A stretch of DNA of 40,023 nucleotides from a virus. Its lineage: Duplodnaviria > Caudoviricetes. A model generated the notes under the pieces. That model saw only the letters and a list, made by a program, of their open reading frames with translations. It ran no database searches and had not been told where the DNA came from. Both the position numbers and the translations under genes were made by a program. The DNA lies in the IMG/VR virus record IMGVR_UViG_3300028586_000771, positions 1-40,023 of that record. One strand, given 5' to 3'. Shown piece by piece: positions 1 to 40,023 of the stretch. Within the stretch, counting starts at the first letter, position 1, and every line of letters begins with the position of its first letter.

Positions 1-124
1 ATGGAAAATTTACTAAACGGAAACGATTTACTAAACGCAGGTTACCTGCGTGGCAATATTTTAGGCACGGCTTTAAAGATAGCCAACTCTCATTTTACTA
101 ACCAACCTAAAGAAGATGTGATAG
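1..124 (+). pseudogene. rtcB: 5' fragment of interrupted rtcB (N-terminal ~41 codons)
   Basis: ATG at 1 reads MENLLNGNDLLNAGYLRGNILGTALKIANSHFTNQPKEDVI, then runs into phage DNA and stops at 127-129. It joins in frame to 38723 onward (…EDVI-ALFKKVKDYPESFLNDEVLV…). Confidence 0.88.
121..124 (+). repeat. Left target-site duplication ATAG
   Basis: ATAG at 121-124 is repeated at 38719-38722. Deleting one copy plus the intervening DNA restores the rtcB frame. Confidence 0.8.
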
Positions 125-194
125 TATAATCGCAAAATCCAATGTTCCTAAAATTTAAAACCAAATTTCCTTTTTTCAGTCAAATATAATAGAA

Positions 195-222
195 TTTAAA
201 CACTCTTTAAACGATATTTAAA
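195..222. repeat. Three phased TTTAAA motifs (11-bp period) near the left end
   Basis: TTTAAAC at 195, 206 and 217; a similar triplet lies at 38438, 38450 and 38461 near the right end. Confidence 0.5.
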
Positions 223-265
223 CGCCAGTAAAAAAATACTTTAAAGTGCTAATTTACTGGCGTTT
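220..265. terminator. Inverted repeat / probable terminator downstream of mom
   Basis: AAACGCCAGTAAA (220-232) and TTTACTGGCGTTT (253-265) form a perfect 13-bp inverted repeat 50 bp past the mom stop. Confidence 0.55.
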
Positions 266-315
266 TCTTCTTTAACTGTTTGGCTGTATCATTGCTTTTG
301 ACTATCTTTACAACA

Positions 316-1053
316 CTATAAGTCCGTTATAAACTTTATAAGACGTTCTTTAATCAAAGCTTTGTTTTTATCCATCGTTATAGCCATAGAGCCTTTTTTA
401 TATGGCGGATAAGGCTTTTGTTGAAACTTACTTTTAAATCGCTTACAAAGCGGGAAAATGTACCTGTAGGTGTCAACCTTAAAGAATTCCAAATCTCCTA
501 ATATGTATGCGACGTTATTACGTATATATATGCTTTTACTGTCCATCCTTGTGGTGTTCATCTGATGGTTTATTTCGCCGGTGCGCTTATTACGGGCAAA
601 TACCGTCTCATGGCTACCATAGTATTGAAAGTTGGATGCCTTATAGATCGTCCCGCATCCTAAACGACCATCAGCGAAGGATTGCACAGCGACTATATTT
701 TTATCAAGCTTTGGCAATTGCTTAAGGGAATGCGCGATTAGTAAGCTTTCAGCATTTTTACCTAACTCATCACTTATCCACATCCGATTAAGTTCTAATA
801 TTATGGCCTCAGGATTGGGGTGTGTAAATAGCCTTGCTTTAGGGTGCATCGTGTAGCCATATACAGCCACGCCAATGCAGTTATCTGTGCCAGGTCTATA
901 AAACCCGAAATTGTATAGGCCAAAACCTGCATTATTCCATTTGTTGCTGTAATGATTTTTTATAATTAGCTCGCGGGCCACTTCTTTAGGCACTTGCCTA
1001 ATTTCTAATTCTCCTAAATTTTTTGTTGTTAATCTTAACGTTTTAAATTCCAT
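316..1053 (-). CDS. mom: Mom-family adenine-modification protein (GNAT fold)
   Basis: Motifs IIKNHYS, IGVAVYG, ILELNRMW, NAESLLI, VQSFAD and GTIYKASNF are typical of Mom; terminal position as in Mu. ATG at 1053 is preferred; an in-frame GTG at 1128 is possible. Confidence 0.85.
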   Translation of the reverse strand: MEFKTLRLTTKNLGELEIRQVPKEVARELIIKNHYSNKWNNAGFGLYNFGFYRPGTDNCIGVAVYGYTMHPKARLFTHPNPEAIILELNRMWISDELGKNAESLLIAHSLKQLPKLDKNIVAVQSFADGRLGCGTIYKASNFQYYGSHETVFARNKRTGEINHQMNTTRMDSKSIYIRNNVAYILGDLEFFKVDTYRYIFPLCKRFKSKFQQKPYPPYKKGSMAITMDKNKALIKERLIKFITDL

Positions 1054-1082
1054 TCGTATTTTGATTGATGATTGATGATGAT

Positions 1083-1090
1083 TATCTTTG
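1083..1090 (+). promoter_or_regulatory. Bacteroidota -7 promoter element TATCTTTG (antisense to mom leader)
   Basis: Matches TAnnTTTG and lies immediately before a long hairpin. Confidence 0.5.
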
Positions 1091-1094
1091 CAGC

Positions 1095-1219
1095 TCTCAC
1101 AGGTAATTTTATAACGCGACAAAGCCACAACCAGAAGACTTTTTGTCCTCCGACTGTGGCTTTGCTGCTAAATTTAAAATTACCGTGAGAAGTTTTTTAA
1201 ATGTCGGGGGGCTTTTTTT
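1095..1219 (+). ncRNA. Candidate structured RNA in the mom leader
   Basis: 1095-1111 pairs with 1175-1190 (one bulge); 1120-1129 pairs with 1155-1164; 1145-1154 can pair with 1203-1212, which is followed by T7. Confidence 0.5.
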
Positions 1220-1661
1220 ATTTCTTGCCCCCTAAGAGTTTCTTAATGACCGCTTTTAATGCAGGAATGCCGCCCCAAATTTGAAACGCTACCGCAAACG
1301 CTACTACCGCCACTACTAACATTGGAACGTTCCACGCTTTAAGAGTAAATAAAAGCCATACAGGAACGATTGCAACATAAGCGGTAATACCACCTAATGC
1401 TGTTGAGATTTCCTCACAGTTGCTTTTAAATGCGGTTTCTGCTCCGTCTCCCTGACTTGCATTGCGCAAACCCGCAATAACCAGGCACACTATAGTTGCT
1501 ATTAAAAATAGAACAAAATACTTTTGCCCTGCCGGTTTCGCTGTGCTGTCAATCATTGCAGCCGAAAATACTGTTATTGCTCCTCCAAATAATGCGTTGC
1601 CGTGAAAACGCTGTTGTAAAAAGTTAGCTTTGATGTAAGCCAGTTTTGTTTTTAATCCCAT
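1218..1661 (-). CDS. Hypothetical multi-pass membrane protein
   Basis: 147 aa, about four hydrophobic segments, basic C-terminus, end of the tail operon. Confidence 0.7.
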   Translation of the reverse strand: MGLKTKLAYIKANFLQQRFHGNALFGGAITVFSAAMIDSTAKPAGQKYFVLFLIATIVCLVIAGLRNASQGDGAETAFKSNCEEISTALGGITAYVAIVPVWLLFTLKAWNVPMLVVAVVAFAVAFQIWGGIPALKAVIKKLLGGKK

Positions 1662-1698
1662 TGTGTTGATTTAATTATTATTTATTTTGAGTTACTGG

Positions 1699-1890
1699 TT
1701 ATCGCCGTTTCTTAACGGTCTTTATTACACTCCCTTTAGACATCATCACTATGCTTAACCCCTTAAAGCCTACAGCGCGTTCTATATACTGCCGCCTGTT
1801 AGTCATAATCGAAATTGACTTAAAGCCCTTTACAACCTCTAAAGGTTCTTTTGGCTTAAGCCTTAATGATAAGCCGCTAAATCCTGCCAT
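1699..1890 (-). CDS. Small basic hypothetical protein with three GF(x)xxS[LI] repeats
   Basis: 63 aa; its ATG overlaps the upstream stop; repeats GFSGLSL / GFKSISI / GFKGLSI. Confidence 0.6.
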   Translation of the reverse strand: MAGFSGLSLRLKPKEPLEVVKGFKSISIMTNRRQYIERAVGFKGLSIVMMSKGSVIKTVKKRR

Positions 1891-3206
1891 TATAAATAGT
1901 TGTTTCGTAGTGTAATCCTAAATTGCAGCCATATAGCATTAACCGGGTTAGTGGTTGCGGGGTTATAGCCAACCGCCCCGTTACTTTTGCCTACATTGTC
2001 CACGCGGGGTGCGGTGTTGTATGTAAATACACCCCAATTACCCACAGGGAGCAAATTGCCATTTGTCCAGTCGGCGGCGGTTATTGGTTGCGTTTCGTTC
2101 AGCGTCCATCGCATTTCGTAGGTAAGGCGGTCAGGGCTTCCCATACCTGTAGCATCATTGCCGGCATAAGGGTTGCTATCCGGAACGTTAAGGTTACTGG
2201 TAGAACCACCCGCTGTGCTTTTATTAAAGTTTAGCGCACCGTTGTATATTATAGCTTCAATCTCGCTTGCATTAGCCCCTGTCCTGATAGGTGCAGAAAC
2301 TATTGAACCAACGGTTACGTTTGGCGAAAGCACAATATCGTTACCACTCATTTCCACACCAGTCCATACAGAACCATTACCAATTAGCCATTCCGCATCA
2401 TTAACGGTCGTTGACCGTGCGGTTTGTGTGCCGCCAATGTTTGTACCATCTACACGAATATGCGGGCTATCAAACTGTAGGGTAAAGTCCTTTTTTTCAA
2501 CGTTGTTAAACTTAGGGGTAAGGTTAAAGGAGTTTACATTAAGTGTAGGGTTAGATACCCTGTGTGCCGCTAAATTTTGGTAATTAGTGTCTCCTATGGC
2601 AATAGTACCCATAAGGTTATTATTATCGCAGTTTGCAGGTACTATGTTTACAGTTGTCCTTATTGTAGTAACACCATTAGCATAACAAGAGGTAAGTGTT
2701 CTCACGTCACGCACATTGCAATTAATAAATATGCACTCTGTAAAGCTGTAAGTTCCCACGTTAGTACCCTCCCAATTACAATTAATAAATATGCATTTAT
2801 TAAAGTTGCCATATTTACCCGCCCCAAAAGCTGTAATACCCTCAAACGTACAATTTTGAATAAGTCGCGCGAAAGTGTTTACAAAGCTGCTTACACTTCG
2901 CAGGCCTTTAAAGTTAATCCCGGACAACACAAAAGAAGCACTTGCCGGTGCTAATGCCCAATCCATTGTACTATCACCATAAACTGATACAATGCCATCT
3001 GCAACAATACCGGTAATAGAACTACTACCTCCAGTCGAAACACTTTCCGAATAGGCGCCTGAACCTACGACCAATAACCCTGCAAGGTTAAGCGCAACCG
3101 CACTGCTAATGCTGCCCTTAGGTGTATCTTTTGTAGTTCCGTTGTTGCTGTCGCTACCTGCCTTGCTTGTATAGGCACTACCGGTTATTAAAAAGTTATT
3201 CGGCAT
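1890..3206 (-). CDS. Putative tail spike / receptor-binding protein with beta-helix-like region
   Basis: GSDSNNGTTKDTP motif, repeated CIFINC/NCTF units, DFTLQFDSP…NIGG end motif, distal tail position. Start at 3206 (MPNN) preferred over 3245. Confidence 0.6.
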   Translation of the reverse strand: MPNNFLITGSAYTSKAGSDSNNGTTKDTPKGSISSAVALNLAGLLVVGSGAYSESVSTGGSSSITGIVADGIVSVYGDSTMDWALAPASASFVLSGINFKGLRSVSSFVNTFARLIQNCTFEGITAFGAGKYGNFNKCIFINCNWEGTNVGTYSFTECIFINCNVRDVRTLTSCYANGVTTIRTTVNIVPANCDNNNLMGTIAIGDTNYQNLAAHRVSNPTLNVNSFNLTPKFNNVEKKDFTLQFDSPHIRVDGTNIGGTQTARSTTVNDAEWLIGNGSVWTGVEMSGNDIVLSPNVTVGSIVSAPIRTGANASEIEAIIYNGALNFNKSTAGGSTSNLNVPDSNPYAGNDATGMGSPDRLTYEMRWTLNETQPITAADWTNGNLLPVGNWGVFTYNTAPRVDNVGKSNGAVGYNPATTNPVNAIWLQFRITLRNNYL

Positions 3207-3468
3207 ATACTGTATAGAATTTGTTTTTAATGCCACCCCAATCATTACTGTTAGGACTGGAACTATAATTTATATTTACTTTAAGTGTGGCCATTGGCAA
3301 AGGGTAAATACCCCAAACCATGCGGGAGAAAGAACCGTCGCCACATCGTTCGGTTTCTTTATTCAAAGGCGAGTTTTGCAATGCCGCATTTATTAATTCT
3401 TGCGCTTCGGGGGTTTGTTCATAATCCTGTTTTTGGGTGTCCCAAAAAACACCTGGTGCAATTTCCAT
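3196..3468 (-). CDS. Hypothetical tail-region protein
   Basis: 90-aa ORF tightly packed in the tail operon. Confidence 0.6.
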   Translation of the reverse strand: MEIAPGVFWDTQKQDYEQTPEAQELINAALQNSPLNKETERCGDGSFSRMVWGIYPLPMATLKVNINYSSSPNSNDWGGIKNKFYTVYAE

Positions 3469-3470
3469 AG

Positions 3471-3881
3471 TTATACGGTTAAGTTTAGCCCTGCACCTAC
3501 AATGCCGGGCAAATAGGTTATTCTAAAAAAGTTCCAGCCTATGGGCAACGATAGTGGGGCTGCTAAGGGTAAAGCAACCGGTGTATAAGTTTGCCCCCCA
3601 TTTGTAGACAATGCTAAAGAGGCAACACCTATTGCCTGTATAGATGTAACTATTGTAATAGCTGCAAAGTAGTCCCTAAAAATATTTCGGGGTGTCTCAA
3701 AGGTGTAGGTTATAAGCTCTCCCTTATCTAAGATGTTTACTGCAGTAATGAGTTCATTAACTTTAGCAGGTATTGCGTTAAACTCTGCTGCTGTCAATTT
3801 CTCATTTGTAGGCAAATTAGCTGTAGCAGCTATTTTATCGGCGTTATCCACTTTAATGCCTATATCTAAGGGGTCTATCAT
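3471..3881 (-). CDS. Hypothetical tail-associated protein
   Basis: 136-aa ORF overlapping its neighbour; LTAAEFN motif seen in tail fibre N-termini. Confidence 0.6.
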   Translation of the reverse strand: MIDPLDIGIKVDNADKIAATANLPTNEKLTAAEFNAIPAKVNELITAVNILDKGELITYTFETPRNIFRDYFAAITIVTSIQAIGVASLALSTNGGQTYTPVALPLAAPLSLPIGWNFFRITYLPGIVGAGLNLTV

Positions 3882-4321
3882 GGCGTTGTCAGTTCTTTAA
3901 GTTTAGTGTAGTAAGCGGTTATAAATTCAGTCCTTGCCGCCTCAGATATTTGCGTTACACCGGTTGTACTTCTAACAGCATAGTCGCCTGGTGTGCGTTC
4001 CATAATCGCATAGTATTTTCTTGCAGTCAAAAACATTGGGTAAGTGGCACCTTTGTATAAAAATGTTGCCGTTGCCAGTTGTTCCGATTTATTTTTATAA
4101 ATGCGTAAGGCGTTTTCTAAATTGTACTGTGCCTCAAAATCCGCCATCTCAGTTGGAGTACGGTTTTCTAATTGGCCATCAACTATTTTTACAGGGAACA
4201 CCCCAAACTTCACTTGTGGCAGGTTAGCTTCGGATAATACAAGCGCACCCTCTTTAAGGTCGGTTGTTTGCCAATAAATGAATGGTTTATTATCCATTGA
4301 CGTTGCGATGTAATTACTCAT
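3878..4321 (-). CDS. Hypothetical protein (possible tail fibre assembly)
   Basis: 147 aa, ATGA overlaps, directly after the tail fibre gene. Confidence 0.6.
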   Translation of the reverse strand: MSNYIATSMDNKPFIYWQTTDLKEGALVLSEANLPQVKFGVFPVKIVDGQLENRTPTEMADFEAQYNLENALRIYKNKSEQLATATFLYKGATYPMFLTARKYYAIMERTPGDYAVRSTTGVTQISEAARTEFITAYYTKLKELTTP

Positions 4322-5097
4322 AAAGTTTTTGGTATTAGTAAATAGTTTACATACAAATCCTGTGCAGAGTTACCAATTTGATACAGTTGAAGTTTAAACC
4401 CCGTAGATGTGTAACTATGGGTGGTATAGGTAATATTCTGCGTTGCACCCGCCGTGCCAGCCGAACCACTTTCAAATGTGATTAACGGAAAGTAAAGACT
4501 TGTGCCGATCGTAGGAAAGCTGATCGTATACGAGCCAGTTCCTCCAACATCTCCTATATAAAGCCTGCCGGGCTGCCTCAATGCCTGCAACAAAAAATTA
4601 GGCTTATTTAAAATTTCATTGGCCGCACCTGGTACAGCGAGCCAGTTGGGTTTAACATTTATAATGTTATCAGGCAAAGAAAACTGGCTTAACTCTAAAA
4701 TTGTTTTAAGCCTGGTAAGGTTTGAGAATGGGAATACTATAGAACCTCCTGTACCAAACCTCATGTACCTGTTTTTAATAACTGGCAGCACATCGTTTAC
4801 ACCGTCGTCGTTGCTGTCATTGTCATACTCTGCGGTAATGTTTTCCTCAACAATACTTACCCATTCGTTGTACACACCACCAATAAACGGCAGCACTTCG
4901 GTATTATAGGCCACAAAACCCGGCGAATAATTTTGAGACGGGAGTATTAACTTAACGCCACATACAATGGTTTGCTTGCCTGCAAGCCCTGCCACAGCTT
5001 CAAAAATATCGTCAAGCGCGCCCTGAACGGTGCGCCATGTATCATTTGTACCCGGATAACCCGACTCAAGGACAGTTAATTGTTTATCTGCACCCAT
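4318..5097 (-). CDS. Putative tail fibre / baseplate-attached protein
   Basis: Follows the wedge genes; N-terminal IVCGV…PGFVAYNTEVLPFIGG, NWL…ILNKP repeat unit, C-terminal beta domain. Confidence 0.6.
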   Translation of the reverse strand: MGADKQLTVLESGYPGTNDTWRTVQGALDDIFEAVAGLAGKQTIVCGVKLILPSQNYSPGFVAYNTEVLPFIGGVYNEWVSIVEENITAEYDNDSNDDGVNDVLPVIKNRYMRFGTGGSIVFPFSNLTRLKTILELSQFSLPDNIINVKPNWLAVPGAANEILNKPNFLLQALRQPGRLYIGDVGGTGSYTISFPTIGTSLYFPLITFESGSAGTAGATQNITYTTHSYTSTGFKLQLYQIGNSAQDLYVNYLLIPKTL

Positions 5098-5588
5098 AGA
5101 ATGTTGTAATTTTTAGAATATAAATTGTAATAATCAACTTGCCCGCGCATCTGCGTTATAAAGGCAGTTTCCCTTGTTAGGCTTGTTGGCCTTAATGATG
5201 GTGGCACACAAATGCTGTAGTCTACATCATCGCCCACAAATTCGGAGGTCTCATTAAAGTAGACCGGTGGTGCAGGCTCGTAAAAATCGACCTCTCTGTT
5301 TTCAGGTGGCTCATAGAAGTAAACAGGCTTTTTAAATACCTTATTAGCTATTCGTATACGCCGCAAAGCAGGGTCGAACAAATCGTTTAACATAGCTTCC
5401 ATGTAAACTATCTGCGAATTGTGGCGCACTTTGTATAGGCTGTCAATCCTAAACCGGACAAAATCGCCATGTAACAACACTACAATACGTAGCAATGCTT
5501 TTACTAAAATGCGGTTAACTGTTTTTCTAAAACTGGTCAAAAGCATATTGTCTGCAAAGACGTTCCAGTCAACTGTAAATACATTCAT
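5076..5588 (-). CDS. Baseplate wedge protein (Mu gp48/P2 gpI-like position)
   Basis: HNSQIVYMEAMLNDLFD…RIRI motif directly after the baseplate J-like gene. Confidence 0.6.
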   Translation of the reverse strand: MNVFTVDWNVFADNMLLTSFRKTVNRILVKALLRIVVLLHGDFVRFRIDSLYKVRHNSQIVYMEAMLNDLFDPALRRIRIANKVFKKPVYFYEPPENREVDFYEPAPPVYFNETSEFVGDDVDYSICVPPSLRPTSLTRETAFITQMRGQVDYYNLYSKNYNILWVQINN

Positions 5589-5590
5589 TA

Positions 5591-6478
5591 TTACACAATC
5601 CAGTTTAGTTGTAAATCATCAATTTCGAGGTAGCCACCATCTGCCGTCCTATAGACACTAAATGCACCAACATTAGGAATGCCGGTCGTCTCATAACTGT
5701 AATCGCCGTACTTACTTGCGGCCATTGTAGTTTCTGCCTCAACAATGCCCTCAATCTTTGTCAGGTCGCGCTCTAATTCCTTAATATTTAGTGTGCCGTT
5801 AAACTCTATACTTTGCAGGATTTGTTTTATAGCGTTCTGCACGGGTGTATTATTTGTGCCGTCCAGTCGCTGCCCCTGCGGGTTTAGAATAAGGGGGTTG
5901 TAATAAACGTCAAGGTGCAGCCTTAATTTATCAGCTATTGCAGTGGTAACAATAACCTGTGTACCTGCGTCCACAACCTTTCGGTCTATATAATATTTCA
6001 GGGCTTCAAAGGCTTGTAAAGGCACAGGCTGTAAAGTTCCATCAGCGGCAGCAGTAGCCACTTTAATGCGTAATAAACCATAACCGTTGGTTATCACTCT
6101 TACAGCTGCGGCCTGTTTAATAACTTTTGCGGCTTCTATTGCCTCATCAGTCATACCTGTAGTATCAAATACATCAGTATCGGTTATCAACGGCACTCCG
6201 AACATAAAGCCTAACGTTTTACGCTGATACCAGGCTTGCGTGTGCGGTTGCTGTTTTGCCATTTCTGCTTGTATTTCAGCACGGAAAATATCCCATAGGT
6301 TTTCAAGTGTCCACATAGCATTACTTACTACGTCAAAAAGATTGTTCTCTAAACTTAAAAGTGAAAACTGCTGTAAGAACGTGAGGCCAATTTGCAGGCC
6401 GTATTTTGCAATAACCGTCGGGTTAGTGATAAAGGGCCTCGTTAATATGTCTTTAATTTCTTGTTGAGATCGTGCCAT
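5591..6478 (-). CDS. Baseplate J-like wedge protein
   Basis: 295 aa; MARS…, LRIKVA, DAGTQVIV and IEFNG motifs; gene order. Confidence 0.7.
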   Translation of the reverse strand: MARSQQEIKDILTRPFITNPTVIAKYGLQIGLTFLQQFSLLSLENNLFDVVSNAMWTLENLWDIFRAEIQAEMAKQQPHTQAWYQRKTLGFMFGVPLITDTDVFDTTGMTDEAIEAAKVIKQAAAVRVITNGYGLLRIKVATAAADGTLQPVPLQAFEALKYYIDRKVVDAGTQVIVTTAIADKLRLHLDVYYNPLILNPQGQRLDGTNNTPVQNAIKQILQSIEFNGTLNIKELERDLTKIEGIVEAETTMAASKYGDYSYETTGIPNVGAFSVYRTADGGYLEIDDLQLNWIV

Positions 6479-6480
6479 AG

Positions 6481-6762
6481 TTATAAGAAAGGGAATGTAC
6501 CTGGGAATCCGTAGCTAACGTTGTCGTTTGGTGCATCAGTTGCTGTAAATAGTGTTGCCGGTGCCTTACCGTTTCCAAAAAGGTCTGTTATTGATTTTTT
6601 GACCTTTCCGGCAATAATATATGCCGCGCCAATTTCAGGCGTATGTGTGATGCTCACATTATTAGCTAAAGCCATTTCAAAAAGGTTTCCTATGTCGCCC
6701 GTCGCCTCATTTACTATATCCATGAAGCTTTGTCCCTGTTTAGCTATTATAGTGAGCATCAA
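6481..6762 (-). CDS. Small LysM/gpX-like baseplate protein
   Basis: KQGQSFMDI…FEMALANNVSIT pattern; gene order. Confidence 0.6.
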   Translation of the reverse strand: MMLTIIAKQGQSFMDIVNEATGDIGNLFEMALANNVSITHTPEIGAAYIIAGKVKKSITDLFGNGKAPATLFTATDAPNDNVSYGFPGTFPFL

Positions 6763-7084
6763 TTATTATAGGTTTATTTGGGTATAAGTCCAGTTGTTTT
6801 GTAATCAGGCCATCTTTTAAAAAGTGTTCTCTTGTCCGGTGCCTGTACTCAAGGTAATTTTCTGCAAGCAATAAATCTTCAAAACCTACTCCTATATCAA
6901 TTCGGCTCTTAACGTCGCCCTGGTGGCTCATAAGAATGAGTGCCTTGTTTTGTTGCAACGTGTTACCTACAACTATACCCTGAATGATCTTACCTGAGGC
7001 ATCGCGCCTAACATCAATTTTCAAATCCAGTATTTCGCCATCTTCGTTGCTGTCTATAAGTTGTATGCCTGTATCTTTTCCCAT
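6740..7084 (-). CDS. Baseplate protein, gp46/gp25-like (sheath initiator)
   Basis: 114 aa; GNTLQQN…LILMSHQG…IGVG pattern; gene order. Confidence 0.6.
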   Translation of the reverse strand: MGKDTGIQLIDSNEDGEILDLKIDVRRDASGKIIQGIVVGNTLQQNKALILMSHQGDVKSRIDIGVGFEDLLLAENYLEYRHRTREHFLKDGLITKQLDLYPNKPIIIDAHYNS

Positions 7085-7293
7085 TATTGTAAGTTTCCTG
7101 TAAAAATCCCTGTTACTGGCCCGTTAGGAGCTGCAAGGCCATTAACATAATTTATGCTTGCCGATTTTACAAAGCGCTCAATAGCCACGCTTAATCTTTC
7201 TGCAAACTCATCATCGCTAACCTCTGTCCGGGTGCGCATGTCGGTGGCAATAGTTTTTATATCCTCTTTAAGCTGTTCGGTATTTAATGCCAT
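7084..7293 (-). CDS. Hypothetical baseplate-region protein
   Basis: 69-aa ORF translationally coupled to its neighbour. Confidence 0.6.
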   Translation of the reverse strand: MALNTEQLKEDIKTIATDMRTRTEVSDDEFAERLSVAIERFVKSASINYVNGLAAPNGPVTGIFTGNLQ

Positions 7294-7299
7294 TTAAAT

Positions 7300-7803
7300 C
7301 TATTTTAAAAGCTGATTAAATTTAACTTCCCATTGTTGCAGGGCATCTATGGTGTTAGGCAGTGGTACGCCGCTTGGCCCCATTGGTGTAGATACCGTTA
7401 GCTGTTTTAGCAGTACTGCCAAATCGTTCATTATATCTACAAGGCTTGCATCGTTATTTTTAATCATCACTTTGCTATCTGCACTGTCGATCAGTATAAT
7501 TAAGCCACCCTGAGACAGTTCCATGCTTTGTGCCTGATCGGCTTTTATGATAGTTAAGTCGTCAAGGGTACCATTGCCTGAAAGCATTAGCACATCACTC
7601 CCTATTTTTGGCGTTATTAGTAAATAGTCTGCCGTGTCAGATATAGCAGCCTTAAGGCGAACGTTACTAACTATAAGTCCGGTTACAAGTTTTACGCTGC
7701 ACGTTTGCCCCTCAATACTTTCTACAACCCCACGAACCGGGTAATTAGCATCAGCATCAACAATGCTTTTTATTAAGGCCTTAATCTGAGCTGCTTTATC
7801 CAT
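7300..7803 (-). CDS. Baseplate spike protein (gp45/gpV-like)
   Basis: N-terminal OB-like TCSVK…NVRL…TPKIGSDV; C-terminal TPMGPSGVP. Confidence 0.65.
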   Translation of the reverse strand: MDKAAQIKALIKSIVDADANYPVRGVVESIEGQTCSVKLVTGLIVSNVRLKAAISDTADYLLITPKIGSDVLMLSGNGTLDDLTIIKADQAQSMELSQGGLIILIDSADSKVMIKNNDASLVDIMNDLAVLLKQLTVSTPMGPSGVPLPNTIDALQQWEVKFNQLLK

Positions 7804-8779
7804 TTCCTACTTTTATTCCTATAGTTACAGTACGTTTGCCGCCACCTGAGCTAAACGTTGTGGTCACAGCCACAACATAATACCTGCCATTTTTAAACTC
7901 GTAATCCAGGTCTATAAGTTCAACCGTGTATGTTGGGCGCACAATAGGGATTAACCAACTATCAAAAGTGCCATCGTAACCATCGTAGTTACTTTTTACA
8001 AGTGCAGCCTGCGCAATTTTGCGCATATCGGCATCACTCATAGGCCCCACATTTAGGGTTATCCGGTCGCCCCCTGTAACACCCGCTACAACTTCTTTAA
8101 CTTTGCCATCAAGTGAAGTGCTTTTTATATGCACCTCCACTTTTTTATCAATTGCCCTTTTATAATTTAGGGACGAACTTTCTATATTATGATGAAACGA
8201 AAATTTCGCTTCGCCACCCTTTTCAACGTACGGGGGGTGTATATGGAGTGTCTTTGTTGCCGTATCAAAATAGATATTACCTTTTGTTTCCTCCTGTAAC
8301 TTTCTCAATACATCATAAGCTGTTGCCTGATGTATGGTAAACTTTTCGTAATTAATGTCATAATCACAGCTCACTTTGTAAGATGGGTCTACCTGGTTAA
8401 CCAATAGCTGCGCTATCCTTTTTACACTTGTTGGCTTTAGCTCTACATCTTTAACCGATTTTCTGAATAAGAAAAGCGCATCTTCACAAAGTATTTTAAG
8501 CGTGTTATCGTTAGTAGTGATATTCTCGACAAAACCGGTAAACTCAGTTTCAAGGTTGCCATCATAGCCCAGTTTTATTACTACACTGCTGCCTCGCTTT
8601 ATCTTGCTTTCAATGTCTTTTAAAATAACCTCGTTAAAAACCGCCTCAGGCAGTATTATTGTAGCTGTGTCGGCAAGATTATCAACACTGCATACAATAG
8701 AGCATTCAGCCATTGTGAGTAAATAATGATCTTCGCCATTTGTAGTAAACTTCACTTCCCAATCCATCTCAAAAAACAT
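7796..8779 (-). CDS. Baseplate hub protein (Mu gp44 / late control D-like)
   Basis: LADTATIILP, IKLGYDG…EFTGFV, YDVLRKL and GRYYVVAVTTTFS motifs. Confidence 0.75.
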   Translation of the reverse strand: MFFEMDWEVKFTTNGEDHYLLTMAECSIVCSVDNLADTATIILPEAVFNEVILKDIESKIKRGSSVVIKLGYDGNLETEFTGFVENITTNDNTLKILCEDALFLFRKSVKDVELKPTSVKRIAQLLVNQVDPSYKVSCDYDINYEKFTIHQATAYDVLRKLQEETKGNIYFDTATKTLHIHPPYVEKGGEAKFSFHHNIESSSLNYKRAIDKKVEVHIKSTSLDGKVKEVVAGVTGGDRITLNVGPMSDADMRKIAQAALVKSNYDGYDGTFDSWLIPIVRPTYTVELIDLDYEFKNGRYYVVAVTTTFSSGGGKRTVTIGIKVGNG

Positions 8780-8781
8780 AA

Positions 8782-9453
8782 TCAGGTAAGTATTAAGTTA
8801 AAGCTCTTATCACTGTATGCCTTAATAGTGTAGGCCTGCACATTTTCGCCTTTGGTAAAAGGGAATGAAAAATCTTCAATAGCAATACGATCAATACCTG
8901 CAAGATGCAAAGGCTCACACCACACATAAATCGCTTTTGCAGATGTCAAATAATCTTTAAGCAGCCTGAAATCATTAATTGGATAGCAGTCCGCGATGCT
9001 ACCGGTAAGTAGAGAACCAATTAGAACGCCCGTAATTTCAATAGTGTAATCATCCCTGCTAAAACGCTCCTTAACTGTACCCTCAATTTCAGATACACCA
9101 GGTACATCTTTCCATTTCGCGACATTTCGTCGTACCAAAATATTTTTACCCGTAATATTTATCATTGTTTCATAAGGCAGTAAGAACTTTTCGCCGTTTT
9201 CTGTAAGGCTGAAAGAGAGAGGGAAAAACTGTTTATCTTCCGGTATAGGTGCCGGTGCCTGATTAGCTGCAAACGGTTCTATTGTTTGCGCATTTTGCAC
9301 ATTGTTAGGCTGGGGCTGTATAGGGAATAATGGCAAACCCGGTAATACGTGCTTTTGCAGCTCGTTTTGTATCACTCCAAAGCGTGGTAAGCTCTTCACT
9401 ATACCGCTACCTAATAGCGATGCGTATAATATTTGTTGGTTATTTAGTGCCAT
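8782..9453 (-). CDS. Tail tube initiator-like protein (DUF6046-like)
   Basis: GTVKERFSRDDYTIEITG…QAYTIKAYSD; follows tape measure. Confidence 0.65.
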   Translation of the reverse strand: MALNNQQILYASLLGSGIVKSLPRFGVIQNELQKHVLPGLPLFPIQPQPNNVQNAQTIEPFAANQAPAPIPEDKQFFPLSFSLTENGEKFLLPYETMINITGKNILVRRNVAKWKDVPGVSEIEGTVKERFSRDDYTIEITGVLIGSLLTGSIADCYPINDFRLLKDYLTSAKAIYVWCEPLHLAGIDRIAIEDFSFPFTKGENVQAYTIKAYSDKSFNLILT

Positions 9454-9455
9454 AA

Positions 9456-11387
9456 TTAACTGCCTGCTGTATCAGCCATTGCCAACGTTCGTAATAACTG
9501 ATCGGTGGCTTGTGTGCCTATGTTTTCAATTTCCTCTTTGCTGCCATTTACGGTATTGGCTTTTATGCCTATCATTTCCTGTAGATGGATAGTTATATAA
9601 TTTGTTTTAGAGCCACCGGTGGCAATTGCTGTGTTAGATTTTTCTAAGTTGCTGCCACCATCGCCCAAACTTGTTTTTACTTTTCCTGAGCCTGGCATTT
9701 TCGGGTCTGCAATGCCTCCCATGCCTAAAGCTCCTAATAGGTCGTCCTTAAAATCGCCTATGCTTTTATCGTTTATCTTAAGGCTGCCACCTGCTTTTTT
9801 AAAGTGGTCAATACCTGCTTTACCCTGATCGATGATGGCTTTGCCCTCTGCCTTTACAGCCTCCATACGATTATCAGAAGCTTGTTTTATCTTTGCAAGT
9901 TCAATTGTAGCCCCATCTTTATCCCAAAGACTTTTTAATTTATACCAGGCTATTTTTATCCTGTCAATTCCTGATAGTATCACATGCTCCCATGCTAACC
10001 ATCCAAACTTTAAATAACTCATTGCTGCACCAAAAATGGATTTGACCCCCTCAACTGTATGGTGCCAAGCTTCGCCCCAACCATCAACTTTGTAAATAAG
10101 AAATCCGATCAAAGCTATAAGGGCAATAATACCGGCTATAATCCACGTCATTGGGTTTGCGAGCATCGCGGCATTTAACGACCACCAAGAGGCTGTTTGT
10201 AACATATTGGCTACAGTTACAATCCCTGTCCACGCTGCCTGCGCCATCGCTGCCGCTTTCATTAATACCATAGAGGCAACTACAGAACCTATGGCATAAA
10301 CTGCTGCCATCATTACAGGGTTACCCTCGTTAAACTTATTTATCAGCCATCCTATTCCGTTGCTTGCTGCATCAAGTGCCGCACCTGCAAGCGTAACAAT
10401 AGCCATAGCAGCAGGTTTAATAAATTCATAGAACTTTAAGAGCTTTTCGCTAAGGTTATCCATGAGCTGTGCCCAACGGCCTCCCAATTGCTGTCCCATT
10501 TTTTCAGCCATATTGTGGAACTGGCCACCCTCAGCAGTTGCAGACATAAAGGCATCCGTAACCGTTTTTGCAGAAATCTGCCCTTTACTCATCTCGTCCC
10601 TGAGGACTGCCATGCTCTTACCTGTTTTCCTGCTTATAATACCAAGCGGGTTAAAGCCGGCATTAATCATTTGTAGCAAGTCCTGCCCCTGTAACTTACC
10701 TGCGCTACTCATTTGCGAGAAAGCAAGGGTAAGTGAGTTCATGCGATTAGCATCGCCCATTGCGATATCGCCAATTGCTTTTAGGTTCGGCATAACTTTT
10801 TCCTGAGCAATACCAAAACCCAGCATCATCTTTGCCGCTTCGCCCAAACCAAGTTTTTCGTAAGGGGTTTCCATACCATACTTTGTAATATCAGCTACTA
10901 ATTTTTTAGCGGCATCTTCACTGCCAAGCAATACCTCAAAGCTTGTACTTTGCATATCAGCTTCAATACCTTTCTTTAGTGCAGCACCACCAACCGCACC
11001 CGCTATAACAAGGGGATTAGTTAACAGGCCTGCAAACGGTATCTGGCTAAATGCGTCTTTAAACCATCTGCCGGTCATGCTGCCGCCCGTTGTGCTTTCA
11101 AGGCGCTGTATTTGCCTTTCGAGCGTGCCAATTTCGCGTGTATACCTTTGTATGGTTCCAAGCTGCCTTTGGGGTATCCATTCCCTTTCAGACCTTAACA
11201 AATCAAGCCTTTGTCGCAAAGCTCCAACTGCGTTACCACTGTCCCTTAGTGCATGGCCTACATCACGGCTCCTACGTTCTAAGGCGGCAAAGCGGTTTAA
11301 GGCTGCATCACTATTAATGCCTACTTGCCTAAGCTTGCTGCTCATCCTGTCTTGCAGGCTTAGTGTATATTCAAGTATATTAGCCAT
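9456..11387 (-). CDS. Tape measure protein
   Basis: 643 aa, Ala/Gly-rich; tape_meas core FEVLLGS…ETPYE…AFSQMSSAGKLQGQDLLQMINAGFNPL; hydrophobic middle. Confidence 0.9.
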   Translation of the reverse strand: MANILEYTLSLQDRMSSKLRQVGINSDAALNRFAALERRSRDVGHALRDSGNAVGALRQRLDLLRSEREWIPQRQLGTIQRYTREIGTLERQIQRLESTTGGSMTGRWFKDAFSQIPFAGLLTNPLVIAGAVGGAALKKGIEADMQSTSFEVLLGSEDAAKKLVADITKYGMETPYEKLGLGEAAKMMLGFGIAQEKVMPNLKAIGDIAMGDANRMNSLTLAFSQMSSAGKLQGQDLLQMINAGFNPLGIISRKTGKSMAVLRDEMSKGQISAKTVTDAFMSATAEGGQFHNMAEKMGQQLGGRWAQLMDNLSEKLLKFYEFIKPAAMAIVTLAGAALDAASNGIGWLINKFNEGNPVMMAAVYAIGSVVASMVLMKAAAMAQAAWTGIVTVANMLQTASWWSLNAAMLANPMTWIIAGIIALIALIGFLIYKVDGWGEAWHHTVEGVKSIFGAAMSYLKFGWLAWEHVILSGIDRIKIAWYKLKSLWDKDGATIELAKIKQASDNRMEAVKAEGKAIIDQGKAGIDHFKKAGGSLKINDKSIGDFKDDLLGALGMGGIADPKMPGSGKVKTSLGDGGSNLEKSNTAIATGGSKTNYITIHLQEMIGIKANTVNGSKEEIENIGTQATDQLLRTLAMADTAGS

Positions 11388-11640
11388 TTTGTTTCTTTGC
11401 TTCCTGCTCTCTTATCCAATCAAGTTCACGCACACGGCGCGCCCATTCGTCAATAGTCAGGTTATAGGGATTGATTTTTAAATGGTAAGACAAGCCTATA
11501 TTAACCTGCCTTAGCCATGTAGTCCATTTAAACATTCGCTTAGCCCATTCGGCTGTACTAACGGTATGAACTGATTTTTTTTGCGGTGCCTCGCCTGTGG
11601 GAACGTTCAGGGATAAAGAGGCATCCGCTAAAGCTTTTCC
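11380..11640 (-). CDS. C-terminal extension of tail assembly chaperone via -1 frameshift (not in ORF track)
   Basis: Slippery G GAA AAG at 11640-11634; the -1 frame is open to TAA at 11380 (…WLRQVNIGLSYHLKINPYNLTIDEWARRVRELDWIREQEAKKQNG). Confidence 0.75.
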   Translation of the reverse strand, partial: GKALADASLSLNVPTGEAPQKKSVHTVSTAEWAKRMFKWTTWLRQVNIGLSYHLKINPYNLTIDEWARRVRELDWIREQEAKKQNG

Positions 11641-11954
11641 ACGGTTGCCGTAATGGTCTCTACAGTTTCCATCATCATACTGCTTGCAGCCATTAGCCTT
11701 GCCTCATCGCCTGTAACATTGTCGCCACCTAAAAAGCAGGTGTTAAACAGGAAAATGTTATAAGTAATCAGCCTGCCTTGCTGTAAGTTGGGCTGTGCCG
11801 CCTCGATCTCCTTAATTTTTGGAGATCGCACATAACATACTTCGCCGGTTGCTAATGGTATTTTATAGACATTACCATGTTGCGCTTTCCAAGTGGCGAT
11901 AACTTCGGGTGTTACCTGGTCGGCTGTTGGGGGTGTAGGTTTTGTTGCCTGCAT
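11628..11954 (-). CDS. Tail assembly chaperone
   Basis: Between tube and tape measure; IATWKAQHGNVY…CYVRSP…ends VEKL. Confidence 0.75.
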   Translation of the reverse strand: MQATKPTPPTADQVTPEVIATWKAQHGNVYKIPLATGEVCYVRSPKIKEIEAAQPNLQQGRLITYNIFLFNTCFLGGDNVTGDEARLMAASSMMMETVETITATVEKL

Positions 11955-11956
11955 CG

Positions 11957-12373
11957 TTAAATGTTTTTAAGTATGTCGAGAGCCATCCACGGGATAGTAA
12001 CCTCTTCAAATTTATCGCCCTGTTTTATCTCTTCGCTTTCCTCAGTAAACTGCAAACCGACAATCCTGTTAGTTCGGTTTGCGTTACCTGTAGATGGGTT
12101 TCCATATCCTACCAGGCTATCAACCACAAGTCCTAATATGCTGCCGTTACCGGCATCACAAAGCACATCGTAATCTTTCTTAAGCATCGTAAATTCGCCC
12201 TCATACGCAAAGTTGCCGGTGCCTATGTAAAGGGGCTTGCGCCCTTTACCGTATACGGGCTCTTTTTCAGCTTTTGTTGAGTGTTTAACACCACGAATAC
12301 TTAATACATCGTGGCCACCAATAATTACTGTAATATCGCCCCATTCATAATCTCTGCTGTCAAATCCTGCCAT
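11957..12373 (-). CDS. Tail tube protein
   Basis: 138 aa after sheath; YEWGDI…EKEPVYGKG…GNFAYEGE…QGDK. Confidence 0.8.
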   Translation of the reverse strand: MAGFDSRDYEWGDITVIIGGHDVLSIRGVKHSTKAEKEPVYGKGRKPLYIGTGNFAYEGEFTMLKKDYDVLCDAGNGSILGLVVDSLVGYGNPSTGNANRTNRIVGLQFTEESEEIKQGDKFEEVTIPWMALDILKNI

Positions 12374-12377
12374 TCAG

Positions 12378-13601
12378 TTAGTTTGTTATTGGGACAAAGC
12401 CCAGTGGTACGTCTATGTATCTAAAATACCCTCGCGGCTTAATCTGTAGTTTAGACAGTTTAAGGCGTGAACTCGATGTAACGTTGTTGGTAAGGTCTAC
12501 CACACATAGTACACCGAGGTCTTTAGGGTCGCTTGTATCTATTGAAAGTTCGCCTTTCATGTTATTGCCAATGGCACTAATTACAGCCGTTTCTATAGTT
12601 TTAGCGACCATTACGTCAATGGTGCCATTAGGGTTAACCGTGCTGTCATCAAGTAAAAAATCTATCAGCGCACCATAAGCAAGCCGGTAAGCTTTATCTA
12701 TTGTCCTGCGATGTGTTCCGTAATGGTAATCATCTGTAACAGGGGTTACCGTCGGGTCATCTGTAAAAAAATATCCGCTACGCCCTGTATGGTTTCTAAA
12801 GCTTACATAGCCTTTATCGTGAAGCGCGGCTACATCATACAATTCAGCTTGTATATCAAGGATAAAGGCTGTGAGTGTATTAACTGCCCCATCGCGCGTC
12901 CTTGCCGGATTAGCGTTAACGGGGGTTTTTGCTTTCCTGCCTGCTAAGAGGCCTGTGGCTGCACCTTTACTTGGTGGTGTGGCTGTGCGCCTTTCGGTAT
13001 CGCCAAGCATAATTTGGCAACGGTCATAATCGAGGGTCAAAAGGTCTTTAACCGTTGTTTTATTACCGTCAAAAGCATACCCCTCAAACAAAGTATAAAA
13101 AGGAGCATACCTGTTTTGGGTGTAGTTTTCTGCAAGGGTCTGCGCTAATGGCAGTGCCGCCCATACATCGGCATCAATACCGGTAGTAATTACAGGTGCA
13201 TAAGTTCCAGTCGGCGAAAATGCAGTAAACAACATCGTAAGCTTACCATTGGCAGCATCAAGCAATTTCTCAGCAGGGGTTTTACCTGTAATAACATCTA
13301 CAGTAAACCAGTCGCTTACTTTCGTGGTTTTTGCAAGGCCCATAAGCCAAAGCTCTGTACCGTCGCCTGCCTCTGCATAAAATTCTTTTAAGGCTTTATA
13401 CAGTACATAGTTATCTACACTTGGCGTAATACCCAATGCTGCAACCTGGCTCATGCCCCGCACCATGTAGGGCGTGTTTAGTACAAAGGTGGTAGACACC
13501 GCCGCCGCGCTTGCCAGTAACCCAAACACCCCATCGGGCGTATCAAGGTACTGGCCTAACTGGCCGTTTTGAAAGTTTATATTAATACTTGGTAATCCCA
13601 T
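12378..13601 (-). CDS. Tail sheath protein (DUF2586-like)
   Basis: 407 aa; LHDKGY…GYFFTDD…RRTIDKA…KPRGY. Confidence 0.8.
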   Translation of the reverse strand: MGLPSININFQNGQLGQYLDTPDGVFGLLASAAAVSTTFVLNTPYMVRGMSQVAALGITPSVDNYVLYKALKEFYAEAGDGTELWLMGLAKTTKVSDWFTVDVITGKTPAEKLLDAANGKLTMLFTAFSPTGTYAPVITTGIDADVWAALPLAQTLAENYTQNRYAPFYTLFEGYAFDGNKTTVKDLLTLDYDRCQIMLGDTERRTATPPSKGAATGLLAGRKAKTPVNANPARTRDGAVNTLTAFILDIQAELYDVAALHDKGYVSFRNHTGRSGYFFTDDPTVTPVTDDYHYGTHRRTIDKAYRLAYGALIDFLLDDSTVNPNGTIDVMVAKTIETAVISAIGNNMKGELSIDTSDPKDLGVLCVVDLTNNVTSSSRLKLSKLQIKPRGYFRYIDVPLGFVPITN

Positions 13602-13939
13602 TATTCAGCAGGGTTAGTAAGTTCGGCAGTCTTTTTATCGAAAGCTGCAATTACAGTTTTACGGGTGTCGGCCTTAAATGGCTCTAAATCTTCAAGTGTT
13701 GTTACTGCCTCTATCTGTGCAATAACTTCTTCAATCTTTTGCTTTGCCGGTGCAGCTTCTTTTGGCTCAGTCCTTTCTACAGGTTTAACCATTGTATCTT
13801 TAAGCCCTTTTGCATGGTTCTTAGCATCCTGCAACTTGTAGAATGCTTCGCCATCACTGGTCTCGAAATAAAGGTCAAGGTTTGGGTTTTCCTTAAAAAT
13901 GTCGGCGGCAACAACTGCCAGTATTAAAATGTTTTTCAT
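13601..13939 (-). CDS. Hypothetical protein
   Basis: 112 aa coupled to the sheath gene; TSDGEAF…AKNHA and DTRKTVIAA motifs. Confidence 0.65.
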   Translation of the reverse strand: MKNILILAVVAADIFKENPNLDLYFETSDGEAFYKLQDAKNHAKGLKDTMVKPVERTEPKEAAPAKQKIEEVIAQIEAVTTLEDLEPFKADTRKTVIAAFDKKTAELTNPAE

Positions 13940-13943
13940 GCTT

Positions 13944-14441
13944 TTATCGCTTTAGTTTGTTTTGAATTATCCAACCTGCCCAGATCAACCCTAAGAGTAT
14001 AAATATCCGGCCAAGCCAAATTTGAGTTGTTTGCCATCTTGTGAGAGGCTTATCGATTAGGATAGGTGTTTGCTTTTTGGTTGTTGTAGTTACCTGTTTA
14101 CTTTTCCAAAAGGCATACAGCTTAAGGCTGTCTGAAAGGCAATTGCACCCAATAGTATCGTTTTTAAGCGTTAACATTGGTACTCTTAATTTTCTGCCTG
14201 ATACCATTTTTACAACCTCCCTAAGCACCGGCTTACCATTTCGGCACTCGATAAGTGCCTTTACTGCCGAACTGTCCGGCACATCGACAAAAGTGGTGTC
14301 GTACAGCGTTTCAGTTGTAGTAATTACAGTTGTTTCTTTTTCAGGCGGCAGTTTTGCCCTGCATCCGGAAAATAATGGTGCGGCTAAAAGCAGCAACATT
14401 ATGAGGATGCACCCCCAACATCTTAACTCTGATTTTTTCAT
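13944..14441 (-). CDS. Putative unimolecular spanin (lipoprotein with C-terminal TM)
   Basis: Lipobox-like LFSGC after a hydrophobic signal, C-terminal TM, next to the endolysin. Confidence 0.6.
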   Translation of the reverse strand: MKKSELRCWGCILIMLLLLAAPLFSGCRAKLPPEKETTVITTTETLYDTTFVDVPDSSAVKALIECRNGKPVLREVVKMVSGRKLRVPMLTLKNDTIGCNCLSDSLKLYAFWKSKQVTTTTKKQTPILIDKPLTRWQTTQIWLGRIFILLGLIWAGWIIQNKLKR

Positions 14442-14444
14442 AAA

Positions 14445-14891
14445 TTAAATTCTTAAAAAGCCTTTGCAGGCTGATATTTTACGGGTTCGCCTGCATACTG
14501 CATAGCCCTCGCGGCTACCATCTGCATTTGTATTACCCTCGATTGTTTGAATAACCCCATTTGATAATACCTTTTCAACAAATCCGGTGTGGCCTGCGCC
14601 GCCACCAAAATCCATTATAAAGATGTCGCCGGGTTCGGGTATGGTTTTGCGTAATTCGGGCTTTGCGTTCCATTGTGCAAGTACGCCCCCTGTCCTTTTT
14701 AGCGGGTTGCTCAATTTTGCCTGAGCAACGCACCAGTATACAAAAGCCATACACCAACTGTAACCGCCGCCCAGCCCCACTGATTTTAAGTATATTTCTA
14801 CTTCTGGGCCTTTATTAGAACCCTTTGGTTTTTCTGTTACGCCAAGTTGGCAAGCGGCTATTTTTAAGGCTGCGGATGCAGTAGGTGTCAT
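14445..14891 (-). CDS. CHAP-domain endolysin
   Basis: WCMAFV (Cys), PGDIF, GHTGFV (His), IEGNT. Confidence 0.88.
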   Translation of the reverse strand: MTPTASAALKIAACQLGVTEKPKGSNKGPEVEIYLKSVGLGGGYSWCMAFVYWCVAQAKLSNPLKRTGGVLAQWNAKPELRKTIPEPGDIFIMDFGGGAGHTGFVEKVLSNGVIQTIEGNTNADGSREGYAVCRRTRKISACKGFLRI

Positions 14892-14895
14892 GCTT

Positions 14896-15171
14896 TTATT
14901 TTAATTGTTTGTATCTTTTTAGTTCGTCTGTAAGGCGTTCTATTTCCTCAATAAGCAGCTTGATCTTTATATCCTGCTTATCAATGGTACTAATCGCTGT
15001 ATCAAGCCTGCGCGAAGCATCATCTAACAGGTTTTGGTAAAATGTTGCTGCGGTTTTTGCTGCATCAAGTTCAGCGAGCTTAGCCTCAGCGTTTGTTTTA
15101 CGCCTTGTTAGGAGCCAGGTAACAGCAGCCGTTACAACTGCTGTTATTAGGCTCATTAATGCTTCGTTCAT
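14896..15171 (-). CDS. Putative holin-like protein (1 TM + coiled coil)
   Basis: N-terminal TM followed by RRK and a coiled coil; directly upstream of the endolysin. Confidence 0.5.
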   Translation of the reverse strand: MNEALMSLITAVVTAAVTWLLTRRKTNAEAKLAELDAAKTAATFYQNLLDDASRRLDTAISTIDKQDIKIKLLIEEIERLTDELKRYKQLK

Positions 15172-15184
15172 GCTTAAAAATGGG

Positions 15185-16069
15185 TTAGATTATAGCGCCG
15201 TAATATTTAAGTTCTACCGGTGTCGCTATGAAGTAGTGACGTAATGAAAGAATGTTTGTCTGCGTTGTTGGATTTGCAGAAGCAGGCGAAAAATATAATT
15301 TTGTCTTACCTGTTTTCTTTCCTACGTTAGCTACGCAAAATGCAACGGAGGCCATTTTATCGCCAGCAACCGTAACCGTTCCGTAAGCTCTCTTTACCCC
15401 GGCAGATGTATACATTGGTAAACCCAAATAAGCATAGCATTCAAATCCTGCGATTGACTGGCTAAGTTTACCTGTATTGTGATCTACGAAAAGGTTAGCG
15501 AAACGTTCTTTATTTTTTAAGAACCAGTTTACGTGATCGGGCTGCAATACTATGCGCCTGCCCTCAATTGGAAAGTCCGCTTTTGTCATTGCATTACCTA
15601 AATCTGCCATTGCATCGAAAACGTCGCCGTCAGCACCAATAACTAATACAGGGGTGTTAGCGGTATTTTGTGCCGGTGCAAGTGCATGGATAGCCTTTTT
15701 GTTTTTAGAGATTGCAGTTTCTCTACGATGCCCGTTTGTAGTGCTGTCTATTTTATCATAGCTTGCACCCATCGCAGCATCATCACTAATTGATGTAGGC
15801 CTTGTCTGGTACTTATCCAAGGTAATGGTAGAGCTCCCATCCTCATGCTGCTGTATCTCTAAAGGATAAGTATTGTTGTTGATAAGAACCTCAGGCCTTA
15901 AGGTCTCAATTGAGACGTGAATTATATTTTTTTCGGTTGCAGTACCTGCACCTAAAACATACACTTCGCCGTCAAGTTCAGGAATACCGTCGAGCCAAGG
16001 AGCTACATCCTGTGTAGTTAATATTTGGCGAACCCTTTGTTCCCAAACTTCTGGAAAATTTGCTGGCAT
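15185..16069 (-). CDS. Major capsid protein
   Basis: 294 aa directly after the protease/scaffold; PEVLINNNTYP, LDKYQT, EGRRIVL. Confidence 0.75.
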   Translation of the reverse strand: MPANFPEVWEQRVRQILTTQDVAPWLDGIPELDGEVYVLGAGTATEKNIIHVSIETLRPEVLINNNTYPLEIQQHEDGSSTITLDKYQTRPTSISDDAAMGASYDKIDSTTNGHRRETAISKNKKAIHALAPAQNTANTPVLVIGADGDVFDAMADLGNAMTKADFPIEGRRIVLQPDHVNWFLKNKERFANLFVDHNTGKLSQSIAGFECYAYLGLPMYTSAGVKRAYGTVTVAGDKMASVAFCVANVGKKTGKTKLYFSPASANPTTQTNILSLRHYFIATPVELKYYGAII

Positions 16070-16081
16070 TTAAATGCGGTG

Positions 16082-17071
16082 TTAGTTAGAAAATAGTTTG
16101 TTGTAGTCGTCTGGTCTCTCGCTTTTAAAAGCAAGCTGTGCCTTTTGGTCAAGCGCAACGAAATCATCGATCGTCTTAACATCGGTAGTGTTCGGGGTTC
16201 TTGTACCACCTGGTGCGGTGCGGCCGCTTAAATTTGCTTTAGCCGGGATTGTTTCAAGTACACTTTTAGCATTTTCAAAATCCATTGCTAAAAATGCTTC
16301 TTTTTTATCAGCAGGGATTTTACCATCTGTTACTGCATCAGTAACCAAAGTGGTGTGTGCTGCAAGGCTGATGTTTTTAGCCTCTGCTTTTAGCTTTTGA
16401 TTTTCCGTTGCAAGCTCAATAGCTTTCGTTTCAGCAGCATCTACACGAGCCGAAAGGCTTACAATGTGCGTTTCAATTTCTGCCTTTTCCATGCCATCCG
16501 TTGGGGCATCTTTAAGGCCAAGCGCAATAAGGCAGCGCAAGCCCAATGAAATTTTTGTACTCATTTTTGTTTCTAAATTAAAATTCGGTTCTGTGGGTGT
16601 TAGCGATAAACACATTTCTTTAATGTCGGCTTCGGTAAGTGCTATACCCTCTTTGCCTTGCAGATATAGCTGTAATGCATTTGGGTTTGATGGGATTGGT
16701 GTAATGGTGCCCTCTACAAGCTCACACTCTAAAAGCCATACGTCGCCGTTGATAACCTTTAGGTTTTCTTGGCTAAAAAGTAGCCCGACCGATGCGCCAT
16801 TTATAAAACCCCTGTCGACTTTACCCGCTACTTTGGCGGCATCCTCATCGTCCATATCAAATTCGGGTTCGCCGGTAAGCTGTGCACCCTCAATTTCAAG
16901 GTTAATCCAGCGACCTAATACAGCCGTTGTATTATTATGATGATTGGAAAGCATTACAGGGTTTTTATCAAACCGATCTCTTTTTATGCCTTTAGTAGCT
17001 ACATAAAAACCGTATGAGTTTTTTACCGTCTCATCGCTTAATACAAATCGTTTTACATCTTTTTTCGCCAT
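16082..17071 (-). CDS. Prohead protease / scaffold (HK97-type protease N-domain)
   Basis: NSYGF, NPVMLSNH, GFINGASVG, ELVEGTITPIPSNPNA; C-terminal coiled coil with AVTDGKI. Confidence 0.85.
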   Translation of the reverse strand: MAKKDVKRFVLSDETVKNSYGFYVATKGIKRDRFDKNPVMLSNHHNNTTAVLGRWINLEIEGAQLTGEPEFDMDDEDAAKVAGKVDRGFINGASVGLLFSQENLKVINGDVWLLECELVEGTITPIPSNPNALQLYLQGKEGIALTEADIKEMCLSLTPTEPNFNLETKMSTKISLGLRCLIALGLKDAPTDGMEKAEIETHIVSLSARVDAAETKAIELATENQKLKAEAKNISLAAHTTLVTDAVTDGKIPADKKEAFLAMDFENAKSVLETIPAKANLSGRTAPGGTRTPNTTDVKTIDDFVALDQKAQLAFKSERPDDYNKLFSN

Positions 17072-17104
17072 TTAATTTTGTGCTGTTATCGCTGATTGTG
17101 ATGG

Positions 17105-17235
17105 CAAAGATTAGGCGGCATTGTTTATTAAAAAATTACTTGTAAAGGCCCTTAACACTTGTGTTTAATAGCTTTACAATGTTGTAAAGCTGGTTTACAA
17201 CTCTTTTTTTAGATGGCTTTACTAATTCAATTTTG
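17105..17235. promoter_or_regulatory. Divergent late promoter region with three 17-bp TGTWWA-N5-TTWACA sites
   Basis: Sites at 17141, 17162 and 17183. Degenerate -7 boxes AATCTTTG (- strand, 17105-17112) and CAATTTTG (+ strand, 17228-17235) each lie 28 nt from the array. Confidence 0.7.
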
Positions 17236-17252
17236 TCAATAAATAGATGTGT

Positions 17253-17804
17253 ATGGCAAGATTAAAACAGGTAGAAAAAGACTATGCAAAGGTGCTTTTT
17301 GTGAACGATAACCTTTCGCAAAAAGAGATTGCAGAAAGAATTAACGTAACCGAAAAAACGATTGGCAAGTGGGTAAAGGATGGCAAATGGGATGAGCTTA
17401 AAGTCTCTATGCTTACTACTAAAGACAATCAGTTAAAATCTTTGTACGCACAACTTGAACGTAAAAATATTGAGATCGCTACCCGCCCCATAGTTAGGGA
17501 CATACCCGCTTTTATGCTTAAACCAGTTAAGCTAAAAGATGCTGAGGGTGCAGAAACTTTGGAGTTTCCAAAATATAATCCGGAGGATTACCCAATCAAA
17601 ATTGGCAATGTACCTACATCTGCCGACGCTGATGCTATTTCTAAAATTACAACGGCCATAAAGCGGCTTGAGAGCGAAACTTCTATAGGCGATACTATAG
17701 AGGTTGCCAAAAAGCTTATACAGTTTATACAGCCTATTGATTTTGCCTTTGCAAAGCAGCTAACAACTTTTTGCGATAGCTACATAACATCTTTAATGAA
17801 GTAA
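17253..17804 (+). CDS. Putative terminase small subunit (N-terminal HTH)
   Basis: LSQKEIAERINVTEKTIGKWVKDGKW HTH; coupled to the large terminase. Confidence 0.7.
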   Translation: MARLKQVEKDYAKVLFVNDNLSQKEIAERINVTEKTIGKWVKDGKWDELKVSMLTTKDNQLKSLYAQLERKNIEIATRPIVRDIPAFMLKPVKLKDAEGAETLEFPKYNPEDYPIKIGNVPTSADADAISKITTAIKRLESETSIGDTIEVAKKLIQFIQPIDFAFAKQLTTFCDSYITSLMK

Positions 17805-19324
17805 TGGCTAAAAAGACAGATAAGGCACAATTACATAACTGGTCGGCATTTGTAGATAACACGCGCCGCGCCACACCTGTAGACCTTAACGAAACGCCTA
17901 CAGATAAGGCAAAACGTATAAAAAGGTTAGAGGCAAACGATGAGGATTGGTTTAAGTACTATTTTCCAAACTTTTACACGTCCGAACCTGCACAATTTCA
18001 TAAGAAAGCCACACAACGGGTTATGGCTAACCCTGAATGGTTCGAGGTGCGCTCATGGTCGCGGGAGCTTGCAAAGTCAGCCCGTACCATGATGGAGGTT
18101 ATTAAGTTGACAGCCACCGGCAAAAAAAGGAACTGGCTTTTAGTAAGCAACACTTATGAAAATGCCTGCCGCCTGTTGCTGCCATACAAAATAATCTTTG
18201 AGAATAACACCAGGCTTATTAACGATTATGGCGAACAGGTTGGCTCTGTTAAGTGGGAGGCTGGCGAATTTATCACAAAGCCCGGTGCAGCGTTTCGTGC
18301 GCTTGGTGCGGGGCAATCGCCAAGGGGTAGCCGTAACGACAACTATAGGCCTGATGGCATATTGATAGATGATATCGATACGGATGAGGAGTGCAGGAAC
18401 CCCGACAGGGTAACTTTTAAAGTGGACTGGATAGAACAGGCACTTATCCCTACACGTTCCATATCGGTACCGCTATTAATAATAGTGTGTGGTAACATCA
18501 TTGCCAAATATTGCTGTGTTACCGAACTGGCAAAAAAAGCCGATGTACACGACATTGTAAACATCAGGGATAAAAACGGCAAATCTACATGGCCTACAAA
18601 GAATACTGAGGAAATGATTGATCGTGCGCTTAAGCCTATAAAGCTAAGCTCACAGCAAAAGGAATATTACAATAACCCGATCATCATTGGTAAACTTTTC
18701 AAGTCGGTGGCATGGGGCAAATGCCCAAAGCTAACGAGCTGCGAGCAATGGCTTACCTACAGTGACCCTGCAACATCCGATAAAAAGACTAAGGACTCAT
18801 CAACAAAAGGAACCGGTGTCATTGGATATAAAGCCGGTAAATATTACCTGTACAAAATATGGTTAGGTAGTATGACACAAAGTGAGTTTGTAAAAACGAT
18901 TTATGATGCTAAAGCATACGCCATAAATAAAGGAGCTGATACTTGCCAAACATGGTTAGAAAATAATAGCCTGCAAGACCCATTTTACCAACAGGTACTA
19001 AAAAAGCTTATAGCTGCTATTGGAATTGTCAGAAAATTACGGTTAGCAATATCGCTTGATGCACGTAAAAAAGGCGATAAGTACGACCGTCTTGAAGCAA
19101 CTCTCGAACCGTTATGGAGACAGGGAGACCTAATTTTTAATGAAGACGAAAAAGACAATCCGCACATGCAGCTTATGGAGGAGCAATTTCTTGGTGTATC
19201 TCCTAACTCAAAGTTTATGGACGGCCCCGATTTATTAGAGGGTGGCACATGGATTATACAAAACAGGGTAGCAAAAAGCGATAACACCTACAGCTACGGC
19301 AAAAGGCAAAACTACAAGTATTAA
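17804..19324 (+). CDS. Terminase large subunit (Mu gp28-like)
   Basis: SRELAKS Walker A variant, ILIDDID Walker B, YSDPA and MDGPD nuclease aspartates. Confidence 0.88.
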   Translation: MAKKTDKAQLHNWSAFVDNTRRATPVDLNETPTDKAKRIKRLEANDEDWFKYYFPNFYTSEPAQFHKKATQRVMANPEWFEVRSWSRELAKSARTMMEVIKLTATGKKRNWLLVSNTYENACRLLLPYKIIFENNTRLINDYGEQVGSVKWEAGEFITKPGAAFRALGAGQSPRGSRNDNYRPDGILIDDIDTDEECRNPDRVTFKVDWIEQALIPTRSISVPLLIIVCGNIIAKYCCVTELAKKADVHDIVNIRDKNGKSTWPTKNTEEMIDRALKPIKLSSQQKEYYNNPIIIGKLFKSVAWGKCPKLTSCEQWLTYSDPATSDKKTKDSSTKGTGVIGYKAGKYYLYKIWLGSMTQSEFVKTIYDAKAYAINKGADTCQTWLENNSLQDPFYQQVLKKLIAAIGIVRKLRLAISLDARKKGDKYDRLEATLEPLWRQGDLIFNEDEKDNPHMQLMEEQFLGVSPNSKFMDGPDLLEGGTWIIQNRVAKSDNTYSYGKRQNYKY

Positions 19325-19325
19325 T

Positions 19326-19502
19326 ATGAAAGCAGTATATAAAAGAGTAGCCACCTATCAAATAGGTGTAGACATATTAGGGTTCCCAATCTTTGTACAA
19401 CACGAAATTTATCAGGATAACCCGGTTCGCACAAAAAAGGGAGGCAACCACAAAGCCCTTAGATGGATAACCTGTATTGTAACGCTACTTAAACAGCATT
19501 AA
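19326..19502 (+). CDS. Small hypothetical protein (58 aa, below ORF-track cutoff)
   Basis: MKAVYKRVATYQIGVDILGFPIF…LLKQH exactly fills the gap between terminase and gp36. Confidence 0.55.
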   Translation: MKAVYKRVATYQIGVDILGFPIFVQHEIYQDNPVRTKKGGNHKALRWITCIVTLLKQH

Positions 19503-19503
19503 A

Positions 19504-19962
19504 ATGTTTGTAAACGAAGATGATTTCGGAAATGTTATTTACGGTTACCAGGTAGAGCAAATAACAGACGGTAATGATGATATTCTATTACAGGCCCTTG
19601 CTGCGGGTATTGAGGAAACGCGCTCTTATTTAGAGATAAATACGAACCGACACGATAGTATGGACGGCAGACTGATCTACGATGTGGTAGCCATATTTAG
19701 CGCCATTGGTACAGATCGTAATGCTCTAATACTACAACATACCTTAACTATTGCTAAGTGGCACCTGGTACAGCTCTGTAATGCTGATATTATTTATGAG
19801 CAGGCAAAAGAGCGCTACGACCGCGCTATAACTTGGTTACGACAACTAAGTAAAGGAGATATAACAATGAGCTCGTTACCGCTGTTAGCACAAACGCCGG
19901 ATAACGATAACAGCCGTAAGCCTTTTAGCTATGGCAGCCGTAAAAAGTTTAGATATGAGTAA
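19504..19962 (+). CDS. Mu gp36-like head-tail adaptor (DUF1320)
   Basis: YDVVAIF…RNALIL…IAKWHL…ERYDRAITWL. Confidence 0.8.
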   Translation: MFVNEDDFGNVIYGYQVEQITDGNDDILLQALAAGIEETRSYLEINTNRHDSMDGRLIYDVVAIFSAIGTDRNALILQHTLTIAKWHLVQLCNADIIYEQAKERYDRAITWLRQLSKGDITMSSLPLLAQTPDNDNSRKPFSYGSRKKFRYE

Positions 19963-21178
19963 GTTTAAAAAATATAGGAAAAGCGGTATTAGCCTTGCTG
20001 CACAACAAACCACCAAGACCGCACCACCACGCGGCAACTTTAGCGTTGCACCTAAGAGTATAAGCAGAACCCGACAGGATATAAAAGCCTATGTGCAATC
20101 ATTAAACGTGGCTCGTAATGCTGAGGCTCCAAGATGGTGGCCTTTTCAATTGTTGCTTAACGATATTTTCATGGATGCGCATTTGCGCAGCCAGGTGCAG
20201 AACCGTATAAATAAAAGCATCGCTGCGAGCTTCATTTTTACAGACATGGCCGGTAACGAATTGGAGGAGCTTACTAACCTGCATCAAAATGCTACATGGG
20301 TAAGTAACCTTAACCGTTATATACTGCAATCCATTTACTGGAAACATAGCCTTGTAGAATTTAAGTATGAAGATGGCCAGTTTAAATGCGGGCTGATACC
20401 CCGAACTAATATAGAGCCCGTAAATGGTTTATTCTTTAAAGATTACCACGATGATCTAAGCAGCTTTAGCTATAGGGATATGCCCGAATATGGCTCATGG
20501 ATAATGGAGTTTGGCGACCCTGACGACTTAGGATTGCTTAATAACTGTGTGCCTCATGTACTTATGAAACGTTTTGCGCAAAGCTGTTGGAGTGAGCTGT
20601 GCGAGATTTACGGCATACCACCACGTGTAATGAAAACCAATACACAAGACCCCGCAATGCTAAGGCAGGCCGAAAGGATGATGACCGACATGGGAGCTGC
20701 TGCATGGTTTATAATTGACAGCTCAGAAGAGTTTGAATTTGCACAGGGTGTATCTACTAATGGGGAGGTTTATAAGAACCTGATACAGCTTTGTAACAAT
20801 GAAATGAGCATGGTTATACAAGGTGGTGTGATCGGTCAGGACACAGCCAATGGCAACCGATCTAAAGAAGAGGTTTCGCAGGGCCTGCTTGATGACTTAG
20901 TTAACAGCGACCTTGCATTACTGGAACAATATTGGAATACTACCGTTATACCTGGCTTACAAAAATTGGGCATACTGCCTAAAAATGTTGTTTACGGTTA
21001 TCCTAAAGCTGAGGACTTGGATAAACTATGGTCTATGACAAAGGATGCGTTACAGCATTATGATATTTCGGCTGAGTGGGTAAGCGATACCTTTGGCATC
21101 CCTGTAGAACCTAAGAAGCAGGCACAACAGCAAAACAAACCACTATCCCTTAACCTTAACCCTGATTTTTTCGTTTAA
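19955..21178 (+). CDS. Portal protein (DUF935, Mu gp29-like)
   Basis: DAHL, WSELCEIYGIPPR, CNNEMS…GG, GNRSKEEV. Start at 19955 preferred over 19931. Confidence 0.88.
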   Translation: MSKFKKYRKSGISLAAQQTTKTAPPRGNFSVAPKSISRTRQDIKAYVQSLNVARNAEAPRWWPFQLLLNDIFMDAHLRSQVQNRINKSIAASFIFTDMAGNELEELTNLHQNATWVSNLNRYILQSIYWKHSLVEFKYEDGQFKCGLIPRTNIEPVNGLFFKDYHDDLSSFSYRDMPEYGSWIMEFGDPDDLGLLNNCVPHVLMKRFAQSCWSELCEIYGIPPRVMKTNTQDPAMLRQAERMMTDMGAAAWFIIDSSEEFEFAQGVSTNGEVYKNLIQLCNNEMSMVIQGGVIGQDTANGNRSKEEVSQGLLDDLVNSDLALLEQYWNTTVIPGLQKLGILPKNVVYGYPKAEDLDKLWSMTKDALQHYDISAEWVSDTFGIPVEPKKQAQQQNKPLSLNLNPDFFV

Positions 21179-21209
21179 GCCCCAAAGCCTGGCATGGGTA
21201 TTTTGGGGC
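21166..21209 (+). other. Candidate -1 ribosomal frameshift signal linking portal to MuF
   Basis: T TTT TTC at 21166-21172, 6-nt spacer, GCCCCAAA/TTTGGGGC stem (21179-21186 / 21202-21209). The -1 frame is open and is the MuF frame. Confidence 0.7.
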
Positions 21210-21210
21210 A

Positions 21211-22779
21211 TTGCATGGCCGCTTATCGTTTCTTTACGACTGCAATTGCGAAGATTGCAAAGCAACGCCTCAGCAACTTGCAACCTTATCTACAGGTAAG
21301 CCGTTTAAACAGCTTTTAAATACCGTTGAAAAGGCATTTAATAAATTGCATGAGTTGGGCAGCTACAAGCCTGAGGACTTAAATAAAGTAAAGGAATACA
21401 AGGCACTCGTTACTCATACCGCTAAGATTTTTAATACTGCGGTACAGGACAACGATATCCCTGCTGCAATGCTTAACAGCCTTAAAAATGACATTTATTT
21501 GTTTTCGGGGTTGCGTACGCATGCCGAACTATTTGAAGCCTCGAGGCAATTGCTAAGCGATGATGGGCAGGTAAAAGGCTTTAGCCAATTTAGCCGTGAC
21601 ATAGCGAAAATTAAGGCGAACTATAATCAAACGTATTTAGATGCAGAATACAATTTTGCTCTTACATCTGCACAAATGGCAGGGCAATGGGCTGCGTTAA
21701 GCCCAGATTATAATTTGCAATATCGCACGGCAGCAGATGAGCGTGTACGCGATACGCATGCCGCCTTGCATGATATTACATTGCCTGTAAACGACCCGTT
21801 TTGGCTATCCTATTACCCGCCTAATGGTTGGGGTTGCAGGTGCGATGCGGTGCAGGTTCTTAAAAGTAAATATGAGGAAAGCAACCCCAATATTGCAATA
21901 ACTCGCGGCGAAGCTGCCACCAGTCAGATCGGTAAGGATGGTAAGAACCGCTTAGAAATATTCCGTTTTAATCCAGGTGCACAAAAGGTAGTTTTCCCGC
22001 CAAACCATCCCTATAATAAAGTGAGTGGTGCAGATGTAATTAAAGAGAATGTCAAAAATGGCAGCTTCAAAGTTACACCTGACATCTTGAAAGAATTTGA
22101 TAAGAGAGAGATTTATGTGTATGAGAAAGGGCGTGGTATAGAATTTTTTAACGAGAACTTTAAAGGTTTTGACTTTATTGAACTTGACAAAAATATAAAT
22201 GAAATTGCCCAGGCAAATGGTTTTAAAATTAATCAGAGAAATTTAAGCTTTTATGAAGGTAAGGTAAATATTGAGTATAGGGCTAAGGATGGCAAGTTTA
22301 CTATGGTGCGATCGTTGTATCTCGATGGCACTATAAAGACCGTATCGCACGACCTCTTAATGCTTAATAGTGACCTACAAGGCGGTGGTCTCACAAAAAA
22401 CTTGTTTAAGCAACTTTACAAACAGTATCAAAGTGCAAGCCTGCAACAAATTGAGGTGCATGCAAACATCGATATTGGTGGTTATGCATGGGGTAAATAC
22501 GGATTTTCCGCAATTAGAAAATTAGATGTAGATTATATTTTAGAAGGTGCCGAAAGATTAGCTAAAAGAGGCGACCTGACCAAATTAGAGCTTGACCACT
22601 TTAAAGGATTGTATAAAAATCATTACAAAGTAAAAGATGCAGGGCCATTCCCTATGCACGACATTGCTCAAACATCATACGGTAAGAAAGTTTTATTAGG
22701 TAGCGACTGGTATGGCACAATTGATTTAAAAAATAATGCGCAAAGGCAGATTTTTGAAGACTACTTATTAGGGAAGTAA
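21211..22779 (+). CDS. MuF (Mu gpF-like minor head protein) with C-terminal GNAT-like extension
   Basis: LQYRTAADERVRDTHAALH…DPFW…YPPNGWGCRC MuF core; C-terminal LQGGGLTK…IEVHAN…GGYAWGKYGF. Only a TTG start near the 5' end. Confidence 0.85.
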   Translation: MHGRLSFLYDCNCEDCKATPQQLATLSTGKPFKQLLNTVEKAFNKLHELGSYKPEDLNKVKEYKALVTHTAKIFNTAVQDNDIPAAMLNSLKNDIYLFSGLRTHAELFEASRQLLSDDGQVKGFSQFSRDIAKIKANYNQTYLDAEYNFALTSAQMAGQWAALSPDYNLQYRTAADERVRDTHAALHDITLPVNDPFWLSYYPPNGWGCRCDAVQVLKSKYEESNPNIAITRGEAATSQIGKDGKNRLEIFRFNPGAQKVVFPPNHPYNKVSGADVIKENVKNGSFKVTPDILKEFDKREIYVYEKGRGIEFFNENFKGFDFIELDKNINEIAQANGFKINQRNLSFYEGKVNIEYRAKDGKFTMVRSLYLDGTIKTVSHDLLMLNSDLQGGGLTKNLFKQLYKQYQSASLQQIEVHANIDIGGYAWGKYGFSAIRKLDVDYILEGAERLAKRGDLTKLELDHFKGLYKNHYKVKDAGPFPMHDIAQTSYGKKVLLGSDWYGTIDLKNNAQRQIFEDYLLGK

Positions 22780-22977
22780 CTCATTGTATTGTGTTGAATA
22801 TTTGGCTATATCTTTTTCTGTTACACCATAAAGGCTTGTAACGTCAGAAACTGAGTAACCATTACGCATGGAGCGTATAGCAGAAAACACCCGGTGTCTT
22901 GTAGCTGTATCTTCTGATACAGCAAACTCCGAATGCATTTTTGTAGTAAGTTCTTCCTTAAAGGTTCTATCTGCCAT
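22768..22977 (-). CDS. Small convergent protein, candidate immunity/antitoxin
   Basis: 69 aa; overlaps the MuF stop tail-to-tail; own TACCTTTG box 5 nt before the ATG. Confidence 0.65.
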   Translation of the reverse strand: MADRTFKEELTTKMHSEFAVSEDTATRHRVFSAIRSMRNGYSVSDVTSLYGVTEKDIAKYSTQYNELLP

Positions 22978-22982
22978 AAATA

Positions 22983-22990
22983 CAAAGGTA
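22983..22990 (-). promoter_or_regulatory. -7 promoter element TACCTTTG
   Basis: TAnnTTTG match 5 nt upstream of ATG 22977. Confidence 0.6.
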
Positions 22991-22998
22991 TAAAAAAT

Positions 22999-23547
22999 AT
23001 GGATATCAACGGCTTAGTAACTAAAATTACTAATGATGTAGCTGTAGACCTTAATGAGGAATACAAAAGAAACTTTGAAAGGAAAGCCTTTTTTGACCAG
23101 GCATGGCCAATATCAAAGTTTAAGAATGCCAAAGGCAGTGCCATGATGCGAAGCGGTGCCTTGCGCCGATCTATTAAGTATAATGTGGTTGCAGGTATGA
23201 TAACCTGGAGCAGCTCCCTACCATACGCCAAAATCAATAATGAGGGTGGCGAAATTACGGTAACGGTACAAATGAAAAAGTTTTTTTGGGCTATGTACTA
23301 CAAAGCAGCCGGTGCGATAACTACAAAGAAAGATGGTGCAGCTTCTAAAAGCAAAAAGAACGAACGGTTAACCGGCGAAGCTGCACAATGGAAAGCCTTA
23401 GCTCTTAAAAAAGTGGGTTCTAAAATTAAGATCAGTAAAAGGCAATTTATAGGCAGCCATCCACAGGTAACAGCGATTATAAAAAAACATACAGACAACC
23501 ACCTGCATATCATAGATAGTTATATTAAAAACAGTTTAAGACGATGA
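22999..23547 (+). CDS. Phage virion morphogenesis protein (Mu gpG-like)
   Basis: RNFERKAFF…W…SGALRRSI…PYAKINNEGG…KRQFIG; ATG at 22999. Confidence 0.85.
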   Translation: MDINGLVTKITNDVAVDLNEEYKRNFERKAFFDQAWPISKFKNAKGSAMMRSGALRRSIKYNVVAGMITWSSSLPYAKINNEGGEITVTVQMKKFFWAMYYKAAGAITTKKDGAASKSKKNERLTGEAAQWKALALKKVGSKIKISKRQFIGSHPQVTAIIKKHTDNHLHIIDSYIKNSLRR

Positions 23548-24020
23548 TTGAAATTTTTAAAAGTATACAGGATAAAATTGCCGCAATTACTGTAGATAAC
23601 GAAACAACAACGCCACTACTTAATTATGTGGATGAAGATTGGGGACAGCTTGACGATTATGGTATAAACTGTCCTGTTAAATGGCCTTGCTGCCTTATTG
23701 ATGAGCAAAGCGAAAGTTATAGCGACATGGGTATGCAGCGCGGCTTAAACCCCATTAACAGGCAACAGGGCACATTAACTATTGTTCTTACAATAGCAAA
23801 TGTAAAGCTTACCAATACCAGTTCTAAAGCCCCTTTGCAGCAAAAGCAACATGCGTGGCACATAAAAGAAATAAAGGAGCGTATACACGCCGAATTACAC
23901 GGATGGGCACCGGTGGCAGGTCAGGGTAAGCTTATGCGGGTTTCAGGTAATAAAGTGGGGCGCGACGATGGTGTACAGCAACACAGGGTATTTTACAGCA
24001 TGGGTTTAAACAATGTTTAA
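23544..24020 (+). CDS. Mu gp37-like tail terminator
   Basis: LNYVDEDWGQLD…PVKWPCCLID…IHAELHGW; gene order. Confidence 0.7.
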   Translation: MIEIFKSIQDKIAAITVDNETTTPLLNYVDEDWGQLDDYGINCPVKWPCCLIDEQSESYSDMGMQRGLNPINRQQGTLTIVLTIANVKLTNTSSKAPLQQKQHAWHIKEIKERIHAELHGWAPVAGQGKLMRVSGNKVGRDDGVQQHRVFYSMGLNNV

Positions 24021-24241
24021 ACAGCCATTTTAAGCTGCCTTGAGCTCTCCATTTCCTTAAGCTGCTTATCTACCTGTGTGCTTAAAATATTGTATAATGT
24101 AACGCGTGAAATTGGGTAGATAGGGTAAATATATTTTCTGAGCACCTGGCACGTCGAGATATCATCAGTCTTGTGTTTTAAGTACAATTCCTGAATAAGC
24201 TTATAACGTCGTAATGTGTTGAGATTTACAGTAGGTGACAT
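24017..24241 (-). CDS. Small HTH-like protein, candidate late transcription regulator
   Basis: YIYPIYPISRVTLYNIL HTH-like segment; own TATATTTG box at 24249-24256. Confidence 0.6.
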   Translation of the reverse strand: MSPTVNLNTLRRYKLIQELYLKHKTDDISTCQVLRKYIYPIYPISRVTLYNILSTQVDKQLKEMESSRQLKMAV

Positions 24242-24326
24242 AATGGCACAAATATATATAATATTTGGCAGATTATAAGAAAATTTTAGTAGGTTATGTT
24301 AAAGTACACTTAAAATTTTCTATTAC

Positions 24327-24356
24327 AAAAAAGCCTCTCGATTGAGAGGCTTTTTT
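24327..24356. terminator. Bidirectional intrinsic terminator
   Basis: AAAAAAGCCTCTC-GATT-GAGAGGCTTTTTT. Confidence 0.85.
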
Positions 24357-24891
24357 ATGATTGGTTTTTTAGAACCCACGAGTTACCTTGCTTTTGAATA
24401 TAATAATTGACCGCATTGGGAACGTCTTTAACGTGTTGGCTCTTATAGTCAGTTAGAGTTTTTTCAGTATCAGCTGAGGGGTTAAAATATTCTTTCCAAA
24501 AAGGGAACAAATTTAAGTACGTAGCTTGTACAGTACTAAGCCTGTATTTTTTAATACCTGTTTTTTCAAGGTCTACATTTTCGCCCTCATTAAAGTACAC
24601 GAAATCTACTGTTGTATAAACGTTAGCTTGCACCTGATCATAGGTACGCCCCGAAATTTCTTTATCTGAAAGGTTTGCAGGTGCAAAAACATAACGTAAA
24701 TTCTTCTGTGTAGGAGAATCTATAGTTTGATAAAGTCGAAGCTGCACTTTACTAAAAGAAACAATCTCATTAGCCACTTTTAAAGCATCTGCCTCAGACG
24801 GCAATGCCTTTAACTTCTGTAGGTAACTAACGTCTTGTGAATGTGCAAGCGTACCAATTAAGAAGCCTGCCAGTAATAGTAATTTTTTCAT
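24355..24891 (-). CDS. Secreted/periplasmic hypothetical protein
   Basis: Sec signal MKKLLLLAGFLIGTLAHS|Q, with the Gln after cleavage typical of Bacteroidota. Confidence 0.8.
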   Translation of the reverse strand: MKKLLLLAGFLIGTLAHSQDVSYLQKLKALPSEADALKVANEIVSFSKVQLRLYQTIDSPTQKNLRYVFAPANLSDKEISGRTYDQVQANVYTTVDFVYFNEGENVDLEKTGIKKYRLSTVQATYLNLFPFWKEYFNPSADTEKTLTDYKSQHVKDVPNAVNYYIQKQGNSWVLKNQS

Positions 24892-25532
24892 ACAAAATGT
24901 TTTTTAGTTGATGCTTGGTTCATTGTATATCGTGCAAAATCCCGATGCTCTTTGGTAAATTCGTCATTCCCCAATTTACTTAATTCATTCAATACCATGT
25001 TTGATATTTCCATAATCTTTGTATACCTGTTTACAATAGCGTTTTTTTGTTTCATCCCTGAAATTGCCTCATTGTGAATAGCAAGATTTACACGCAATGC
25101 CCTTATCAAATTATCGCAATAAAAATTATCAAGCAACTTCCTATCACTGGGGTGTTTGCAAATAAAAGTTTGGTTACTGGTCAAAATTTTATCAAAATAC
25201 ATCTGCTTATATTCCTCAGCTGCTATATAGAATTGCTTATTGTAGATAGGGTCATTGTAGGAGATGGTTAACATTGCCATCAAATCTTGTGAGAAATTGT
25301 ATCGGCCTATAATTATGTCAATGTTCTTAGACGTTTGTATAATTTCAAGGCTCTCTAATAGTTGAATTTGCATTCCCTTTAAAGATGAAATTTTATTAGA
25401 TGGCTTTAGCTCAATAGGCCTAAACATAGGTGGCAACGTCCCGGCACGCTTCATTCGTATAGCTCTTTTTATTTGCCATACTATGAAAGCTATTAAACCG
25501 ATGATCATGAATAGTACCACAATTATTTCCAT
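24888..25532 (-). CDS. Membrane-anchored hypothetical protein
   Basis: N-terminal TM from ATG 25532; TATGTTTG box at 25562-25569 supports this start. Confidence 0.7.
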   Translation of the reverse strand: MEIIVVLFMIIGLIAFIVWQIKRAIRMKRAGTLPPMFRPIELKPSNKISSLKGMQIQLLESLEIIQTSKNIDIIIGRYNFSQDLMAMLTISYNDPIYNKQFYIAAEEYKQMYFDKILTSNQTFICKHPSDRKLLDNFYCDNLIRALRVNLAIHNEAISGMKQKNAIVNRYTKIMEISNMVLNELSKLGNDEFTKEHRDFARYTMNQASTKKHFV

Positions 25533-25647
25533 GCTGCTAATATAATAAAAGGCTTGATTATCAAACATACCCATCAATAGGTATTTTTAACATTTGCACC
25601 ATGTAGAAAATAATCATCTAATTAAAAGACTTTTTTACATTTGTATC

Positions 25648-26007
25648 ATGGCTTTGATTACAGGCAATAACGATTTTGTGCGCATGGGCGACCTTGATAA
25701 GGTTGTGGGCGAATGCCGCGAAATGGCTAACAAACTTGGCCTTATAATTGCGTGGCGCATAAAAAAGCGCACAGCTGCTGCCTTATTAAAGTACGACGGC
25801 CATATTGTATGGCAAGCTACCTTTACGGACGATATGCCGCACCAGGTGCTTTACAATATGTACGCCGGGGTACAGGCAGAACTCAACAAGCGCACCAAAG
25901 AAAATCACGAAAGTATCATGCGAATGCGGCAAATGGAGTTAGAACGCCAAGCAGAAAAAAAGATTATGGACATGCCCACATGGCAGGAGCGTAGAAATTC
26001 CAAATAA
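25648..26007 (+). CDS. Hypothetical protein
   Basis: ATG 25648 lies 4 nt after TACATTTG (25636-25643). Confidence 0.7.
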   Translation: MALITGNNDFVRMGDLDKVVGECREMANKLGLIIAWRIKKRTAAALLKYDGHIVWQATFTDDMPHQVLYNMYAGVQAELNKRTKENHESIMRMRQMELERQAEKKIMDMPTWQERRNSK

Positions 26008-26064
26008 TAATAATATATTTGACGTGTAAAAGTCAAATTGTTGGATTCGATTTTCCTTTACCCT

Positions 26065-26093
26065 AAAAGCCACTTTTGCGAGTGGCTTTTTTT
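26065..26093. terminator. Bidirectional intrinsic terminator
   Basis: AAAAGCCACTT-TTGC-GAGTGGCTTTTTTT between convergent genes. Confidence 0.85.
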
Positions 26094-26688
26094 AAGACCT
26101 TAATTGTCCTTTTAAACCTGATCTACTTGCAATCCAATCTTCTATTGAATTTAAAACACTATGCATTTTAATTATAAAATCGTGCAGATTTTCTAACTCA
26201 TCCGGTTTTACTAATCGGCTTGGCAAATTCGACTCACTATTTTTATTAAATATTTTACAAAACTCCTCTTTTATATATAAATTCTCCATAGTACAATTGG
26301 TGCAATACAGAAAATCTAACTTCTCATAAATACTTTTATCAAGTAATCTTGAACGTCTTAAGTCGGCTATTTGATTTTTGAAATCAGTATAAAACCCAAT
26401 TTCAAAATATAGCGGCAAAAGCATCATATTCGCTTGCTGAGCAATAAACTCTTTCATATTGCCTGATAATTTGAAATTGCCCACCGCCATAAATTCTGCT
26501 TTGCGATTTAAGGCCATATAACTAAAATTATGTTCATGCAACATCTCGTATAAATTGAGCACGACCTCTAATTTCTTATCCATCACAATTTTTTTCAGAC
26601 CGTATCTATCAGAATTTCGGATGGTAATTACTATTGAGGCTACTGCAATTATTAGTGCAGCAACAGCAGTAAAGTCTTTAATTTCCAT
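26092..26688 (-). CDS. Membrane-anchored hypothetical protein
   Basis: N-terminal TM; TATATTTG at 26701-26708 supports ATG 26688. Confidence 0.7.
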   Translation of the reverse strand: MEIKDFTAVAALIIAVASIVITIRNSDRYGLKKIVMDKKLEVVLNLYEMLHEHNFSYMALNRKAEFMAVGNFKLSGNMKEFIAQQANMMLLPLYFEIGFYTDFKNQIADLRRSRLLDKSIYEKLDFLYCTNCTMENLYIKEEFCKIFNKNSESNLPSRLVKPDELENLHDFIIKMHSVLNSIEDWIASRSGLKGQLRS

Positions 26689-26893
26689 TTTGCCTTTTTT
26701 CAAATATAAACAATTTCATCAACTATCGCGCGCCAGTTGTTCGACATGGCGTTATTTCTTCCCAGATGGCCAAAGTAATGACACGAGTTATCGGTAAAGC
26801 AACTCCTGCGAGTGACTTTTCTAATATTAATCCTTGCGCATTGCAACTTTAATTTTAACATTTATATATCTTTGTTTTACAATATTTTAATTG

Positions 26894-27535
26894 ATGAGAA
26901 ATAACATGGAATATTATAGGGTTATGCAGAACCTTTGCATGTACATAGGTCCAATATTTACAATTCTTGCAATAGTGTGTGGATTAGGCTATAATCACTA
27001 TGGCAGCAAAATTAAATCTTTAGAAAAAGTTGAAAACATAGAATATGCAAAACCGAAAGATACTGTGAAGAAAACGTATAAAAAGGTCAAAACTGCTGTT
27101 AAACAGGGCAATAACAATAGTAATAAAGTTATTGGCAATAATAATCAGGTAAAAAATAACGAATATAAAAACGTCGATAACTCAGTTGGTAAATCTGGAA
27201 ATAATGTCTCAGGAGATAATAACATTGTCAACCAATCGACAACTAATAATTATAGTAATGCTAAGGCTGACCGTCATGTTACTAATGATGATCTTAAACT
27301 TTTGTCTACTATCCCATTAGATTACACAGTAAAATTAACTATCGAGGGACAAGAGCCTGAAACATATCAATTCGCTAATGAGGTAAATGCATTTTTAAAC
27401 TTAAAGGGCTACAAGATTATTGTTGATCAACCAGGCCAGATGGTAGGTGTAATGAGGAAACGCATGGTGTTTACATTACAACCCCAAGATAAAGTCGCTT
27501 ACATTACTATATTAGAGTGGTACAATTTTGACTAA
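26894..27535 (+). CDS. Membrane-anchored protein with Asn-rich low-complexity linker
   Basis: One TM, GNNN-type repeats, C-terminal globular domain; TATCTTTG at 26867-26874; exact start uncertain. Confidence 0.7.
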   Translation: MRNNMEYYRVMQNLCMYIGPIFTILAIVCGLGYNHYGSKIKSLEKVENIEYAKPKDTVKKTYKKVKTAVKQGNNNSNKVIGNNNQVKNNEYKNVDNSVGKSGNNVSGDNNIVNQSTTNNYSNAKADRHVTNDDLKLLSTIPLDYTVKLTIEGQEPETYQFANEVNAFLNLKGYKIIVDQPGQMVGVMRKRMVFTLQPQDKVAYITILEWYNFD

Positions 27536-27580
27536 AACCACTCGTCATTGTCTCAAGGAAAAACCGTATAGTGGGTATAT

Positions 27581-27612
27581 AAAAAAGGCGAGCAGATCTG
27601 CTCGCCTTTTTT
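27581..27612. terminator. Perfect 32-bp palindrome, bidirectional terminator
   Basis: AAAAAAGGCGAGCAGA|TCTGCTCGCCTTTTTT. Confidence 0.8.
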
Positions 27613-27782
27613 TATACAATTTCCTCAACTATGGCACGCAAATTATTAGGCAGTGCGGTATTTTCTTTCCATACAGCTAAACCAATGGCACGGGCTGTAA
27701 TTCATGCATCTTCTATTTTCTACGATGAGTTTATGACGCCAAATACTTTTATCAAGACTTGCCAACATTTTTAGATAGTATT

Positions 27783-28712
27783 TTAAGTGTCGTCATCACT
27801 CGAGAAAATAAGTAAACTGTTTAACATCAAAATCCCAAAAGTTGTAAGACTTATTACACCTTGGTCATTTTTTAGAATTGTCAAATCTATCAACTTGTTT
27901 ATTATTTCAATGTTAAACTGAGAAACTGAGACTTTAAAATTTAATACCTTATAGAGCATTTGTAAATCAGTAGGGCCATTGTCTCGAAGTGATGAAAGTA
28001 TTTTGATTACATCCTTGATTTGTAAATTCGTCGCGTTTCTTATCAGTTGACCAACAACAAACTTTGACTCGTTATAACTTTGTGTATTATTCTCAACTGT
28101 TTGTCTATATCTTGATATTTGTCCTAAATAGTTCGTAGATTTTTCTTTTAATTCACCATAATCAACCTGCAAATTATCCATTTGTTCATTTAACACTTTA
28201 ATTTGTTCTTCACGTTGAAGAATTGCATTATCATAATTTGCAACAATTTTTTCATGAGAGTCAGTACTATCATCAATTAATTTTTGCATCTCGTCAATAC
28301 GTTCGGTGATTTGCTGTTGAGTCTTCGTGCCATTTTTTTCCTGCGCAATATCAAATTCTTTCTTTGCTTTTTCTATGTCGTGATCTAACTCCTCTAATTC
28401 CCTGTCACGCTTAAATCTCCTTCTTAATTTGTTTATGGTTTTAATAGAAAACTCTAATATTAGCATAATAAGTGGTGCTAACAGAAAATAAAATATTGAC
28501 TTAAGCAATGGTGCCCACAGCCTTTTGTAATCGGGGTCTGCAAAATTTTCATTAATATAAACTACACGTTCTTCAATATTTTTTTTAGAAAGAAAAAATA
28601 CTGATAGGACATCCCAATTGTATATGATCAATATTATTCCATAGAGGGTTGCTATTGGATATTTGAGCCTCTCCCTCACCAGCTTTATAAACTCGTTTGC
28701 AGTGTTTTCCAT
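27783..28712 (-). CDS. Two-TM, coiled-coil hypothetical protein
   Basis: ERLKYP…YNW TM1, TM2, long coiled coil, possible winged-helix end; TATATTTG at 28728-28735. Confidence 0.75.
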   Translation of the reverse strand: MENTANEFIKLVRERLKYPIATLYGIILIIYNWDVLSVFFLSKKNIEERVVYINENFADPDYKRLWAPLLKSIFYFLLAPLIMLILEFSIKTINKLRRRFKRDRELEELDHDIEKAKKEFDIAQEKNGTKTQQQITERIDEMQKLIDDSTDSHEKIVANYDNAILQREEQIKVLNEQMDNLQVDYGELKEKSTNYLGQISRYRQTVENNTQSYNESKFVVGQLIRNATNLQIKDVIKILSSLRDNGPTDLQMLYKVLNFKVSVSQFNIEIINKLIDLTILKNDQGVISLTTFGILMLNSLLIFSSDDDT

Positions 28713-28814
28713 CTTGAAAATTTAAAACAAATATACTCTTAAATAAATCTTAAAATACCTACTAATGGGTATTTTTTGATAGAGAATTATAAGTAAATTA
28801 GTAAAAAAAAAACC

Positions 28815-29606
28815 ATGGCTCAAATACCCCCTTTTTTTTTAAACACTGTTGCAGCTATCAGTAGATCCGAAAATGGCTCTATATTTTGGATTGGAACAGG
28901 TTTTTTATATGGTGCACCAGTTGGTGACGATAATTATCGGGCATGTCTTGTTACCAATAAGCATGTCTTATATGGATTAAAGACTGTTAACTTGCGATTT
29001 AATCCGGAAGATGGCTTGCCAGCAGTAGACTTTGATTTGACCCTCATCGATAACGACGGCAAAGTTTTGTGGGAGGGACATCCATCGCCGGAAATTGATG
29101 TTGCAGTTATTTCGGTAAATATCAATTTTTTAAAAGAACAGGGTATGTCATGTAATTTCTTTGAAGGAGATAAACATGCATGGACGATTGAACAAATGAA
29201 ATCTGAGGGTTGTGCCGAGGGAGACTTCGTTTATGCTTTGGGCTTCCCAATGGGTTTAGTATCAGATAGAAAATATGTGATTGTGAGGGGTGGCATAATT
29301 TCAAGAATTACAGATCTTTTAGAATACAGAAGCAAAGAGTTTATAATTGATGCACCGGTTTTCCCAGGTAATAGTGGAGGCCCTGTTATAATTAAACCCG
29401 ATCACAATTCCATAGAAGGAACTAATGCAATTCGAAGCTCAAGACTAATAGGTATCGTAAAATCTTACATTCCTTACATGGACACAGCAGTAAGCCAGCA
29501 AACTGGACGTCCCAGGATTATCTTTGAGGAAAACTCTGGACTTACTTTGATTGAACCAGTTGACCATATAAATGAAACAATTGCTATTTTACATTCAAAG
29601 TTGTAA
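28815..29606 (+). CDS. Trypsin-like (S1) serine protease, no signal peptide
   Basis: GTGF, LVTNKHV (His), IDVAVI (Asp), FPGNSGGPV (Ser). Confidence 0.9.
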   Translation: MAQIPPFFLNTVAAISRSENGSIFWIGTGFLYGAPVGDDNYRACLVTNKHVLYGLKTVNLRFNPEDGLPAVDFDLTLIDNDGKVLWEGHPSPEIDVAVISVNINFLKEQGMSCNFFEGDKHAWTIEQMKSEGCAEGDFVYALGFPMGLVSDRKYVIVRGGIISRITDLLEYRSKEFIIDAPVFPGNSGGPVIIKPDHNSIEGTNAIRSSRLIGIVKSYIPYMDTAVSQQTGRPRIIFEENSGLTLIEPVDHINETIAILHSKL

Positions 29607-29648
29607 TATTAAAGTCATCTTCTCACGATAACTCTGAGAACGGTCGTC

Positions 29649-29678
29649 AAAAAAGCCACTCTATAGAGTGGCTTTTTT
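29649..29678. terminator. Bidirectional intrinsic terminator
   Basis: AAAAAAGCCACTC-TATA-GAGTGGCTTTTTT between convergent genes. Confidence 0.85.
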
Positions 29679-29704
29679 GTATGAAAAGGTGTTGTGTTTT
29701 CCAT

Positions 29705-30337
29705 TTATTTTTTATCGCGCTGCTCAATACCGTCTCGTTTGTCCGCCGGAAGCGAGCTATAGATACTATTGACTTGATTAGGCATGGCTATCATATATTG
29801 AACTATAATATTTAATAATTCAAATAATTGCCCAACAGTTTCAGGATCATCTACGGCTATTTGTCCTGGGTGAACTGCATCATTACCTGTTACCCTCACG
29901 ATATCCAAAGACTGTTGAACAATAGGCGGCAGTCCTTTAGCAACTAAGCTTTTAATATCCGTATTAATATTCTTACCTTCCTCGCCAAGATCAACACATA
30001 AGATTTGTATTGACAGCCTGAGTAAGGCGGCAGCGCCCCGAGGCGACTTTGAACTTATTGCAGAAGCTTCTAAATATAATTTTAAAACATCTGGTGGCAT
30101 GTCAGCGTTAGGAGGCGGGGCATTGCTTGTATCTGGGTAATAAAGTACATCGTTGATCCATACGGTTGATTGCAGGCAATTATCACATTTTCCAACTCTT
30201 ATCGGGTGATCACTTCTGTTTATATTAATATTAAAAGTATTTTCAAAATTCCGTAACCACCAGTTCTGTTTTGCAATGGCATTACAATACGGGCAAGTAA
30301 ATAAATTTGCAAGCACTTTGGGTTTGATATATGTCAT
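29705..30337 (-). CDS. DUF4145 (HEPN-like) domain protein with N-terminal Zn ribbon
   Basis: CPYC…CDNC; YLEA…SPRGAAALLRL…LDIVRVTGNDAVH. Confidence 0.85.
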   Translation of the reverse strand: MTYIKPKVLANLFTCPYCNAIAKQNWWLRNFENTFNININRSDHPIRVGKCDNCLQSTVWINDVLYYPDTSNAPPPNADMPPDVLKLYLEASAISSKSPRGAAALLRLSIQILCVDLGEEGKNINTDIKSLVAKGLPPIVQQSLDIVRVTGNDAVHPGQIAVDDPETVGQLFELLNIIVQYMIAMPNQVNSIYSSLPADKRDGIEQRDKK

Positions 30338-30435
30338 TCTTAAGGTTTATTAATTAAAATAAATTTAAGTAATTTATTAAGATATTTTAAACTAAAATTA
30401 AGAATTAAATATAGTTTAAAACTTTTTTGGATTTA

Positions 30436-30978
30436 TCACTTTACAGATTTATTAGCGGCAAGATCTTGCAGCGTGTTGTTAAATACCCTGCCTTTAAAAT
30501 TGTCGGGGCGTTCGTCCTCAAAGCGGCGACCATTTAAATAAGTCGAAAGGTTTAGCTGTTGTACTTTTGGGTTAAATTTGAGCCATTGCAGGTACTTTGG
30601 CACATCCTGAAAGCAAAGTATAACCTCGTCTTCTTTTAACTTCTTAAAAGCCTTTATTGCGTCTTGCTTAGCCTGTTTGTTATTAAACAAAGACCACAAG
30701 GCATCAAAGCTGATATCGGCGGGGCGGATGGTTATATCAAACTTGGAAAGAATATCGGAGTTGTTTAACCAACGCTTTATAAAGCTATCCTCGTTTGATG
30801 GGAACCTCGCCGCCTGCTGCCCCTCAGGTACGGCGAAAAGCCAAATGCTTTGCCGTTCGTTAAATTCGCCGTAAGACACTTCCCAACCTCTTATGAAGCC
30901 GTTTAAATCATATTTAAACAGGAATATAAGACCGATTGTTTTGCCTTGCACACGGTAGGTTGTTAGTTGCTCTGTCAT
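30436..30978 (-). CDS. Hypothetical early-region protein
   Basis: 180 aa; FDALW…KQDAIKAFKKL…STYLNGRRFEDE resembles phage replication-protein C-termini. Confidence 0.7.
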   Translation of the reverse strand: MTEQLTTYRVQGKTIGLIFLFKYDLNGFIRGWEVSYGEFNERQSIWLFAVPEGQQAARFPSNEDSFIKRWLNNSDILSKFDITIRPADISFDALWSLFNNKQAKQDAIKAFKKLKEDEVILCFQDVPKYLQWLKFNPKVQQLNLSTYLNGRRFEDERPDNFKGRVFNNTLQDLAANKSVK

Positions 30979-31307
30979 AATTTCGGGTCTAATTCTAAAA
31001 AGATATTTTGAGCGAGTGTTCGTATATAATTATCGCTGTTATTATCCTTATCGCTCATTACAAAATACTGTACGCTGTGTGCCTCGTGATATTTAAAAGT
31101 TATTTTATAAGATTTCTTTGGAGTGCCGCGGTTTAATATTCGTACCTTACTATGCAATTTGTCGGCTACGTCCTGAGCTATTGTAAAGGCAGCCTTGGAA
31201 CGCCGATCTAATACAGGAAATCTTCGCTTATTTTGTTCGCAGAAAGCGTCAAAGCGCATACCTAAATAAGCAAGCTGCGGGGCTGTTAGCTTAAGTTCTA
31301 TTTTCAT
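30975..31307 (-). CDS. Hypothetical protein
   Basis: 110 aa, overlapping both neighbours. Confidence 0.7.
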   Translation of the reverse strand: MKIELKLTAPQLAYLGMRFDAFCEQNKRRFPVLDRRSKAAFTIAQDVADKLHSKVRILNRGTPKKSYKITFKYHEAHSVQYFVMSDKDNNSDNYIRTLAQNIFLELDPKL

Positions 31308-31471
31308 CTACAATCTGTTATTGGTTCTTGGAGTTGTTTGCCGCAATCGTAGCAGGTTAATGCGGTGGTTTCGCAGGTGGCTTCAACACTTATTTCGCGT
31401 AAGTAAGTATTGTTGTGGGGGCAGGTTGCCGGTCGCGCGGTGTCTGAGGCTGGAAATATATTAGCGGTCAT
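31304..31471 (-). CDS. Small Cys-rich (Zn-binding-like) protein, 55 aa (not in ORF track)
   Basis: MTANIFPASDTARPATCPHNN…TCYDCGKQLQEPITDCR; ATGA overlap with the next gene. Confidence 0.6.
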   Translation of the reverse strand: MTANIFPASDTARPATCPHNNTYLREISVEATCETTALTCYDCGKQLQEPITDCR

Positions 31472-31565
31472 GTTTATTACGGTAATGAATTTTACAAATA
31501 AAAAAACCAGTGGCTAAGCCAATCATACAGGCCAGTATCATTCCGAGTATTGCGGCTTCTAACAT
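31461..31565 (-). CDS. 34-aa single-TM peptide (not in ORF track)
   Basis: MLEAAILGMILACMIGLATGFFICKIHYRNKHDR overlaps both neighbours. Confidence 0.45.
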   Translation of the reverse strand: MLEAAILGMILACMIGLATGFFICKIHYRNKHDR

Positions 31566-31996
31566 AATTTAGGGGGTTTAGAATTTTGTTTAAGGCTCAT
31601 TTTTTCGAGGGCGGCAATTACTTTGCTAAGCTCGTCGCCTGTCATTTTCATAAGGGGCTTACGTACCGGGCATTTAGCTGAGAGCATCCATTCGTTAAGC
31701 TTATCAAGGTCGGCAATGCGACCAAACTTGCCCGACCGTACAAACCAACCGTATGTAATGCACACAGAAAGCAAATACTTATGGCGTGTGTTCTTACTAT
31801 CGAACTTGGCATAAAACAGGGGCTTATGTGCCTTGCATTTATTTTGTACCAGTATTTTATTAGCCTGGTCGAAAGTGAGGTCTTTACAGCTTATCTTGGT
31901 AACGTCTTCGGTTGCCCACTGTACCCATTCTTCTTTTATATCACGCGTTGGTGTGATGGAATGAATTATTTTAATTTGGTCGGCTGTTGCTTGCAT
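31559..31996 (-). CDS. GemA/Mu gp16-like protein (tentative)
   Basis: QIKIIH…SCKDLTFDQA…KPLMKMTGDELSKVIAALEKM; position in the early operon. Confidence 0.55.
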   Translation of the reverse strand: MQATADQIKIIHSITPTRDIKEEWVQWATEDVTKISCKDLTFDQANKILVQNKCKAHKPLFYAKFDSKNTRHKYLLSVCITYGWFVRSGKFGRIADLDKLNEWMLSAKCPVRKPLMKMTGDELSKVIAALEKMSLKQNSKPPKLC

Positions 31997-32181
31997 AGGT
32001 TGTATCTATAAAGGGTCATTTCGGTTTCTATAATTCCATTTTCTTGTAGTTGAGCTATTAGCCTATTTCCTCTACTATAACCAACCCTAAATTTTAATTG
32101 CAGATCGGCGGCTCTCACAGCGTCTAAAGCTTTTACATATTTCTCTACATCGTCATAGAGCATATCTTTTAAATCTTCCAT
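31966..32181 (-). CDS. Stand-alone FtsK gamma (winged-helix) domain protein
   Basis: LQLKFRVGYSRGNRLIAQLQENGII matches the LQRxLRIGYNRAARLIxxLExxGIV signature. Confidence 0.75.
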   Translation of the reverse strand: MEDLKDMLYDDVEKYVKALDAVRAADLQLKFRVGYSRGNRLIAQLQENGIIETEMTLYRYNLCKQQPTKLK

Positions 32182-32197
32182 CTTAGTTTAAATTTTG

Positions 32198-32246
32198 CGC
32201 CCTGAACGGGGGTCGAACCCGCTTTTAAATTCCGCTAATTCAGGGC
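32198..32246 (-). ncRNA. tRNA-like mini-element lacking an anticodon arm
   Basis: GCCCTGA/TCAGGGC acceptor stem, GCGGG-TTCGACC-CCCGT T-arm, 17-nt linker containing AGCGG; intergenic. Confidence 0.6.
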
Positions 32247-32292
32247 AACCACCTGCAACAAAAAGCCCCCTATGCAGGATTTTCAACGTGTT

Positions 32293-33039
32293 TTACTTTT
32301 CCTCGTCTAATAAAAATGACAGGTCAAAGTCTGTAGGAAATGGCGCGGCAGAAAGTGAAAGCGGTAAGTTTACTTCTATGCCCACACCGTTTTTATATTT
32401 CGCCTGTATAAACCAGGTTGAGCGCGTGGGGTTATAGGCATCTTCTATAATCTTTACACCTTCAAGCAAATTAGGGTCGCTGTAATCGTTAGTCATTTGC
32501 CTAAGCTCCAAAATCCTTTTTGGGTCAAGGTCGCCCGTTTTGGTAGGTCGCAGAAGGCGTGTGATCTGATTGATTAACTTAGCCGTTTGGGCATCGGTGG
32601 CAAGCGAGTTAATAAACTCCTTAACCTTGGCCACGCCTAAAAAGGCAGTATCGTCATAGCCCCGGTTTACATTGTAGCCTATGGTAATGCTGTCGCCATT
32701 ATCGGCTGTAAACGTGTGCGACATTTGGTCTGACTTAATACCGTATGCTTCAAACTTTAATTTTATAAGTGTTTTCAGGCTGCTGTATATGTCGGCTTTT
32801 ATCTCAGCGCCTATTTGAGAGTAGATTAAAAGCTTTTGAAAAAGCGTTGGTACTACCTCGTTAGAAAGGCTTTTATAGGCAACCTTATTACCCTCCTTAA
32901 GGGCTGTCCTGCGTTGTAGTTCTGCTGCTAACTCTCTTTCAGTAAGTTTAGAAAGGTCTACTACTGGCGATGTTGTTGGTGCCGGTGTTCCAACTATTTC
33001 TGCGGCTGTTACTGTAATGTCTTCTGTTGCTGTGCTCAT
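32293..33039 (-). CDS. DUF3164 family / Gam-like protein
   Basis: QMSHTFT…ITIGY…GVAKVKEFI…GDLDPKRILEL…LPLS; ATG at 33039. Confidence 0.75.
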   Translation of the reverse strand: MSTATEDITVTAAEIVGTPAPTTSPVVDLSKLTERELAAELQRRTALKEGNKVAYKSLSNEVVPTLFQKLLIYSQIGAEIKADIYSSLKTLIKLKFEAYGIKSDQMSHTFTADNGDSITIGYNVNRGYDDTAFLGVAKVKEFINSLATDAQTAKLINQITRLLRPTKTGDLDPKRILELRQMTNDYSDPNLLEGVKIIEDAYNPTRSTWFIQAKYKNGVGIEVNLPLSLSAAPFPTDFDLSFLLDEEK

Positions 33040-33040
33040 G

Positions 33041-33181
33041 TTATGGGTTTTCAAGATTATTTAATTGTAATTGCAGGGCTTTTTTGTCGTTTTCTACAAG
33101 GTGCCTATCCTTGTGCGTGGGGTGTTTTAGTAGCCAGTAATCGAGGTTCTCAATCTTATCTTTAATTTGCTGTATGGTCAT
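33041..33181 (-). CDS. Small hypothetical protein, 46 aa (not in ORF track)
   Basis: MTIQQIKDKIENLDYWLLKHPTH…NLENP fills the operon gap. Confidence 0.55.
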   Translation of the reverse strand: MTIQQIKDKIENLDYWLLKHPTHKDRHLVENDKKALQLQLNNLENP

Positions 33182-33539
33182 GCGGGTCGTTTATTATGGT
33201 TAGCTTTTTAGCGGCTTCAAACAGGCTTTTAGGATAGCTTTTGTAGATATCTATCATTAGGGTAGAATAAATCTCGCGGGCTTTCTCAATCTTAATTGTG
33301 CCGTATGTAGGAGCGAGGGTTTGATAAGCCTGATACTCCAATTCTTCATGCCAGTTATTATACCAGTTGCTTACTGCCGTATTAGCCAAAAGCATTTGCA
33401 GGGGTATTCCAAATTCGTGGGCATATTTGGTAGCCCATCGAATGTAAAGGCTTACATAAGCATCCCAATAATCGTCGTTGGTTTGGTTCAAAAATTTTGC
33501 TATTGATGTTGTAGTATTCATGGTGTAGTTTTTAGTCAT
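33162..33539 (-). CDS. Hypothetical protein
   Basis: 125-aa ORF in the early operon. Confidence 0.7.
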   Translation of the reverse strand: MTKNYTMNTTTSIAKFLNQTNDDYWDAYVSLYIRWATKYAHEFGIPLQMLLANTAVSNWYNNWHEELEYQAYQTLAPTYGTIKIEKAREIYSTLMIDIYKSYPKSLFEAAKKLTIINDPHDHTAN

Positions 33540-34185
33540 TGTCTTTACTGGTAGTGCCTCTTAATTTTTCGTATCCTTCTTGCCAAATAATGTATAAACC
33601 TCCATTTGGCCCGATTGTCCGTCCTTTGCATGATGCGAGGTAACCGTTGCAGAAAATCTTTTGTTTGGCATCAAACATGAAAGATTTTTCTATTTCTGCA
33701 CGTGGGTTTCCTCCCTGAGCATGCCCCGATATCACTATTATTTTGCGGCGGTATTTACGCTTAAACTCTAAATACTGATCAAAGCTTTTAAAGAAGTATA
33801 TGCCTGAGTCTATAAACAGTACCTCGGTATTGTTGCCCCGCCTGTCTAAGTAGGAGCACATTTGTTCATAGCTGTAGGAGGCTGCTTTGTATCGTTCTTT
33901 AACATCGCCCATCCCTACGGTCTCATTTCTCTCTATAAAATCGCTATCGTCGGTTTCCTCTTCAAGCAAGTTGTAAAACACATACAAGCCACAAAGGGCA
34001 AAGGCTTTAGCCAATTGCATTAAAAAGTATGATTTGCCCGAACCTGAGCCGCCCCATATAAACCATACACCTTTATTTTGCGGCTGTCTGAATGCCTGAA
34101 AGAATGCGCCGGTAAAAGCGACCCTTACAATTTTTTGAGCCTGTATATTAGCTGCGGTTAAAGCCTTTTTAAGGATTAAACTCAT
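33532..34185 (-). CDS. Second P-loop ATPase (RecA/KaiC-like)
   Basis: GGSGSGKS Walker A, LFIDS Walker B, IVISGH. Confidence 0.8.
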   Translation of the reverse strand: MSLILKKALTAANIQAQKIVRVAFTGAFFQAFRQPQNKGVWFIWGGSGSGKSYFLMQLAKAFALCGLYVFYNLLEEETDDSDFIERNETVGMGDVKERYKAASYSYEQMCSYLDRRGNNTEVLFIDSGIYFFKSFDQYLEFKRKYRRKIIVISGHAQGGNPRAEIEKSFMFDAKQKIFCNGYLASCKGRTIGPNGGLYIIWQEGYEKLRGTTSKDND

Positions 34186-35132
34186 GCGGCTTGTACATCT
34201 GGAATGCCCAATACTTTTTTAACCAATTGAACCGTTAAAGGTTCGCTCGTACGGTCGGCCTCACGTAAGGCGGGTACAAGCGCATCGTGCAGCTCGCCAT
34301 AATTGTCACACATGGTTTGCAGAAATTTTGATACATCTTTTGGTAAGTCCAGCGTAAATTGAGAATAAGAACGGTCTATAAGTGGCAGCACACGGATACC
34401 AAATTTTATACGCCTCCAAAACTGTGGTATACCGGGCTTATCTCTTTTTCTAAGTTTTTCAATATTTTGTAGTAGTTGGGGGGTGCCAACTAATACTAAA
34501 GCGCAAAACCCGTTTAGTCCGTCATGTAGCTCTTTGGTGGCACATAGCGTGGGTTGCTTCATATATTCGGCCTCGTCGAATATTAATTGCGGATTGTAGC
34601 CCTGATTTTTAAGGCCTCGCATGTGCCTTGCTATATCCCTAAGCTTTGCGCTTTTAGTGCGGGATGCAGTTATTTTTAAGACATCAATAATTTTGTCTAT
34701 AAGGTCGCCCAGGTTATCAGAGCTACCCACGGTAACAATAAAAGTATCGTGCGGGTTTCGGGCTGCAAATCTTGAAGCTGTAAAGCTTTTGCCGCATCCG
34801 GTTTCGCCAATAATCAGGGCGGTAGAACCTACGGCCTTTGCATCCTGTAGGTTGGCAAGTGTAGCCTCAAACTGGTCGGTTGGCTGTACCTGCCAGTATT
34901 CTTTTACAACAGAGTAGCCTACAAACTGGGCGAGGTTGTAAAAATGGGCATCAGGAATGGCACCCTTTTTTGAGCCTGCCGAATACATAAACGAGCTGCC
35001 CTCAGTAAGTATTAAACTTAGATAAGCCTTGTTTACGTTAGATTTTTTTGCCACATCTGATTGAGACATGCCGTGCAGTTCCATATAATTTTTAACTGCT
35101 GTTACTATGTTTTGCTTTACTGTAGTTTCCAT
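34182..35132 (-). CDS. MuB-like transposition AAA+ ATPase with N-terminal HTH
   Basis: MSQSDVAKKSNVNKAYLS HTH, GETGCGKS, LIFDEAE, LVGT, PQFWRR; follows the transposase. Confidence 0.88.
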   Translation of the reverse strand: METTVKQNIVTAVKNYMELHGMSQSDVAKKSNVNKAYLSLILTEGSSFMYSAGSKKGAIPDAHFYNLAQFVGYSVVKEYWQVQPTDQFEATLANLQDAKAVGSTALIIGETGCGKSFTASRFAARNPHDTFIVTVGSSDNLGDLIDKIIDVLKITASRTKSAKLRDIARHMRGLKNQGYNPQLIFDEAEYMKQPTLCATKELHDGLNGFCALVLVGTPQLLQNIEKLRKRDKPGIPQFWRRIKFGIRVLPLIDRSYSQFTLDLPKDVSKFLQTMCDNYGELHDALVPALREADRTSEPLTVQLVKKVLGIPDVQAA

Positions 35133-37237
35133 TATAAATAATCTGTTGTGTTAACTTTAGACCTGTAATATTCCTGTTGTTGTTGCTGCCAACTCTTTTG
35201 CTGTGTGGCACTATCTTCTATTATTGCAGCTTCTACGAGCTGTTTGGCTTTATCCGGTACACGGCTTGCATTAAGCCTGTTTTTATGTTGCCCCGCACTA
35301 TCCACTAAAATCAGTTTTGCAAGGGTGTCATTTAACTGGGGCTTGCTGCTAAATAATTCCTGCACTAAATCGGCACTATCACTTCTTACATCGGTTATAT
35401 ACTTCATTGCCGCGCTGTTGTAGTCTTTAACTTCCTGCATGCGCATTGCATCACCGGCATTACGGTCGGCAAGTGCCATGGGCTGTAAATAAGTTTCATT
35501 AAGTATAAACTGGTACGTGCCAACCTCTTTAACTTCTTTGCCCCGCTTATCGGCATTTACTACAAGTATTTTGCTTAAGTCGGCAGGGTCATATTTTGCA
35601 ATCCAGTCCAGGTGTGCCAGTTTTCTAAAGTTTAGATCAAAGCTGTCGTACCATCTTGCCACCCCGTTTATGGTAGGGTTAAACCCGTCCGGCTGTAGCC
35701 TGTTAGTGTATCCCGTTGTACGGCCTAAATACTGTAGGTACATTTCATACGGCATGATGCTTTTGTACTCGTCAGTTACCTTTGCCCAGTTTTCAATAAA
35801 TGCAGCCTGCTTTTTTAGCCTGTCAGCTTCTATAGATGATACAAGTTGCTGCCTGCATTCCTTTTCATTCGGGAACTGGTGGCGTATCTTGTTAAGCATT
35901 TCGTCATTAGGTTGGCTATTGCTGCCGCTGTCAACGTTATGCCCTGACCAGTTATTAAACATTTGGCAGTATTCCTTGTTAAAGCGGTTAAACCACGGCT
36001 CAATTATCTTTGCCTTAGCATTCTTAACCCTTGCAGGCGTATAGTGCGTAGAACATGCCTCATAAGCAGGTTGTAATGCCCCGCGCCCGTAATTATCACT
36101 TTGCAGTTGGTATGGCCTGTAATGCGCTCCAAAAAGCTCGTTAACATGGGCCATTGCATTTCTAAGAGCATCTTTAATAAGCTGTGGCGTTTCGTGGGTG
36201 CCTATTGCATAGCCTACAGGGTACTTATTAAAAGGGTCGAGAACCGTAACCATCGTTAAGCGGTTGTGAAAGGTGGTAACTGTATTGCCACCTTTGCCAA
36301 CCTCAGTTTTTTGGTATAACAATTCTGCATCCCAACCGTCTAAAGTCCACATAAGCATTGGCAGGCTTGGCGCTTTACGTTTAATCTGCATCAGTTTATT
36401 GTCAAGGAGCGCGTTTTTACCGTTTCTACCGGCATATATCTCAATGCCCTTTTCCTCTTTACGGTTGCCTACAGTCTGGGCGGTTATAAGTTTCCAGTCC
36501 ATCGCACCGGCAACGGTGTTATAAAGATTTGCTACCTGTGCATTGTCAAGGTTCGTGTGCTTATTAAGCAGCTCGTCTATTAGAGCCATTTGATGTGCAT
36601 CTTTCATCTTAGAAGCATTTTGGTTTTGCAGCCTGCCCGATATAATCGCGGCATAACCGTCTCTTACATAGTCATTAACTTTCATTCTTAAACCTCTCGA
36701 TGTTGATGGGAGGTTGTGGTCTACATCGCGAAAAGCGTTTACATCTTTGCTAAGGCTGTCCCATATATCAAGCTGTGTCATTCCTAATGCCTTGGCATAA
36801 GCCTTACGGTTACCTTTAATTTTGATTACCGCATTAAGAACCGAGGCGTTATAGGTGTAGCGTTCTATAAGGGCTAAATCTAATTTTCGGTTATCGTCAC
36901 CATACCGGTGCGCGGCAAAAAAATCAAAGGCTTTGCGGTCAGCCTCGTAGTGCTCACTAAACCAACTCTTTTTTATTTCTTCTTTGTGGCTGCCAAATGC
37001 TAAGGTTATAGCATCTTTCCAATCCTGAGATAAAGAGGTGTGCAATACGAGCGCATCGATGTTGAGTGATGCCCTGCGTAACTGTTGCTCAATACATGTT
37101 TTGCTTTTCATACGACGATACAGCGCGTTATAAGCGATAAGGCACAAACTATTAGGATGTGGTTCCCTATCGTTTATCAGGTAGCTAATTTTTACACCAA
37201 GCTTACCTGTGTAGTATTCGTATGGGTTGGCTTTCAT
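35132..37237 (-). CDS. MuA-like DDE transposase
   Basis: WTLDGWD, QSDNYG and NAKAKIIEPWF give the catalytic D-D-E; 701 aa. Confidence 0.9.
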   Translation of the reverse strand: MKANPYEYYTGKLGVKISYLINDREPHPNSLCLIAYNALYRRMKSKTCIEQQLRRASLNIDALVLHTSLSQDWKDAITLAFGSHKEEIKKSWFSEHYEADRKAFDFFAAHRYGDDNRKLDLALIERYTYNASVLNAVIKIKGNRKAYAKALGMTQLDIWDSLSKDVNAFRDVDHNLPSTSRGLRMKVNDYVRDGYAAIISGRLQNQNASKMKDAHQMALIDELLNKHTNLDNAQVANLYNTVAGAMDWKLITAQTVGNRKEEKGIEIYAGRNGKNALLDNKLMQIKRKAPSLPMLMWTLDGWDAELLYQKTEVGKGGNTVTTFHNRLTMVTVLDPFNKYPVGYAIGTHETPQLIKDALRNAMAHVNELFGAHYRPYQLQSDNYGRGALQPAYEACSTHYTPARVKNAKAKIIEPWFNRFNKEYCQMFNNWSGHNVDSGSNSQPNDEMLNKIRHQFPNEKECRQQLVSSIEADRLKKQAAFIENWAKVTDEYKSIMPYEMYLQYLGRTTGYTNRLQPDGFNPTINGVARWYDSFDLNFRKLAHLDWIAKYDPADLSKILVVNADKRGKEVKEVGTYQFILNETYLQPMALADRNAGDAMRMQEVKDYNSAAMKYITDVRSDSADLVQELFSSKPQLNDTLAKLILVDSAGQHKNRLNASRVPDKAKQLVEAAIIEDSATQQKSWQQQQQEYYRSKVNTTDYL

Positions 37238-37238
37238 T

Positions 37239-37433
37239 TTATAAGCCCTTTAAGTGATCTATTACAGACCTAACCATTACTAAATAATCTTTCTTAATGC
37301 TCTCTGATGTTTCGCTATCCCTGTCCCCGCCAATCGACATGGTTATGAATCTTTGTGAAACCCCGTATTTTACTTTCAGCCGATTTAAAACCAATTCATG
37401 GTATTTAGGCTTTTTCTTTGTAGGTTTGTCCAT
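37239..37433 (-). CDS. Ner/Cro-like small regulator
   Basis: First early gene, divergent from the repressor; LKVKYGVSQRFITMSIGGDRDSET; ATG at 37433. Confidence 0.65.
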   Translation of the reverse strand: MDKPTKKKPKYHELVLNRLKVKYGVSQRFITMSIGGDRDSETSESIKKDYLVMVRSVIDHLKGL

Positions 37434-37459
37434 TGTATAATTTGTTCCTGTTGTGAGAA

Positions 37460-37490
37460 CAAATATATGCGCATTGTGCGTATAAACAAA
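37460..37490 (-). promoter_or_regulatory. Early lytic promoter TTTG-N19-TATATTTG
   Basis: Full Bacteroidota -33/-7 consensus: TTTG at 37490-37487, TATATTTG at 37467-37460. Confidence 0.8.
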
Positions 37491-37684
37491 ACAATTTTTA
37501 AACTTTTTTACGCAAAATGAGTACAATTGTAGATAAGAAGCTGATATTAAATAAGATAAAAGACAGATATAAATTCAAATCCGATAGTGAATTTGCGGGT
37601 TTTCTTGGGATTAAGCCCACTACATTGTCAAGTTGGCACAGTAGGAATACATTTGATATCGAGTTATTATACTCAAAATGCGTA
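37468..37684. promoter_or_regulatory. Three 15-bp operator-like palindromes
   Basis: TGCGCATTGTGCGTA (37468-37482), TACGCAAAATGAGTA (37509-37523), TACTCAAAATGCGTA (37670-37684). Confidence 0.7.
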
Positions 37685-38215
37685 GATATTGATCCAGTAT
37701 TTCTTTTCACAGGAAAAGGTGAAGTATCAAAAGTTCAATCGGTGGTAAATGAGCCTGAGACAGTTTATAGACTTAAAACAGATAACAATATAGAAAGCCA
37801 GTCGGTGCCTCTATATAATATTGAAGCTGCGGCCGGTATAGTTACTTTGTTTAGAGATTCAAAAGAGTTAAAACCTATAGATTATATCCAAATTCCTAAT
37901 TTACCTAAATGCGATGGGGCTATATATGTCAGCGGCGATAGTATGTACCCGCTTTTAAAGAGTGGAGATATTGTAATGTATCGGCAACATGATTTAAGTA
38001 GCGGTATTATTTGGGGCGAAATGTATCTTGTTAGTTACGATCATGGGGGCGATGAAATTACGTCAGTAAAGTATATTAAGAGGTCTGAATTAGGAGCTGG
38101 ACACATTAAGTTGGTTAGTCAAAATCAGCATCATCAGGATAGGGACATAGAGCTAAGCCAGGTAAGAGCTTTAGCTCTCATTAAGGCAAGCATAAGGATA
38201 AACTCAATGAGCTAA
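37517..38215 (+). CDS. CI-like repressor (HTH + S24 peptidase)
   Basis: SDSEFAGFLGIKPTTLSSWHSR HTH; AAAG cleavage site, GDSMYP Ser, SVKYI Lys. Confidence 0.92.
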   Translation: MSTIVDKKLILNKIKDRYKFKSDSEFAGFLGIKPTTLSSWHSRNTFDIELLYSKCVDIDPVFLFTGKGEVSKVQSVVNEPETVYRLKTDNNIESQSVPLYNIEAAAGIVTLFRDSKELKPIDYIQIPNLPKCDGAIYVSGDSMYPLLKSGDIVMYRQHDLSSGIIWGEMYLVSYDHGGDEITSVKYIKRSELGAGHIKLVSQNQHHQDRDIELSQVRALALIKASIRINSMS

Positions 38216-38363
38216 ATTTTATTTTATTGATTTTTAAGGAGTTAAAACATTTTACTATACAATGAATTGCATTTATGGGGTGTTTAAACAGCCGTTTTTT
38301 CAATTTCAACAAATTTATAATACATCTACGGGGGTATTAAGCTTAATTTATAGTACAATAAAT

Positions 38364-38399
38364 AAGCAACGCATAAAGCAACCCATAAGGTAACGCATA
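38364..38399 (+). repeat. 3 x 12-bp tandem repeat
   Basis: AAGCAACGCATA AAGCAACCCATA AGGTAACGCATA. Confidence 0.7.
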
Positions 38400-38613
38400 C
38401 AATTTCTATCATCTTTTGTACGCACTTTGAAAACCCTTTTAAATAATCGTTTAAACATGCTTTAAATTTGTACTATGTGCATTGCAATGCCTTTAAAATA
38501 GAGGTTTTAAGGCGCTTTCGGGGGTATAGTGGTAGTTGTGTATCCGCAATGGTAATTAACTCGCTTTATAATGGTACTAAAGCGGTAATAAACGGTAGTT
38601 AATGGAAGCTTCG

Positions 38614-38678
38614 TTTCGGGCAAAAAAAAGCCTTAATTCTCGTTAAGGCTTGATTTCATTGGGTTTTTCGGGCAAAAA
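38614..38678 (+). repeat. 13-bp direct repeat flanking a hairpin near the right end
   Basis: TTTCGGGCAAAAA at 38614 and 38666; AAGCCTTAA/TTAAGGCTT hairpin at 38628-38651. Confidence 0.6.
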
Positions 38679-38718
38679 TATAGAGAGTGTTTATACAGGT
38701 ATTGTTTTATAGCCCATA

Positions 38719-38722
38719 ATAG
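38719..38722 (+). repeat. Right target-site duplication ATAG
   Basis: Matches 121-124. Confidence 0.8.
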
Positions 38723-40023
38723 CGCTTTTTAAAAAAGTAAAAGACTATCCTGAAAGTTTTCTTAATGATGAGGTGCTGGTGTCATTAGCGTTGGCAATGA
38801 TCGAAGAGGCGAGGGTACCGGTTGATACTACTATACCATTAAAAGAGAATGGTGGCTCATATAGTATATATGGTGAAGGGCAGATAGAGCAGGGGGCTAA
38901 AGATCAGATGGATATAGCCATGAAACTGCCTGTAACGGTTGCCGGAGCTTTAATGCCCGATGCCCACCAGGGTTATGGCCTGCCGATAGGCGGGGTATTG
39001 GCAACAAAAAATGCAATTATACCTTATGGTGTGGGTGTAGATATAGGTTGTAGGATGGCACTGTCTGTTTATGACATTCCGGAAGAACATTTTTTGCTTA
39101 ACGAAGCTAAATATAAAAGGGAGCTTATTGCACATACTAAATTTGGCGCAGGGCACGGAAATCATGGTAGGTATAAAGCAGACCATGATGTGCTCGACAG
39201 CAACGATTTCAACATGACTCCTTTTATTAAAAAGCTGCACGATAAAGCCTGGTCGCAATTAGGAACGTCGGGTGGGGGTAATCACTTTGTAGAATTTGGT
39301 ATTATAGAATTTGAAGAAAGAGATGAGGTGCTTAATATTGGTAAGGGCCGTTATGTAGGATTGCTTACGCACTCAGGTTCAAGGGGTTTTGGTGCAACTG
39401 TAGCAGGGCATTATACTCAGCTTGCAAAGCAAATTTGCAAACTGCCAAAAGAAGCTGCTAACTTAGCATACCTCGACCTTAACTCTCAGGAAGGGCAGGA
39501 GTACTGGATAGCCATGAACCTTGCAGGCGACTATGCATCGGCATGCCATCAGGTAATACATGATAAATTAACGACTGCGATTGGAGCCCAGGTACTTGCC
39601 AAAGTAGAGAACCACCATAACTTTGCCTGGAAAGAAGTACTAAATGGCGAAGAGGTTATTGTACACCGCAAAGGTGCTACACCGGCTGCTAAGGGTGTTA
39701 TGGGTATTATTCCCGGAAGTATGACCGCGCCTGGATTTTTAGTAAGAGGCAAGGGAGAAGCGGGCGCCATAAACTCGGCATCGCATGGTGCGGGCAGGCA
39801 AATGAGCCGTACCCAGGCTATAAAGAGCATTACAAAAGCCGATATGAGGCAGGTGCTTAAAGACCACGGCGTATCTTTAATAGGTGCCGGTCGCGACGAA
39901 GCGCCAATGGCCTATAAAGATATCGATGCCGTTATGGCATCGCAGACCGACCTTGTAGATGTAGTAGCCAAATTCACTCCAAAACTGGTGCGCATGGCCG
40001 ATGACGGAAGCAGGGAAGATTAA
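38719..40023 (+). pseudogene. rtcB: 3' part of interrupted rtcB; catalytic domain intact
   Basis: MPDAHQGYGLPIGG, VGVDIGC, GGGNHFVE, HSGSRG, HHNFA, HRKGAT, PGSM, SASHGAGR, DEAPMAYK; open frame from 38713 to the stop at 40023. Confidence 0.93.

Follow-up and report, generated by a model that had tools for sequence, protein, structure and literature searches.

In the viral DNA studied here, a stretch of 40,023 nucleotides (the window), a conserved slippery heptamer, a 6-nucleotide spacer and a predicted hairpin at the end of the portal gene very probably cause programmed -1 frameshifting, by which one message would yield both a 415-residue portal and a 949-residue portal-MuF-GNAT fusion. Frameshifting had been proposed from the letters of the window alone (the sequence-only reading), and comparison of homologous junctions supports it, with the silent sites, the spacer and the stem all conserved. 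If this is true, the portal would become one of the few phage structural genes subject to recoding, and would be so throughout a wide Bacteroidota clade to which hankyphage, common in the gut, belongs.

A probable slip signal at the end of the portal gene

Both its PF06074 profile and its predicted fold mark the gene upstream of the junction as a Mu-type portal. The model comprises a folded core up to about residue 393, followed by a low-confidence tail ending in DFFV, and aligns with the portals of JBD30 (Z 17.5, rmsd 6.7 Å, 292 residues) and Mu (Z 16.6, rmsd 5.9 Å, 275 residues). The reading frame ends CCT GAT TTT TTC GTT TAA, and the heptamer, spacer and stem that the sequence-only reading had placed at this end are borne out (Table 1). 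A TGA in the -1 frame stands immediately 5' of the heptamer, and hence this frame opens exactly at the heptamer; from there it reads FFRLSPKAWHGYFGALHGRL and runs stop-free into MuF, its first start codon being a TTG that adjoins the foot of the stem, both as that reading had described. The open fusion frame that it foresaw also stands, with the size corrected by translation from about 940 residues and 105 kDa to 949 residues and 107.9 kDa. A contig from a second sample spans positions 20941-21327 with identical sequence, which together with the conservation described below rules out an assembly error at the junction.

Table 1. Features of the portal-MuF region (window coordinates)
Feature	Position	Strand	Basis or remark
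Mu-type portal gene (DUF935/Portal_Mu), 415 aa	19931..21178	+	PF06074 E 1e-69; phrog_113
TGA in -1 frame, 5' of heptamer	21163..21165	+	MuF frame closed to anything upstream
Slippery heptamer T TTT TTC (U_UUU_UUC)	21166-21172	+	X XXY YYZ register in portal 0 frame
Spacer GTTTAA, 6 nt	21173-21178	+	contains last portal codon and TAA
GC-rich stem-loop, predicted 3' stimulator	21179..21209	+	8 outer and 4 inner pairs
TTG, MuF start according to ORF callers	21211..21213	+	alignment; Leu codon of conserved LHxRL helix
Conserved linker: LHxRLxxLY helix, Cys cluster, L-[AS] motif	21211..21291	+	aligned -1 peptides
MuF domain (best PF04233 stretch)	21586..21849	+	PF04233 E 3e-13; phrog_220
-1 open frame, heptamer to MuF stop	21166..22779	+	predicted portal-MuF-GNAT fusion
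GNAT-like C-terminal domain, QGGG acetyl-CoA-type motif; candidate toxin	22060..22776	+	predicted fold
69-aa antisense ORF, candidate immunity protein	22768..22977	-	co-occurrence and predicted complex

The stem has a predicted energy of -15.9 kcal/mol (z -2.1), equalled by 3 of 200 shuffles. When more flanking sequence is folded with it, the advantage over shuffles is lost (z -0.7 to -2.1), and the case made here is therefore built on conservation and not on the energy of a single hairpin. The two strands of the window together have 51 T6Y heptamers, of which the one at the portal end alone is followed by a GC stem of at least 7 bp at 5-9 nucleotides. A Shine-Dalgarno-like upstream stimulator is absent from the window; such motifs are found at 24 of 114 loci and in 697 of 5700 background windows (12%), and form no conserved part of the signal. 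Inspection of the window by eye for a pseudoknot found just short loop pairings.

A GC stem beside a T-run resembles an intrinsic terminator, and the hairpin could in principle be a transcription terminator, a pause or an RNA-processing site, with the frame relation a by-product. We regard this as extremely improbable: on the coding strand the T-run precedes the stem, and on the other strand the corresponding A's follow it, which is the wrong arrangement both ways. A terminator scan did not call the stem-loop, no Rfam family exceeded threshold there, and such a role predicts neither codon register nor an open -1 frame.

Conservation of the signal across Bacteroidota relatives

The phase between portal and MuF in homologues, a check named in the sequence-only reading, is non-random, with MuF in the -1 frame at 110 of 127 non-redundant portal/MuF junctions. 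The conserved terminal FF slippery site and hairpin that it looked for in relatives are likewise there: T TTT TTY stands in register at 103 of the 110 phase -1 junctions, and a helix of at least 7 bp is found at 79 of 114 loci, versus 5-6% in controls. Loci from GTDB give a similar picture (phase -1 in 74 of 80, T TTT TTY in 71 of these 74), the GTDB set overlapping the viral set and the loci being related, such that the counts are not independent events.

Constraint is seen at silent sites, which were assessed in 103 portals chosen by a terminal FF in the protein, with expectations drawn from the codon use of each gene. T occupies the wobble position ahead of FF in all 103 (40.8 expected), in 13 different codons for 12 amino acids, the first Phe codon is TTT in 102 (63.9 expected) and the second is TTC in 92 (39 expected); the same pattern is found in 4 of 36 internal FF pairs, which served as control. 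All 103 have an open -1 frame starting at the heptamer, and the stop of the portal frame follows 3 nucleotides past the heptamer in 94 of 109.

The downstream structure is constrained too, with the base of the stem at +6, +5 or +4 in 109 of 114 loci and a mean folding energy of -14.9 kcal/mol in the 40 nucleotides past the spacer versus -4.9 kcal/mol upstream. At the 23 loci with a 5' arm other than GCCC, at least 7 bp are kept in 17, against 4.5% when arms are swapped onto other loci; by this comparison the stem arms covary. An in-register X XXY YYZ heptamer is thus accompanied by a 3' structure at 5-9 nucleotides, as judged from prediction and covariation.

Transcriptional slippage, in which RNA polymerase would add one U on the T-run and bring MuF into frame in some transcripts, has to be weighed against these data. 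The site is a T homopolymer, and the predicted product results from a single added T, of which the T8 allele of L267 and protein P0127 are examples. RNA polymerase realignment is stimulated by 5' structure, whereas the conserved structure here lies 3', at ribosome spacing. Indels can arise during transcription of U7 runs (available portion of PMC4066793), but at 88 of the 103 type-A loci the run comprises just 6 T, it stands in codon register, and the TTC that interrupts it is favoured by selection. Variant slip sites such as G CTT TTT and A AAT TTT also retain the codon register and lose the run. We accordingly hold slippage by the polymerase to be very unlikely.

The host phage here is a Flavobacterium-type prophage, and the signal is kept in about a hundred diverged Bacteroidota phages. 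It is carried by hankyphage p00, while the isolates fF4 and Peternella have A-run heptamers only, and the signal-free lineages lotta8-1, FPSV-S1 and L248 have an ATG in the MuF frame. Four loci that are broken elsewhere with the slip signal intact (L131, L184, L200 and L322) were set aside.

The MuF frame before any start codon

MuF might instead be a separate gene with a weak start of its own (the TTG at the stem foot in the window), the hairpin damping initiation so that MuF stays scarce and the terminal FF being a protein motif. An ATG, GTG or TTG does occur within the first 30 codons of the MuF frame at 56 of 103 loci and near the portal stop at 9 of 103, including hankyphage, where an ATG overlaps the stop, so that free MuF could also be made; phages of the Pippivirus type do translate MuF separately. 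Yet this explanation accounts neither for the silent T and TTT nor for the fixed -1 phase and fixed spacer, and it fails at the other 47 of 103 loci, where there is no start codon ahead of conserved residues. Relatives with both genes fused in frame, moreover, retain the signal though they need no start. We judge it highly improbable.

The TTG, whose standing as a start the sequence-only reading had left to comparison, is not a conserved start codon: the 63 codons aligned at its site are TTA (18), TTG (14), CTG (12), TTT (6), CTT (5) and others (8). Its region folds at -11.6 kcal/mol against -9.6 kcal/mol for the portal's own start, and since the latter also folds, this says little on occlusion of the start. 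The region before any start is itself conserved among the 103 aligned -1 peptides (Y 99%, L 94%), and the frame open from the slip site is hence under coding selection. A profile of these -1 peptides, searched against the tails of 45 distant portals that lack FF, gave a best match at E 1e-4 (P0331) and next matches at 0.012-0.06, with reversed controls starting at 0.37, which weakly hints that an LHxxLxxLY/Cys module may be present in frame on those portals. The motif L[AS] has a density of 26 per 1000 residues in the linkers versus 8 in portal cores, hinting at a candidate prohead-protease cut site from which the cargo may be freed.

In published virion mass spectrometry of hankyphage (PMC12135933, S6 Table), MuF was represented by 3 peptides (9% coverage) and the portal by 20 (48%). 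The 250-85 kDa slice, in which MuF was found, also contained the head-tail adaptor and Gam, and only annotated proteins were searched for (PMC12135933).

In-frame portal-MuF fusions among the relatives

Eleven of the 12 in-frame fusions keep the heptamer, the 6-nucleotide spacer and the stem, and their -1 frame closes 19-43 codons on. In the twelfth, G CTT TTT stands with a stem; FFxxA is present at the junction in 77 of 87 long portal proteins. In E. coli dnaX a -1 slip truncates the product. By the same logic a slip in the fused relatives would cut MuF off and yield a short portal, and because the signal retained in these relatives has the reverse effect, either form can be the default product. 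Rings made mainly of short portal in these relatives would demand exceptionally frequent slipping, which leaves two options: MuF is carried by most of their subunits, or their signal is stronger than that in the window. In a FastTree phylogeny of 73 portal cores (without L131, L184 and L200), 9 fused tips are scattered over 6 positions between type-A tips, a distribution that recombination could mimic.

The predicted GNAT-like cargo and the antisense gene

The C-terminal domain is modelled with a pLDDT of 91.5, and its top Foldseek and VIA matches are GNAT-fold proteins (best Z 7.7, rmsd 3.9 Å, 142 residues aligned). Q-G-x-G is invariant, and a homologue is named GNAT by its source. Searches of the domain against Pfam and PDB sequences gave no match, and its ESM Atlas hits were all below 0.9. 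With Z below 8 and Pfam blank, we assign it with moderate confidence to the GNAT fold with an acetyl-CoA-binding motif A; the GNAT label of the sequence-only reading thus holds as a predicted fold. The domain is found in 4 lineages only and is absent from a 96%-identical F. rivuli prophage, and the -1 ORFs range from 290 to 569 codons across loci, a variability of the C-terminal domain as in MuF polymorphic toxins.

The 69-residue antisense ORF is present in all 4 GNAT-bearing lineages and at no other locus. Its predicted complex with the GNAT-like domain scores 0.89, against 0.00 for the best of 3 controls, the mark used for this score being reached by 116 of 157 solved pairs and 2 of 215 mismatched pairs. 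The runs agree in at least 77% of contacts, with partner pLDDT of at least 84. By these models the two are likely to form a toxin-immunity pair.

A proposed mechanism and its implications

An in-register signal with an open -1 frame into MuF is kept at silent sites and by stem covariation. The ribosome would pause at the stem, and both tRNA-Phe would re-pair one base back (UUU UUC to UUU UUU), allowing the slipped ribosome to bypass the TAA and continue into MuF. In solved portals the crown faces the head interior. Fusion subunits, with their tail placed after the crown, could thus enter the 12-mer portal ring and bring MuF with its cargo inside the head, the slip rate governing how much is loaded; a rate of 8-17% would yield 1-2 copies, as known for SPP1 gp7. 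More speculatively, cleavage by the prohead protease at the L-[AS] motif might release the cargo, which might then exit with the DNA, while in the lysogen the antisense protein is predicted to bind and neutralise the GNAT-like domain. Among slip sites in E. coli, U_UU.U_UU.C ranks in the most efficient class, and IS elements make use of it (available portion of PMC4066793).

As a tentative model, somewhat doubtful in its entirety, we propose that Bacteroidota Mu-like phages including hankyphage load MuF polymorphic toxins in the manner of Gag-Pol: the toxin is fused to some portal subunits by frameshifting, in a dose per virion that follows from the slip rate, and is released within the head by the prohead protease, and the default product has flipped several times round one signal. 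If so, there would be a testable answer to how MuF proteins and toxins reach the head in 1-2 copies. MuF starts would be mis-annotated in this clade, and annotated portal-MuF fusion genes would probably yield a short portal too. A single signal used both to extend and to truncate would let frameshift efficiency and ring stoichiometry be studied in a natural experiment. At 10% slip about 28% of 12-mer rings would be cargo-free (0.9^12), and virions would hence differ in toxin load.

Comparison with known systems

The nearest precedents are recoded phage structural genes. In lambda G/GT a -1 slip gives a short and an extended product in a ratio of 30:1 (available portions of PMC5009743 and PMC7911831). 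Common to both systems are an X XXY YYZ heptamer close to where a phage morphogenesis gene ends and the pairing of a short with a C-terminally extended product (PMC5009743, same portion). Here, in contrast, the site joins two head components, portal and MuF, and not the pair directly upstream of the tape measure gene, the extension carries a variable enzyme, and relatives have the inverse frame arrangement. The window also contains a separate G/GT-type site, G GAA AAG at 11634-11640, upstream of the tape measure gene. In T7, T3, A2, A118, A500 and PSA a fraction of the capsid or tail subunits likewise gains a C-terminal domain by frameshifting, the extensions being mostly outer Ig-like domains (PMC5009743, same portion), whereas the subunit here is that of a 12-mer portal and the cargo is predicted to be inside the head.

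The literature searched, which left most subscription papers and bioRxiv supplements outside its reach, yielded no report of a portal or portal-MuF frameshift: the words portal and MuF are absent from the first 300,000 characters of the review PMC5009743, and portal is absent from the available text of the GeneTack paper PMC3711429 and from 2 of its supplements (supplementary file 1 lay outside the search).

MuF polymorphic toxins have muf directly after the portal gene, a variable C-terminal domain and a small partner gene, and in SPP1 each capsid has 1-2 copies of gp7, bound to the portal (Jamet et al. 2017, available portion of PMC5576092). All three features of these toxins recur here. Jamet et al. 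treat MuF as a separate protein, and frameshift occurs 0 times in that portion of PMC5576092, whereas here the attachment is predicted to be covalent and translational; the candidate immunity gene, unlike theirs, is antisense.

The in-frame relatives match the logic of E. coli dnaX tau/gamma (PMC5009743, same portion), but the junctions studied here have no conserved Shine-Dalgarno-like stimulator. Retroviral Gag-Pol, in which an enzyme is fused to a structural protein for packaging and later cleaved (PMC5009743, same portion), matches the purpose proposed here, where the cleavage is a proposal. Finally, Microbacterium phages of clusters EA3, EA5, EA8 and EB have in-frame portal-MuF fusion genes, with no recoding described in the available portion of PMC7302621; they resemble our system in having portal and MuF in one polypeptide, and differ, as far as their description goes, from the Bacteroidota fusions, which keep the slip signal at the junction.

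A probable slip signal at the portal/MuF junction

The window is recorded as a provirus of 40,023 bases with a Mu-like organisation: protease/scaffold and capsid are encoded on the minus strand, and the plus strand carries the terminase, adaptor, portal, MuF and neck genes. Of the named relatives, a Flavobacterium rivuli prophage comes closest, the two portals being 96% identical. The sequence-only reading had proposed a programmed -1 frameshift fusing portal to MuF, and the elements it named, a heptamer, a six-nucleotide gap, a stem and a -1 frame without a stop into MuF, are all present. Among 51 T6Y heptamers (Y being C or T) in the window, only the portal-end one is followed by such a stem, and a contig from a second sample covers the junction with zero differences. 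The calculated masses of the two predicted products are 47.2 and 107.9 kDa.

Features of the window around the junction and elsewhere
Feature	Position	Strand	Remark
Heptamer T TTT TTC	21166-21172	+	in codon register
Six-base spacer			after heptamer; last bases are the portal's TAA
Stem-loop, 31 nt	21179-21209	+	predicted
-1 frame	to MuF stop at 22779		closed by TGA just 5' of heptamer, open from heptamer on
69-aa ORF	22768-22977	-	overlaps MuF stop
58-aa ORF without family	19326-19502	+	between terminase and adaptor genes
RtcB-family RNA ligase gene	38773-40023	+	right end; probably host flank
Protease/scaffold gene	16082-17071	-	L-[AS] motifs
G GAA AAG heptamer, 3' hairpin (-18 kcal/mol)	11634-11640	-	end of gene pair before tape measure gene; no stop in the -1 frame up to the tape measure start

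The best alignments of the portal model, to the JBD30 and Mu portals, span residues 47-393, and residues 394-415 are modelled with low confidence, so the proposed slip site comes after the folded crown. In solved portals the crown faces the head interior. The C-terminus of the phage Mu portal is probably lost in maturation, a point on which our literature search found nothing. Repeated L-[AS] motifs (ISLAA, ANLSG, QQLA, ATLS) occur in the protease/scaffold protein, the portal termini (N-terminus included) and the MuF linker, the termini and linker having about three times the density of the core; as possible prohead-protease sites they are offered as a lead only.

Frame phase in relatives

Four viral scans and seven annotated phages yielded 255 loci; 7 of these showed no MuF match and in 3 the contig did not include the portal stop, which leaves 245 with both. 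Retaining those below 90% portal identity left 127. The phase of MuF relative to the portal is not random among them, being -1 in 110, 0 in 13 and +1 in 4. Of the 13 loci in phase 0, twelve are genuine in-frame fusions; the signal is intact in L131 (phase 0) and in L184 (phase +1), each of which has an indel further on. Three loci without the signal (lotta8-1, FPSV-S1 and L248) have an ATG in the MuF frame; in L248, a lineage within the clade, heptamer and stem have been lost, and the MuF frame (+1) contains an ATG further upstream that overlaps the end of the portal. A GTDB scan, redundant and overlapping the viral set, gave 80 loci: 74 in phase -1, 3 of the fused type, 2 lacking MuF on the contig and 1 that has an indel further on. 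At the L267 junction (F. covae AL-02-36) and in protein P0127 an extra T, either a mutation or a homopolymer error, places MuF in frame and gives the predicted transframe sequence.

Conservation of heptamer and stem

A terminal FFx is found in 109 of 120 portal homologues; at the protein level alone the FF could be a protein motif. Silent sites were examined in 103 portals picked by terminal FF, with expectations from each gene's codon use and, because the sequences are related, no P value attached to the counts. In every one of the 103 the codon preceding FF has T as its last base (40.8 expected), with 13 codons for 12 amino acids represented there. TTT encodes the first Phe in 102 (against 63.9 expected), and TTC the second in 92 (against 39.1 expected). 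Among FF pairs inside these genes, 4 of 36 have this pattern. The conserved signal, by this comparison of codons, resides in the RNA, beyond the protein alone. Transcriptional slippage at the heptamer is considered very unlikely.

T TTT TTY is absent from seven phase -1 loci, which carry A AAT TTT (two), C CTT TTT (one), G CTT TTT (one), an A-run (two) or an intact signal in a portal that is broken further upstream (one). The A-run heptamers, at the portal ends of fF4 (L095) and Peternella (L097, Peternella_1), with MuF in the -1 frame, may represent a second kind of slippery site in Winoviridae.

The hairpin was assessed in 114 heptamer loci, 103 of them in phase -1 and 11 of the fused type. 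In 79, a perfect helix of at least 7 bp begins at position +6; the corresponding rates are 5.2% for random portal positions and 6.1% for shuffles. The outer pair lies at +6, +5 or +4 in 109. Where the 5' arm is other than GCCC (23 loci; GGGC, GGAC, CCCC, GCTC and others), 17 retain such a helix, as against 4.5% when the same arms are set on other loci. Mean folding energy is -14.9 kcal/mol 3' of the site and -4.9 kcal/mol 5' of it. That the hairpin serves as a terminator is highly improbable.

MuF start and transframe peptide

No conserved initiation codon for MuF emerges from the alignments. The window's TTG is a Leu codon of an LHxRL helix, and the codons aligned to it (n=63) are TTA in 18, TTG in 14, CTG in 12 and others in the rest. 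Within 30 codons of the site, ATG occurs in 16 of 103 loci and any of ATG, GTG or TTG in 56; the remaining 47 have none. Tyr is nevertheless conserved in 99% of the -1 peptides, and a Leu further along in 94%. Independent initiation of MuF is very unlikely to be the explanation. On the other side, a start lies near the portal stop in 9 of 103 loci, including hankyphage, so some members may additionally make free MuF. Distant portals without FF (P0331, P0272, P0267, P0310) bear a C-terminal HxxIxxLY and Cys/His module resembling the peptide just past the slip site.

Two arrangements around one signal

Looking for longer portals brought up 87 proteins: PF06074 (portal) and PF04233 (MuF) occur together in 86, and 77 have FFxxA at the junction. 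In the DNA of the fusions, T TTT TTY, the six bases and the stem are kept in 11 of 12, and the -1 frame stops after 19-43 codons; the same slip would here yield a short portal. Porphyromonas phage007a is of the fused type; the arrangement seen in the window is shared by hankyphage p00 and Elizabethkingia TCUEAP3. On the portal tree the fused type turns up at six apparently separate positions among the tips of phase -1. Two arrangements around one signal suggest that short portal and fusion are both needed; either could be the majority product.

Cargo domain and antisense ORF

The last 240 residues of MuF give a confident fold (pLDDT 91.5, 11-row alignment) whose model matches GNAT-fold proteins (the highest Z, 7.7, falls short of 8, the mark set by the tool) and has an invariant Q-G-x-G, consistent with the GNAT label proposed earlier. 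Four lineages among the loci have the domain, and the 69-aa antisense ORF was found in these and in no other locus. Their predicted complex scored 0.89 (best control 0.00; 116 of 157 solved pairs reach the mark, as do 2 of 215 mismatched ones), with at least 77% of contacts shared between runs, partner pLDDT of at least 84 and contacts that take in the Q-G-x-G region. The modelling supports binding of the 69-aa protein to the GNAT domain, and the two are a likely toxin-immunity pair. L255 (F. rivuli) has a portal 96% identical to the window's but, after the MuF domain, a different tail (483 codons against 537, without GNAT), which points to a recent cassette swap. An antisense ORF of at least 45 aa follows MuF in 57 of 102 loci, a count without chance control; one is annotated in hankyphage.

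Probable mechanism and comparison with known systems

Tandem slippage of both tRNA-Phe at U_UUU_UUC, stimulated by the hairpin, is very probably the mechanism; all three alternatives fit less well. Our literature search, which took in passages of PMC5009743 (first 300,000 characters), PMC12135933 with its S6 Table, two PMC3711429 supplements, PMC5576092, PMC4066793, PMC7302621, PMC7911831, PMC10367356, PMC8008677, PMC8776804 and PMC11806420, found no portal frameshift; an earlier description could still lie in subscription papers or bioRxiv supplements. The window's G GAA AAG heptamer, before the tape measure gene, is an ordinary G/GT-type site. According to PMC4066793, U_UUU_UUC falls in the top efficiency class in E. 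coli; in-frame portal-MuF fusions are already published (PMC7302621), and SPP1 gp7 is present in 1-2 copies bound to the portal (PMC5576092); a slip rate of 8-17% would yield 1-2 fusion subunits per 12-mer, a gp7-like number. The junction holds a genuine recoding signal, strongly conserved and of a type already known, set in a gene pair, portal and MuF, for which we found no description in print, in a two-way evolutionary arrangement and with a likely toxin-immunity cargo.
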